Shown: positions 1-64,000 of the stretch, in pieces
How the letters are laid out: each line of letters starts with the position of its first letter
How positions within the stretch are numbered: position 1 is the first letter of the stretch
NCBI RefSeq assembly: GCF_009914755.1
Contig: NC_060940.1
From: the human T2T-CHM13v2.0 reference genome, Homo sapiens
Strand: one strand, 5' to 3'
Length of the DNA stretch: 64,000 bases
Notes under the pieces: generated by a model
The model's database searches: none
What the model was told of the DNA's origin: nothing
The model's input: the letters and a program-made list of their open reading frames with translations, nothing else
Translations under genes and position numbers: made by a program

Positions 1-1353
1 ATTGCATTATTTCTTCATTCTGCACGATGTCCGGGAACAGAGTTGCATTTTTCATGAGTATTGTTTCATGGATTGAGAACATGAATTTCACACCTGCACT
101 TTTAGCCATGTGCAGAGACCTTGAGTAGAGCATGTCTGGACCTCATCTACACTATCTCTCATGCCCCAAGGGAAAGAGTGGAGACTTGACTGACAGCAAA
201 CTTTGGGGAATTAATGAACGTTAATATTTTCTTATAGACTAATAAACATATTGGGCTAGAAGATCTACTCAATGGGAAAAGTAAGGTTTTAGTTATCCCT
301 GTTGAAAGTTTTTTTTTTTTTTCATTTATTTTGCTGCATTTGAAAAGCTGGTGATCTTAACATTGCCTATATTTTTAATAATCTTAAGATTTTTTAGTTT
401 TTATGTTTTGTTAGGGATCAGGCAATGGAAGATGCATATTTATAGATGAAACTTACAATATAAGGTAAATATTGACTTACTAATAGTTATGCGAGAATAT
501 TTATTTGATCCCAATTTTATATAGTTGAGTGTGTGAAGTTGCAGGTCAAGATAACTTGGAGTTTCAACACCAAGTTTTATTCATGTGTTCATTCATGAAC
601 AGGATGCCTCCAATGTGGAGAAATTTACAATGAATAAGCATGAATAGGACCTGGCCAGTGAGCTTTCAGTCTAGCAAGGAATGTAGAACAGGAACATAGC
701 AACTCTAATCCAATGTAGAGAGAGAGACAATTTTAAATCCAATTGAAAAATAAATAGCTGTGTTAGACTGAGGCCATCAAATAAAGCTTCATGCAATAAG
801 TAGCAATAGGTCTTCAAAGATGACAGTTTAGCAAAAGGCACAAAGATGAAAAGTGCAGAGCATTAAGTAGTGTATGGTTTAGTGTGCTGGAAATAACAGG
901 TTGGACAAGAGTTGTGACTAGGATAAACAGCAAAAAGGATTTATGAGAGCCTGATGGCCACTAGTGACTGGGTAAGATGTGTACACTTTCTGTGCAGGAA
1001 AAGGGACAAAGCTTTTGAGCAGCAGAGAAACATGATCAGAGGGATGCATGAGGAAGGTCCTGAAAACCCTAATGAGTAATCTTGGTTAAACCATTGCACT
1101 ATAACTCAAGTTTTGCATGTATATACTATAATAGAAACAACATTTGTGCTCTTCCCATATGTAGAGAGGTCAAAAGAAAATCTGTTCATATAATCTTCCA
1201 AGCCAGTCACAAAGACTAAGACAAAACACTTACATAAATAAAATTCATAAGATGAATTTTAAAAGATGAAAGATAGTCAATACATTTTATTTTATAACTT
1301 GGAAATTTAAACTCCTGAAAATATACCTTAATTTAAAATACGGAGGAAAGGAA

Positions 1354-1978
1354 CAAAATCAATGTGCAAAAATCACAAGCATTCTTATACACCAATAACA
1401 GACGAACAGAGAGCCAAATCATGAGTGAACTCCCATTCACAATTGCTTCAAAGAGAATAAAATACCTAGGAATCCAACTTACAAGGGACGTGAAGGACCT
1501 CTTCAAAGAGAACTACAAACCACTGCTCAATGAAATAAAAGAGGACACAAACAAATGGAAGAACATTCCATGCTCATGGGGAGGAAGAATCAATATCGTG
1601 AAAATGGCCATACTGCCCAAGGTAATTTATAGATTCCAATGCCAACCCCATCAAGCTACCAATGACTTTCTTCACAGAATTGGAAAAAACTATTTTAAAG
1701 TTCATATGGAACAAAAAAGGGCCCGCATTGCCAAGTCACTCCTAAGCCAAAAGAACAAAGCTGGAGGCATCACGCTACCTGACTTCAAGCTGTGCTACAA
1801 GACTACAGTAACCAAAACAGCATGGTACTGGTACCAAAACAGAGATATAGACCAATGGAACAGAACAGAGCCCTCAGAAATAATGCCGCATATCTACAAC
1901 CATCTGATCTTTGACAAATCTGACAAATACAAGAAATGGGGAAATGATTCCGTATTTAATAAATGGTGCTGGAAAAAC
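1354..1978 (+). mobile_element. L1PA internal ORF2 fragment (no 3' end, no poly-A)
   Basis: ORF 1364-1990 is L1 ORF2 ([11 protein letters not shown]...[26 protein letters not shown]...[16 protein letters not shown]) with frameshifts. Confidence 0.92.
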
Positions 1979-2245
1979 TATTATAATTGATAAAAAATTC
2001 TGTAAATTTGCAGAATACAACACCTACATACAAAAATTGGTGGCATTGCTAAATGCAAACAGCAAAAAATCAATAAAGCATTTTGTTTATAATAGCTAAA
2101 AATTATATTTCATATTACCAAATAAGTGAAAGATTTCTAAAAGAAAACCAAAAATGATTGATAATAAAATATAAAGCAAACACACACAAATTGAAAATAT
2201 ATCTGAAATATTCCATGTTCATGGTTCAGAAAAATTAATAGTTAT
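1979..2245 (+). mobile_element. Old L1M ORF2 remnant
   Basis: Diverged match to L1 ORF2 (aaattctgtaaatttgcagaatacaa...ttccatgttcatgg). Confidence 0.6.
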
Positions 2246-8325
<6,080 letters not shown>

Positions 8326-10015
8326 TCCCAAGAACACACAGTGAAGGATGGACAGTCTCCTCAATATATGATGTAAAAACTGGACATCCATATGCAAAAG
8401 AAATAAAATTAGACCTTCTCTAACACCATATTCAAAAATAAACTAAAAATGAACATAACCTGAAGCCACAAACTCATAGACCACATGGAAAAAAACTTCC
8501 TGTCATTGATTCAGAAATGATTTCTTTGAATTTAATAGAAAAAAGCACAGGAAAAAAACTATGTGCAATTATATATCTGACATAAGTTCTATCCAAAAGT
8601 ATAAATAACTCATGCAACTCAATAGCAAATAACAAATGATCTGATAAAAAGGGCAAAAACTGGATAGGTTTTTCTTCAGAAAACACACACATGGAAAACA
8701 GAGCCTAAAAGGGTTCTCAACATTACTAATTATCAGAGGAATTCAAATCAAAATCATGATGAGATATCACCTCCCACCACTTAAAATGGCTGTTATCAGC
8801 AAGACATATAACACATATTGGCAAGAATGTGCTGAAAAGGGAATCCTTTTAGGGTGTGGTAGGATTGGTTACTCAATAAATTGAAAAATAAAGCTATCAT
8901 ATCATCTGGTGATCCCACTTCTTGTTATTTATTCAAAGAAGTAAAATTACTATGTTAAACACATGCTGATTGTAAGATTATTTATAATAGTGTAGATTTG
9001 TAAAAGAATTTAATGACCATAGATTGATGAATGTATAAAGAAAATGTGTATACATAAAACTGAATTTTATTCAGCTTTGAAAAGAAGGAAATTCTGACAT
9101 TTGCAACAACATGGATGGGCCTGGAGGACATGATGCTAAGTGGGATAAGCCAGATGCAGAAAGACAAATGCTGCATGATCTCATTTACATGTGGGATCTA
9201 AAATACCCAAGCTCTTGAAAGCAGAGAGTAAAATAATGGGTCCCAGGATGCGGGAGGAGAGGGAAATTGGGTGATGTTTAAAGTGTACAGAATTTCAGGT
9301 GTGCAGGTTGAATGAGTTCTGGAGATCTAATGTACAGCAATGTTCCTGTATTTAATACTGTGTTATAAAAGTGATTTTTGCTGAAAGGGTAGATCTTAGA
9401 TATTCTCATCTCACACACACACACACTCCATTTAAAAAAAAATGTATGTGAGATGATAGATACACAAATTACCTTGATCATGATGAGCATTTTACAATGT
9501 GTATCTGATATGGTTTGCAACTTGTCCTGGCCTGAATCTCGTGTTGTATTATAATCCTCAATCCTGAAGCTGGGACCCAGTGGGAGAGGCTTGGGTCAGG
9601 GGGTGGGTCTTTCATGAATGGTTTAGCACCGACTCTTGGTGCTGTTCTCATAATATTGTGTGAGTTATCATAAGATCTGTTTGTCTAACTGTGTAGACCT
9701 CCCTCTCTTCCTGTGGCCCCTGCTCTGGCCATGTGACGTGTCTACTACTATTTGTCTTCTGCTATGGTTCTAACTTTCCTGAGTATCACCAGAAGGAGAA
9801 GCCACTACACTTCCTGTACAGTCTGCAGAAAAATGAGCCAATTAAGCATCTATTTTTTTGTTTCAAATTACTCAGTCTCAGGCATTTCTTTATAGCAGTG
9901 TGAGACTGGACTAACACAATATCAAAACATGAAGTGGTGCACCTTAAACATATACATTTAAAAATATTTCAGTTGTACCTCAGTAAAACTGAAAAAATTA
10001 AAGTTACTTTTATAA
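8326..10015 (+). mobile_element. Old L1M 3' region, interrupted by an MST LTR
   Basis: L1M 3' motifs (gacatttgcaacaacatggatgggcctggaggac, gaatgagttctggagatctaatgtacagca). Confidence 0.75.
9506..9918 (+). mobile_element. MaLR solo LTR (MST-like)
   Basis: tgatatggtttg...gactaacaca termini; TSD gtatc/atatc. Confidence 0.82.
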
Positions 10016-10019
10016 TAAA

Positions 10020-11715
10020 TAAATACCATGCTCATGGATAGGAAGAATCAATATTGTTAAAATGGCCATACTGCCCAAAGCAATTTATACAGTCAATGCT
10101 ATTCCCATCAAGCTACCATTGACTTTCTTCACAGAGCTAGAAAAAACTACCTTAAACTTCATGTGAAACTAAAAACAGCCCGTATAGCCAAGACAGTCCT
10201 AAGCAAAAAGAACAAAGCTGAAGGCATTATGCTACCTGACTTCAAATTATACTATAAGGCTACAGTAACAAAAACAGCATGGTACTGGTACCAAAACAGT
10301 TATATAGACCAATGGAACAGAACAGAGGCCTCAGAAATAACACCACACATCTACAACCATCTGATCTTCAACAAACCTGACAAAAACAAGCGATGGGGAA
10401 ATGATCCCTATTTAATAAATGGTGCTGGGAAAACTGGGTAGCCATATGGAGAAAACTGAAACTGGATCCTTTCCTTACACCTTATACAAAAATTAACTCT
10501 AGATGCATTAAAGACTTAAATGTAAAACCTAAAACCACAAAAACCCTAGAAGAAAACATAGGCAGTATCATTCAGGACATAGGCATGGGCAAAGGCTTCA
10601 TGACTAAAACACCAAAAGCAATTACAACAAAAGCCAAAATTGACAAGCAGGATCTAATTAAACTAAAGAGCTTCTGCACAGCAAAAGAAACTATCATCAG
10701 AATGAACAGGCAACCTACAGAATGGGAGAAAATTTTTGCAATCTATCCATCGACAAAGTTCTAATATCCAGAATCTACAAGGAACTTGAACAAATTTACA
10801 AGAAATAAAACCAAACAACCCCATCAAAAAGTGGGTGAAGGACATGAACAGACACTTCTCAGAAAAAGACATTTATGCAGCTAACAAACATATGAAAAAA
10901 AAAGCTCATTATCACTGGTCATTAGGGAAATGCAAATCAAAATCACAATGAGACACCATCTCATGCCAGTTAGAATGTTGATCATTAAAAAGTCTGGAAA
11001 CAACAGATGCTGGTGAGAATGTGGAGAAATAGGAACACTTTTACACTGTTGGGGGGAGTGTAAATCAGTTCAACCATTGTGGAAGACAGTGTGGAAATTC
11101 CTCAAGGATCTAGAACGAGAAATACCATTTGACCCAGCAGTCCTATTACCGGGTATATACCCAAAGGGTTATAAATCATTCTACTATAAAGACACATGCA
11201 CATGTATGTTTATTGCAGCACTATTTACAATAGCAAAGATGTGGAACCAACTCAAATGTCCATCAGTGATAGACTGGATGAAAAAATATGGCATATGTAC
11301 ACCATGAACTACTATTCAGCCATAAAAAAGAATGATTTCAGGTCCTTTGCAGGGACATGGATGAAGCTGGAAGCCATCATCCTCAGCAAACTAACACAGA
11401 AACAGAAAACCAAACACCACATGTTCTCACTCATAGGTGGGAGTTGAACAATGAGAACACATAGACACAAGGAGGGGAACATGACACACTGGGATATGTC
11501 GGGGAGAAAAAGCATTAGGAAAGGGGAGGGAGAGCATTAGGACAAATAACTAATGCACGAGGTACATCAAACTTAGATGACAGATTGATAGGTGCAGCAA
11601 ACCACTATGGCACATGTATACTTATGTAAGAAACCTACATGTTCAGCACATGTATCCCAGAACTTAAAGTAAAATTTAAAATAGAAATAAATAGTAATCA
11701 AAAATAAAAAAAGAA
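10020..11715 (+). mobile_element. 5'-truncated L1PA 3' end (~1.7 kb) with A-rich tail
   Basis: ORF2 C-terminal pieces (ORFs 10163, 11077, 11196); 3' end cccagaacttaaagtaaaa plus A-tail. Confidence 0.94.
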
Positions 11716-13572
11716 ATACATACTTCATATTTTCTTAACAAAAATGAAACAATATAGGAAAACCTACACTAATATATTTGAAACAGCTTTGCCTATAATA
11801 TTCATAAAATGGAAACAAATTTAAAGTACATCAACAGGAAAATAAATCAAAATATTCTCATTTATTTACTTAATGGACTGACTCAGATATAAAATCTTTC
11901 TCCTTCCTCTCTCTCTCTCCATACGTACGTGAAAACTTTGAGGTTTCATATCAGAGTCAGTCTACGAATTGAATAAATGACAATATGTTGATCTAATTTT
12001 ATACATTAAATAGTATGAATTAATCTCAAAAATATCAAAGCCCCTTTCAAAAAAAAGGTCTATAATGTTTGATTCCATTTATATAAAGTTCAAAACAGAA
12101 AAAAAATGGATCTGTAGTGTCAGAAATCAAAACATTTCCCCTTGCAGGAGTTGACCGCAAGAACAGGGAAAACCCGCGATGTGGGGATGGACTTGTTCTT
12201 CAGCTACCTTAGGTATTGAGAACAAGGGTATTCACATTTGCCAGAAACTCTCTAGTGATACATTTCAGATCTATGCATATTTTATTATATGTAAATTTTA
12301 TCTCATAAAAACAAAAAATAAAAAACTGTAGAATAGTTTAAAATTCAGTAAATAATAAAATTAATATTAAAACCCTATCCAAAATATGAACATTATTATA
12401 TGAATTAATAAAATGCATTCAAGTATATGTACTAAAATTAAATCCCAGAAATCAAAAAGACAAAGGTAACATCTTAAACTTAATAATTAATATGCATGCA
12501 TTTCATAGAGAAGAAAAAAAGTCAAGACATGAGGAACATATATTCCTTTTTTCCAATCAAATGTAATTAAATTATTTATACAATATTTTAACCTGTGTCA
12601 TTAGTATAAATTACTAATATTTTGTGTGATATTACAACTGATAACAACTTTTAAAGAAAAAAAAGATGCTTGAGAGCACGTGAACTAAATTGAATGTATT
12701 CTCAAAGTTGGTCCAACTATTACACTTCAAAGTTCTAATAATACCCTGGTTTGAGTGGGACTTTCAAAAAATTAATTTTAAGAGATAAATTTAAAAAATA
12801 AACTGATAATCTGTAATAAAGAGAAATCAGCATTCCATATCAGAGAAAAATGAAAATTTGCAATACATGTAAAGTCCTGAGAAGAAACCTTGAAGCACGG
12901 AAAGGGTCTCATGTATAGTAGGTTGTAATACGTCTATTGTTAAAATTATCACCTTTATGTTGTTTTGAAAAATTAAAGCTAAGCATAATGAAATTAATGT
13001 TTTTGTGCTCATCTGGTATAACAGCATGTTGAGAAAATGGAAGAGCCCTGTAACCCTGAGGAGGTGGCTTAATCCAAGGAGAGGCATCAGATTTAAAAAT
13101 ATATAATTAAAATTTCATTGAAAATGGAGAAAGTTTGGTTGTATATATTTATGGGGCACAAAGCTATGTTATGGTTTGTGAATGCAATATGGAATAATTG
13201 AATCGAGTTAATTCACATATATATTACCTCAAATCGTCAAATCCTTATCTTTTATGTGACAAGAACATTTGTAATTTTTTCTTGACTATTTTAAAATGAC
13301 GAATACACTATGTTAAAGCTTAGAAATAGACATCCATTTATGTAAACTATAGAGAACTGTTGAAATCAATTATAGATTACTCTAATTTATATTTAGCTCA
13401 TCATTAAGTTTAATTCTTTAGAAAATATTTTAGAATTATTTTGTTATAATGTTAAATATAAATGACTACACATGTATGTATAGGCTTGTGTATTTACACA
13501 TATGTCTGCAGATGTAAATTAATGTCCCCATAGGTATGTAGTTGCTGGTATGGACAGACATTAATAAAACTA

Positions 13573-13862
<290 letters not shown>

Positions 13863-15081
13863 TATTTATAATATGAGCATGATTATATTGCCAAATATAA
13901 AATAAAATATCATAATGGCAACAATCAATTTTACCTGTCACCTTGACTAGACCGTAGTCTCATCTATTCAATCACACAGTAGCCTAGGTGTTGCTCCCAT
14001 GGCATAATACAGGTGTTAGTGGAGCCTGCCATTATTTTTTCCTAAGTCACGAAGAGTGTTCTAGATAATCTAGTTGGGACTGATTCAAAGACAGCATAAC
14101 AGAAGACGATGGGGCTCCGTGGTGGACGGCAGATGCAGATCTTCCCAGGAATTCCAGCCTGTCTTTCCCGAAGGCCAGTAGTATTGACCTTAAACTGCCT
14201 AGCCAGATTCTACAATTATTGTTACCCAGAGCTCACAGCACAATGGAGTGCCCATCCTCAGCTCTTCTCAAAGTCACAGGTGAGAGTCCAAACTCAGATA
14301 GTGTGAGAAGCACAAGATCAGCTCTACATCAATATCCCATTGGAGAAAACTAGTATTATTCTCTTCATGGCTAATGTCCACTACATTTTCCAAATGCCTC
14401 CATGCACAGAAGACAACAGGAGTGTCCAGACAATGGTGAGTGAGAAAGTCCCCTCAGCCTACCCAGGTCCTGCAGACCCAAGCCCTGGAATTTTGACTAC
14501 AGAAAACACATCTTCTGTTTTCAGGGAAGAGAAGAAGAAAGGGAACTGTGAGAATCAAGTCTACAGAGATGGAAAATGGATCAGCAGAAAGAGGGTCAGC
14601 TGAATCAGTCTGAGTCAGATGGGCACAGTTTTACAAGTTGAGAGGGGACAGCTGTGAAAACCATCAGGTTTTAAGGACCCTGACCCTGGGTGAGCCTCTC
14701 TCTTGGCTCCCATCAGAGCTCAAGGCCTGTTCTAATCAGAGATTCCCATGGAGGTCTCTGCTCTGAGTCTAATTGGAAAACACTCTCCAGGTTTCCCTGA
14801 GATTCCTCAGGACTCTCATCCTGACCATGAAAGGATTATTTCTGCCCCCAAAGTGACACCCTGGCTTCTGTGGAGGTGAGGGTGTTTCCTCTTGTTACAA
14901 AAACAAAGGAACAAAAAAAAACGTTTTACATTTAGAGACATCAAATGTTAATATAGAATTGTAAATCTGGAGAAGTTCCCTGGGGAAATTTGACGATGAG
15001 GCTGCCCCAGGCCATGACAGAAAGCCAGCCCTCAGCAGCACCTGCACCTGCCCTGGAGACAGCCCCGTGCACAGTGTCCTG

Positions 15082-15095
15082 GCGCCCCCTGGTGG
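15082..15095 (-). promoter_or_regulatory. RSS-proximal CTCF-binding element
   Basis: Minus strand reads CCACCAGGGGGCGC (CTCF core consensus), 21 bp 3' of the IGHV3 nonamer. Confidence 0.85.
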
Positions 15096-15116
15096 TCTCT
15101 GGGACCCTTTCAGGGA

Positions 15117-15155
15117 GGTTTGTGCCTGGGCTCTCACTGACTTCCCCTCGCTGTG
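15117..15155 (-). promoter_or_regulatory. 23-RSS of IGHV3 gene 1
   Basis: Heptamer CACAGCG (15149-15155), 23-bp spacer, nonamer GCACAAACC (15117-15125). Confidence 0.92.
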
Positions 15156-15605
15156 TGTTTCACACAGTAATACACAGCCGTGTCCTCAGCTCTCAAGCTG
15201 TTCATTTGCAGATACGGTGAGTTATTGGCGTTGTCCCTGGAGATGGTGAATCGGCCCTTCACAGAGTCTGCGTAGTTTGTGTAACCACTATCACCACTAA
15301 TGTATGAAATCCACTCCAGTCCCTTCCCTGGAGCCTGGCGGACCCAGCTCATGTAGTGGTTACTGAAGGTGAATCCAGAGTCTGGACAGGACAGTCTCAG
15401 GGACCCCCCAGGCTGTACCAAGCCTCCCCCAGACTCCACCAGCTGCACCTCACACTGGGCACCTGCAAACACAGAGACAACCTGGTCAGAAACTGCCACA
15501 TATATTCACTGCTTATCTCACTCACGTCCTCTCAGTGTCTCTAGTTCGCCATAAATCACCTTTTATAATAGCAACAAGGAAAACCCAGTTCAGCCCAAAC
15601 TCCAT
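15156..15605 (-). CDS. IGHV3OR16-17: IGHV3 subgroup V gene (IGHV3-11-like orphon) with open frame; leader exon 15605-15560, intron 97 bp, V exon 15462-15156
   Basis: [16 protein letters not shown]|[101 protein letters not shown]; GT/AG intact. Symbol from recollection (the OR16-8/-17 paralogues are near-identical). Confidence 0.85.
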
Positions 15606-15706
15606 GGTGAGTCCTCTGTGTTCAGTGCTGATCACCAGATGGAAATTCCTGGGAATTCTGGGGCTGGGGCTCTTCTCCCAGAGTTGCAGGGTCAGGGCTG
15701 GGCTGG

Positions 15707-15739
15707 TTTTTATCAGCAGACGGAGGGCCCTATTTGCAT
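15707..15739 (-). promoter_or_regulatory. VH promoter: octamer plus TATA-like element
   Basis: ATGCAAAT at 15732-15739; GATAAAAA at 15707-15714. Confidence 0.88.
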
Positions 15740-16799
15740 GTCTCCTACTATATAGCAAGCTCTGTGGTGGGACAGCTGAGGAGAGGGCAGTGCCCAGAGA
15801 AGATGAGAGCATCCCAGAAAACATTGGAGGTAATCCTATCTCTCAGGAAAATATAACTTCAGATTATGTGATTGTGCCTTGATGATCAATTAGCAGTCAT
15901 CATCTTATTTAATGTTTACACATTTGCAGAATATATTCAGTGCAAGTGTCAATGTTACATTTGTAGAGAAGATGAATTACATACATAACAGAGCAGTTGT
16001 GCAATGTGTCCAATATCACACATCTGGCCAGAGTTAGCCCTATTACCTGTGTCTGTGCCTCTAAACACTGGAGGAGACTGCTCCCCTGAGACAGCTCCAG
16101 GGCGATGTGGGACATGCCTAGTGAGGTTTTCAGGATGTCCCACCTGTCATAACAACTTTATGTGACTTTGCTTTTTCTAGTGTTTACCTGAAATATGCAA
16201 TCAGTGTTCACATGTGTGTATTTTCAGGAGTCCGTGATTATTCAAGTGTCAATATTCATCTCTTTCTTCCTCTTCCTCAGCCAATATACTCATTTTTTGT
16301 TACTGCTTTATTCAAAAATTCAATCCATAGTGAATTCAAATTTATAGTGTACAATTTGGAAAATGTTGGTATATGTGTACAGCCTTTGAATCAGCACTTC
16401 AATCATGCTATTAGCAATTAAATTAACCTCTAATTTTTTCTCTCACTTCTCTGTAATTTTATTTCACCATCTTGTTACTCTCACCACACTTTTCTCAGAA
16501 AAATTCAGATCTTCTCCATGTTAATTTAGAATAGTTGCATTTTCTACAATTTATACAAATGAAATCACAGGAGATTTACTGTGAATTCTTTAGCTTCCTA
16601 CACTCAGCACAATTATTTGATAATGTCCTCACATTCTTATGTGACTGAGGCATGCCTTGATTTCAATTGTTCATTGTATTTCAGTATATGAATATTTCTC
16701 AAATTGTTTAACAATGCACCAAATAGTGGATATTTGATATTTTGTCTTCGTTTCTGAATTTTATTTAGAAAGCAAATACTAAGCATGGGAATGTAAAAA

Positions 16800-18800
16800 A
16801 AATGAGAAAATGATCTTCTTCTGACCTCATTAATAAGAAACTTGAACAACTACGAAAAATGAACGCTTCAACATATCTGAGTTGATGTCACAGAGAAAAA
16901 AACCCTGAAATCTGAGAAATAAGGGCCTGCAGAGAGAACTAGGGTCCATTTATTAGAGTACCTGGAGCAGGTGCCACTCGTTGTATAGTATTGAAGATAG
17001 GAAAAAGCTAACCTGGAAATGTTTCATGAGTTGTTGAGGATGTGTGTGCTAAGGGTGTGAGAGTGTGAAACTCCCGGCACTTGCAGGCTTTTCCTACAGA
17101 ATTGGGGAAATACCCAGACAAGTCACCCACCTGCTGTACTGTGGTGTTGACTGGGGAGGAAGAATAGCAGCTGTGTTCAATGCTGAATCCCCCTTCATGA
17201 TATGTGGGAGACATTTATTAAATCTTGTGTCCTTCAGGCACTGGTAGAATCAACTAGAACACAAGGAAACAGAGGACACCAAGGAAACTCTACCCAGAAT
17301 CACCTCCCATCTCTTTCCTGAGGAATGAAGTCCTGAGTCTGTGGGGTAAGGACAGTGGGTCAGAAGCTGAGGACACTGATGAAAAACCACTGTGGCTGGG
17401 AAGAGACACTCTGACTTGGAGAAGGGAAGGAACAGGAACACTTGGAAGACCATGCTTCAGAGCCACTCTCACCACCCATAGCTAAGAAGGAGGCTCGGTC
17501 AGAAGGTTGGAGAACATCCCCCTGTGTCCAAGCCCCTTCACCCCACAAACAATCACCAAGTAAAAGTGTCAGCAGGATGCACCTGCCACAGATGAAAGAG
17601 ACAGGCTCTCTCTGGGGAGAGAAATGGGAAGAGCCAAACCGGGACACAAAAGTGGGTATCACTGGAGGAACCTGAACTTTTTGTGAACAGGAGAAGCTGA
17701 CTTCAACTCTGATAGCCGTGGCAACCATACACTTGAAATCCAACCCTGACTAGATTCATAGAAATGTGGTTAATAAAGGCCCAGCAGAATGTAATGTGTG
17801 ATCGTCTCCATGAATAAAATAATAAACACAAGAAAATAAGTTACAAGTGAAATGCAAACTGGAATTCTACATGCATTATATTTTCATTAAAAGTGAAAGG
17901 CAAATAAAATTCTGTCATTAAAAAAAGATCTTGAGACAATTTATTGTCAGCACATTCATGCTTCAGTGCACATTTTAACAAACTTTCTCTGCTAGTAGCC
18001 ATGTGATATACATTCAAAACATAAATCTATACGAAGAAATTAAGACTGTACAAAATGAGAAAATCAAGATGAAGTACAGTTTTTATCTTTGTAATTGCTA
18101 TATTATATAACTGTAAAAGGAATAAAAAATTACATATTATATTTTATAGCATATGTAAGTGCAAACTGGGAATAAACAAGAAAGAGTGGTGAGAAGGAGG
18201 AATTCAAAGCACACAGTTACACTGTCTCTGTTCTTCATATCAAGGCCATCACAGTATCTGCATTAGAATCTAATTATATACAATTCTTATAGAATCTAAT
18301 TGTATACACTTCTTATACAATCTAATTATATACAATTCTTATTGTAAACCTTATGGTAAACAATATAATATTTATAAAAGTGAATTAGATTATATGTTAA
18401 TAGAGAAATAAACGTCATTGTGAAGTGCTAATTTAAACAAGATAACAGAAAAATAATATTAGTTTAAAAATAGAACTTACTATAGTTGATTTAAAAAAAC
18501 AAGCCCCAACTAGAAGCTATGTATTAGAAAATTACAGTACATATTCACAAATGTAAAAACTAAAGATGAGAAAACATGGATTATGAAAATGTTAACCAAA
18601 ATAAATCTATAGTAGCTGTGTAAAGTTAAGAAAAAATAGACATCAAAAAAGACTTTTAGGACTTAACAGGGATATTACATAGGATAAAGTTACCAGTTTT
18701 TTAAAAGATGCCAAAAATACTTAACAAGTATAGAATAGATGAAGAATGCACCATTCTTTGTGATTTACAAAACAAACATGATAAAAGAAGTAAAGATGTC
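16800..18800 (+). mobile_element. Ancient L1M (5'/ORF1/start of ORF2) remnant
   Basis: Diverged L1 endonuclease-region-like sequence (aaacaagccccaactagaagctatgt, gggatattacataggataaag); boundaries approximate. Confidence 0.5.
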
Positions 18801-18832
18801 AGTGAGACCGTGCACGTAAGGGTGCATGTAAA

Positions 18833-19142
18833 AACTTCCTCTTGAATTTCTCCCTGTTGCCACCCACACCAACCCCAGGCCTGGAGTCTGCTGGCCCAAG
18901 CTGATGCTGCAATCTGTGAAGGTGAATCCAGAGTCTTTGCAGGAGGGGCTCAGTGAACCGCTGGGCTGTACAATTTTTCCCCCTCAGACTCCACCAGTGA
19001 ACTTCACATAGGACTTCTGCAAACACAGAGAGAATGGACTGAGAACAGCCGCATGTGGAGCAGCCCCAGCTGGACCTGATTCACAAGGGCCACTAATACT
19101 GAGGGTGATGAGAAGGGAAGCCCAGATCAGTGCAGATCCCAC
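18833..19142 (-). pseudogene. IGHV(III)-type pseudogene, 3'-truncated (IGHV(III)-11-1-like)
   Basis: Leader with GTG start, acceptor ttgcag with exon starting at 19016, tgcaaagactctggattcaccttc (CKDSGFTF), no FR3 or RSS; paralogous to 41910-42335. Confidence 0.8.
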
Positions 19143-19662
19143 GGTGTGGACACTGAGGAAGGGCACACACATGGGATGGCTCCTCACCGGGGCCTGAAGG
19201 AACAGGGGATGAGCTGCCTTTCATGAGGAGGGGAGGGGACATATTTCCATGTCTTTCTTTTTGTGGTCCTGGGTGCACCGCCCGGCATTGCTCATCTGTC
19301 CTCTGTGTCTCCATTTCAGGGAGGGCAGGGTCAAAGGATTCCCGGGTCTGGAGGCACAGGGTTAATCTGCCAATTACTCTTTCTTATTCTCCAGTGTGGA
19401 CACTATTCAGGTATCTTCATAGTAGAAAACATTATCATCAAATACATCCAGTAAGAACATAAAAATACATTTCCAGAGAAAACAGACATCTCTCTGTAAT
19501 CAGTACACTTAGAGCTGGAAACCACTGTTCCTGACCATGTGGCAAAGTTGAGTTACAATGAAAATAATGCAGATCTACACCTTGTTAGGGAGGGGGTTTA
19601 TAATTATCATTATCTGGAGATCACTTTTCACAACATATTTCAACATCAGATATATGGACTTG

Positions 19663-19952
19663 TGTCAGGAAACAGTCAATGTGGACATATGTGTACTTAT
19701 CTGAGTGAAGAGTTCACATGGGGACGTGTTTGCTTGTCTGAGACAAGAGTAAACGTGAGGAAATGTCTGTTTTCTGAGGAAAGAGTAAATGTAAGGACAT
19801 ATGTGGTAGTCTGAGGAAAGAGTCCATGTGGGGACATGTGTGTTTGTCTGATGGAAGAATCCACATGAGTAAAGGTGTGTTTGTCTGACAGAAGAGCCCA
19901 CATGTTGACAGGTGTGTGTACCCATTTGAGGGTAAATGAGCATTCAGGGACA
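19663..19952. repeat. Degenerate ~37-bp tandem repeat (~8 units) upstream of IGHV(III) copy A
   Basis: Unit ~gaggaaagagtccatgtggggacatgtgtgtttgtct. Confidence 0.8.
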
Positions 19953-21506
19953 GGGTATGCCTGAACTCAGCTGACGTTTGGGAAAAATCTTTCTCAATCT
20001 AGGAAAGAAAAGGAATCCTCTGGGTTACTTGCTTGTCAGGAAGAGAAAACCTGGGTCAAGTAGAAAATTGATTTTTTTCAAAAAAATATCTTTAGTAAAT
20101 GGAAACATCTTATATGTAAATGAGGAAAATTACTTCCTTCTTTGTTGCATGCATCTCATAATATCCCCACACTCCCAAATATGTTATTAGATAATTTTGT
20201 ACAGTCTGCATTTTATCCAGGGGTTAATGAATTCCTAAATATATTTTTAATTGTGTATATTTAGGTTTATATTGTCCATCACAAAATTATGAGCTGGGAC
20301 AAATTAATTGTGTCTTGTCTCAACCATTGCATATCACTAAAATAGTCTTAACTCTTCTTAAACAAGGCCTGTTTTACTTATTTCACACCCACTCTCTAAA
20401 TTCCTGGAATATCCTCTCTGTTTACCTGAGTATAGTTTTGACTTTTACAGAATTTCAAATAAATGAAACTATACAGTGCAATTGAAATGACTTCACTGAA
20501 GAAAGTGGAAAATGAGGTTCCTGAAGTAAGCAACTTTGAAAATGAGGTGGTTCTCTAAGTTTAAATTGTAAAGAAATCACACATAAGTACTCTATCTAGT
20601 AGATAAACATGTTTCCTACAAGGGTACAGCTTCTCATTTCTGAAACCGCTATGTATGTGTCCTGAAATCGTGCAACTAAGTAATCAAATGGCATGTGGTT
20701 AGATGGGATTCCTCACTTTGTAGTGGATGGTTATGGACAGTCAAGAAAGGAAGGTTATAAAGGTCCATGTGGCAGCATAGTTGGGTGGAGAGACCAGTGT
20801 GTGCTCATTTTTAATGTAATCAAGTTACAGAAGATTAGGTACATAGTTTCAATGGGTCCATAAACATGATTCATATAAACATGCTCATTTACTAGAACAG
20901 AAGGTTGAGAGGTCCCAGAAGTACTTATACCACATTAGCAACACACATACCCATTATCACAATATTTTATTTTAACACTATTCTTTAAAATCAGAAACAA
21001 GCAATCTTTATATACATGGCTAATTCTATGTATGAAAAAGGTGATAAAGAGACAAGCTTAGAATCCATTTTAATATCAGGAAACAGGGAAGTGTTCAAAA
21101 ACAAAAGGATCAGCTTTGCTGTAAGGATGCAGGATCCAAACTAAATGAGCTCCCAGCACCTAATAAAGCTGTGGAGATTTGAACAAGAAAATGAATAATG
21201 TAGCATGGATCTTCTTCAGAGTATGAAACAGACATCCATAAACCAATATGGATGTTAATAGATGATTAAACAAAGAAACGATGGGAAGAAGAACACGTCT
21301 TCTTGTAGAAGTATTCCAAATATCTCAGGCAGATATTCCTCCAATCAATAGGTGAAGGCTAAACATTCATGAGTTGATTGTGTCCTGAGATTAGAGACAT
21401 GGAATAAATAATCACTATTAGTGTATTTTATAATGAGACTTCAGATATAATGCCAAATACATGATCTATGAATGAATAATTTTTTATGTTTTTTGTCTAA
21501 ATTTGT

Positions 21507-21507
<1 letters not shown>

Positions 21508-21539
<32 letters not shown>
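21508..21539. repeat. (CA)16 microsatellite
   Basis: Directly visible. Confidence 0.95.
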
Positions 21540-21542
<3 letters not shown>

Positions 21543-22160
21543 TTTTTGAAATACCCACTGATAAGAGAGAAAAAGGCAACCACAGACTGGGAGAAAATAC
21601 TTCCAAGTCATATATTTGTTAAATCAATTCTTTCAATTTGTTAAATGACTTTTATAATCAATATGCAAGTAAACTTACAACTAATGAAAAGAAAACAATG
21701 GAGATAAAAATGAACCAAATATCAGGAAAGGCATCTCAGCAAAAATTATATAAAAATTGTTTAATATAAATTTTTTTATTTGGGACATGTGCATTTAAAT
21801 AAATATTAGATGCCATTACTCACCTATCAGCATGGCTAAAACTCACAATACTCATGATGATAAATGGTAACATGAATGTGGAAAAACAAGAAATGTCATG
21901 CATTGATGGTGGGGATTCAAAACGTTACATGCACAAAATGAGATTTTTTGGCATTATTTAAATAGAGATAAAAGTAGAGTTAAAATGTGAACTTGTGCTT
22001 GTGTTCCGAAGTATTTACAACGTTGATTCAGAAATTGATGTTTACAAAGATTGATTCAGAGGAAGTTCTGTATCAGATTTGTTAATGTGATTCATTCTAC
22101 AATCCCTGAAATTTGCTTGCAGAATAAATGTTGTATGAAAAATATCTCAAATAACTAAAA

Positions 22161-22445
22161 TCCTGTCCACTCAAGCCCTTGTCCAGGGGCCCATCGCACC
22201 CAGTGCAAGTAGCAGTAGGTGAAGGTGTATCCAGAAGCCTGGCAGGAGAACACTGAGGCCCCAGGCTTCTTCACCTCAGCCCCAGACTGCACCAGCTGCA
22301 CCAGGAAGTGGGCACCTGTGGGGAGGACACAGGATGGATGAAAGCCCCCTTGACTGGACTCAATCCCCTCCTCATTACTGGGACCTGGGAACCCCTTACC
22401 TGTGGCTGCTGCCACCAAGAAGAGGATCTTGCAGGTCCAGCCAAT
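22161..22445 (-). pseudogene. IGHV1 pseudogene, 3'-truncated after FR2 (IGHV1-12-like orphon)
   Basis: ATG>ATT at 22445, leader to 22400, V exon from 22315 [48 protein letters not shown], then stop; CDR2, FR3 and RSS absent. Confidence 0.9.
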
Positions 22446-22500
22446 GGTGAGATGTACTCTCAGGGGATTCTCTCAGGTGATTCTCTCAGGGCACAGAACA

Positions 22501-22533
22501 TATTTACCTCAGTGGATATCAGTATATTTGCAT
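22501..22533 (-). promoter_or_regulatory. VH1 promoter (octamer plus TAAATA)
   Basis: ATGCAAAT at 22526-22533; TAAATA at 22501-22506. Confidence 0.82.
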
Positions 22534-23703
22534 ATTCATAAGACAAAGCCTTTCTTAACTCAAAGCCCAATCCGTGATAAGAAAGGGAAGATAAATGACA
22601 CATCAGCCTTACAAGAGTGAGATGAAGATGGTCGAAGTCCTAATCCTGCTTGAGGAAATGCATGCCCTGCTCCATTTACAAACATTTGTGGACAGACATC
22701 CTTTCACTGAAGAATAAGCCCGTATAGAACAGGCTCCTCACTGTAAGCCTATATTTGATTAGCATAGAGACCACCTAGATCATTTTTGGAACCATCACTC
22801 TCCATCACACTGAGCAGGTGCCTTGGTCTTTTCCTGGACCCATCAGGCACCAGCACAGCTCATTGGTGACTCTGAGAAAGTGACGCTTATGTCCCACATG
22901 AGTGTCCAGGAGGGACCTCTGAGATCTACTGGGTGCTCCTGAGACACTGTCTCCAGCACCTGACTCATGTCCTGATCCCCCAGGATCTTCAATTCTATTG
23001 AACACTGTTGGTTTACAGATTTGCCCTGTGATGCATAATTAGAGCTGATTTTCTCATCTCACAGACAATGGGAATCAGAAGAAGATAAAGCAGGAGTTTG
23101 GAGTCCATTATGAACTCTCTACTCCCAAAGTAATTGTCAAGGAATTTGTGTTTAGAACAATTTTGGGTTATTTTTGAACTCCACTTATTAGTATTTTGTC
23201 AAGTATTTACATACTTTCAGTTCATATCCACAGACCCTCACCTTTCCATATTGATTTCTGACTCACTTGGTCTGTGCACCTGCCACACTCTCAGATCCAC
23301 TACTGCCCTGTCACTCATACAATGTAAGCAACATTACTTAACACTGAAATCTGAATTTCTTATTCATAGGAATGAAGTTTCTTCAACTAATCTGTACCCA
23401 TAGAATTAGTAAAAACATGCCCATCCTTCATATTCTCACTACTAAGATATTATAGTTCTAGAAACCCACTTCAAAAAATAGTTCTCAGTGCCTTAAGTTA
23501 TATGAATGGTTTTGATGTGATAGAATATTTAAAGCACGTCAGCGACTTTTTGAACAGTTATTTTAGATGTTTTTTCCTGACAAAGGAAAACCCAGGCCCT
23601 GAGAGGAAACTTCCACCCCAGCTGTGCACCTGCTCCAGGGCTGGAACCTGTGCTTGGTGGCTCCCAAGTGCCCCCTTTCACCCAGGCTCTTGCCTTGCAA
23701 TGA

Positions 23704-24149
23704 GGTTTCTGTCGGGGCTCACAGATATTTTCCTTCAGAGTCTCTAGCCCAGCATGAAGTGGCTGTGTCCTGATTTAGAATTCTCTGCCAGTGACACCAT
23801 ATGCTGCCGACACCATGTCTTTTAACAATTGATTAGCCTCACTAAACCTACTGAGGGATACCCACAGAAAAGATTCTATGACTCAGAAGGGAGTCCCTTT
23901 TCTGAAGCTTCACATTTCCTGAATCAGTGGACACATAATGAATACAAAAACTTGTAGGATTTGGGGAATGCCTAGTTTCTTCGTTGGGCTCCTGCAGTTG
24001 AATGTTGCATCTGAGAATATCTGCAGGTACAGATACATTCAGAATAAAGACACCTTTGTATATGCTATTCCAATAACACATATTCTCCTTTCTTACTATT
24101 TTCTAGCCTATAAAAGCGCCTCCTACACAGACACTAGGCCTAGGTTTAT
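23704..24149 (-). pseudogene. Highly decayed VH relic (leader, intron, V exon, RSS remnant)
   Basis: Donor gtaag at 24096, acceptor cctgcag at 24021, IQLQE, QDTATSCWAR, degenerate heptamer GACTCTG + exact 23 bp + ACAGAAACC. Confidence 0.65.
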
Positions 24150-26569
24150 GGCTTTTTTCTCTTAGCGATCTAAGGCAAACAGAATACAAGTGGAGACTTG
24201 GGAAGTGCATGAATATTTTTTCTCAGCTAGGAACCCTGAAAATGCCCCATGATAAAAGAATCTGAGGTCAATGGATTTGCCAAGACCTTGTCTTCAAAAA
24301 ATTTATGTCAGAGGCTTCAGATTTTCCTACTGTCCTTGTCTTTTTCTCTGCCATTGTCTTTCAGTTTCCCTATGTTCTCCTCCTCAGATAGAGTCTGTGC
24401 ACTGCCACACTTTCATCTTTAACCCAGATTATACTGGTGAGAAAACAAAGTGTGCATCCTGGAAGTATTATATGTTCTTACAATTGATTCTTAATAATTC
24501 AATCATCCTTTTTTTCTCTGGGCTGTGACCTATATGCAGAGTCTCCAGAAATGAAACTGATGCTTTCCCTTTTCTGGCTATAATATTATAGGATTATTTC
24601 AGTATCGGCTAATTTTATCCACTTTCATGATAAAGGAAGGCTGCTGGGAGGGTCTGTAATGGAGATGGACTACCTTACCCAATACAGATAAGGTTCTAGA
24701 TATGTCTTTCCCCTGGATGGTCTATCTGGAGAAATGTACGTGTGTATTTCTCAGAGATTAGGTCTTTGGATGATTTATCCAGGAAAGGATCTATGTCGAT
24801 TTTCACTCGAAGAACCTGGAGGTTCCTGGAGCAAATAAGCACAAGAGTGTGAGGTGTGGGCCCTCTAAGATCTCTCACCCTCACACTAGTTCAGACATGC
24901 CCTTTATGTTTACATAGTTCAGATTTACATATAACATACCACACAGCCAGGCCCATCTAAATTGCCACATGCTCATTTAAACTCATCGGAGCAGCAGCTG
25001 AGTGTAATCATCACATTGAACTCAGAGAAACCTGGGTCCAATACACTGTTTATTATAGCTCAGAGAAGCATCACTGAGTCCCTTGAGTGGATGTTTCTTC
25101 CCTGAAAGAGCTTCACTACCAAGTATACTAAAGAGTTGCTATGGAGCCACTGTGGGGTTGGATTTCTTTCTGTCAGCCTGTCATGCAGGGTGTTTTGAGT
25201 GATGCAGACCTTTATACTTAGATGTTAATCATTCCCAGTATTGTTGAAATGGCTGGCCACCCCCTGTCCTCTTTCTCCCCTCCACTCACCTGAATGTCTC
25301 CAAAAACCCCATGAACCTAAGGATTCTCTTTTCCATGGATGACTCTGAGGATTCTCAATCTGGTCAGTGCCACAGTCAGAGGCAGCTAATGGAGGATTCT
25401 CAGTCCGCTAATATGTTGAGCCCATAATTTAGGATACATATCCAAGAGTGGCCAATTCATGTCAGTGCCAATCCACATTTAATTCAAGGGGCATGATTTT
25501 CAGTGCATTGAAGTTTAAAAGCTTCATCATTCTTAATAGAGGCACAAACTGAATGGTTTGCTGAAGAAGTGAGTTCATGGTTAGAAGAAAGCTGACTGCA
25601 CCCAGGCAGAGTCTCTTTAAGTAAAACACCTGAAATGTGATGTCCTGAAACCTTGTGAAAATTCATTTCCTTGAGTAAAAAAACAGGAAAGCTATTCTCA
25701 AATCATTGGGAGAAAACTTATCAGAAATTTTATGAACACACCAGTTGAATTACAGTAAGTCAATCCTTGGGTTTATGTTTCACAACTCAAGAAGCAATAA
25801 AGAAATCTACATAATTGGAAGGCTGCTCCAACAGAGAGAATTTTGAACTATTTAATCAATAGACCAGTATTCGTTCAAAGACACTCTCCTATGGAATCTG
25901 CAACTTAAACAGATCTCTGCAACCTGGAAAAATTTTCTCACTTATTTTTCTCTAGACATCCATAAATGCAAAAACACATTTTGTGTGTATATGCATGAGT
26001 GATCTATAGAAATACTTTGCATATTAATGAAAGTTTGGAAAAATGATAACTTCATCACTTATTGTGAACTCACACTTCACTGGTTTCCAAAATTCTCCAC
26101 CTGTGTCATGGGGCAATGGGTGCCTCTGAGTATATGCTGATTTTCAGACTGAACATGTTCTCCACTCCTCACTTGACTTCTTGGTTTCTCACTCACACTG
26201 ATGTCTCTGTGAATGAAAACCCAACACTGATATCCAGCAGATTTTCCTCTTACAAGATTCATATTCTCTCTATCTCTTTCTTTCTCTGCATGTCTCTAAC
26301 TCCCTATTTTTCTGTGCCATTACTATTTATTACTGAATCATCCTGAATCCTGTCAACAGACTCCATCTCACATTCTGCAAATATTCTGCCTTAAAGATAA
26401 TTAGGGGCAAACTCATCCTTGCCCAAGGTGGGAAAACTTTCTGGACTTCCACTAGGTTTATTAGAGCCTCATATGAGAACCATGATCAAACACTATGTGT
26501 TTTTGGATTATACCTCAAATCTAAAACTGTTCTTCATAGTGGCTATGACATTCTACATTCCCATCATTA

Positions 26570-26857
26570 CCATTATGCAAAACAGTGTGGTGGCTTCTAA
26601 ATAAATTAAAACAGACATACCATATGACCAGCGATCCAGCTTATGGAAATATACCCAAATGGGATGAAATTACCACCTTGTGAAGATACCTGCTCTCCTG
26701 TGATTATTGTAGCATTATTCACAACAGCCAAGATATGGAAACTAAGTGTCTGTCGATGGACAAATGGATAAAGACAATGTGGTATGTGTACACAATATAA
26801 CATGATTCTGCCTTATAAAATAAAGAGATGCTGCCATTTTCCACAAGATGAATGGAT
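26570..26857 (+). mobile_element. L1M 3' fragment abutting the truncated IGHV(II)
   Basis: catatgaccagcgatcc...gcattattcacaacagccaagatatggaa (L1 ORF2 end). Confidence 0.75.
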
Positions 26858-27167
26858 TCCCACCACCTCTAGCAATGCATTTTACCCATTTCAGCCCCTC
26901 CCTGGGAGCTGGCAGATCCAGGCCCAGTAGTAAGGACTGGTTGTGATGGAGTGGCCAGAAACAGTGCAGGTGATGCAGAGGGGCAGTGCAGGCTCTTCAG
27001 GTCCAGGGCTGACTCCTGCAGCTGCTCCTGGGACAGGGCATGTGAGTACATGGGGAATCAGTCCCTGTCAGTCACATGTACCTACACTCACCCCATAGAC
27101 CCACATCTGAGACACTCACCCTGGGGGAGCCGTCACCAGGCACAGGAGAAGACAGACATAATGCCAT
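26858..27167 (-). pseudogene. IGHV clan II (IGHV4-related) pseudogene fragment
   Basis: Leader ...LLCLVTAP.. with gtgag donor (27119), acceptor AG>AC, QEQLQES, frameshift, then [27 protein letters not shown]; cut off by L1. Confidence 0.85.
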
Positions 27168-29191
27168 CTTCTTCGTGAACACAACTCTGCATTCCCCAGA
27201 TACCTTAGCCCTGCCTGAGGGGAGAGCTGTTAGCTTCCACAGTCCAAAAGCATTTTATACCCTGGAGCCTAAAGGATAGTTTGGATGTGGCAAGGCCTTG
27301 TACTTATACGAGAGAAGGACATAGGTCTGACTCCCTGTGGGTTTGAATATGTTTTATTGTTGTCTGTCTGTTTTCAGGTTGACATGAAGCACTTCCTTGC
27401 CAAAAACTACAGTCATGACATTTAATAAAATTTGCTTTATTCCTATTTTCCCACCTGTGACATTTGACCTTCTGTATCGAGTGAGCAATGTGCATACCTT
27501 ACAGGAGAAATTACAAAATAATTCTCTAAGTCATCAGTATCACACGAATGCTACCCTGTCCTTACTGCCAAATATCTTCTGGAAAAATTTAAGTAAAAAT
27601 AAATGACAAGTTGCATTCTTAAATTGAAAGTAGCATAACATTCAGAAACTCATGAAATCCCTTTGCCAAAGGTACTCCCACTAGAACTTAACAGCCCATG
27701 GTCTGCTTCCTCAAGGGCAAAGACAATATCACCCTATGACTTGATTCATCAAAAGCCCATGTATTTTCCATTTTACCTTCAGCATTATACTCTGATTTAT
27801 CACATGCCAATACAGCGAAGTATTTTAGGGGATCGATGTGCTATGCAGAAATATTCAACAGGATGTTAAAAATGTCCTAAATAGCTTCTTTACTGCCATC
27901 AACTTGTAAATTATTTATTTTCCAAGAGACATCGGAGAAAAACAGTCACAAACATTGTAAAAGGGGCTAATTACAATTAACAACAAATGCAGCAGTGACT
28001 CCAGGATGTCAATCCATAGGTTTATGAGTGAAAATGAGGTGGGTTACATAAATTGTTTTGAGAGTATTTTCCTTGCTTGTAGAGTCAATACCAAGGTTGG
28101 CATCAATATAGGGTTAAACAGTGATTTTCTGGGAAGATGTCCTTGTAGAAGTGATTTTTATAAGGTCATGGTGGCTTCTATCAAAGGTTGTGGTTAAGCA
28201 GAATCCATTCATGGTCGTTCTTGTTATCAGGAGTATGTGCATGGGAAACCTCCTTCATGGTCATTCCTAGTTCCATTTGTCAGGGTTTTAACACAAGTGG
28301 ATCTATTTTGATTCTGACAACTTTCACAGCCTCTTTCTAACACTACTGGTGAGGAAGGTGACTCACTCTGTGGTACTTTGCACAGCACAGGATAAATTTC
28401 ACATCCACATCCCATTTTGACCACACAAGCTCATCCTCTTCACTACTGTTGGCCACTTGCATTCCCAGGTGAGTCTCCACATGACACACTGGAGGGTGCT
28501 GAGCAATGGGAGAGAGGAAAGTCCTATCAGCCTCTCCCATATGGCTGCAGGAGCCACAGCCTGAGCCCCACCTCAGCTGCAGGGAATGGGCTTGAGACCT
28601 CGAGCTTTGGCAGCAAGAACCACATCCCCACTTTACAGGAAGCACAAACAGCACAAGGAAGAGCAAGAACAACAACAACAAATAAAAAGAAATAGAGTGG
28701 GCTAAGAGCAAAAGGGGCCCCAGATCAGTGCTGATACTAAGTTGCATACTTTAGTGTCAGGAGAAGGGTCAGGCATGAAAACTGTGAGGTTCTACATGAC
28801 ACTGACCCTGGCCCAGACTCTATTGGCTGTGATCACAATTCCTAAAGACCGTCCTAGTCAGGGAATCTCACTGAGGTTTCTGTTCTGAGTCTGACTGGAG
28901 AAGACTCACCAGGTATCCCTGAGTTTCCTCAATACTCTGATCCTGGTGACAATGGTTGAGGGCTTTTCATCTCCGTAAGCATCAATCTGTGTTTTGTGCA
29001 TAGGAGAATAGGTTTTCATATTAAAATAATCATTTTAAAAATATGTAGAGATGACATTGGTAAGCACAGAATTCTGAACTTAGAGAGATTCCCTAGAGAA
29101 ACTCTAAAAAGATGAAGTCCCACATCCTGACAGGAAACCAGCCTCCATCTGCAACTTGCCTCTGGGGATGACTCTGATCAGTGGGTTCTGT

Positions 29192-29205
29192 GCGCCCCCC
29201 GCAGC
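29192..29205 (-). promoter_or_regulatory. Degenerate RSS-proximal CTCF element of IGHV3 gene 2
   Basis: Minus strand GCTGCGGGGGGCGC, 27 bp 3' of the nonamer. Confidence 0.5.
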
Positions 29206-29232
29206 TGATTTCCCCCAAGCATTCTGCAGAGA

Positions 29233-29271
29233 GGTTTGTGTCTGGGCTCACACTGACTTCCCCTCACTGTG
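29233..29271 (-). promoter_or_regulatory. Canonical VH3-type 23-RSS
   Basis: CACAGTG (29265-29271), 23 bp, ACACAAACC (29233-29241). Confidence 0.95.
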
Positions 29272-29728
29272 TCTCTTGCACAGTAATACACAGCCATGTC
29301 CTCGGCTCTCAGGCTGTTCATTTGAAGATACAAGGAGTTCTTGGCATTGTCTCTGGAGATGGTGAATCGGCCCTTCACGGAGTCTGCATAGTATGTGCCA
29401 CCACCAGCACCAATAGCTGATACCCACTCCAGACCTTTTCCTGGAGCCTGGCGAACCCAGTGCATAGCATAGCTACTGAAGGTGAATCCAGAGCCTGCAC
29501 AGGAGAGTCTCAGGGACCCCCAGGCTGTACCAAGCCTCCCCCAGACTGCACCAGCTGAACCTCACACTGGACACCTGCAAACAGAGAGACACAAAGGTCA
29601 GAAATTGCCACACATCACATACCCACTGTTTCTCTCATTCATGCCCATTCACACTCAATATCTCTAGTTCTCCATGAATCACCCTTTAATATAGCAACAA
29701 GGAAAACCCAGCTCAGCACAAACTCCAT
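29272..29728 (-). pseudogene. IGHV3OR16-11: IGHV3-13-like orphon pseudogene with a 1-bp FR1 frameshift; leader 29728-29683, V exon 29574-29272
   Basis: MEFVLSWVFLVAILKG|[18 protein letters not shown], then G5 instead of G6 (C-run 29517-29521) gives an immediate TGA; the downstream frame is intact ([39 protein letters not shown]...YYCAR). Symbol from recollection. Confidence 0.82.
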
Positions 29729-29860
29729 GGTGATTCCTGTGTGTTCAGTCCTGATCACTGAATGGAAACACCTGGGAATCCCAAGTGTTTCCCAGGGGCT
29801 CCACTCCCAGAGCTGCAGGGTCAGGGCTGGGCTGGTTTTCATCAGGAGAGGGAGGGCTCT

Positions 29861-29868
29861 ATTTGCAT
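29861..29868 (-). promoter_or_regulatory. VH promoter octamer
   Basis: ATGCAAAT 133 bp upstream of the ATG. Confidence 0.88.
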
Positions 29869-31033
29869 GTCACCTACTATATAGCAAGCTATGGGGTGGG
29901 ACTCCTGAGGAAAGGGCAGGGCCCAGAGTAGATGAGAGCGTCCTGGGGGATTTTGATGACAATGATTGTGTTTGGGAAAATGCTGTCTTAATGTGAAATT
30001 GTTGTGCGATAAACATTTAACAACTATCATATTTTTAATTATTTTTACCTATGTGTATAAATGATGTTATTTAGCAGTCAGTGGTTTCTTTGTTTACAGA
30101 TGTAAAAGTGAACCCACACATGGAGGGGCTATGTATGTGTCTAAGGGCTTATGTCTAGCATGAGTGAGTCCTAGTACCTGGGCCTATGCTCCTCACAGCT
30201 GGCCTCAATTGCTCTCTTAACCAACTATTGGACAGAGCTAAATGGGCCTAGTGTGGTTTGCAGAATCCACTTCCTGCCACGAGAACCTGTGTGATTTTGC
30301 TGCATTTACCTAAAAATACGGAAACATCTAGGCATCAGGCAGATAAATTTTTGGTGTATCTGATATTTAATGTATTCATTTGTTCCTTCTTATCATCCCT
30401 TTTTTGTCTAAAATTTCACTTGTTTACTTGTAATACATTTTATGAGTTTTAATTGACAGATGATAAAATTCACATATTTAACCTGCACAATAGTAAACTT
30501 TGATAAAGAAAATCTCTATTTTCAAGAAGGTGACAAGTCAACTCACCTCAGAATTCCTCTTGCTCTTTTACAGACATATTTTTGTTTTTCTCCTCTTTTC
30601 TTCTACCATTTCTTTATAAAAGTACTGATGTTTTCATATTTCTTTAGACTAGTTTTTATTCTCTAGAATTTATAAGAATGAAATAATATAGTATGTACTC
30701 TTATCTATTTGGCTTATTTTTCTCAGTAGAAATACTGAGAATTAAACCTTTTATGTTGTATTGTTTATTTTTTAATAAATAATAGGTAGCATTTCAGCAA
30801 ACAAATGTAGCATAATTTGTTTTTCTAAGTTGCTAATTGGTATTCAAACTTTTCATTACTTTGGGTCTTACTAATAAATCTGCTACTCAATTTGGTAATG
30901 TACATAGATGATAAATTATATATAAAATATATTATTTTTGCAACAACAATAACACATAAACAAGAGAATGTGCTATTTGGCAAATTTTCTTTAGCATGTC
31001 AAATAATTGAAGTTATGAAACAAAAAACAAACC

Positions 31034-31635
31034 TGTAAACCAAAGAGTATCTGAGACTAATCTCAATAGATTTAGGAAGTTCATTTTCCAAGATTAAGGA
31101 CATGCCTGTGACACCGCCTCAGGGAGTCCTGATGATGTGTGCCCAAGCTTGTGGGCACAGCTTGGTTTTATACAATTTAGGGAGGCATGAGACATTAATC
31201 AATATATGTATATAAGATGTACATTGATTTAGTTCAGAAAGGCAGGACAACTTGAAGTGGGGAGAGGGCTTCTAGATCATAGGTAGGTTTGAGAGAAATG
31301 GTTGCATTATTTGAGTTTCTGATTAGCCTTTAACTGAATGCACAATTTACAGGAATAGTCACGTAGGCCTTAATCTGGCTTAGTGAAACAATAGAGCAAA
31401 GGGAGCAATCAGATATGCATTTAACTTACATGAGCAGAGAAATGACTCTGTCTGTCTTTGGCCCACAAGGATTTTACTTGTGGTCAAATTTTGAAGGAGG
31501 TCTGTAGCTTTTAAAAACCTTAGTAGCTATCATTTTAGTGAAATAATGGAGATGGATTTGCCCTAAACAGTTTTCAGCTTGACTTCCCTTCGGCTTAGTG
31601 ATTTGGTGGTCCCAAAGGTTTATTTTCCTTTCAGG
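31034..31635 (-). mobile_element. ERV1 solo LTR (MER4-like)
   Basis: tgtaaaccaaa...ggcttagtgatttggtggtcccaaaggtttattttcctttca matches MER4-type termini. Confidence 0.75.
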
Positions 31636-31831
31636 AACGTGGAAATCTTGAAAGAAATGAGTTCTTGTAGAGAGAAATGAAGCCATAGTGTTAGCTAAAC
31701 TGAGGCCAAGGCTGCCACATGAAATATAGCCTATTACAAGACAAAGCTACAAACGTGTTGGATTGCTTAAATTCCAGTGTGGTAAACGTGTTGTCATGTA
31801 AAATTCTCAGGAACCACATACTGAAGGGCAC

Positions 31832-32256
31832 TGATAAAGTGAATTAAATATGGCCTGAGAAGGACTCCGTACTTCTGTGTTTGAGTCCTTCTGGACAAAC
31901 TGTAACCTACCTGAATAGGTGGACAAGATTGAAAAGCCAACTTCAGCGCATGAGCCTGTAACAATAGCGGAGTCTTGGCCAATTCCAGCAGCCATACCTC
32001 AACCACTCATACACTCTTGAGTGTGCACATTTTGTTTAAATAAGACAAAAGCAACCTGTAACCAATCCAGCTGTTTCTGTACCTCACTTCTGATTTCTGT
32101 ACATCATTTTTCTAATCTATAAACCTTCTTCCACCACGTGACTGCACTGAAGTCTCTTTGAATCTGCTGCGATTCTGGGGGCTGCCCAATTCATGAATCA
32201 TCCATTGCTCAATTAATCTCATTAACCTTAATTTGGCTGAAGGTTTTCTATTATCC
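31832..32256 (+). mobile_element. ERV1 solo LTR (MER57-like)
   Basis: aaatatggcctgagaaggactccgtacttct..., CCAAT boxes, tccattgctcaattaa end. Confidence 0.7.
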
Positions 32257-33021
32257 GCATTCCTATACAATTGAATCCCTTTGTTCTAGAATGAGGACAC
32301 TCAGAAAAATCTTCCTTTCCCAAAGTGTCTGTCTGAGACAGAAGGAGAGCCCATACTACCGAAATGCGTTCAGACCCACCTCCCTCATCAGCACTACAGA
32401 ATAAAGGGATTACCTACCATACAGGGGCAAGCCACTGAAACCATGATTCCAGAGGCACTGGTGGAGCCCCAGAGGAAATGGGATAAAAACCAAGGTTCTC
32501 ACCAAAGTTCCATCGAAATGTACCTCCTCTCTGTCATGGAATCAAATCCTTAATCTCCAGGGCATCGCAGAAGATCAAGAAGACGATGATAATAGTAGAG
32601 ACTATTGGAGATGTGGGAGGGAACACCTGGGAAAAACAGGAGAAAATATATGTATTTAACTCAGTAGACTTCAAGCTATTTACATGTTAATTAACTGGAA
32701 TATTTCATAGCTAAATACCTGATCTAGCATGAGAAATAATAGAGATGACACATGGAGAATGCAACAGTGGGAAGCTGAGGTTCAAGTTCTGATGTTTGTT
32801 TACTGATATTTGTCCGCTGGCATGTCCAGAACTTCATCAGTACAGAACTCCTCTAATAGTGAAACAAACACTCACAGGACATGCATTTTTGTTTGAAATA
32901 AGTGTAATTCAGATGCTGGTAAATTTTCTCCTCAGACTCCTTTGCACCAGCTCCAGGGCTGACGTCTGTGTTGAGTGGGTTCTGGGCCTGCCCTGCAGCT
33001 CTGCCCTCACCCTGCTGGGGA

Positions 33022-33290
33022 GGATGCTGTTTGGGCTCACAGAGCATATTCTCCCAATGTTGCTCTCCCAGAATGAAAGAGCTGTCCCCTGGTTCACAAT
33101 CCTCTTTCAGCAGCATCTCATGCTTTTGAAATTGTCTCTTGAAACAGTGATTTGTCATCACTATACCCAGTAAACTGCAGGGAGAGCCCAAGCACAGATT
33201 CATGAAACCAGCAGAGAGTCACTTCCCTGGGACTGTCAGATGCAATGACACAGTCAAGATCCATGGTGAGTCCAGAAACTTTCAGATAAT
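33022..33290 (-). pseudogene. Highly decayed clan-III-like VH relic
   Basis: SGLT (33265-33276) and ITVSRDNFKS (33122-33151) at VH spacing, then GTALSFWE, heptamer-like AACATTG (33055-33061) and spacer tgtgagccca. Confidence 0.62.
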
Positions 33291-34414
33291 TCATAGGAGC
33301 CTCTTATTTCTCTTACGATTCTCTATTCAAAGGTCATGCCGAAAAGTATCTTCACAGAGAGAACTACATGGCTTAAAGCCCACAGAAATGAAAACATGCA
33401 TGTACACACACATATACACCAACCACCCCCCCACACACACACACATGCAGAGTGGTATGGCTGATTTTTACAGTAATTGGCTCCTAATTTGGGATCTTTC
33501 CTAGTGTAAACCAAAGGTTTCTGAGACAGATCTCAATCAAATTAAAATTAATTTTCCCAAAGTTAGGACAGCCTGGAAGAAAAATAAAAGTAACCACAGA
33601 AACTGTGTGTGGTTAGTGCCATTCCTTAAAGACGATTTTTAGGGCTTTCAATATACACAGAGGAAAAGCTGGGTAGAGGGGAAATTTGGATGGTAAGAAA
33701 ATTTACATGTGTAATGAAAAAGAAGCACATAGGGAAATATAAAATTACGTAGTTCTCCTGCAGTAAGTCAGCACTTTCCCATGCTGTTCTCATGATAGTG
33801 AATAAGTCCCATTAGATCTGATAGTTTTATCAAGGGGAGTTCCCCTGCACAAACTCTCTCTTGTCTGCCACCATGTAAGATGTCCCTTGCTTTCCTGACA
33901 TGATTGTGAAGCATCCCCAGCCATGTGGAACTATAAGTCCATTAAACCTCATTCCTTTACAAATTACCCAGGCTTGGTTATGTTTTTATTAGTAGCAGGA
34001 GAACAGACTAATACATTTATTTTGCCAAAGTTAAGAACCCACCCATGACAAGCCTCAGGAAGTCCTGAGACATGTGCCCAAGGTGATAGAAATACAGCTT
34101 GCTTTTATACATTTTAGAGAGACATGAGACATCAATCAATATATGTAAAATGTACATTTTTTTTTCCTTCAAGACAGGACAAATTGAAAGGGGGTTTTGC
34201 AGTTTAGAAGTAGATAAGACACAGTAGATTGCATTGTTTTAAGTCCTTTATCAGCCTACCACTGAATCCACAATTTAGTCAGACTTAGTGAATCTTCATT
34301 TTTTCATAAATGATACTGAAGAGGAAGCAATCAGATATGTATCTGTCTCATGTGGGCCTCAGAGGAATGACTTTGAATAGAAAGGGAGGCAGGTTTGCCC
34401 AAAGCCCTTTCCAG

Positions 34415-35180
34415 TAAAACACCCTTGTTTTCTGGAATATCACCGAAGGTTCTTTGTGTCGTGGCTATGAAAATCAAGGACACAGACACGCAAAAGGTGA
34501 GGTTGGAGCAGAAATTTAATATGTAAAAGGAAAACAAAAAAGCTCTCTGTCACAGAAAGGGGTCCCAAATGGGTTGCTGTGCTGCAGTAAAATGTAAGGA
34601 TTTTTATAAATGTGCTACTGGGGAGAGGGTATCTTATCAACATAGGGTGCAAAAACAGGACCAGATGTGCCATCTGCATAGAGCGAAGTCTCTGGCAGCC
34701 CCATCTCATGCTTTTATTATGCAGGTGGGGACTTAGCTTGGTCTGCTCCACTTTCCTTATCTCCTTCCACCATGCGTGTGCTGAAAAAGGAGGGAGGAGT
34801 TTCCATGCCAGGTCCCAGGTACCTCCTTGCAGCTGGGGGCATCCCAAACCCCGTACAAGCTAACAGCTTTCCTAGCTCAGTGTGACCCCAGAAAAGGAAA
34901 GGAATGTGCTCATTAAGGCCCAGTGTTTTTATTGGGACCCATCCTATGTATGTGAACTTTGGTGATTACAAACAGAAATACCCTCTCTGCCAGAGTTGTT
35001 TATCTATATTTTACAGCCCGATCTTTCAGGCTGCTCTTTGTTAGAAGTGATCTCTTTGAACTGTGTCTGATTAGAAAAGAAGTTATTTTTGAGCTGATTC
35101 TTGTTAGAAGAAAAGTTTTTGCCAGAGACTCTTTCATCCTAACTATCTACCTAAATAATTTCTTTCTATCTTCTATTACA
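34415..35180 (-). mobile_element. ERV1 LTR nested in a MER4 LTR
   Basis: Flanked by 4-bp TSD CCAG (34411-34414, 35181-35184); host LTR resumes in register. Confidence 0.7.
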
Positions 35181-35286
35181 CCAGCTGGACTCTTCTCTTT
35201 AGCTTAGTGATTTTGGGGTCTCAAGATTTATTTTCTCTTCACAATAGGCAGGTACAAAAGGAGACTTCATATGTAATTAAGTTGCT

Positions 35287-35654
35287 TGTATTAGTCCATG
35301 TTCGGGTTGCTATAAGGACATACATGAGGCTGGGTAATTTATAAAGAAAAATAGGTTTAATTAACTCACAGTTCTTCATGGCTGGGGAGGCCACAAAAAA
35401 CTTACAATCATGATGCAAGGGGTAGCAAACACATGCTATTTCACATGACTGCAGGAGAGAGAAGTGTTAAGTGAAGAGGGAAGCCCCTCATAAAATTATC
35501 AAATCTTGTGATAACTCACTCACTAACAGGAGAAAAGCAGGAAGAAAATAGCCCGTATGATTCAATTATTTCCACCTCATTCCACCCTTGCAATGTGTGA
35601 ATTATTACAATGAAAGGTGAGATTTGGGTAGGGACACAGAGCCAAACCATATCA
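35287..35654 (-). mobile_element. THE1/MST solo LTR
   Basis: tgtattagtcc...gccaaaccatatca; TSD ttgct/ttgat; TGATTCAATTA at 35558-35568. Confidence 0.85.
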
Positions 35655-37865
35655 TTGATTTTATTTTCTTTAGAATTTACATTGTCTAGCTGTAAGAAAG
35701 CACAGCTTAACTTCTGCTGGTTTCAAGTCAGGAAAAATATTTAAAAAGGGAAATAATTGAAAACGTTATTTTGGAGACTTGTGCAAAGATACGCTTTAAA
35801 ATTCAGTCCAAATTGTAGAAAATAATATAAATTGAAAAGCAAGTGGACAAGGTTAAAATCTATTAACTGATGCCCTATAGTTTATTTTGAAATAATATTT
35901 CTCTCTATAATTCCCCAATTTTATTTGAGATAAAATCATAGTAGGACCAATTTATTTGTAAAATCAGTTTTAGGCTTATGAGACTTGGCCTGGTTTTTTT
36001 GTATAAGAGGCAGCAAAATAATCATTTAACATATTAGCTCTCTTTTTTTGTTTTCTATTTTTTGTTTGTACATAGGTAATTTTATTCATAAATTGACTTT
36101 GCTAGAAATTTTTTGTAAGGAGTCAAAGGGTAGAATCTTTAAAATCTTCAAGCCCAGTCAATATTTTATCTGTGCCACCAGATAGCTATGTGAATTGGGT
36201 TACTTTCTCTTTTTTCAAGTTTCCAAGAAAACTTGGGAGTCCTGGGTCTGTCAGAAATTAAATTGTTTACTTACTACAGTTCAGGGCCCTGTAAAAAAAA
36301 AAAAAAGGTACATGCCAGTTTTCCCAAGGGGCTTTATCAGCTCTCCAGGTTAGATTCATTTTATAAAGTAAATATGAAAATATATAATTCAACTTAAAGA
36401 CTTAGTAAAATGACCATTGTCTCCAATTGTGCCCTGTTATGGAAGAAAGCAGATTTTTATTGAACCTATGCAAATAACTATTTTGATATAAGAATACTCA
36501 CAGTTTCCAAATTTTGGAGAAATTATGTATATAAGAAGATATTATGTTTTTATTTTTTTCTTAATAAAGTATACCATACTCAATTGTTAACAACTGTGAA
36601 TAGCTTAAAAGACAAACTTTTCCTGATTCTGAAAAAACAGAACATAAGTAATTAGCAAATGCTTTAAAGAATAAGCCATAAAAATAATTTCAGTCTTCTG
36701 TCAATTCAGTTCATGCAATTAAGTCCTGTCCTGCTTAATATTAGATTAACAATCATCAGAAATCAATCAGGTATCAATGAGAGTCTTGGAAGTTTTAATC
36801 TCTATACCAATGGCACAATTTATAAAATTGTCACAATCATATATTTAAGAGTACTCCTCAAAATTCTATAGATTATTATAAGCCACTTGATAAAGAATCA
36901 AAGTAAAACACCAACTGTGGATGACTGAAGTTTTCGAATAGCCATGGTTAAAGGCAGAATTGAGGGGAAAATTTGGTTACTTCCGCAATAAACAGAAATT
37001 TTACATAATAATCATAAACACTACCGATAAAATATACTAAGACATATCAAATCACTTGGATCTCATACAATTTTGGAAAATATGCTCTTTAATTTATATA
37101 AATATGGTCCAATTATATAGTCCACATTTATTTAAATATAGTCCAAAGTTAAAACACTTTTGCAAATTTGACGTAGCTCCCTGCATATTTTAATTATACC
37201 AAATAAGCTGAATAAGTTTAATTTTGGCTTTGGGGACCTAATATCAGAAAAGAATAATGAGGTCAAATGACTGCATTTAGAATTTTATTTTGTGAAGTTT
37301 GTCAAATATCAAAAGTTTACAATGTTTGATATTACAAAATAGGATTACAGATTGTTGTAATGTAAGTTATTTATTTAGTCCAGTGAGAACTCAGTGATTT
37401 TGAAAGAAAGCAAAAACTTTTATTTTTCAAAGAGAAGAATTAATTTTCTAAACAATAACCCCTTATAAGAACAGCATGAGAGAAGTTAAAACTGTCTCTC
37501 AATTCCAAAAAATAAATCTATTACATTATAATTACTTTTACCATAAAATTTAATTTCAAATGATCTCTTATAAACTTTTATAAGTTTTTCAAATTAAAAA
37601 GTGGATTAATTCTTCAAGAAACCCTTGTCAATTAATGTTTACTGTATAAAGAAACTTTCAAGTAATTTCATCTTTCAAAATTAGCTTTTACAATCTTACA
37701 AACCACTTCTTCTGTAACAGTCCCTGGGCCTGGAGTGGTTGAGTAGATTCAATTTCTGGCCTTGTGTCTTAAGTGTGTGATTAATTTTTATTGTCATTTT
37801 CTTCCACATGTCTAGATGGGGCTTCAATTGCTGTCAGAGTTTAAAATTTAGCAAGACTCGGTGTC

Positions 37866-38180
<315 letters not shown>

Positions 38181-39171
38181 TGTAGCAGCACAAGGCCTTT
38201 AAAAGTTACGCAGATAGTTACATTAACGTAATAACATTAATTTATATTTTCTCAAAATCTCAGTATTCCTAAGTAGTTGAAAAACTTAAAAACAGCTACA
38301 GAGGAAGTATTTCAAGAAAATATAAAATTTGTTTTATGCCATTTACCAAATGGGAAAAAAAACACCTTCAGCAGTGTGACTGTGTTTCCCTGTAGGGAAA
38401 TCAGATAACCTGCAAGTCAACTCTAATGAAACAAAGTATTTGATTAATTAGACATAGGAAGAATGTGTCTTGGATTACAAGTGAAGATTTTGGTTTCATA
38501 GACAAATATAGACATTTTAAAAAACCCAAGAGTGCAGAATACTATATTGAAATAAAACATTTTATTAAGAACTTTAATATAAAAGATTTTTAGCATCAGG
38601 CAATCATAGCAGTTAGAAGCTAACAACGTTAGAAGTTAACTCTGTTAGAGGCTAACTGCTGTAAGAAAAAAATTGTTAGATGAGCTCATGAAAAATTTGA
38701 GATCCTCTCAAGCCTTCTCAAAAGAGAATAAAACTGGCAAGACGCAGTAAGAGTTAAACTTTTGGGTTAAAAAATTAAAATATCTTATAATTTCATTGAG
38801 TAAATCAATACTTTAAGACAATTTTTCATTCTAACCAATCTTTAGTATATTTATATATTTTTATATGAAAGCCAGATCTCTACAAATCTATAAGGACTAT
38901 TATAAATACTTCCCTTTTAATTATAGTCAACTTCATAATATGAAGTTATTTTAATAAATTAACTTTTACAAACCTTAGTTTGACTTACAAAAAACGCTTA
39001 TGGCATACTTGAACATATAGTTTTATTCTAAACATCACTCTTTCTTAAATAAAGTCATTTTTATTTTAGGATAAAAAGTTGCCATACAAGATTCTTTCTC
39101 ATATAAAATTATTTTTATTTTTTTATTTTAACCTTTCATACCAAAAGTACTCCTCTATGTCTAAAAATTTC

Positions 39172-39235
39172 TTTTTTTTTTTTTTTTTTGAGACAGAATC
39201 TTGCTCTTTCACCCAGGCTGGAGTGCAGTGGCATC
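39172..39235 (-). mobile_element. Short Alu 3' fragment
   Basis: Poly-T + gagacagaatcttgctctttcacccaggctggagtgcagtggc. Confidence 0.8.
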
Positions 39236-40944
39236 TCTCTTATTTACTGGTTATGTTTAGGATGTTTTATAAGTAACCTCTGAATTAAATAAAATCTTTT
39301 TGTAAGAACAAATATTTTACAAAAATATTTTCTTTTAGTATACATTTTTAAAACGATTAGCAATGACCTAAACATTTAGTCAATATCTATTATTTAATTA
39401 AACTTTAGATTTTTAAATTGTAGAACAAGTTTATTTAAAAGGTTTATTTTGTTACATTAACTTAATTTATTTTTTAAATAGCTTACCTAGATCATTTATG
39501 AAAACTATAATACTCATCCTTTAAAGCTTTTTCCCTGTTATCCATATTATAACCCATGAATTTCAGGTGTTTACCTAAGTAAAATTCTTATTAAATAAAT
39601 GATTGTATTTCCAATAACTATTTACCTGTTTTTTATTAAAACAATAATATTAAACATATTATTTGTCAAATTACAAAGATCATTCTGGTTTTAACTTGGT
39701 TAATAATTTTATAATCTTCATAGAAATGTTTCACACCATATAACATCCAGTTGCAATTTTAAATATAAAATCACTTGATCAATTGATATAAACCATAAGG
39801 TATTCTGATAATTGTTAAAATATTTCTAATTTTATTTTACCAATAATTTTGAAGCCAGCTTATTTATTACATATTTATTTAAGTTACATGTACTTCAGAT
39901 GCATTAGGGCTCATTGACTTAATTTAAAATAGTTATTTATTTTAAAGTCAATTTTGTACCTTGTAGCCATAACACATAACAAAAATATATATATATATGT
40001 ACATAATAGATACAAGCACACATTCACACTAATACAAAGATACTAGAGCTTTTACTTTAAAACTCTAGCTATGGAATATCAATACAAACTCAACAGATGT
40101 TCAACAAAAAAGGGTTAGATGTAAACAGTGGTTGTCATCTTAAAACCAGTAGAAAGGCCCTGTAAACTGGAAAACAAAATATTTTTAAGCCAAAAACATA
40201 TCCTCATCTTTCTTTATAAACTTCACCATAAATTGATTATACTCTCTTACTATTCTAATTTTTAGTAACCCTAATTCACAGTGAGAAGCCTAGGATTACT
40301 TAATTTAACATGACATGAGTTTAAGATTTTAAATTACTGAAGACAATTATGAGTCTAAATTTACCAAATTAATATTTGTAAAGCAATGTAAAATGTAAAG
40401 GTGACTCTAAAAAATAGATGTACATTTTCTTTACAAAGCATTTCACTAAACAGACTTAACTTGATTGGAGGTCTTTGAAACACAGCTTGATTACATTACT
40501 GCCCTTAGAGTGGGACCATTTAAGAAAAAGGGCCAAGAAAACATGCAGTTTTTAATTCATAAAGTACAATTGCTTATGCAAATGTGCAAAGAAATGAGTA
40601 GCCTTCTATAGTGATGACCATTTCCTGTAAACTGCCCTCAGCCACACCTAACATAGCTTTCAAAGCCACCCCTAAAATTACCGCTTTCATTCACTATTGC
40701 ACACACCATGAATGAATCCTCTCAAAGTACAATGTAATTCTGGTAGCATCCAAAGCCAAAAACATGACACAATACAAGAAAGCAGAGCTTTATACTTGCT
40801 CTGCTTTATACCGAAGAATCTGCCAATGATTGAAACCACAAAGGAAGCAGAAAAACTCCCACCATGTTAGTGGCAAGATACAAGAGGAACCCTCCTCCCT
40901 GCTCCCACTCAGGGACCTGATTTGGAGCTGCCTCCTAAGGGAGC

Positions 40945-41829
40945 AGTGGTGTCCTCAGTGCCCCTTGGTGTCCTCACTGCTCCCTGGTTTCCTGAGCACC
41001 CCCTGGTGTCCTGAGTGCCCCCCTGGGGTTCTGAGCACCCCTGGTGGTTCTGAGCACACCCTAGTGGTTCTGAACCACCTGGTGTCCCGATCGTCCCCGG
41101 TGGTTCTGAGTGCCTCCTCATGTCCTGAGTGCTCCCTAGTGGTTCTGAGTCCCCTGGTTTCCTGAGTACCCCCTGGTGGTTCTGAGCACCCCCTGGTGTC
41201 CTGAGCGCCCCCTGGTGTCCTCAAAACCCCCTAGTGGTTCTGAGCCCCCTGGGGTCCTAAGATCCCCCTAGTGGATCTGAGCATCCCCTGGGGTCCTGAG
41301 GGCCCCCTCGTGGTTCTGAGCACACCCTAGTGGTTCTGAGACCCCTGGTGTCCTGAGCACCTCCTGGTGGTTCTGAGATCCCCCTGGTGTCTTGATTGCC
41401 CTTTGGTGTTTCTGAGCTCCCCCTAGTGTCCTGAGGGCTCCCTGGTGTCTCCAGTGTCCCCTGGTGGTTCTGAGTGACCCCCACCAAGTGTCCTGAGTGC
41501 CCCCTGGTGGTTCTGAGCACCCCTGCTATCCTGAGCTACCCCTCACCACAGTGTCTGGAGTGCCCCCTGGTGGTTCTGAGTGACCCCCCCCCCCCCCAGT
41601 GTCCTGAGCGCTCCCTGGTGGTTCTGAGCACCCGCTGTTTTCCTGAGGCTCCGCACCCCCAGGTGGTTCTGAACATCCTTTCTTGTCATCAGTGCCCCAT
41701 GGTGGTTCTGAGCACCCTCTGGTGGTTTTGAGTGCCCCCTTGTGTTCTGAGCGCCCCCTGGTGGTTTTGAGTAACCCATGGTGTCCTGAGCACCCCCTGA
41801 TGTCCTGAGCACCCCCTGGTGGTTCTGAG
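40945..41829 (-). repeat. Minisatellite of ~45 x 19/20-bp units, each a CTCF-motif variant
   Basis: Units gcgccccctggtggttctga (20 bp) and gcgccccctggtgtcctga (19 bp); minus strand CCACCAGGGGGCGC exact at 41751-41764. Confidence 0.92.
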
Positions 41830-41870
41830 AAGCATCTACCAGGCAGTCCCCTCCTGTCCCCCTGCAGGGA

Positions 41871-41909
41871 GGTTGGTGTCTGAGCTCACTCAGATGTCCC
41901 CTCACTGTG
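41871..41909 (-). promoter_or_regulatory. 23-RSS of the IGHV(III) pseudogene
   Basis: CACAGTG (41903-41909), 23 bp, ACACCAACC (41871-41879). Confidence 0.88.
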
Positions 41910-42335
41910 TCCCTCAAAGTAATACACGGAGTTTTCCTGAGCTCTCAGGTTAATCATCTTAAAAGAGAATCTCCTGAACTGAGTGTATTTGAGGATTGTT
42001 AATCATCTTTTTACTCAAGGAGAGTCCCACTGAGAACTTCCATTTGAATTATTGTTATTACCCACACCCACCCCTGTCATGAAGCCTGCTGGATCAAGCT
42101 TATGCTGTTTTCAGTGAAAGTGAATCCAGAGGCTTTGCAGAAAAGGCAGAATTCCTGGTCTGTAGTATTTCTCTGTCTGACTCCGTTAGTTAACGTCACA
42201 GGGGACTTCTGCAAACACAGAGGCAACAGACTGAGAACAGCCCCACCTTTGAGCAGCCACAGCAGGGCCTGATCCACGGGGAACCTGGATATTGAGAGTG
42301 ATGACAAGAGAAGCCCAGATCAGCACAGACCCCAT
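41910..42335 (-). pseudogene. IGHV(III)-type pseudogene (IGHV(III)-13-1-like)
   Basis: Leader MGSVLIWASLVITLNIQ, acceptor ttgcag with exon starting at 42208, FCKASGFTFTENSISLIQQAS*, FR3 ctgagagctcaggaaaactccgtgtattac; multiple stops and indels. Confidence 0.88.
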
Positions 42336-42849
42336 GGTGTGGACACTAAGGAAGGGCACAGATGTGGGGTGGCTCCTCACCAGGATCTACAGGAACAGGG
42401 GATGAGCTACTTTTCATTTGCAGAGGAGGGGCTTCATTTCCATGTCTTTCTCCCTGGGGACATGAGTGCACTGCTCAGCAGGCCTCTTCCCATCTCTGTC
42501 TCTGGATTCCAGGGAGGGCAGGGTCAAAGGATTCCTGGGACTGGATGTTCAGGGTTGATCTGCCCATTACTCTTTTTTTTCTCGTATGTGGACCCCTATA
42601 GGGTATCTTTATAGTATCAATATTTATCAACAAATAAGTACAGTAAACAAATAAAAATAAACCTTGCCCAGAGGAAATGGACTCCTGCCTGTAGGCTGTG
42701 CAATTAGAGCTGTAAAGGACTGTCTTCTACAATAAAGGAAAGTCTTCAGTTAGAATTTTAAAAATGACAATTTCTACAAACTATCAGAGCTGGAGTCCAT
42801 AATTACCACTATCCTAAGCTCATCTTGCCACATAACTGTTTGTTGTCAG

Positions 42850-43050
42850 CTATATGTGCTTGTCTGAGGAAAAAGTCAATGTGGGGACATGTGTGCTTAT
42901 CTGAGGGAAGAGTTCACATGAAGACAGGGGTGCTTGTCTGAGGGAAGAGTCAACCTGAGGATGCGTTTGTCTGAGGGAAAGGTCCACGTGGGGACAGGTG
43001 TGGGCATTGTCTGATGGTAAATGCCCATTCAGAGACGGTGTGTGCCTGGA
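42850..43050. repeat. Degenerate ~37-bp tandem repeat (~5 units) upstream of IGHV(III) copy B
   Basis: Same unit as 19663-19952. Confidence 0.75.
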
Positions 43051-45375
43051 CTGAGCTGAAGTTTGAGGGAAATCTTTCTCAGTCAAAGGAAGATGCGAAT
43101 CATCTGGATTAATTGCTTGTCAGCAGGGAAACTTGGTTGCACATGAACCTGATAAAAGAAAAGTCTCTTGTGAATGGAAACATCTTATGTGCAAATGGGG
43201 AAAGTTACTTCATTCTTTGTTGCCTGCATCTCATGCAATTCCCTGCCCACACGGTGTAAATGTATTTGATATTTTATTTTTGTACACTCTGCATTTTATC
43301 CTGGGGTTCATGATGTGCTACATCATTTTATAAGTTGTATATATTTAGATTCATAGTTTACATCATAGAATTATGAGAATTAACAAATTGTGTCATGCGT
43401 TCACTACTGCAGATCATAAAAAAGTTTCACTGTTTGCAAACAGTACCTTTTTCTCCTAATGCATACCCTCTCTCTAAATTTCTAGAAAATCCTCATATAT
43501 TTATGACATCTACAGTTTTGTCTTTTACAGAATGTCAAATAAAATGTATACAACATATTTCAAATAACCTCACTGAAGAAGGTGGCACATAAAGTTTCTC
43601 ACCTATATAACTTAGAAGTCAGGGTGTTCTGTAAATCTAAAGTATAAAGAAACTGCACTTAAACACTTTTTTCTAGTCAATAAACATACTTCCAACAGGG
43701 GTACAAGTTAACAATTCTAATACCACGATGCATATATTCTAAATTGTACAACAAATTGAATGAATGGCAAATGATGGGAGGGGTTCCTCACTTTGCAGTA
43801 GGTGGTTATGGACAGGCAAGGAAGGAAAGCTTGAAACATTCATGTATCATCATAGTAGATTGTAGATACCAGTGTTCTAAAGTTTGAGGCAATAAACATA
43901 CAGAAGATTGGATACATAAATAGATTAGATGGGTCCATTAACATGGGTTAATATATACATACACATTTTCTAGGCCTGTTAGCTTAGAGATTCTAGAAAC
44001 ACTTACAGTACATTAACAACACACACACCCAACATCATAATTTTGTGTGTTGATATAATTCTTTAATATCAAGGACCGGCAATCCTTGGAGAAATAACTG
44101 ATTCTATGTGTAGAAAAGATAATAGAGATAATGAGCTTAGTATTTCTTGTAACACCAGGAAATAGGGAAGTGATCAAAAACAAAAGGATGGGGCATGCTG
44201 TAAAAATACAGAATCCAAACTAAATGAGCTCACAGAACCTAAAAAAAAGCTGTGGTGATTTGAGCGATAAAATAAATAATGTAGCACCAGATCTTCTCCA
44301 TAGTAAAAAATAAACATTCATGAGCCAACACCGACATTAACAGATTATTGAATAAAGAAAATTAGAAAAAAGGCACCTTCCATTCAGAAGAATTCTAAAC
44401 ATCTTAATAATCTTCTCATTAAATAGGAGAAATTCAAATAATTATGCTGTGATTGTGGCCTGAGATTAGAGACAAGAGAAAAATCCTGTTAGTGGAATTC
44501 ATAATTAGTTTTTAGATATCATGCCGAAAGTATGAGCTATGAAATAATTATTTTATGTAAGTTTACACATACACACACACACACTATATATATATGCACA
44601 CACACACATATGTATATAAATATTTTTCTGCCACAGACACTGATATGGGAGTAAAACAACAACTACAATTTGGAGAATACACTTGTAAAACACATATTTG
44701 TTAATCAATTTTTTGTTAACTTCGTGAGTGACTTATATAATGGGTATATAAGGAAACTTACAACTGATCAAAAAGAAACAATGCAATAAAAAATAATCCA
44801 CATACCATACGAGACACTTCATCACAATTATATGAAATAATTAAATACAAAATTTTAATTAGAAATATGTGCGTTTAAACAACAATGAGATATCACTACT
44901 AATCTATTAGAATAGTTAAAATACGCAATACTCATAGTGCCAAATGGCAATGAGGATGCGGAAGAACAAGATCTATCATGCATTGCTGGCATGAACACAA
45001 AATTATAATTGCACAAAATGGAAAACATTAAAACATTTTGATATTTTATATAATGGAGATAAGTGTAGAGTTAAAATGTGATCTTAGCAGCTGTGCTCCA
45101 AAACATTTACAACACCCGTTCCAAAACTTATGCTCGCACTAATATTTTCAGAGGAATTCTATTATTGGTTTTATTAATTTGATTTGTTCTCCACTCCCTG
45201 AATTTTGCTTACAGAATAAAAGTTGTATGGAAAATTTCCCACATAATTAGAGTCCATACGCATTTCTATTTTCCTTTTTTCAGCAATGACTTAAACTCGC
45301 TTTCTAAAAAAAGTCTTTAAAGCAAATAAAATCCCTGTCATCTCTCAAGCCCAGCACTGCTGCCACCTCCCTCAG

Positions 45376-45414
45376 GATTGCTGACTGTCTCAGGATGTGG
45401 GTTTTCACATTGTG
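45376..45414 (-). promoter_or_regulatory. Degenerate 23-RSS of the IGHV1 pseudogene
   Basis: CACAATG, 23 bp, TCAGCAATC. Confidence 0.8.
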
Positions 45415-45847
45415 TGTCTCGCACAGTAGTACACATCTATGTCCTCAGATCTCTGACTGCTCAGCTCCATGTAGGCTGTGCTCGTGGACATGTCCCTGGT
45501 CATGGTGACTCTGCCCTGAAACTTCTGTGCATAGCCTGTCTTACCATTGCCAGAGTAGATCCCTCCCATCCTTTCAAACCCTTATCCAGGGGCCTGTCGC
45601 ACACAGTGAATATCGTAGCTGGTGAAGGTGTATCCAGAGCTTTGCGGGACACCTTCACTGAGGCCCCAAGCTTCCTCCTTCAGCCCCAGACTGCACCAGC
45701 TGCACCTGGAATTGGGCACCTGTGGAGAGAATACAGGAGTGGATGAAATTCTTTTTGACTGAAAAGAGTCCTCTCATCCTTCGGAGTAGGTGGTCCTTTA
45801 CCTGTAGCTGCTGCCACCAAAAAAATGATCCTTCAGGTCCAGTCCAT
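45415..45847 (-). pseudogene. IGHV1 pseudogene (IGHV1-14-like orphon); leader 45847-45802, V exon 45719-45415
   Basis: TGA at leader codon 5, FR1 frameshifts, first Cys>Arg, FR2 Trp>Cys, TAA in FR2; FR3 [32 protein letters not shown] recognisable. Confidence 0.92.
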
Positions 45848-45929
45848 GGTGAGGAGCTGTGTTCTCAGCAACTTCTCTAGAGGAGGGATGTGGTTGTTGG
45901 GTGATGCTCTCAGGGCACAAGAATAACCA

Positions 45930-45971
45930 TATTTAATCTCAGTGGATCTCATGATATTTGCATATTCATGA
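45930..45971 (-). promoter_or_regulatory. VH1 promoter (heptamer-like, octamer, TATA-like)
   Basis: TCATGA-AT-ATGCAAAT (octamer 45956-45963); TTAAATA at 45930-45936. Confidence 0.82.
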
Positions 45972-48753
45972 TTCAGAGAATTTTATAACTCAAGACCTGA
46001 TTCAGGACAAGAAAGAGAGGATAAATGGCACATCAGCCATACAAAAGTGAGATGGTGATGGTCCAAGTCCTAATCCCACTTGAGGAAATGCATGCCCTGC
46101 TCCATTTCCAAACACTTTGTGGACAGAGGTCCTTTCACTGAAGAACCAGCACCCACAGGACGCGTTCCTCACAGTGAACCCATATTTGATTAGCATGGAG
46201 ACAATCTGGATCATTTCTTGGACCATCACTACGACACTGAGCAGATGCCTTTGCCTCATTCTGGTCTCATCAGCCACCCGCACAGACCACTGGTGACTCT
46301 GAGAAAGAGAATGCTGGATGTCCCATGTGAGTGTCCAGCAGGGCCTATGGACAAACTGGGTGCTCCTGAGACAGTGTCTTCAGCATCTGCCTGAGATCCT
46401 AAGATCTTTAACAGAAGACTTTTAGTTTACTGATTTGGCCTGTGATGTGTGATTGGCGCTGATTTTCTCATAAGACTGACAATAGCAATGAAGGGTTGGC
46501 ATAGCAATTAGGAGTTCTTCATGAACTCCCAGCTCTCAGAATAATTTCCAAGGAATCTGTGTTTTGAATAGGCTTGGGTTTTATTTCTCACTCTATTGAA
46601 AATAATTTTGTGATGTATTTACATCAGGAAACAAGACACTCTAACAAGAGAGCTGTTTTTAGGTGAGGTGCAAAGTAGTGGAGAGATGGAGGTGTCCTTG
46701 AATTCTCAGAATTGCTGGAACTTGAATACCAAGTTCACCTCTGAAAGGCAGTAGTCTATCTGTGAGGATATCAATCAGCTCTGCCTTCAGGAATCTTTGG
46801 ATGTGGAAAAGATCAGGAGTGTGATTTATTTTTATCCATCGTGGTTAGAGGGAAACTTCCGGTCCCAGGAAGTGGGTGATTTTAACAGAAGCACCTGAGA
46901 CCTTTCCTTCTGAGTCGTTTTGAATCCTGAGATCTATTGGAGATCGTAGGAGAAAGCAATGGGGCAGATCTCCATTCTCCTTAATGTGTGATCCTGAGGA
47001 TGTGGCCTGACCTCTGTACACTTCCGTGTTAAAAGATGTAGATTGGGGATTGCAGTGACAATTTCATATGCAAACTCTATAATAGGTCAGCACTGGAGAA
47101 TAGTCTCATCACCAAGATTACTGCAATTACCTTTCCTGGGAACCAGAGAGAACCTCCGTGACCCCTCTCATCTGAGCACACAAGGAACTCTGCTTCTGCC
47201 CTGACAGATCACACCTGTGACACGGGGCAGGACAACGACAATCAAGTCTAGTGTCCTCATTCATATATTGACCAATCTAGCTCGATCCTTCTATCTCTGA
47301 AAGGCCCTCTCCTCCACTGAATTGCATGAACATACCTTTGGGTGTGGGGCATTACAGCTTTGTTATTTGATATTAGTTTAGTGAATTACATAATAAATAA
47401 TCTGCCTCCATGGACGCTGGCAACAGGAGAATCATCAGAAGCTGGGTGAGTCATATAATCAGGACAAAACTGTGCTCTCTTCTTCGGACCTGGAAAGAGT
47501 GGGCTGACCTTGTGTGGGGCAACAGAGGGGAGGAGACAGACCAAACATCCAGAACCAGGTGAGCACCTCACTTACCAGGTAGTCTCTGGGCCTTTTGTTT
47601 GAACACATGCAGAAGGACCTGTGCTCACCTTCAGGGAAATGGTGAACTTGGAGAAAAGATCACAGTGACCAATAATTTTTTACTTATCGAGAAAAAAGTG
47701 TCATAGGTCTCTATGCATCAGTATGCATGTGTACAGGTTGCTACACAAAAAAGAGGAAATTATATTAGCTGGAAAGAAAACCAAAGAGCTTCTGAATGCG
47801 TAGATGTTGTTATTCTCAAATATGCTAGCTCCCATTTTAGGATGCTGCTCCCTAGGGGCCAGGACACTGGGGCCGACAGAACATGCTGCTGAGGCTCAGT
47901 TCTGGACAAGAGCTACTGAGAACCAGAGACTCACTTCTTCCACACAGCCTCACTGATGGATGAAGGCTCTGCCCTGGGTGCAGCAGCACTGAAGACGTTG
48001 GCCCCCTGGTTCCCAACCCTGCTTCTATGGAAGAAGGTCTACCCCAGCAGGAGCTGCATGCTGATAAAGTGGAAAGTTTCTCCCCAACCCTGCACTGAGC
48101 ACTCAGCTCCTACCTTGAAGAAGAAAAACACTCCTAATCTCCACCTGCAGAATCTTATCTTGGAGCTCTGTCTCAGGAGCGGGGGTGAGGCTGAAATTTG
48201 GTCATAAAATAGAGTCCCGAATCTGGTCTTGAAGGACCTGACTTCATTTACAACAGAGTGTGGAGAATTACAAAGCCCAAGAGTTGCTTCAAAAACGGTG
48301 GAGGCTGTGGTAAAATGCACTTGGACGGAGATGGGTGAATGCATGGGAGATCCAGGCTAAACTGCAGGGCTGCTGGCCTGCAGGAGAGAACCAAGAAGAA
48401 AGAGAGCTGGGAAGAGTTCTCCTGGGATCAGTACAAATGTCAGGCACTGTTTGTTCAAAGGCGCCCATGTTTGTTTGGTTCCATCTGTAGAGCAACTTAG
48501 ACCTCAGTGCATTGTTGAAAATATAAACTTCCAACTGCAAGTAGTGGAGCTCAACATCTGGTCCTGGTCAGGGAAGAGACAGAGAGAGCCCAGCCCAAAC
48601 CAATGACATGTGAGGGTGACAGTGAAATCCACAACTGTGTCTCTGGGGATCTTTCAGGCAGGCCTTCTGTCACTCAGAAGAAAGTCTGGAGTTCACCTGT
48701 AATGCTTTATGTCAAATTTTCAAAGACATTCATGTTGTTTTTAGTTTCTAACA

Positions 48754-48774
48754 TACACACACCACACACACACA

Positions 48775-48814
<40 letters not shown>
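48754..48814. repeat. (CA)n microsatellite
   Basis: Directly visible. Confidence 0.93.
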
Positions 48815-48816
<2 letters not shown>

Positions 48817-48829
48817 GTTAAACATCTGA

Positions 48830-50120
48830 ATACATGTGTGTGAACATATGATTTTAATCCTTTGTAGGACATACTTAGGAGTGAGAGTTCTAGGTCATGG
48901 ATTAAGGACATGTTTAATTGTATAGGAAACTGTAAATGATTTTCCCAGAAACTGTTTCATTTTGCATTCCCACTAGCAATATATTAGTCTCTAGGGTGAC
49001 TGACTTCTTCACCAACGCTGATATTGTCAGTATTTCTTCTTTATTTTTTGTCTTTCTAGGAAGTCTATGGTAGTGTCTCCTTTTGGTCTTGATTTGCAGT
49101 TCTCTAGTGGAAAATCACATTCATATGCTGGTGTGTCATCTGTACATCTTCGAGGTTTGCCAGTTCATATTATAATTACATTGGTAGATATATGACTTGC
49201 AAATATTTTCTCCTTTGCAGCTTGTCCTTAATTTTCTTGATAGTCACTTGAGTAGAAAATGTTTTAAAATTTGAAGTTCAACTAACGTTATTTTCATTTA
49301 TTGGTCACAATTTTAATTTTCAGTATTGTTGATCAACTGTTAATAATCATATTTTAATTATATTTGTTTTTATTTTATATGTATAAATTTGTGGGGAGTG
49401 ACTGCAATTTTGTTACATATATATATTGCATAGTAGTCTTGGCTTTAATGTATCCATGATCCAAATAATGTACATTGTACCCATTAAGTAATTTCTCACC
49501 ATTCTCCCACCTTCTGCTCTCCCATCTTTCTGAGTCTCCAGTGTCCATCATTCCTTTCTCTATGTCCCTGTGCACATATGAGTTAGCTCTCATTTATAAG
49601 TGAGAACATGTGGTGTGTGATGTTCTGTTTCTCAATTATTATACTTAAAATAATGATGAATTCCATCCATGTAGCTGCAAAAGATATGATTGCATTCCTT
49701 CATATGGCTGGATAGTATTTAAATGTATATATATGTAACATTTTCTTTATAAAATTATCTGTTGTTAGGCATAGGTTAATTCCTAAGTTTGATGACTGGG
49801 CTATTATGAATAGTTCTGCAAGAAAACAAAAGTCGGCTTATCATTCTGATATAATGATTTATTTTTCCTTTAGGTAGTTATTTGTGGTTATCGAATCAAA
49901 GTAGTTCTACTTTTACTTCTTTGAAAAATCTCCATACTGTTTTCCATAGAGGCTGTGCTAATCTACATCCTCACCACAAGTGTCCGAGCGTTCCTTTTGC
50001 CTTCAATCCTCACCAATACCTGTTATTTTTGGCTCTTTAATAGTAGCCATTCTGACTGGTTTAAGAAATATCATTGCAGTTTTAATTTGCATCTCCCTGA
50101 TAATTAGTGCTGTTTAGCAT
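48830..50120 (-). mobile_element. L1M/L1MA 3' fragments
   Basis: tagctctcatttataagtgagaacatgtgg, tccatactgttttccatagaggctgt. Confidence 0.75.
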
Positions 50121-50635
50121 TGTTTACTTATTTATCATCCAGCATTTTCCCATGTATATCAATACATCAACTGGTGTACCTTAAATACATACAATTTTAT
50201 TTGTCAACTTTAGCTCCATAAAGCTGAAAATGTAACTCAGTCTTATAATAAAAAAATGCATACTTATATTTCTACGTATTTTATCAATATGTGAGAATAT
50301 AAACAGAAAAACTTGTACGAAAATAGTTATAACAGTTTGTTTATAACATTTATGTTGGAAAGAAATTTAAATTTCATCAACAGGAAAACAAATATACATA
50401 TTGTCATTATTTCACATAATAAACTGATTTATTTACTTAATAAACTGTCATTTACTGATGTTATGGATTGATTCAGATATGAAATATTCATATGTGTATT
50501 AGTACATACATATGTATATATATGATGACAAAACCTTGAGACATGAAATTACATAAATAAACCTAAAAAATAGCAAAAATAAGTTCAAAACAGAAAAAAT
50601 TAACCTATAGTGACAAAAATTAGAACATTTTTCTA

Positions 50636-53600
50636 TTTGCATTTTTCTGATGGTTAGTGATGATGAGAATCTTTTAAAATATTGCTGGCCACCTGTAAGT
50701 CTTCTTTTCAGAAGTGTCTGTTCTTGTTATTTGCCCATTTATTAATGGGGTTATTTGTCTTTGGATTCTTGATTTGTTTAAGTTTCCTATACATTCTTGA
50801 TATGGTTTGATTGTGTCCCCACACAAATCTTATCATGAATTGTTGCTCCCATAATTACCATGTGTTGTGGGAGGGACCCCGTGGGAGATAATTGAATCAT
50901 GGTGGGGGGGTCTTTCCCATGCTATTCTCATGATAGTGAATTAGTCTCATGAGATCTGGTGATTTGATAAAGGGGAGTTTCCCTGCATGAGTTCTCCTCT
51001 CTTGCTGATGATTTTATAAAGGGGAGTTTCCCTGCATGTCCTCTCTTCTCTTGTATGCCACCATGTGATATGTGCCTTTCACATTCTGCCATGATTTCGA
51101 GGCTTCCCCAGCAACGTGGAAGTGTGAGTCTATTAAACCTCTTTCTCTTGTAAATGCCCAGTCTCAGGTACGTCTTTATCAGCAGCATGAAAAGCAACTA
51201 ATACAGTAAATTGGTATCAGTTGAGTGAAGTGCTACTGATAAGATACTCAAAAACATAAAAGCGAATTTGGAACTGGAAAACACACTGAGGATGAAACAG
51301 TTTGGAGGGCTCAGAAGAAGACAGAAAAAAATGTGTGAAAGTTTGAAACTCTCTAGAGATTTGTTGAATGGCTTTGGCCAAAATGCTGATAATGATGTGA
51401 ACAATAAAATCCAGGCTGAGGTGGCCTCAGATGGAGACGAGGAACTTGTTGGGAACTGGAGCAAAGTTGACTCTAGTTAGGCTTTAGCAAAGATACTGGT
51501 GGCATTTTGCCTCTGCCTTAGAGATTTGTGGAACTTTGAGCTTGAGAGAGATGATACCAGGTATCTGGCAGTAAAAAATTCTAAGCAACAAAGTATTCAA
51601 GGTGTGACTTGGGTGCTGTTAAACACACTCAGTTTTAAAAAGGAGGTAGAACATAAAAGTTCAGAAAATTTGCAGCCCGACAATGCAATAGAAAATAAAA
51701 TCCCATTTTCTTAGGATAAATTCAAGCCAGCTGCGTAAATTTACATAAGTAATGAGGACCCAAATGTTGGTCACCAAGACAATGCAGAAAATGTTCCAGG
51801 GCATGTCAGAGACTTTTGTGGAAGGTTCTCCCATCGTAAGCCAGAGACCTAGGAGGAAAAAATGGTTTCATGGGCTGGGCTCAGGGTCCCTCTGCTATGT
51901 GCAGTCTAGGGACCTGGTTCCTTGCATCGGAGCTGCTCCAGCCATGATTAAAAGGGGCCAAGGTACATACAACTCAGGCTGTGGCTTCAAGGGGTGAAAG
52001 CCCCAAGCCTTAGCATCTTCCATTTGGTGTTGAGCCTGCAGGTGCACACAAGTCAAGAATTGAGGTTTAATAACCTCTGCCCAGATTTCGGAGGATGTAT
52101 GTAAATGCCTGGATGTCCAGACAGAAGGTGGCTGCAGGGAGGGGCCCACATGGGAAACTCTGTTAGGGGCAGCGAGGAAAGAAAATGTGGGGTGTGTGCT
52201 TTCACACAGAGTCCCCACTGGTGCATTGCCTAGTGAAGCTATGATTAGAAGGCCACAGTTATTCAGACCCCAGAATAGTAGATCCACCAACAGCTTGCAC
52301 CATGCACCTAGAAAAGCCATGGACACTCAGAGCAAGCCAGTGAAAGCAGCTGGGTGAAAGACTGTACCCTGCAAAGCCAGAGGCATATAGCTGCCCAAGA
52401 CCATGGGAACCCAACACTTACATCAGCATGACCTGGATGTGAGACATGGAGTCAAAATAGATCTTTTTTGAGCTTTAAGATTTGACTGTCCCACTGGATT
52501 TTGGACTTGTACAGGGCCTTTAGCCCCTTTGCTTTGGCCAATTTCTGCCATTTGGAATTGCTCTATTTACCCAATACCTGTACTCCCATTGTGTCTAGGA
52601 AGTAACTAACTTACTTTTGATTTTACAGGCTCATAGGCAGAAGGGACTTGCCTTGTCTCAGATGAGGCCTTGGAATGTGGACATTTCAGTTAATGCTGAA
52701 ATAAGTTAAGAATTTGGGACTGTTGGGAAGGCATGATCCATTTTGAAATGTGTGTACATGAGATTTAGGAGGAGCCAGGGGCAGAATGATATGATTTGAC
52801 TGTGTCCCCACCCAATTCTCATCTTAATTGGAGCTTCAGTAATTTCCTAATATTGTGGAATAAACCCCCTGTGAGATAATTAAATCGTGGGGGCGGGTCT
52901 TTCCCATGCTATTCTCTTGAGAGTGAATGTCTCATAATATCTGATAGTTTTATAAAGGGGGATTTTCCTGCACAAGTTCTCTTTTCTTGTCTGCTGCCAT
53001 ATGGGACGTGCCTTTCACATTCCACCATGACTGTGAGGCCTCTCTAGCCTTGTGGAACTGTGGATCAAACCTCTTCTTCTTCTTTTATGATAAATTGCCT
53101 AATATCGGGTATGTCTTTATTAGCAGCATGAAAACCAACTAATACAATTCTGGATATTAGGGCATTGTTGGATGCAACATTTGTGAATAACTTCCCACAA
53201 TCTGTAGGTTGTCTGCTCACTATGCTGATAGTTTTGTTTGTTTGTTTGTTTGGTTGGTTGGTTAGCTGGTTGGTTTGCTGCATAGTAACTCTTTAGCAAA
53301 TTAGTCTCTCCTTATCTATTTTTGTTTTTGTTGCAATTGCTTTTGGATACTTAGCCAAAAAGTATTTGTCAAAGCTGGTGTTGAGAAGAGTATTTTCATG
53401 TTGTCTTCAAGGATTTTTATAGTTTGATGTCTTACATTTAAATCTTTTATCAATTTTGAGTTAATTTTTATATATGTTGAAAGCAGACATCCAGTTTGAA
53501 TCTTTGTCATATGGCTAGCTAGTTGTCCCAGTACCATTTATGGAACAGGGAATTCCTTTCTCATTTCTTGCTTTTTTGTCAGCCTTATCAAATATCATAT

Positions 53601-54274
53601 GGTTGTAGGTGTGCAGCCTCACACCACTCAAATTTTTATCACTAAAAAGTCAAAAACCAGTGGATACTGATGGGGCTGTGGTGAAAAGAAAACACTTACA
53701 CACTGTTAATGGGAATATAAATTAGTCCACCCACTTTGGAAAGCAGACTGGAGATTTCTCAAAGAACTTAAAACGGAGATATTATATGAACCAGCTATCC
53801 TTCTACATGGTATACACTACAAGGTAAACAAATAATTCTACCAAAGAGACACATGTGTGTGTATGTTTATTGCTGTGTTATTCACAGTGGCAAAGACAAA
53901 GATCAGCCCAGATGCACATCGATGGTAGAGTGGATATATAAAATGTGGTATATGTAAAATGTATAATACTACACAGCCATAAAAAAGAATGAAATCATGT
54001 CCTTTGCAGCAAAACAAATGGAGCTGGAGTTCTTAATCCTAAACAAATTAATTCAGGAAAAGAAAACTGAACACCACATATTCTCCTAAGTGGCACCTCA
54101 GCATTGAGCACACATGGATAAATATGGGAGCAACAGACACTGTGTACTGCTAGACAGTGGAGGGAGAGGGTGATGAAATCTGTATTCCAAACCTCAGCAT
54201 CACCCAATAATCCCATGTAACAAATCCACACATGAACCCTCTGTTTCTAAATTATAAAGTTGAAATAAAAAAAA
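50636..54274 (+). mobile_element. L1 (L1PB-like) with 5' inversion: inverted part 50636-53618 (split by THE1), sense part ~53618-54274 with poly-A
   Basis: The inverted piece ends at catcagaaaaatgcaaa, just upstream in L1 consensus order of the sense-piece start ctcacaccactca. Confidence 0.75.
50798..53146 (+). mobile_element. Full-length THE1 (MaLR): 5'LTR 50798-51205, internal 51206-52786, 3'LTR 52787-53146
   Basis: TG...CA LTR termini, polypurine tract ggagccaggggcagaa, perfect TSD ATTCT (50793-50797, 53147-53151). Confidence 0.93.
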
Positions 54275-54639
54275 TCCTTATGGGAGAACTAACTTGAAGC
54301 ACTGAAGAGGACACTTTGTGGGGAGATGGACCTGTTCCTCACCCTCACTTAGCTGCTGTAGACAAGTATGTGCACATTTGCCTGGAACCCTCTAACTGTA
54401 CCTGGAAAATCTGTGCATTTTGTATATGCTAATTTTATCTCACAAAAATGGAAAATAGACAATTGTAGAAAAATATTTTATATTAAAATTAAAATCTTAA
54501 AATAAATATGAAAATTCAAATACAAAATGAGAATGTGATTGTTACAATAATTATTAATGTGCATTCAGCTATATCTACTAGAATAAAATCACAGAAATAA
54601 GAAAGATAAATGTAACATCTGAAAATAAAAAAATTAATG

Positions 54640-56880
54640 AACACACCGAAGACACCTGGGACCCACAGGTGGGGTGACTTGACCTTCAGTCATCCTCTTG
54701 GTGATTTGAGGGTTTTCCCAGGAAACGATGAGACATAGTTTTTCAATGGGGCTCTGGTGACCCTGGTGAGATGTCTGAAGGTCCCCGAGGCCTGACCATC
54801 CAGCCAGCGCCCCTGGCCTCTGGACGCCCTGCCTGCCCTGCAGAGGCGGTTGGCAGTGCCACCTGGCTTTTGGCCGGGTCCTGGGGAGGCAGAGAGAGGC
54901 CAATTTTGGTTCTCACTCCTGGCCCCCCAGAGGGCACAGTGAGGAGCCAGTAGGGAGAGGATAGGAGAAGAGGAGGAGGAGCGGTGTCCCCGGCAGCAGG
55001 ATTCCCACTTGGAGCACAAAGTGAAGCAAGCACAGGGGAGGGGGACTAGAATCAGTCCCCCACAGCAAGCACAGAAAGGAGGAGCTGCGCAGAAGGCAGA
55101 GCCCCCCAGCCCCTGGGGCCTGGCTGGGGAAGGTCCGCACTTAGGGAGAGCTGGGAGCTGTTGAAGGTTTGGGGGGAGGGGAAACGGGTTGTGTTTCTTC
55201 ATTTCTTTTTTTGTTTTTGACTTTGTTGGTTCATCCTTATTTTCTAGCTTTGGATCATTTTTGTACCAAGGCGAGCAAGCCTTTTTGAAAAATAACAAAA
55301 GAGGAAAAAAAAAATCCCTCCTGGAAAAAAAAAAAAACCCTGGAAAATAGAAAAAAAAAAAGGACCTCATAAATGATGCAATTACTTTTAATTGCAGGCA
55401 ACTCTTTACATTTAAGTGAAGTGTCTTAACATTTTATACGGTTTTAAAAATATATTTACATATTCTATATATAATATACGTAATATAAATATATATAAAT
55501 ATTTAAAAAAGAAAAAAGTAAACCACGGCACTCTTCCTGGCCACTGTTTTGGTGGGGGAGGGGGGCTGGGGGGGGCGGGCACGTCTGCCTGGCTTCTGTG
55601 GTCCCAGTGAAATGGTCTGGTTTGATTTGGCTGTACAGAGATCCCCTGACTTGGGAGGGGAGGGGGGAGTGGTGCCCCCTCCTCCCTCCACTCCATTACT
55701 CTCTGCTTGCTACTTCGCTTGCCCCCAGCTCCCACCCTCAGCCCTGTGACTGGAATGTGTGCCCCACCGTCATTGTCCTGAGTTGAATGTCCCTTTGTTG
55801 GGGAGGTGGGGGGGTAGTGTCCATCCACGAAGGAGCAGAAGGAGGGAGCCACGGGCCCTGCCCCAACCGCTCGGGGGAAGCCCAGTGGGATTTGCATCTT
55901 TCTTTCCCTTTGGTTCCTGCACATTTATGGGCTGGGAGGCATCCGTGTGGAATTGCGTGCAGCCTGTGTGTGTGCTGGCACAAGCCCATGCACTGTGTGT
56001 GCAGACGCATGGCGCCTGCACCCACAGGCATGGCCGAGCACATGTGTGGGGGAAGGTGTGGGCACATAGGTGCATGTAACCTGTTTGCGCATTGGCACGT
56101 GCCTACCTGCATGTGAGCGTGAGAGGAGCTTTGTGTGTGAGAACATGTGTAATGTGTGTGCAGACATGCCGAGCGCCAGAGACTTGTGTGTGGGCCACGT
56201 ACATGTGGACAGAGACGCATACATGGAGGTGCATGTAATCTGTGTCTCCGTGTGTGTGCACGTATGTGTGCTGGTGCAGACCCAGGTGTGTGGGTGTGCC
56301 TCTGTGTGCGTGTGTTCCATCATCCCTGCACCACTGGCTCCAGATCCCTTCCTGAGCCCCCGTCCCCACTGGCCCTCTCACAGCCTGCAACACATCAGTG
56401 CCCCCAGCTGCATGCGCCTCGCTGCTCTGTCCATCAGTGTGTGCTTGACCAAGAGAAAACTAAGACGTCTCGGGGGGCCCCTGTACCTGGTCCTCTCAGC
56501 CCCCGCCCACTGTGCTGTGTTACTCACATGGGGGATTTCCTGCCCCTTCCACAATATGCTGTTTCCCCCAGGAGGCTCAGGCCTGAGGCTCGGAGTGGGG
56601 TCCCCAGGGGGCCCCCTGGGGTGAGCCCCGGCTCCACACCCTGCCCCATCCACCCTGTAGGGCCCATGTTGGTGTAGCGGTGATGGCTTCTGTGGATATT
56701 CTGTGACCTCTGTCGGTGTAACTTGACAATTTCTAAATGGAAAAGGGTTGCTGCGTTTTCTCTGTCTCTTTTTTTAATGTCCTTTTTTCTTCTCCCCACC
56801 TCCCTGCTCTCTTTCCTTTTCAGTTTTTCTAGCCAAGTGTTTGGGGCTTTAATAAAACTTGTTTCTTTTTCCTCTCCTGG
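54640..56880 (+). other. Duplicated 3'UTR-like terminal-exon fragment with no coding part in the window (possibly SRCIN1-derived; unverified)
   Basis: Abrupt GC-rich, transposon-free 2.2 kb with U/A-rich tracts, AATAAA at 56851-56856 and downstream U-rich element; no poly-A tail. Confidence 0.55.
56851..56856 (+). terminator. Polyadenylation signal
   Basis: AATAAA followed by cttgtttctttttcc. Confidence 0.6.
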
Positions 56881-56996
56881 ATCTCCTTCCTATAGGCTGA
56901 TGTCTCATTATTTCTCTGCTTCACTCTGGAGGATCTGGAAGGTGCTGGGATGGGTGGGGTGGCAGGTGGGGAATCCCTGGCAGCCACTGGCCTTCA

Positions 56997-57415
<419 letters not shown>

Positions 57416-57520
57416 GGTTACCCTAAAACCAAGCAGGGCTGATGACCTCCAGCAGTCCCCTGAATTGGGTCTCAGCCTCCTGCCCTTTGAGTGAGATGAC
57501 CCTTGGTGGGGGTCCACCAA

Positions 57521-57832
57521 TCTTTTCTTTCTTTTCTTTTTTTTCTTTTTTTTAGACGGGGTCTCCCTCTGTCACCCAGGCTGGAGTGCATGAGTACAGC
57601 TCACTATAGCCTCAACTTCCCTGGGCTCAGGTAATCGTCCCATCTCAGCCTCCCAAGTAGCTGGGACTACAGGTGCCTGCCACCACACCTGGCTACATTT
57701 TTTTGTATTTTTTATAGAGACGAGGTTTCGCCATGTTGCCCAGGCTGGTCTCGAACTCCTGAGCTCAAGTGATCTGCCCACCTCGGCCTTCCAAAGTGCT
57801 GGGATTACAGGCGTGAACCACCGAGCCCGGCC
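57521..57832 (-). mobile_element. Alu (AluJ-like)
   Basis: Reverse-complement Alu with J-type features. Confidence 0.9.
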
Positions 57833-59036
57833 ACACCCATCTTTTCTAGATGCAGCAGCTTTCAAACCCGTAAAGTGGTAACAATACAAAATGCATTTGA
57901 CACCTCTGTGCTTTAGGTATGTACAGACATGTGCACAAACAGCCACAGCAAAGCAGCACCTGCTACACAGAGCACCATGGTGTATGCCACGGGTCCTGAT
58001 TGGGTTTTACAGGCTTTCCCGGAATTCTGAAGGCTGTGCCACTGTTCCAGCCTGTTCTAAGAGTCCCCGAGTCTGCCTTCCAGCTGTTCTGCATGACTGA
58101 GGGCTGGCATGTTACCGAATCTCTTCTCCCCCCTCAGCATCACTTCACTTCCATCCCTGAAGGTAGTGACCGTGTCCTGGAGCCACAATCTTCCAGTCAT
58201 CACAGGGGCCCCAGTTGCAGTTTCTTCTCCTAAAGACCTCTTTGGAGACAGAGGGCAGCAACCTGCCTACTGTCTGCAGGGAATGCCCCTCCATGAGTCA
58301 CCCACCCACCAAAGCCCAGCAACCCTTGAGACTCACAGAAAGCCAGTCCCCAGCCTGCCCGTAACCCATCCCTATGTCCTTTTTAGAATGTCAGCAGATC
58401 TTGCCTTCTCTCTGCCATCCTATTCCCCAAAAACTGGGAGAGGAGCCAAAAAAAACCCTCTCCCAGAATCACTGCACTCATGACAGTTCAAGATCAAGTA
58501 ACAAACGGAACCATCCGCTGCACACCTGGAAGGAGGCCAGCACTCATTCAGCCGCCAGATGCCTATCCAGGATGCACTCCCTGTGAGGCACTGCTCATCC
58601 ACTCCTTGGGGCTGGGGCTCTGTCTGGCAGGGGAGCTGCCAGGACAGCCAGCAGACAGAACACAGACACCCGAGCTCAACCAAGGCAGGTGCTGGGAGCA
58701 CACAAGGAAAAGGCCAGTGACAGGTGTGGTGGGGAGTAGCAGGGTTGGTCACATTTGAGAGGAGACCTTGTGGGTGGGTGAGGAGTGGGCTTTGGGGGTG
58801 CTGGTGGCTGAGGGTCCCAGGCACAAGGCCCTGGGTGGGACGTAACCAGTGGGTTCTGGAAAATGAAGGAAATCCAAGAAGAGTGAGGAGGGGAAAGTGC
58901 AGTGTGGTGGGCAGAAGACACCTCATGTGAGGCCTTATGGGCTGTGGTAAGGAAGGTGCCATGGAAAACAATAGGAGGGTTTAAAGTAAGAAAGTGTCAT
59001 GAACTGACATGTTGTTTCAGAAGTTGTCTCAGAGTG

Positions 59037-59485
<449 letters not shown>

Positions 59486-59492
59486 TACAATA

Positions 59493-59585
59493 CTGCCTAC
59501 TGTCTGCAGGGAAGGCCCCTCCATGAGTCACCCACCCACCAAAGCCTAGCAAACCTTGAGACTTACAGAAAGCCAGTCCCCAGCC
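59493..59585 (+). repeat. 93-bp dispersed direct duplicate of 58263-58355
   Basis: 4 mismatches in 93 bp, offset 1230 bp. Confidence 0.95.
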
Positions 59586-59606
59586 CTGTCTCAAAAATGA
59601 AAAATA

Positions 59607-59960
<354 letters not shown>

Positions 59961-60576
59961 TTATGATACTAATTGCTACAATTTATGAAGAGTCCGTTAA
60001 TCTTCTAACAACCCAGACAATAGATATTATTACCTCTGTGCTATCAGTGGGGAAGGCTGACTCTGGCCAAGATTTGAGTGCGATCTGACTGCCTTCAGAG
60101 CTCAGGTTCCTGATGGAGAGGAGGCAGGCGCTACTTGACGTGTAGTGGTCGGGGAAGCCCTCAGCTTCTCTCCTTCACTGTATGCACATCCTCTCTGGGC
60201 CCCCCTGGGCATTTTCAGACTGATCATTGAGTGGCTTAAGTGGTCCCTGAGCTCAGAGTGACAGAGCACCATCCACAGGATGGGGGCCTGGGGCTAGTGG
60301 CATCTGTGCCCCTTAACTGAGAACAGGCTTCCTCGAAGCTCACTGGTGCTGACTGGCTGATACCACTCATAATGGCACACCTGGCAGGGGGATCCCTCCA
60401 TCCCCTCCCCTTTGTCATTGTTCCAGAAATCTTCACTCAAAATCTCAGCCTGTGCTTTAGTTCAGGGTGACAATCATGCTGCCTCTCTGTGTCCATACTA
60501 GAAGGGCAGGAAAAAATCTCTATTCCTTTCACCTAAGCCCTCATAGATTTGGAGTTTTCCCAAAGAAATGTTTCCT

Positions 60577-60872
<296 letters not shown>

Positions 60873-60899
60873 CTATGAAATATATCAAACCCCACTGGA

Positions 60900-61195
<296 letters not shown>

Positions 61196-61229
61196 CCCAC
61201 TGGATAGGCAGAGCAAGTTTTACTGTATT

Positions 61230-62313
<1,084 letters not shown>

Positions 62314-62612
62314 TGATTTTTAGCATATTCACAGATATGTGTGACCATCACCACAATCTAACTTTAGATTATTTCAACTCCCTGAACCCTGACCACTTGA
62401 CAGTCATTCCCCATTCCTGCACCCTCCTCCCTGCCACCTACCTCCTCACCCCGACCCACAGCCCTAGGGAATTAGTAATTTACTTTCTATCTGTATGGAT
62501 TTCCCATTGCAGACACTTCCCACAAATGGAATTATGCAACATGTCATCTTTTGTGATAATCTTCTTTCTACATGTTTCCAAAATTCATCTATGTTGTAGC
62601 ATGTATCAGTAC

Positions 62613-63097
62613 TGATGCAGGGCAGGCAAGCCCCCAAATTGGGGTTTAGCAGAGGAGGATTCTTGGTTTTGTCTGGGAAATAATTCAAGGGTGAGCCGGT
62701 GGTGTTAGACAGCAGCTTTTATTGAAGCGACAGTGCACAGCAGCAGAGGTGCTGTTCCTTGTGGAGCGGGGCTACCCCGCAGGCCGTGTGCTCAGAGTAG
62801 CAGCTCAGAGGTGGGTCTGCACTCATAGTTACACCCACTTTTAATTGTATGCAAATTAAGGGGTAGATTATGCAGAAATTTGTAGGAAAATTTTGGTAAC
62901 TTTTGGGTCATTGGGTCGTTGCCATGGAAAGGGGTGGTAATTTCTGGCTATTGCCGTGGCAATGGTAAACTGAAATGCTGCACTGGTAGGCATGTCTTAT
63001 GGAGAACTGCTTCCACTCCATCTTTGTTTTAGCTAGTTCTCAATTTGGTCCAGTGTCCAAGAGCTGACTCTGGAGTCAAGTCCCACCTCCTACCTCA
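62613..63097 (-). mobile_element. ERV1 solo LTR (MER51/LTR19-like) inserted in an old L1M 3' end
   Basis: TG...CA termini, TSD gtac/gtat, AATAAA on the minus strand; L1M flanks at ~62255-62612 and ~63433-63815. Confidence 0.75.
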
Positions 63098-63107
63098 GTA
63101 TTTCATT

Positions 63108-63437
<330 letters not shown>

Positions 63438-63815
63438 TAATTTTTTCTTGTACGGATATATCATATTTTACTTATCCATTCATCGGTTGATGGATATTTA
63501 GGTTGTCAGTACATGAACATTTGTGTACAAGTTTTTTTTGTGTGTTGACATATGTTTCAGCTCTCTTGAGTATATCCTAAGGAATAGAATTGCTGGATTT
63601 TACAATAACTCTAGGTTTAACATTTTGAGGAACTGCCAAACTGTTTTCCAAAGTGGCTGCCCCACCAGCCATGTAATAAGCATTCTAATTTCTCCACATT
63701 CTTGTCAACACTTGTTATTGTCTGTCTTTTTACTGCAGCCACCCTAATATGTATGAAGACGTAGCTCATGGTTTTGATTTGTATTCCCCTGATGACTACT
63801 GATGTTGAAAATCTT

Positions 63816-64000
63816 GGCCAGGAGCGGTGGCTTATGTCTGTAATCCTAGCACTTTGGGAGGCTGAGGCGGGCGGATCACAAGGTCAGGAGATCGAGACCA
63901 TCCTGGCTAATGGTGAAACCCCATTTCTACCAAAAATACAAAAAAATTAGCCGGGCATGTTGGTGGGCGCCTGTAGTCCCAGCTACTCGGGAGGCTGAGG
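63816..64000 (+). mobile_element. AluY-like (runs off the window)
   Basis: gatcgagaccatcctggctaa...cctgtagtcccagctactcggg. Confidence 0.88.

What the first reader, a model, noticed from the sequence alone, without database searches (positions are those of the whole stretch)
40945..41909. Tandem array of ~45 CTCF-motif units behind the RSS of a dead IGHV(III) pseudogene
Seen: starting 41 bp 3' of the nonamer are ~45 units of 19/20 bp (counted by eye), often alternating ...ggtggttctga and ...ggtgtcctga. All point the same way as the gene. The unit is essentially the single RSS-proximal element at 15082-15095: CCACCAGGGGGCGC is exact at 41751-41764, with near-consensus copies at 41205, 41497, 41560, 41712 and 41809. 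Most units have the CpG decayed to TG or CA. Established: single CTCF sites next to VH RSSs (e.g. mouse proximal VH genes such as VH81X) stall cohesin loop extrusion/RAG scanning and boost rearrangement. Inference: the site has been amplified into a VNTR with about one motif per two helical turns. It could act as a copy-number-tunable, partly methylation-insensitive super-anchor, here exported to an orphon locus. Similar repeats probably exist 3' of some IGH V genes, so the repeat itself may be catalogued; the role is the hypothesis.
Basis: partly seen in the sequence, partly recalled or inferred. Interest (0 to 1): 0.8.

Follow-up and report, generated by a model that had tools for sequence, protein, structure and literature searches.

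The report
CTCF-motif minisatellite behind dead VH gene
A real run of about 45 short repeats, each resembling a CTCF binding site, sits just behind an inactive antibody V gene on chromosome 16; it is a decayed duplicate of a repeat family found behind the same kind of dead V gene across the true antibody heavy-chain locus, where the motif clusters are already in print.

Summary
Window 40947-41829 is a tandem array of about 45 units of 19/20 bp, all in the orientation of an unannotated clan-III-like VH pseudogene. The first unit starts 41 nt behind an intact 23-RSS.

With a CTCF matrix recalled from memory, 27 units pass p<1e-4, all on one strand. Shuffles of the array give 1.3.

The array is not special to this locus. 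In the same assembly, 24 of 24 paralogous pseudogene bodies that keep their 3' end carry the same array at the same offset (chr14 IGH, chr15, chr16, chr2). Lengths run from 116 to 2,084 bp.

These arrays are the "hot spots" of CTCF motifs reported by Ciccone et al. 2019. That paper's criterion gives 48 sites in 2,041 bp at the largest array, against its "50 sites within 2.1 kb".

The unit resembles the single RSS-proximal site of VH3 genes, so amplification of that site is supported.

I found no sign of selection on the motif. The chr16 copy is the shortest of four near-identical duplicates, and only 3 of 40 scored units keep the CpG.

CTCF binding and any anchor role remain untested. The best reading is an inherited, probably inert passenger copy.

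The parts
40947..41829 (-). Tandem array of about 45 units of 19/20 bp (39-bp pairs). Each unit carries a CTCF-like core, CCACCAGGGGG(C/T)(G/A)C or ACACCAGGGGG...
   Evidence: TRF; unit parse; PWM scan with 27 hits at p<1e-4, all on the minus strand; wraparound alignment
41830..41870 (-). 41-nt non-repeat spacer between the RSS nonamer and the first unit. It is conserved in the paralogues: the distance from nonamer to motif core is 45-48 nt at 13 of the 16 arrays measured, and exactly 47 at 10.
41871..41909 (-). 23-RSS of the pseudogene: heptamer CACAGTG (41903-41909), 23-nt spacer, nonamer ACACCAACC (41871-41879)
41910..42335 (-). Unannotated clan-III-like VH pseudogene, with a leader ATG at 42335, an intron, and a V exon with stops in every frame. 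The second Cys codon is replaced.
   Evidence: Translation and blastn against IGHV3OR16-17; closest to VH3 references; 30 paralogues in the assembly
15080..15098 (-). Single RSS-proximal CTCF motif behind IGHV3OR16-17. It is the best PWM hit of the window (22.7 bits) and the single-copy counterpart of the array unit.

Best explanation
The array is one copy of an old minisatellite family. I infer that it arose by tandem amplification of the RSS-proximal CTCF-binding element of a clan-III VH gene, before that now-dead gene lineage spread through the IGH locus. Every descendant that keeps its 3' end still carries the array, starting about 47 nt behind the nonamer.

The chr16 copy came along with a pericentromeric segmental duplication of IGH sequence. 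Since then it has lost and gained whole unit blocks and has decayed like its methylated flanks. At this orphon locus it most likely does nothing specific, since there is no recombination centre for it to serve.

In the true IGH locus, arrays of same-oriented CTCF motifs would be expected to load several CTCF molecules. By spacing, that is at most about one per 39-58 bp, so 9-15 for an array like this one. They would stall cohesin arriving from the D-J side, acting as strong loop anchors within the VH domain.

Shown here: the anatomy, the family distribution, the link to the published "hot spots", and the lack of a selection signature. Inferred: the order of events, CTCF occupancy and any barrier action.
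For: Family distribution. 30 matches to the V body were found in the assembly. 24 keep the 3' end and all 24 have the array next to it. 6 are truncated at the 3' end and have no array match beside them. At the 16 arrays measured, the distance from nonamer to core is 45-48 nt at 13 (exactly 47 at 10). Arrays span 116-2084 bp with 5-74 PWM hits, all in the gene's orientation.

Link to single VH3 sites. Unit and junction resemble the single CTCF site and its 3' context at VH3 genes. A VH1 and a VH2 gene have nothing similar there.

Length change among duplicates. In four chr16 duplicates the flanks are 99.5-99.9% identical, but nonamer-to-flank lengths are 924 (window), 1072, 1399 and 1400 bp. 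The differences are blocks of whole units.

Decay. CpG is kept at 3 of 40 scored units. Array CpG o/e is 0.11 against 0.09 for the flanks.

Literature.
- Ciccone 2019 (sections 5 and 7 and some passages read) reports human VH CTCF motifs 19 or 48 bp from the nonamer. It also reports "hot spots" of up to 50 sites in 2.1 kb.
- That paper's criterion gives 48 sites in 2041 bp at chr14:100.270-100.272 Mb. It gives 148 sites over the 15 chr14 arrays, against the paper's 183 VH sites.
- Double CTCF footprints are documented for motifs separated by 30-40 bp linkers.
Against: - No binding, methylation or contact data could be consulted, so "inert at chr16" and "anchor in IGH" are both inferences.
- 15 units of this copy still score p<1e-5 and 4 score p<1e-6. 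The motif has no CpG at the methylation-sensitive core position. Some CTCF binding at chr16 is therefore quite possible.
- The PWM is recalled, not tool-supplied.
- Two chr14 arrays have no adjacent V(III)-type body: one at 100.246 Mb, inverted, and one at 100.984 Mb.
- The neutral-decay tests are crude. They use consensus-based identities with subfamily structure, and concerted evolution in arrays could mask selection.
- Two chr14 arrays keep most CpGs (13 of 18 and 13 of 22 scored units; o/e 0.37-0.38 against flanks 0.08-0.15). That fits germline protection at those copies and hints at function in IGH.
Confidence: 0.75

Rival explanations
1. The chr16 array is itself an active, copy-number-tunable CTCF super-anchor that binds many CTCF molecules and shapes local chromatin at the orphon locus.
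For: - 27 same-strand PWM hits at p<1e-4 and 15 at p<1e-5.
- The motif's only CpG is at core position 12, where methylation hardly matters.
- Clustered CTCF motifs show higher occupancy than single ones.
- Length differs among the four chr16 copies.
Against: - No recombination centre on chr16.
- This is the shortest of the four copies.
- CpG depletion equals that of the flanks, with 3 of 40 units keeping CG.
- There are 13 C-to-T changes at a position the matrix disfavours.
- Conservation is not CTCF-shaped.
- Adjacent units at 19-20 bp cannot all be occupied. At most 9-15 sites fit at 39-58 bp spacing.
Confidence: 0.12
2. In the IGH locus the arrays are kept by selection as multi-CTCF barriers that partition the VH domain, and the pseudogenes persist only as their carriers. 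The chr16 copy is a relic of a functional element.
For: - 24 of 24 paralogues with a 3' end retain an array, although their V bodies differ by up to about 30%.
- Strict common orientation.
- Two chr14 arrays keep most CpGs against depleted flanks.
- guQTL SNVs are enriched in CTCF-bound ENCODE elements in IGH (Rodriguez 2023, passages).
Against: - Unit identity to consensus (0.83-0.92) is no higher than that of the dead V bodies (0.91-0.95 in the main subfamily).
- The CTCAG linker is kept as well as the core.
- In Rodriguez 2023, tandem repeats were not lead variants for V usage. However, that study's 0.9 motif-match filter probably excluded these arrays, which have 64-80% matches.
Confidence: 0.2
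3. The repeat is a generic G+C-rich minisatellite whose likeness to CTCF motifs is incidental. Its real property would be recombination or structure-forming, such as G-quadruplex, PRDM9 hotspot or chi-like.
For: - The plus strand carries CCTGGTGG 9 times, which resembles a chi-like core known to me from recall.
- Block indels among duplicates show instability.
Against: - 0 canonical G4 patterns and 0 PRDM9 13-mer matches in the array.
- The unit and its junction match the single CTCF site behind VH3 RSSs.
- The array is confined to IGH and its duplicates in the two searches made.
Confidence: 0.04

Closest known systems
Human VH-domain CTCF motif "hot spots" (Ciccone et al. 2019, J Biol Chem, PMC6746451)
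   Same: Same motif (hVH-CTCF ACCACCAGGGGGCG), same orientation bias, the same 48-bp offset from the nonamer, and the same largest cluster. I find 48 sites in 2041 bp against the paper's 50 in 2.1 kb.
   Different: - The paper treats them as non-RSS-associated motif clusters.
- The words "tandem" and "pseudogene" do not occur in its main text.
- The passages I saw show no human ChIP data.
- Its supplementary tables are PDFs that I could not read.
- The window's copy lies on chr16, outside the locus the paper searched.
Single RSS-proximal VH CTCF-binding elements (mouse proximal VH genes; human VH3 genes)
   Same: Same position class behind a 23-RSS, same orientation, and closely similar sequence, including the 3' context. 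The window's own example is 15080-15098.
   Different: - One site against about 45 units.
- First site about 47 nt rather than about 20 nt from the nonamer.
- The gene served is dead.
- The functional evidence (stalling of RAG scanning) comes from mouse work that I know from recall and from reference lists only.
CTCF-bound macrosatellites DXZ4, ICCE and FIRRE, and the 1q23.3 tRNA VNTR
   Same: Tandem repeats whose units carry CTCF motifs and which are proposed as loop anchors or boundaries (search listing and abstracts only).
   Different: - Their units are kilobases long (3 kb; 7.3 kb), against 19-20 bp here.
- CTCF binding is shown for them by experiment and is not shown here.
Clustered CTCF target sites (2xCTSes; Pugacheva et al. 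2015, PMC4562119)
   Same: Closely spaced same-strand CTCF motifs under one peak, with double occupancy and a preference for BORIS/CTCFL (passages).
   Different: - 2xCTSes have two motifs with 30-40 bp linkers, mostly at promoters and enhancers.
- Here there are dozens of motifs with linkers of 0 or 19 bp, so neighbours must compete.
Synthetic 3'CBE module of 20 tandem CBE motifs in SynIgh (Cell Genomics 2026, PMC13261652)
   Same: An engineered tandem array of CTCF motifs used as a loop-extrusion anchor in an IGH context (passage).
   Different: [quoted passage not shown]

Membership tests
Human VH CTCF motif hot spots (Ciccone 2019) | Multiple matches to ACCACCAGGGGGCG with up to 2 mismatches within a short stretch | tested here: met
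   13 sites in 657 bp in the window's array; 48 in 2041 bp at the largest chr14 array
Human VH CTCF motif hot spots (Ciccone 2019) | Common orientation with the VH genes | tested here: met
   27 of 27 PWM hits on the gene's strand. In the 26 fetched loci that hold an array, every cluster is on one strand.
Human VH CTCF motif hot spots (Ciccone 2019) | Location inside the VH domain of the IGH locus at 14q32 | tested here: not met
   The window is chr16:35.40-35.47 Mb. It is a duplicated paralogue; the closest chr14 copy has a V body 91.7% identical.
CTCF-binding element / loop anchor | CTCF and cohesin occupancy in cells | not testable with these tools
   No ChIP, footprint or contact data are available. 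The paper searches found no human data for these arrays.
CTCF-binding element / loop anchor | Sequence constraint that follows the CTCF recognition profile | tested here: not met
   Spearman correlation of unit conservation with PWM information is -0.19 and -0.14 for the chr14 arrays and -0.35 and +0.29 for the window, none significant. Units are no better kept than the dead V bodies.
Minisatellite / VNTR | Head-to-tail units of 10-100 bp | tested here: met
   TRF periods 19, 39 and 95 across 40947-41829
Minisatellite / VNTR | Copy number varies between individuals | tested here: inconclusive
   Only one assembly is held. Among four chr16 duplicates the length is 924-1400 bp. Rodriguez 2023 reports a 3-allele imperfect tandem repeat between IGHV1-2 and IGHV1-3. 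The 2.1-kb array is the only large imperfect repeat I find in that interval; I assigned the gene names from recall.
IGHV clan III pseudogene with 23-RSS | Leader, intron and V exon followed by heptamer, 23-nt spacer and nonamer | tested here: met
IGHV clan III pseudogene with 23-RSS | Closest to the VH3 family among VH families | tested here: met
   Summed blastn bits are 116-152 against three VH3 references, 42-68 against VH1, 59 against VH4 (one HSP at the 3' end, FR3 tail plus RSS), and no hit against VH2. Similarity is patchy, at 72-95% over short stretches.
Macrosatellite CTCF anchors (DXZ4 type) | Kilobase-sized unit with one CTCF site per unit | tested here: not met
   The unit is 19-20 bp

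The most novel reading that the evidence does not exclude
About four fifths of the predicted CTCF sites of the human VH domain sit in minisatellites amplified from one RSS-proximal site. These minisatellites lie behind a family of dead clan-III V genes.

The arrays would be length-polymorphic multi-CTCF barriers that set how far cohesin and RAG scanning travel, and so tune human VH usage. They would be the human counterpart of the dispersed single sites of the mouse locus.

Their duplicated copies on chr16, chr15 and chr2 would plant ectopic CTCF clusters in pericentromeric duplications.
Probability: 0.15. Interest if true: 0.7.

Novelty: new member of a known kind. Interest (0 to 1): 0.33.

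Why it matters
For this window it matters little. The array is a decaying duplicate with no recombination centre to serve.

For the family it matters more. In the human IGH locus, 148 motif sites by the published criterion lie in 15 arrays, against 183 VH sites reported in print. Any model of loop extrusion in human V(D)J recombination therefore has to deal with arrays rather than single sites.

The arrays are hard to map with short reads. They were probably filtered out of the one large usage-QTL study. Their length polymorphism and their effect on antibody gene usage are therefore open, and can now be tested with long reads.

Tried and rejected
1. ENCODE element. I tried to tie an ENCODE CTCF-bound element to an array. 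The element is EH38E1747546, between IGHV3-66 and IGHV1-69, and carries 4 usage-QTL SNVs.
- In CHM13 the two arrays are the only p<1e-4 motif hits between 101,007,544 and 101,029,387 in that interval.
- hg38 gene coordinates that I hold only from recall place the element 1-3 kb distal of the nearer array.
- The interval differs by about 2.2 kb between assemblies. The result is inconclusive and I do not use it.

2. G-quadruplex: 0 canonical patterns, and 6 only when loops of up to 16 nt are allowed. Rejected.

3. PRDM9 13-mer: 0 in the array. Rejected.

4. Exact-pattern genome scan for two 20-nt-type cores 39 bp apart. It gave only 4 hits, all in known arrays, and 0 in the reversed control. This agrees with confinement to IGH and its duplicates, but the counts are lower bounds.

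5. Selection tests gave no positive signal. They are too crude to exclude selection.

6. Matsuda 1998 (12 of 18 passages seen). The passages mention simple repeats in a figure legend but do not describe this array.

7. Paper searches for the array as a tandem repeat or in connection with IGHV(III) found nothing beyond Ciccone 2019. About 1.7 million PMC articles are not searchable, and the Ciccone supplementary tables (PDF) could not be read.

9. A resemblance of the unit's 5' half to the left half-site of the REST motif crossed my mind from recall. I did not test it, and the spacing to any right half-site looked wrong.

Full report
**The observation**

The stretch 40947-41829 is a genuine tandem array. 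Tandem Repeats Finder reports periods of 19, 39 and 95 bp.

Parsing the minus strand on the CTCAG anchor gives 38 rows, 7 of which hold two units, so about 45 units. Most alternate between a 20-nt type (CTCAGAACCACCAGGGGGTG) and a 19-nt type (CTCAGGACACCAGGGGGTG). A wraparound alignment to the 39-nt pair gives 23 pairs.

The array starts 41 nt behind a canonical 23-RSS: heptamer 41903-41909, 23-nt spacer, nonamer 41871-41879.

The gene in front, about 41910-42335 on the minus strand, has a leader ATG, an intron acceptor, and FR1/CDR1-like and FR3-like stretches, with stops in every frame. It scores best against VH3 references. It is not in the RefSeq table supplied with the finding.

**Is it more than chance?**

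I used a CTCF count matrix recalled from memory (JASPAR MA0139.1; no tool supplied it).
- The array has 27 hits at p<1e-4, 15 at p<1e-5 and 4 at p<1e-6. All are on the gene's strand.
- 500 dinucleotide-preserving shuffles of the array give a mean of 1.27 hits on that strand, maximum 5.
- The remaining ~63 kb of the window has 14 hits on both strands, about the 12.6 expected.
- The published human VH consensus ACCACCAGGGGGCG with up to two mismatches gives 13 sites.

**What it is**

The window's assembly can be searched. The array plus its RSS-proximal spacer finds 104 matching pieces. They lie on chr14 between 100.246 and 101.155 Mb (the IGH V region), on chr16, on chr15 at 19.08 Mb, and at one place on chr2 (95.47 Mb).

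The pseudogene body alone finds 30 places.
- 24 keep the 3' end, and all 24 have an array directly behind them.
- 6 are truncated at the 3' end and have no array match beside them. One of these is in this window, at 18833-19157.

In the fetched loci the arrays all lie in the gene's orientation. At the 16 arrays measured, the distance from nonamer to motif core is 45-48 nt at 13 of them (exactly 47 at 10). The arrays span 116 to 2,084 bp and hold 5 to 74 PWM hits.

V bodies range from 99.4% identity (chr16 duplicates) through 91.7% (closest chr14 copy, at 100.413 Mb) down to about 70%. The array therefore predates the spread of this pseudogene lineage. That ordering is my inference.

Two chr14 arrays have no such body beside them: one at 100.246 Mb, inverted, and one at 100.984 Mb.

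**Origin of the unit**

Behind VH3 genes there is a single CTCF motif. Its 3' context continues like the next unit of the array...CAGGGGGCGCTCAGGAGCCAC..., or ...ACCACCAGGGGGCGCCAGGACAC... behind IGHV3OR16-17 in this window. A VH1 and a VH2 gene show nothing similar there.

**Already in print**

Ciccone et al. 2019 (PMC6746451; sections 5 and 7 and further passages read) searched the human IGH locus with this 14-mer.
- They found 188 sites, 183 of them in the VH region and 174 of those 183 in one orientation.
- RSS-associated sites lay 19 or 48 bp from the nonamer.
- Non-RSS sites formed "hot spots", from three sites in 100 bp to 50 sites within 2.1 kb.

Applying their criterion, the array at chr14:100.270-100.272 Mb has 48 sites in 2,041 bp. 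The 15 chr14 arrays together have 148 sites. These arrays are therefore their hot spots, and they account for most of the reported human VH sites.

The words "tandem" and "pseudogene" do not occur in that paper's main text. I saw no human binding data in it. Its supplementary tables are PDFs that I could not open. Four further searches found no paper that describes the arrays as a minisatellite behind IGHV(III) pseudogenes.

**VNTR behaviour**

Four chr16 duplicates have flanks that are 99.5-99.9% identical. Their nonamer-to-flank lengths are 924 (this window), 1,072, 1,399 and 1,400 bp. They differ by blocks of whole units, including one 39-bp pair. The window's copy is the shortest.

Rodriguez et al. 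2023 (passages) report a complex variant between IGHV1-2 and IGHV1-3. It has three alleles of a tandem repeat with poorly matching copies. In CHM13 the 2.1-kb array is the only large imperfect repeat between the two genes that I read as IGHV1-2 and IGHV1-3. I assigned those gene names from recall of their CDR2.

That study found no tandem repeat as a lead variant for V usage. However, it dropped repeats whose copies match the motif below 0.9, which probably removed these arrays.

**Is the motif under selection?**

I found no sign of it.
- Unit conservation does not correlate with the information content of the matrix. Spearman is -0.19 and -0.14 for the chr14 arrays, and -0.35 and +0.29 for the window, none significant.
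- The CTCAG linker is kept in 0.90-0.96 of units, as well as or better than the core.
- Unit identity to consensus is 0.83-0.92. That is not higher than the identity of the dead V bodies to their family consensus, which is 0.91-0.95 in the main subfamily.
- The variable positions are the CpG. In the window, 3 of 40 scored units keep CG, 13 have TG and 8 have CA. Array CpG o/e is 0.11, like the flanks at 0.09.
- Two chr14 arrays, at 100.580 and 100.984 Mb, keep 13 of 18 and 13 of 22, with o/e 0.37-0.38 against depleted flanks. This hints at germline protection there.

These tests are crude and cannot exclude selection.

**How it would work**

The motif's only CpG is at core position 12. According to a review passage, methylation there barely changes binding, whereas position 2 is the sensitive one. 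In these units position 2 is followed by A. A change from C to T at position 12 lowers the matrix score. A change from G to A at position 13 is tolerated.

Double CTCF footprints are documented for motifs with 30-40 bp linkers. Units here follow each other at 19-20 bp, so neighbours must compete. With a minimum spacing of 39-58 bp, at most 11-15 of the p<1e-4 sites could be occupied at once, or 9-11 of the p<1e-5 sites.

In IGH, motifs pointing towards the D-J side would be expected to stall cohesin coming from the recombination centre. I take this from established mouse work that I know from recall. On chr16 there is no such centre.

**Verdict**

The motif clusters are already published for IGH. 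The super-anchor role is untested, and at this decayed orphon copy it is unlikely to matter.

The chr14 family, not this window, deserves a follow-up with long-read footprinting.

Noticed in passing
window 42855-43002 and 19722-19917; also chr14:100,273,627-100,273,823: A 37-bp tandem repeat (4-5 copies, 71-77% matches) lies about 500 bp upstream of the leader of the V(III)-type pseudogene. It recurs upstream of the 3'-truncated copy in the window and of the chr14 paralogue. It looks like a second conserved repeat of this gene family.
   Followed up: partly
window 18833-19157 (-): A second V(III)-type pseudogene fragment, matching only the 5' 316 nt of the body at 74.5% identity. It has no RSS and no array. 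Four chr16 copies and two chr14 copies share this 3' truncation.
   Followed up: partly
window 45411-45722 (-) and 22166-22318 (-): Further weak VH3-like fragments (67-71% identity to IGHV3OR16-17) that are not in the RefSeq table supplied.
   Followed up: no
L023 = chr2:95,469,000-95,473,000: A 5'-truncated V(III)-type fragment with a perfect heptamer and nonamer and a short array (176 bp, 5 PWM hits). It sits near the chr2 centromere, outside the heavy-chain orphon sites on chr15 and chr16 that I know of from recall.
   Followed up: partly
window 29233-29274 region (-), behind IGHV3OR16-11: The RSS-proximal CTCF motif of this pseudogene has decayed (CAGCTGCGGGGGGCGC context) and no longer passes p<1e-4. 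The one behind IGHV3OR16-17 is the best site of the window.
   Followed up: no
L014 (chr14:100.580 Mb) and L018 (chr14:100.984 Mb): These two IGH arrays keep the motif CpG in most units (13 of 18 and 13 of 22) against CpG-poor flanks, unlike all the other arrays. They may be unmethylated in the germline.
   Followed up: partly
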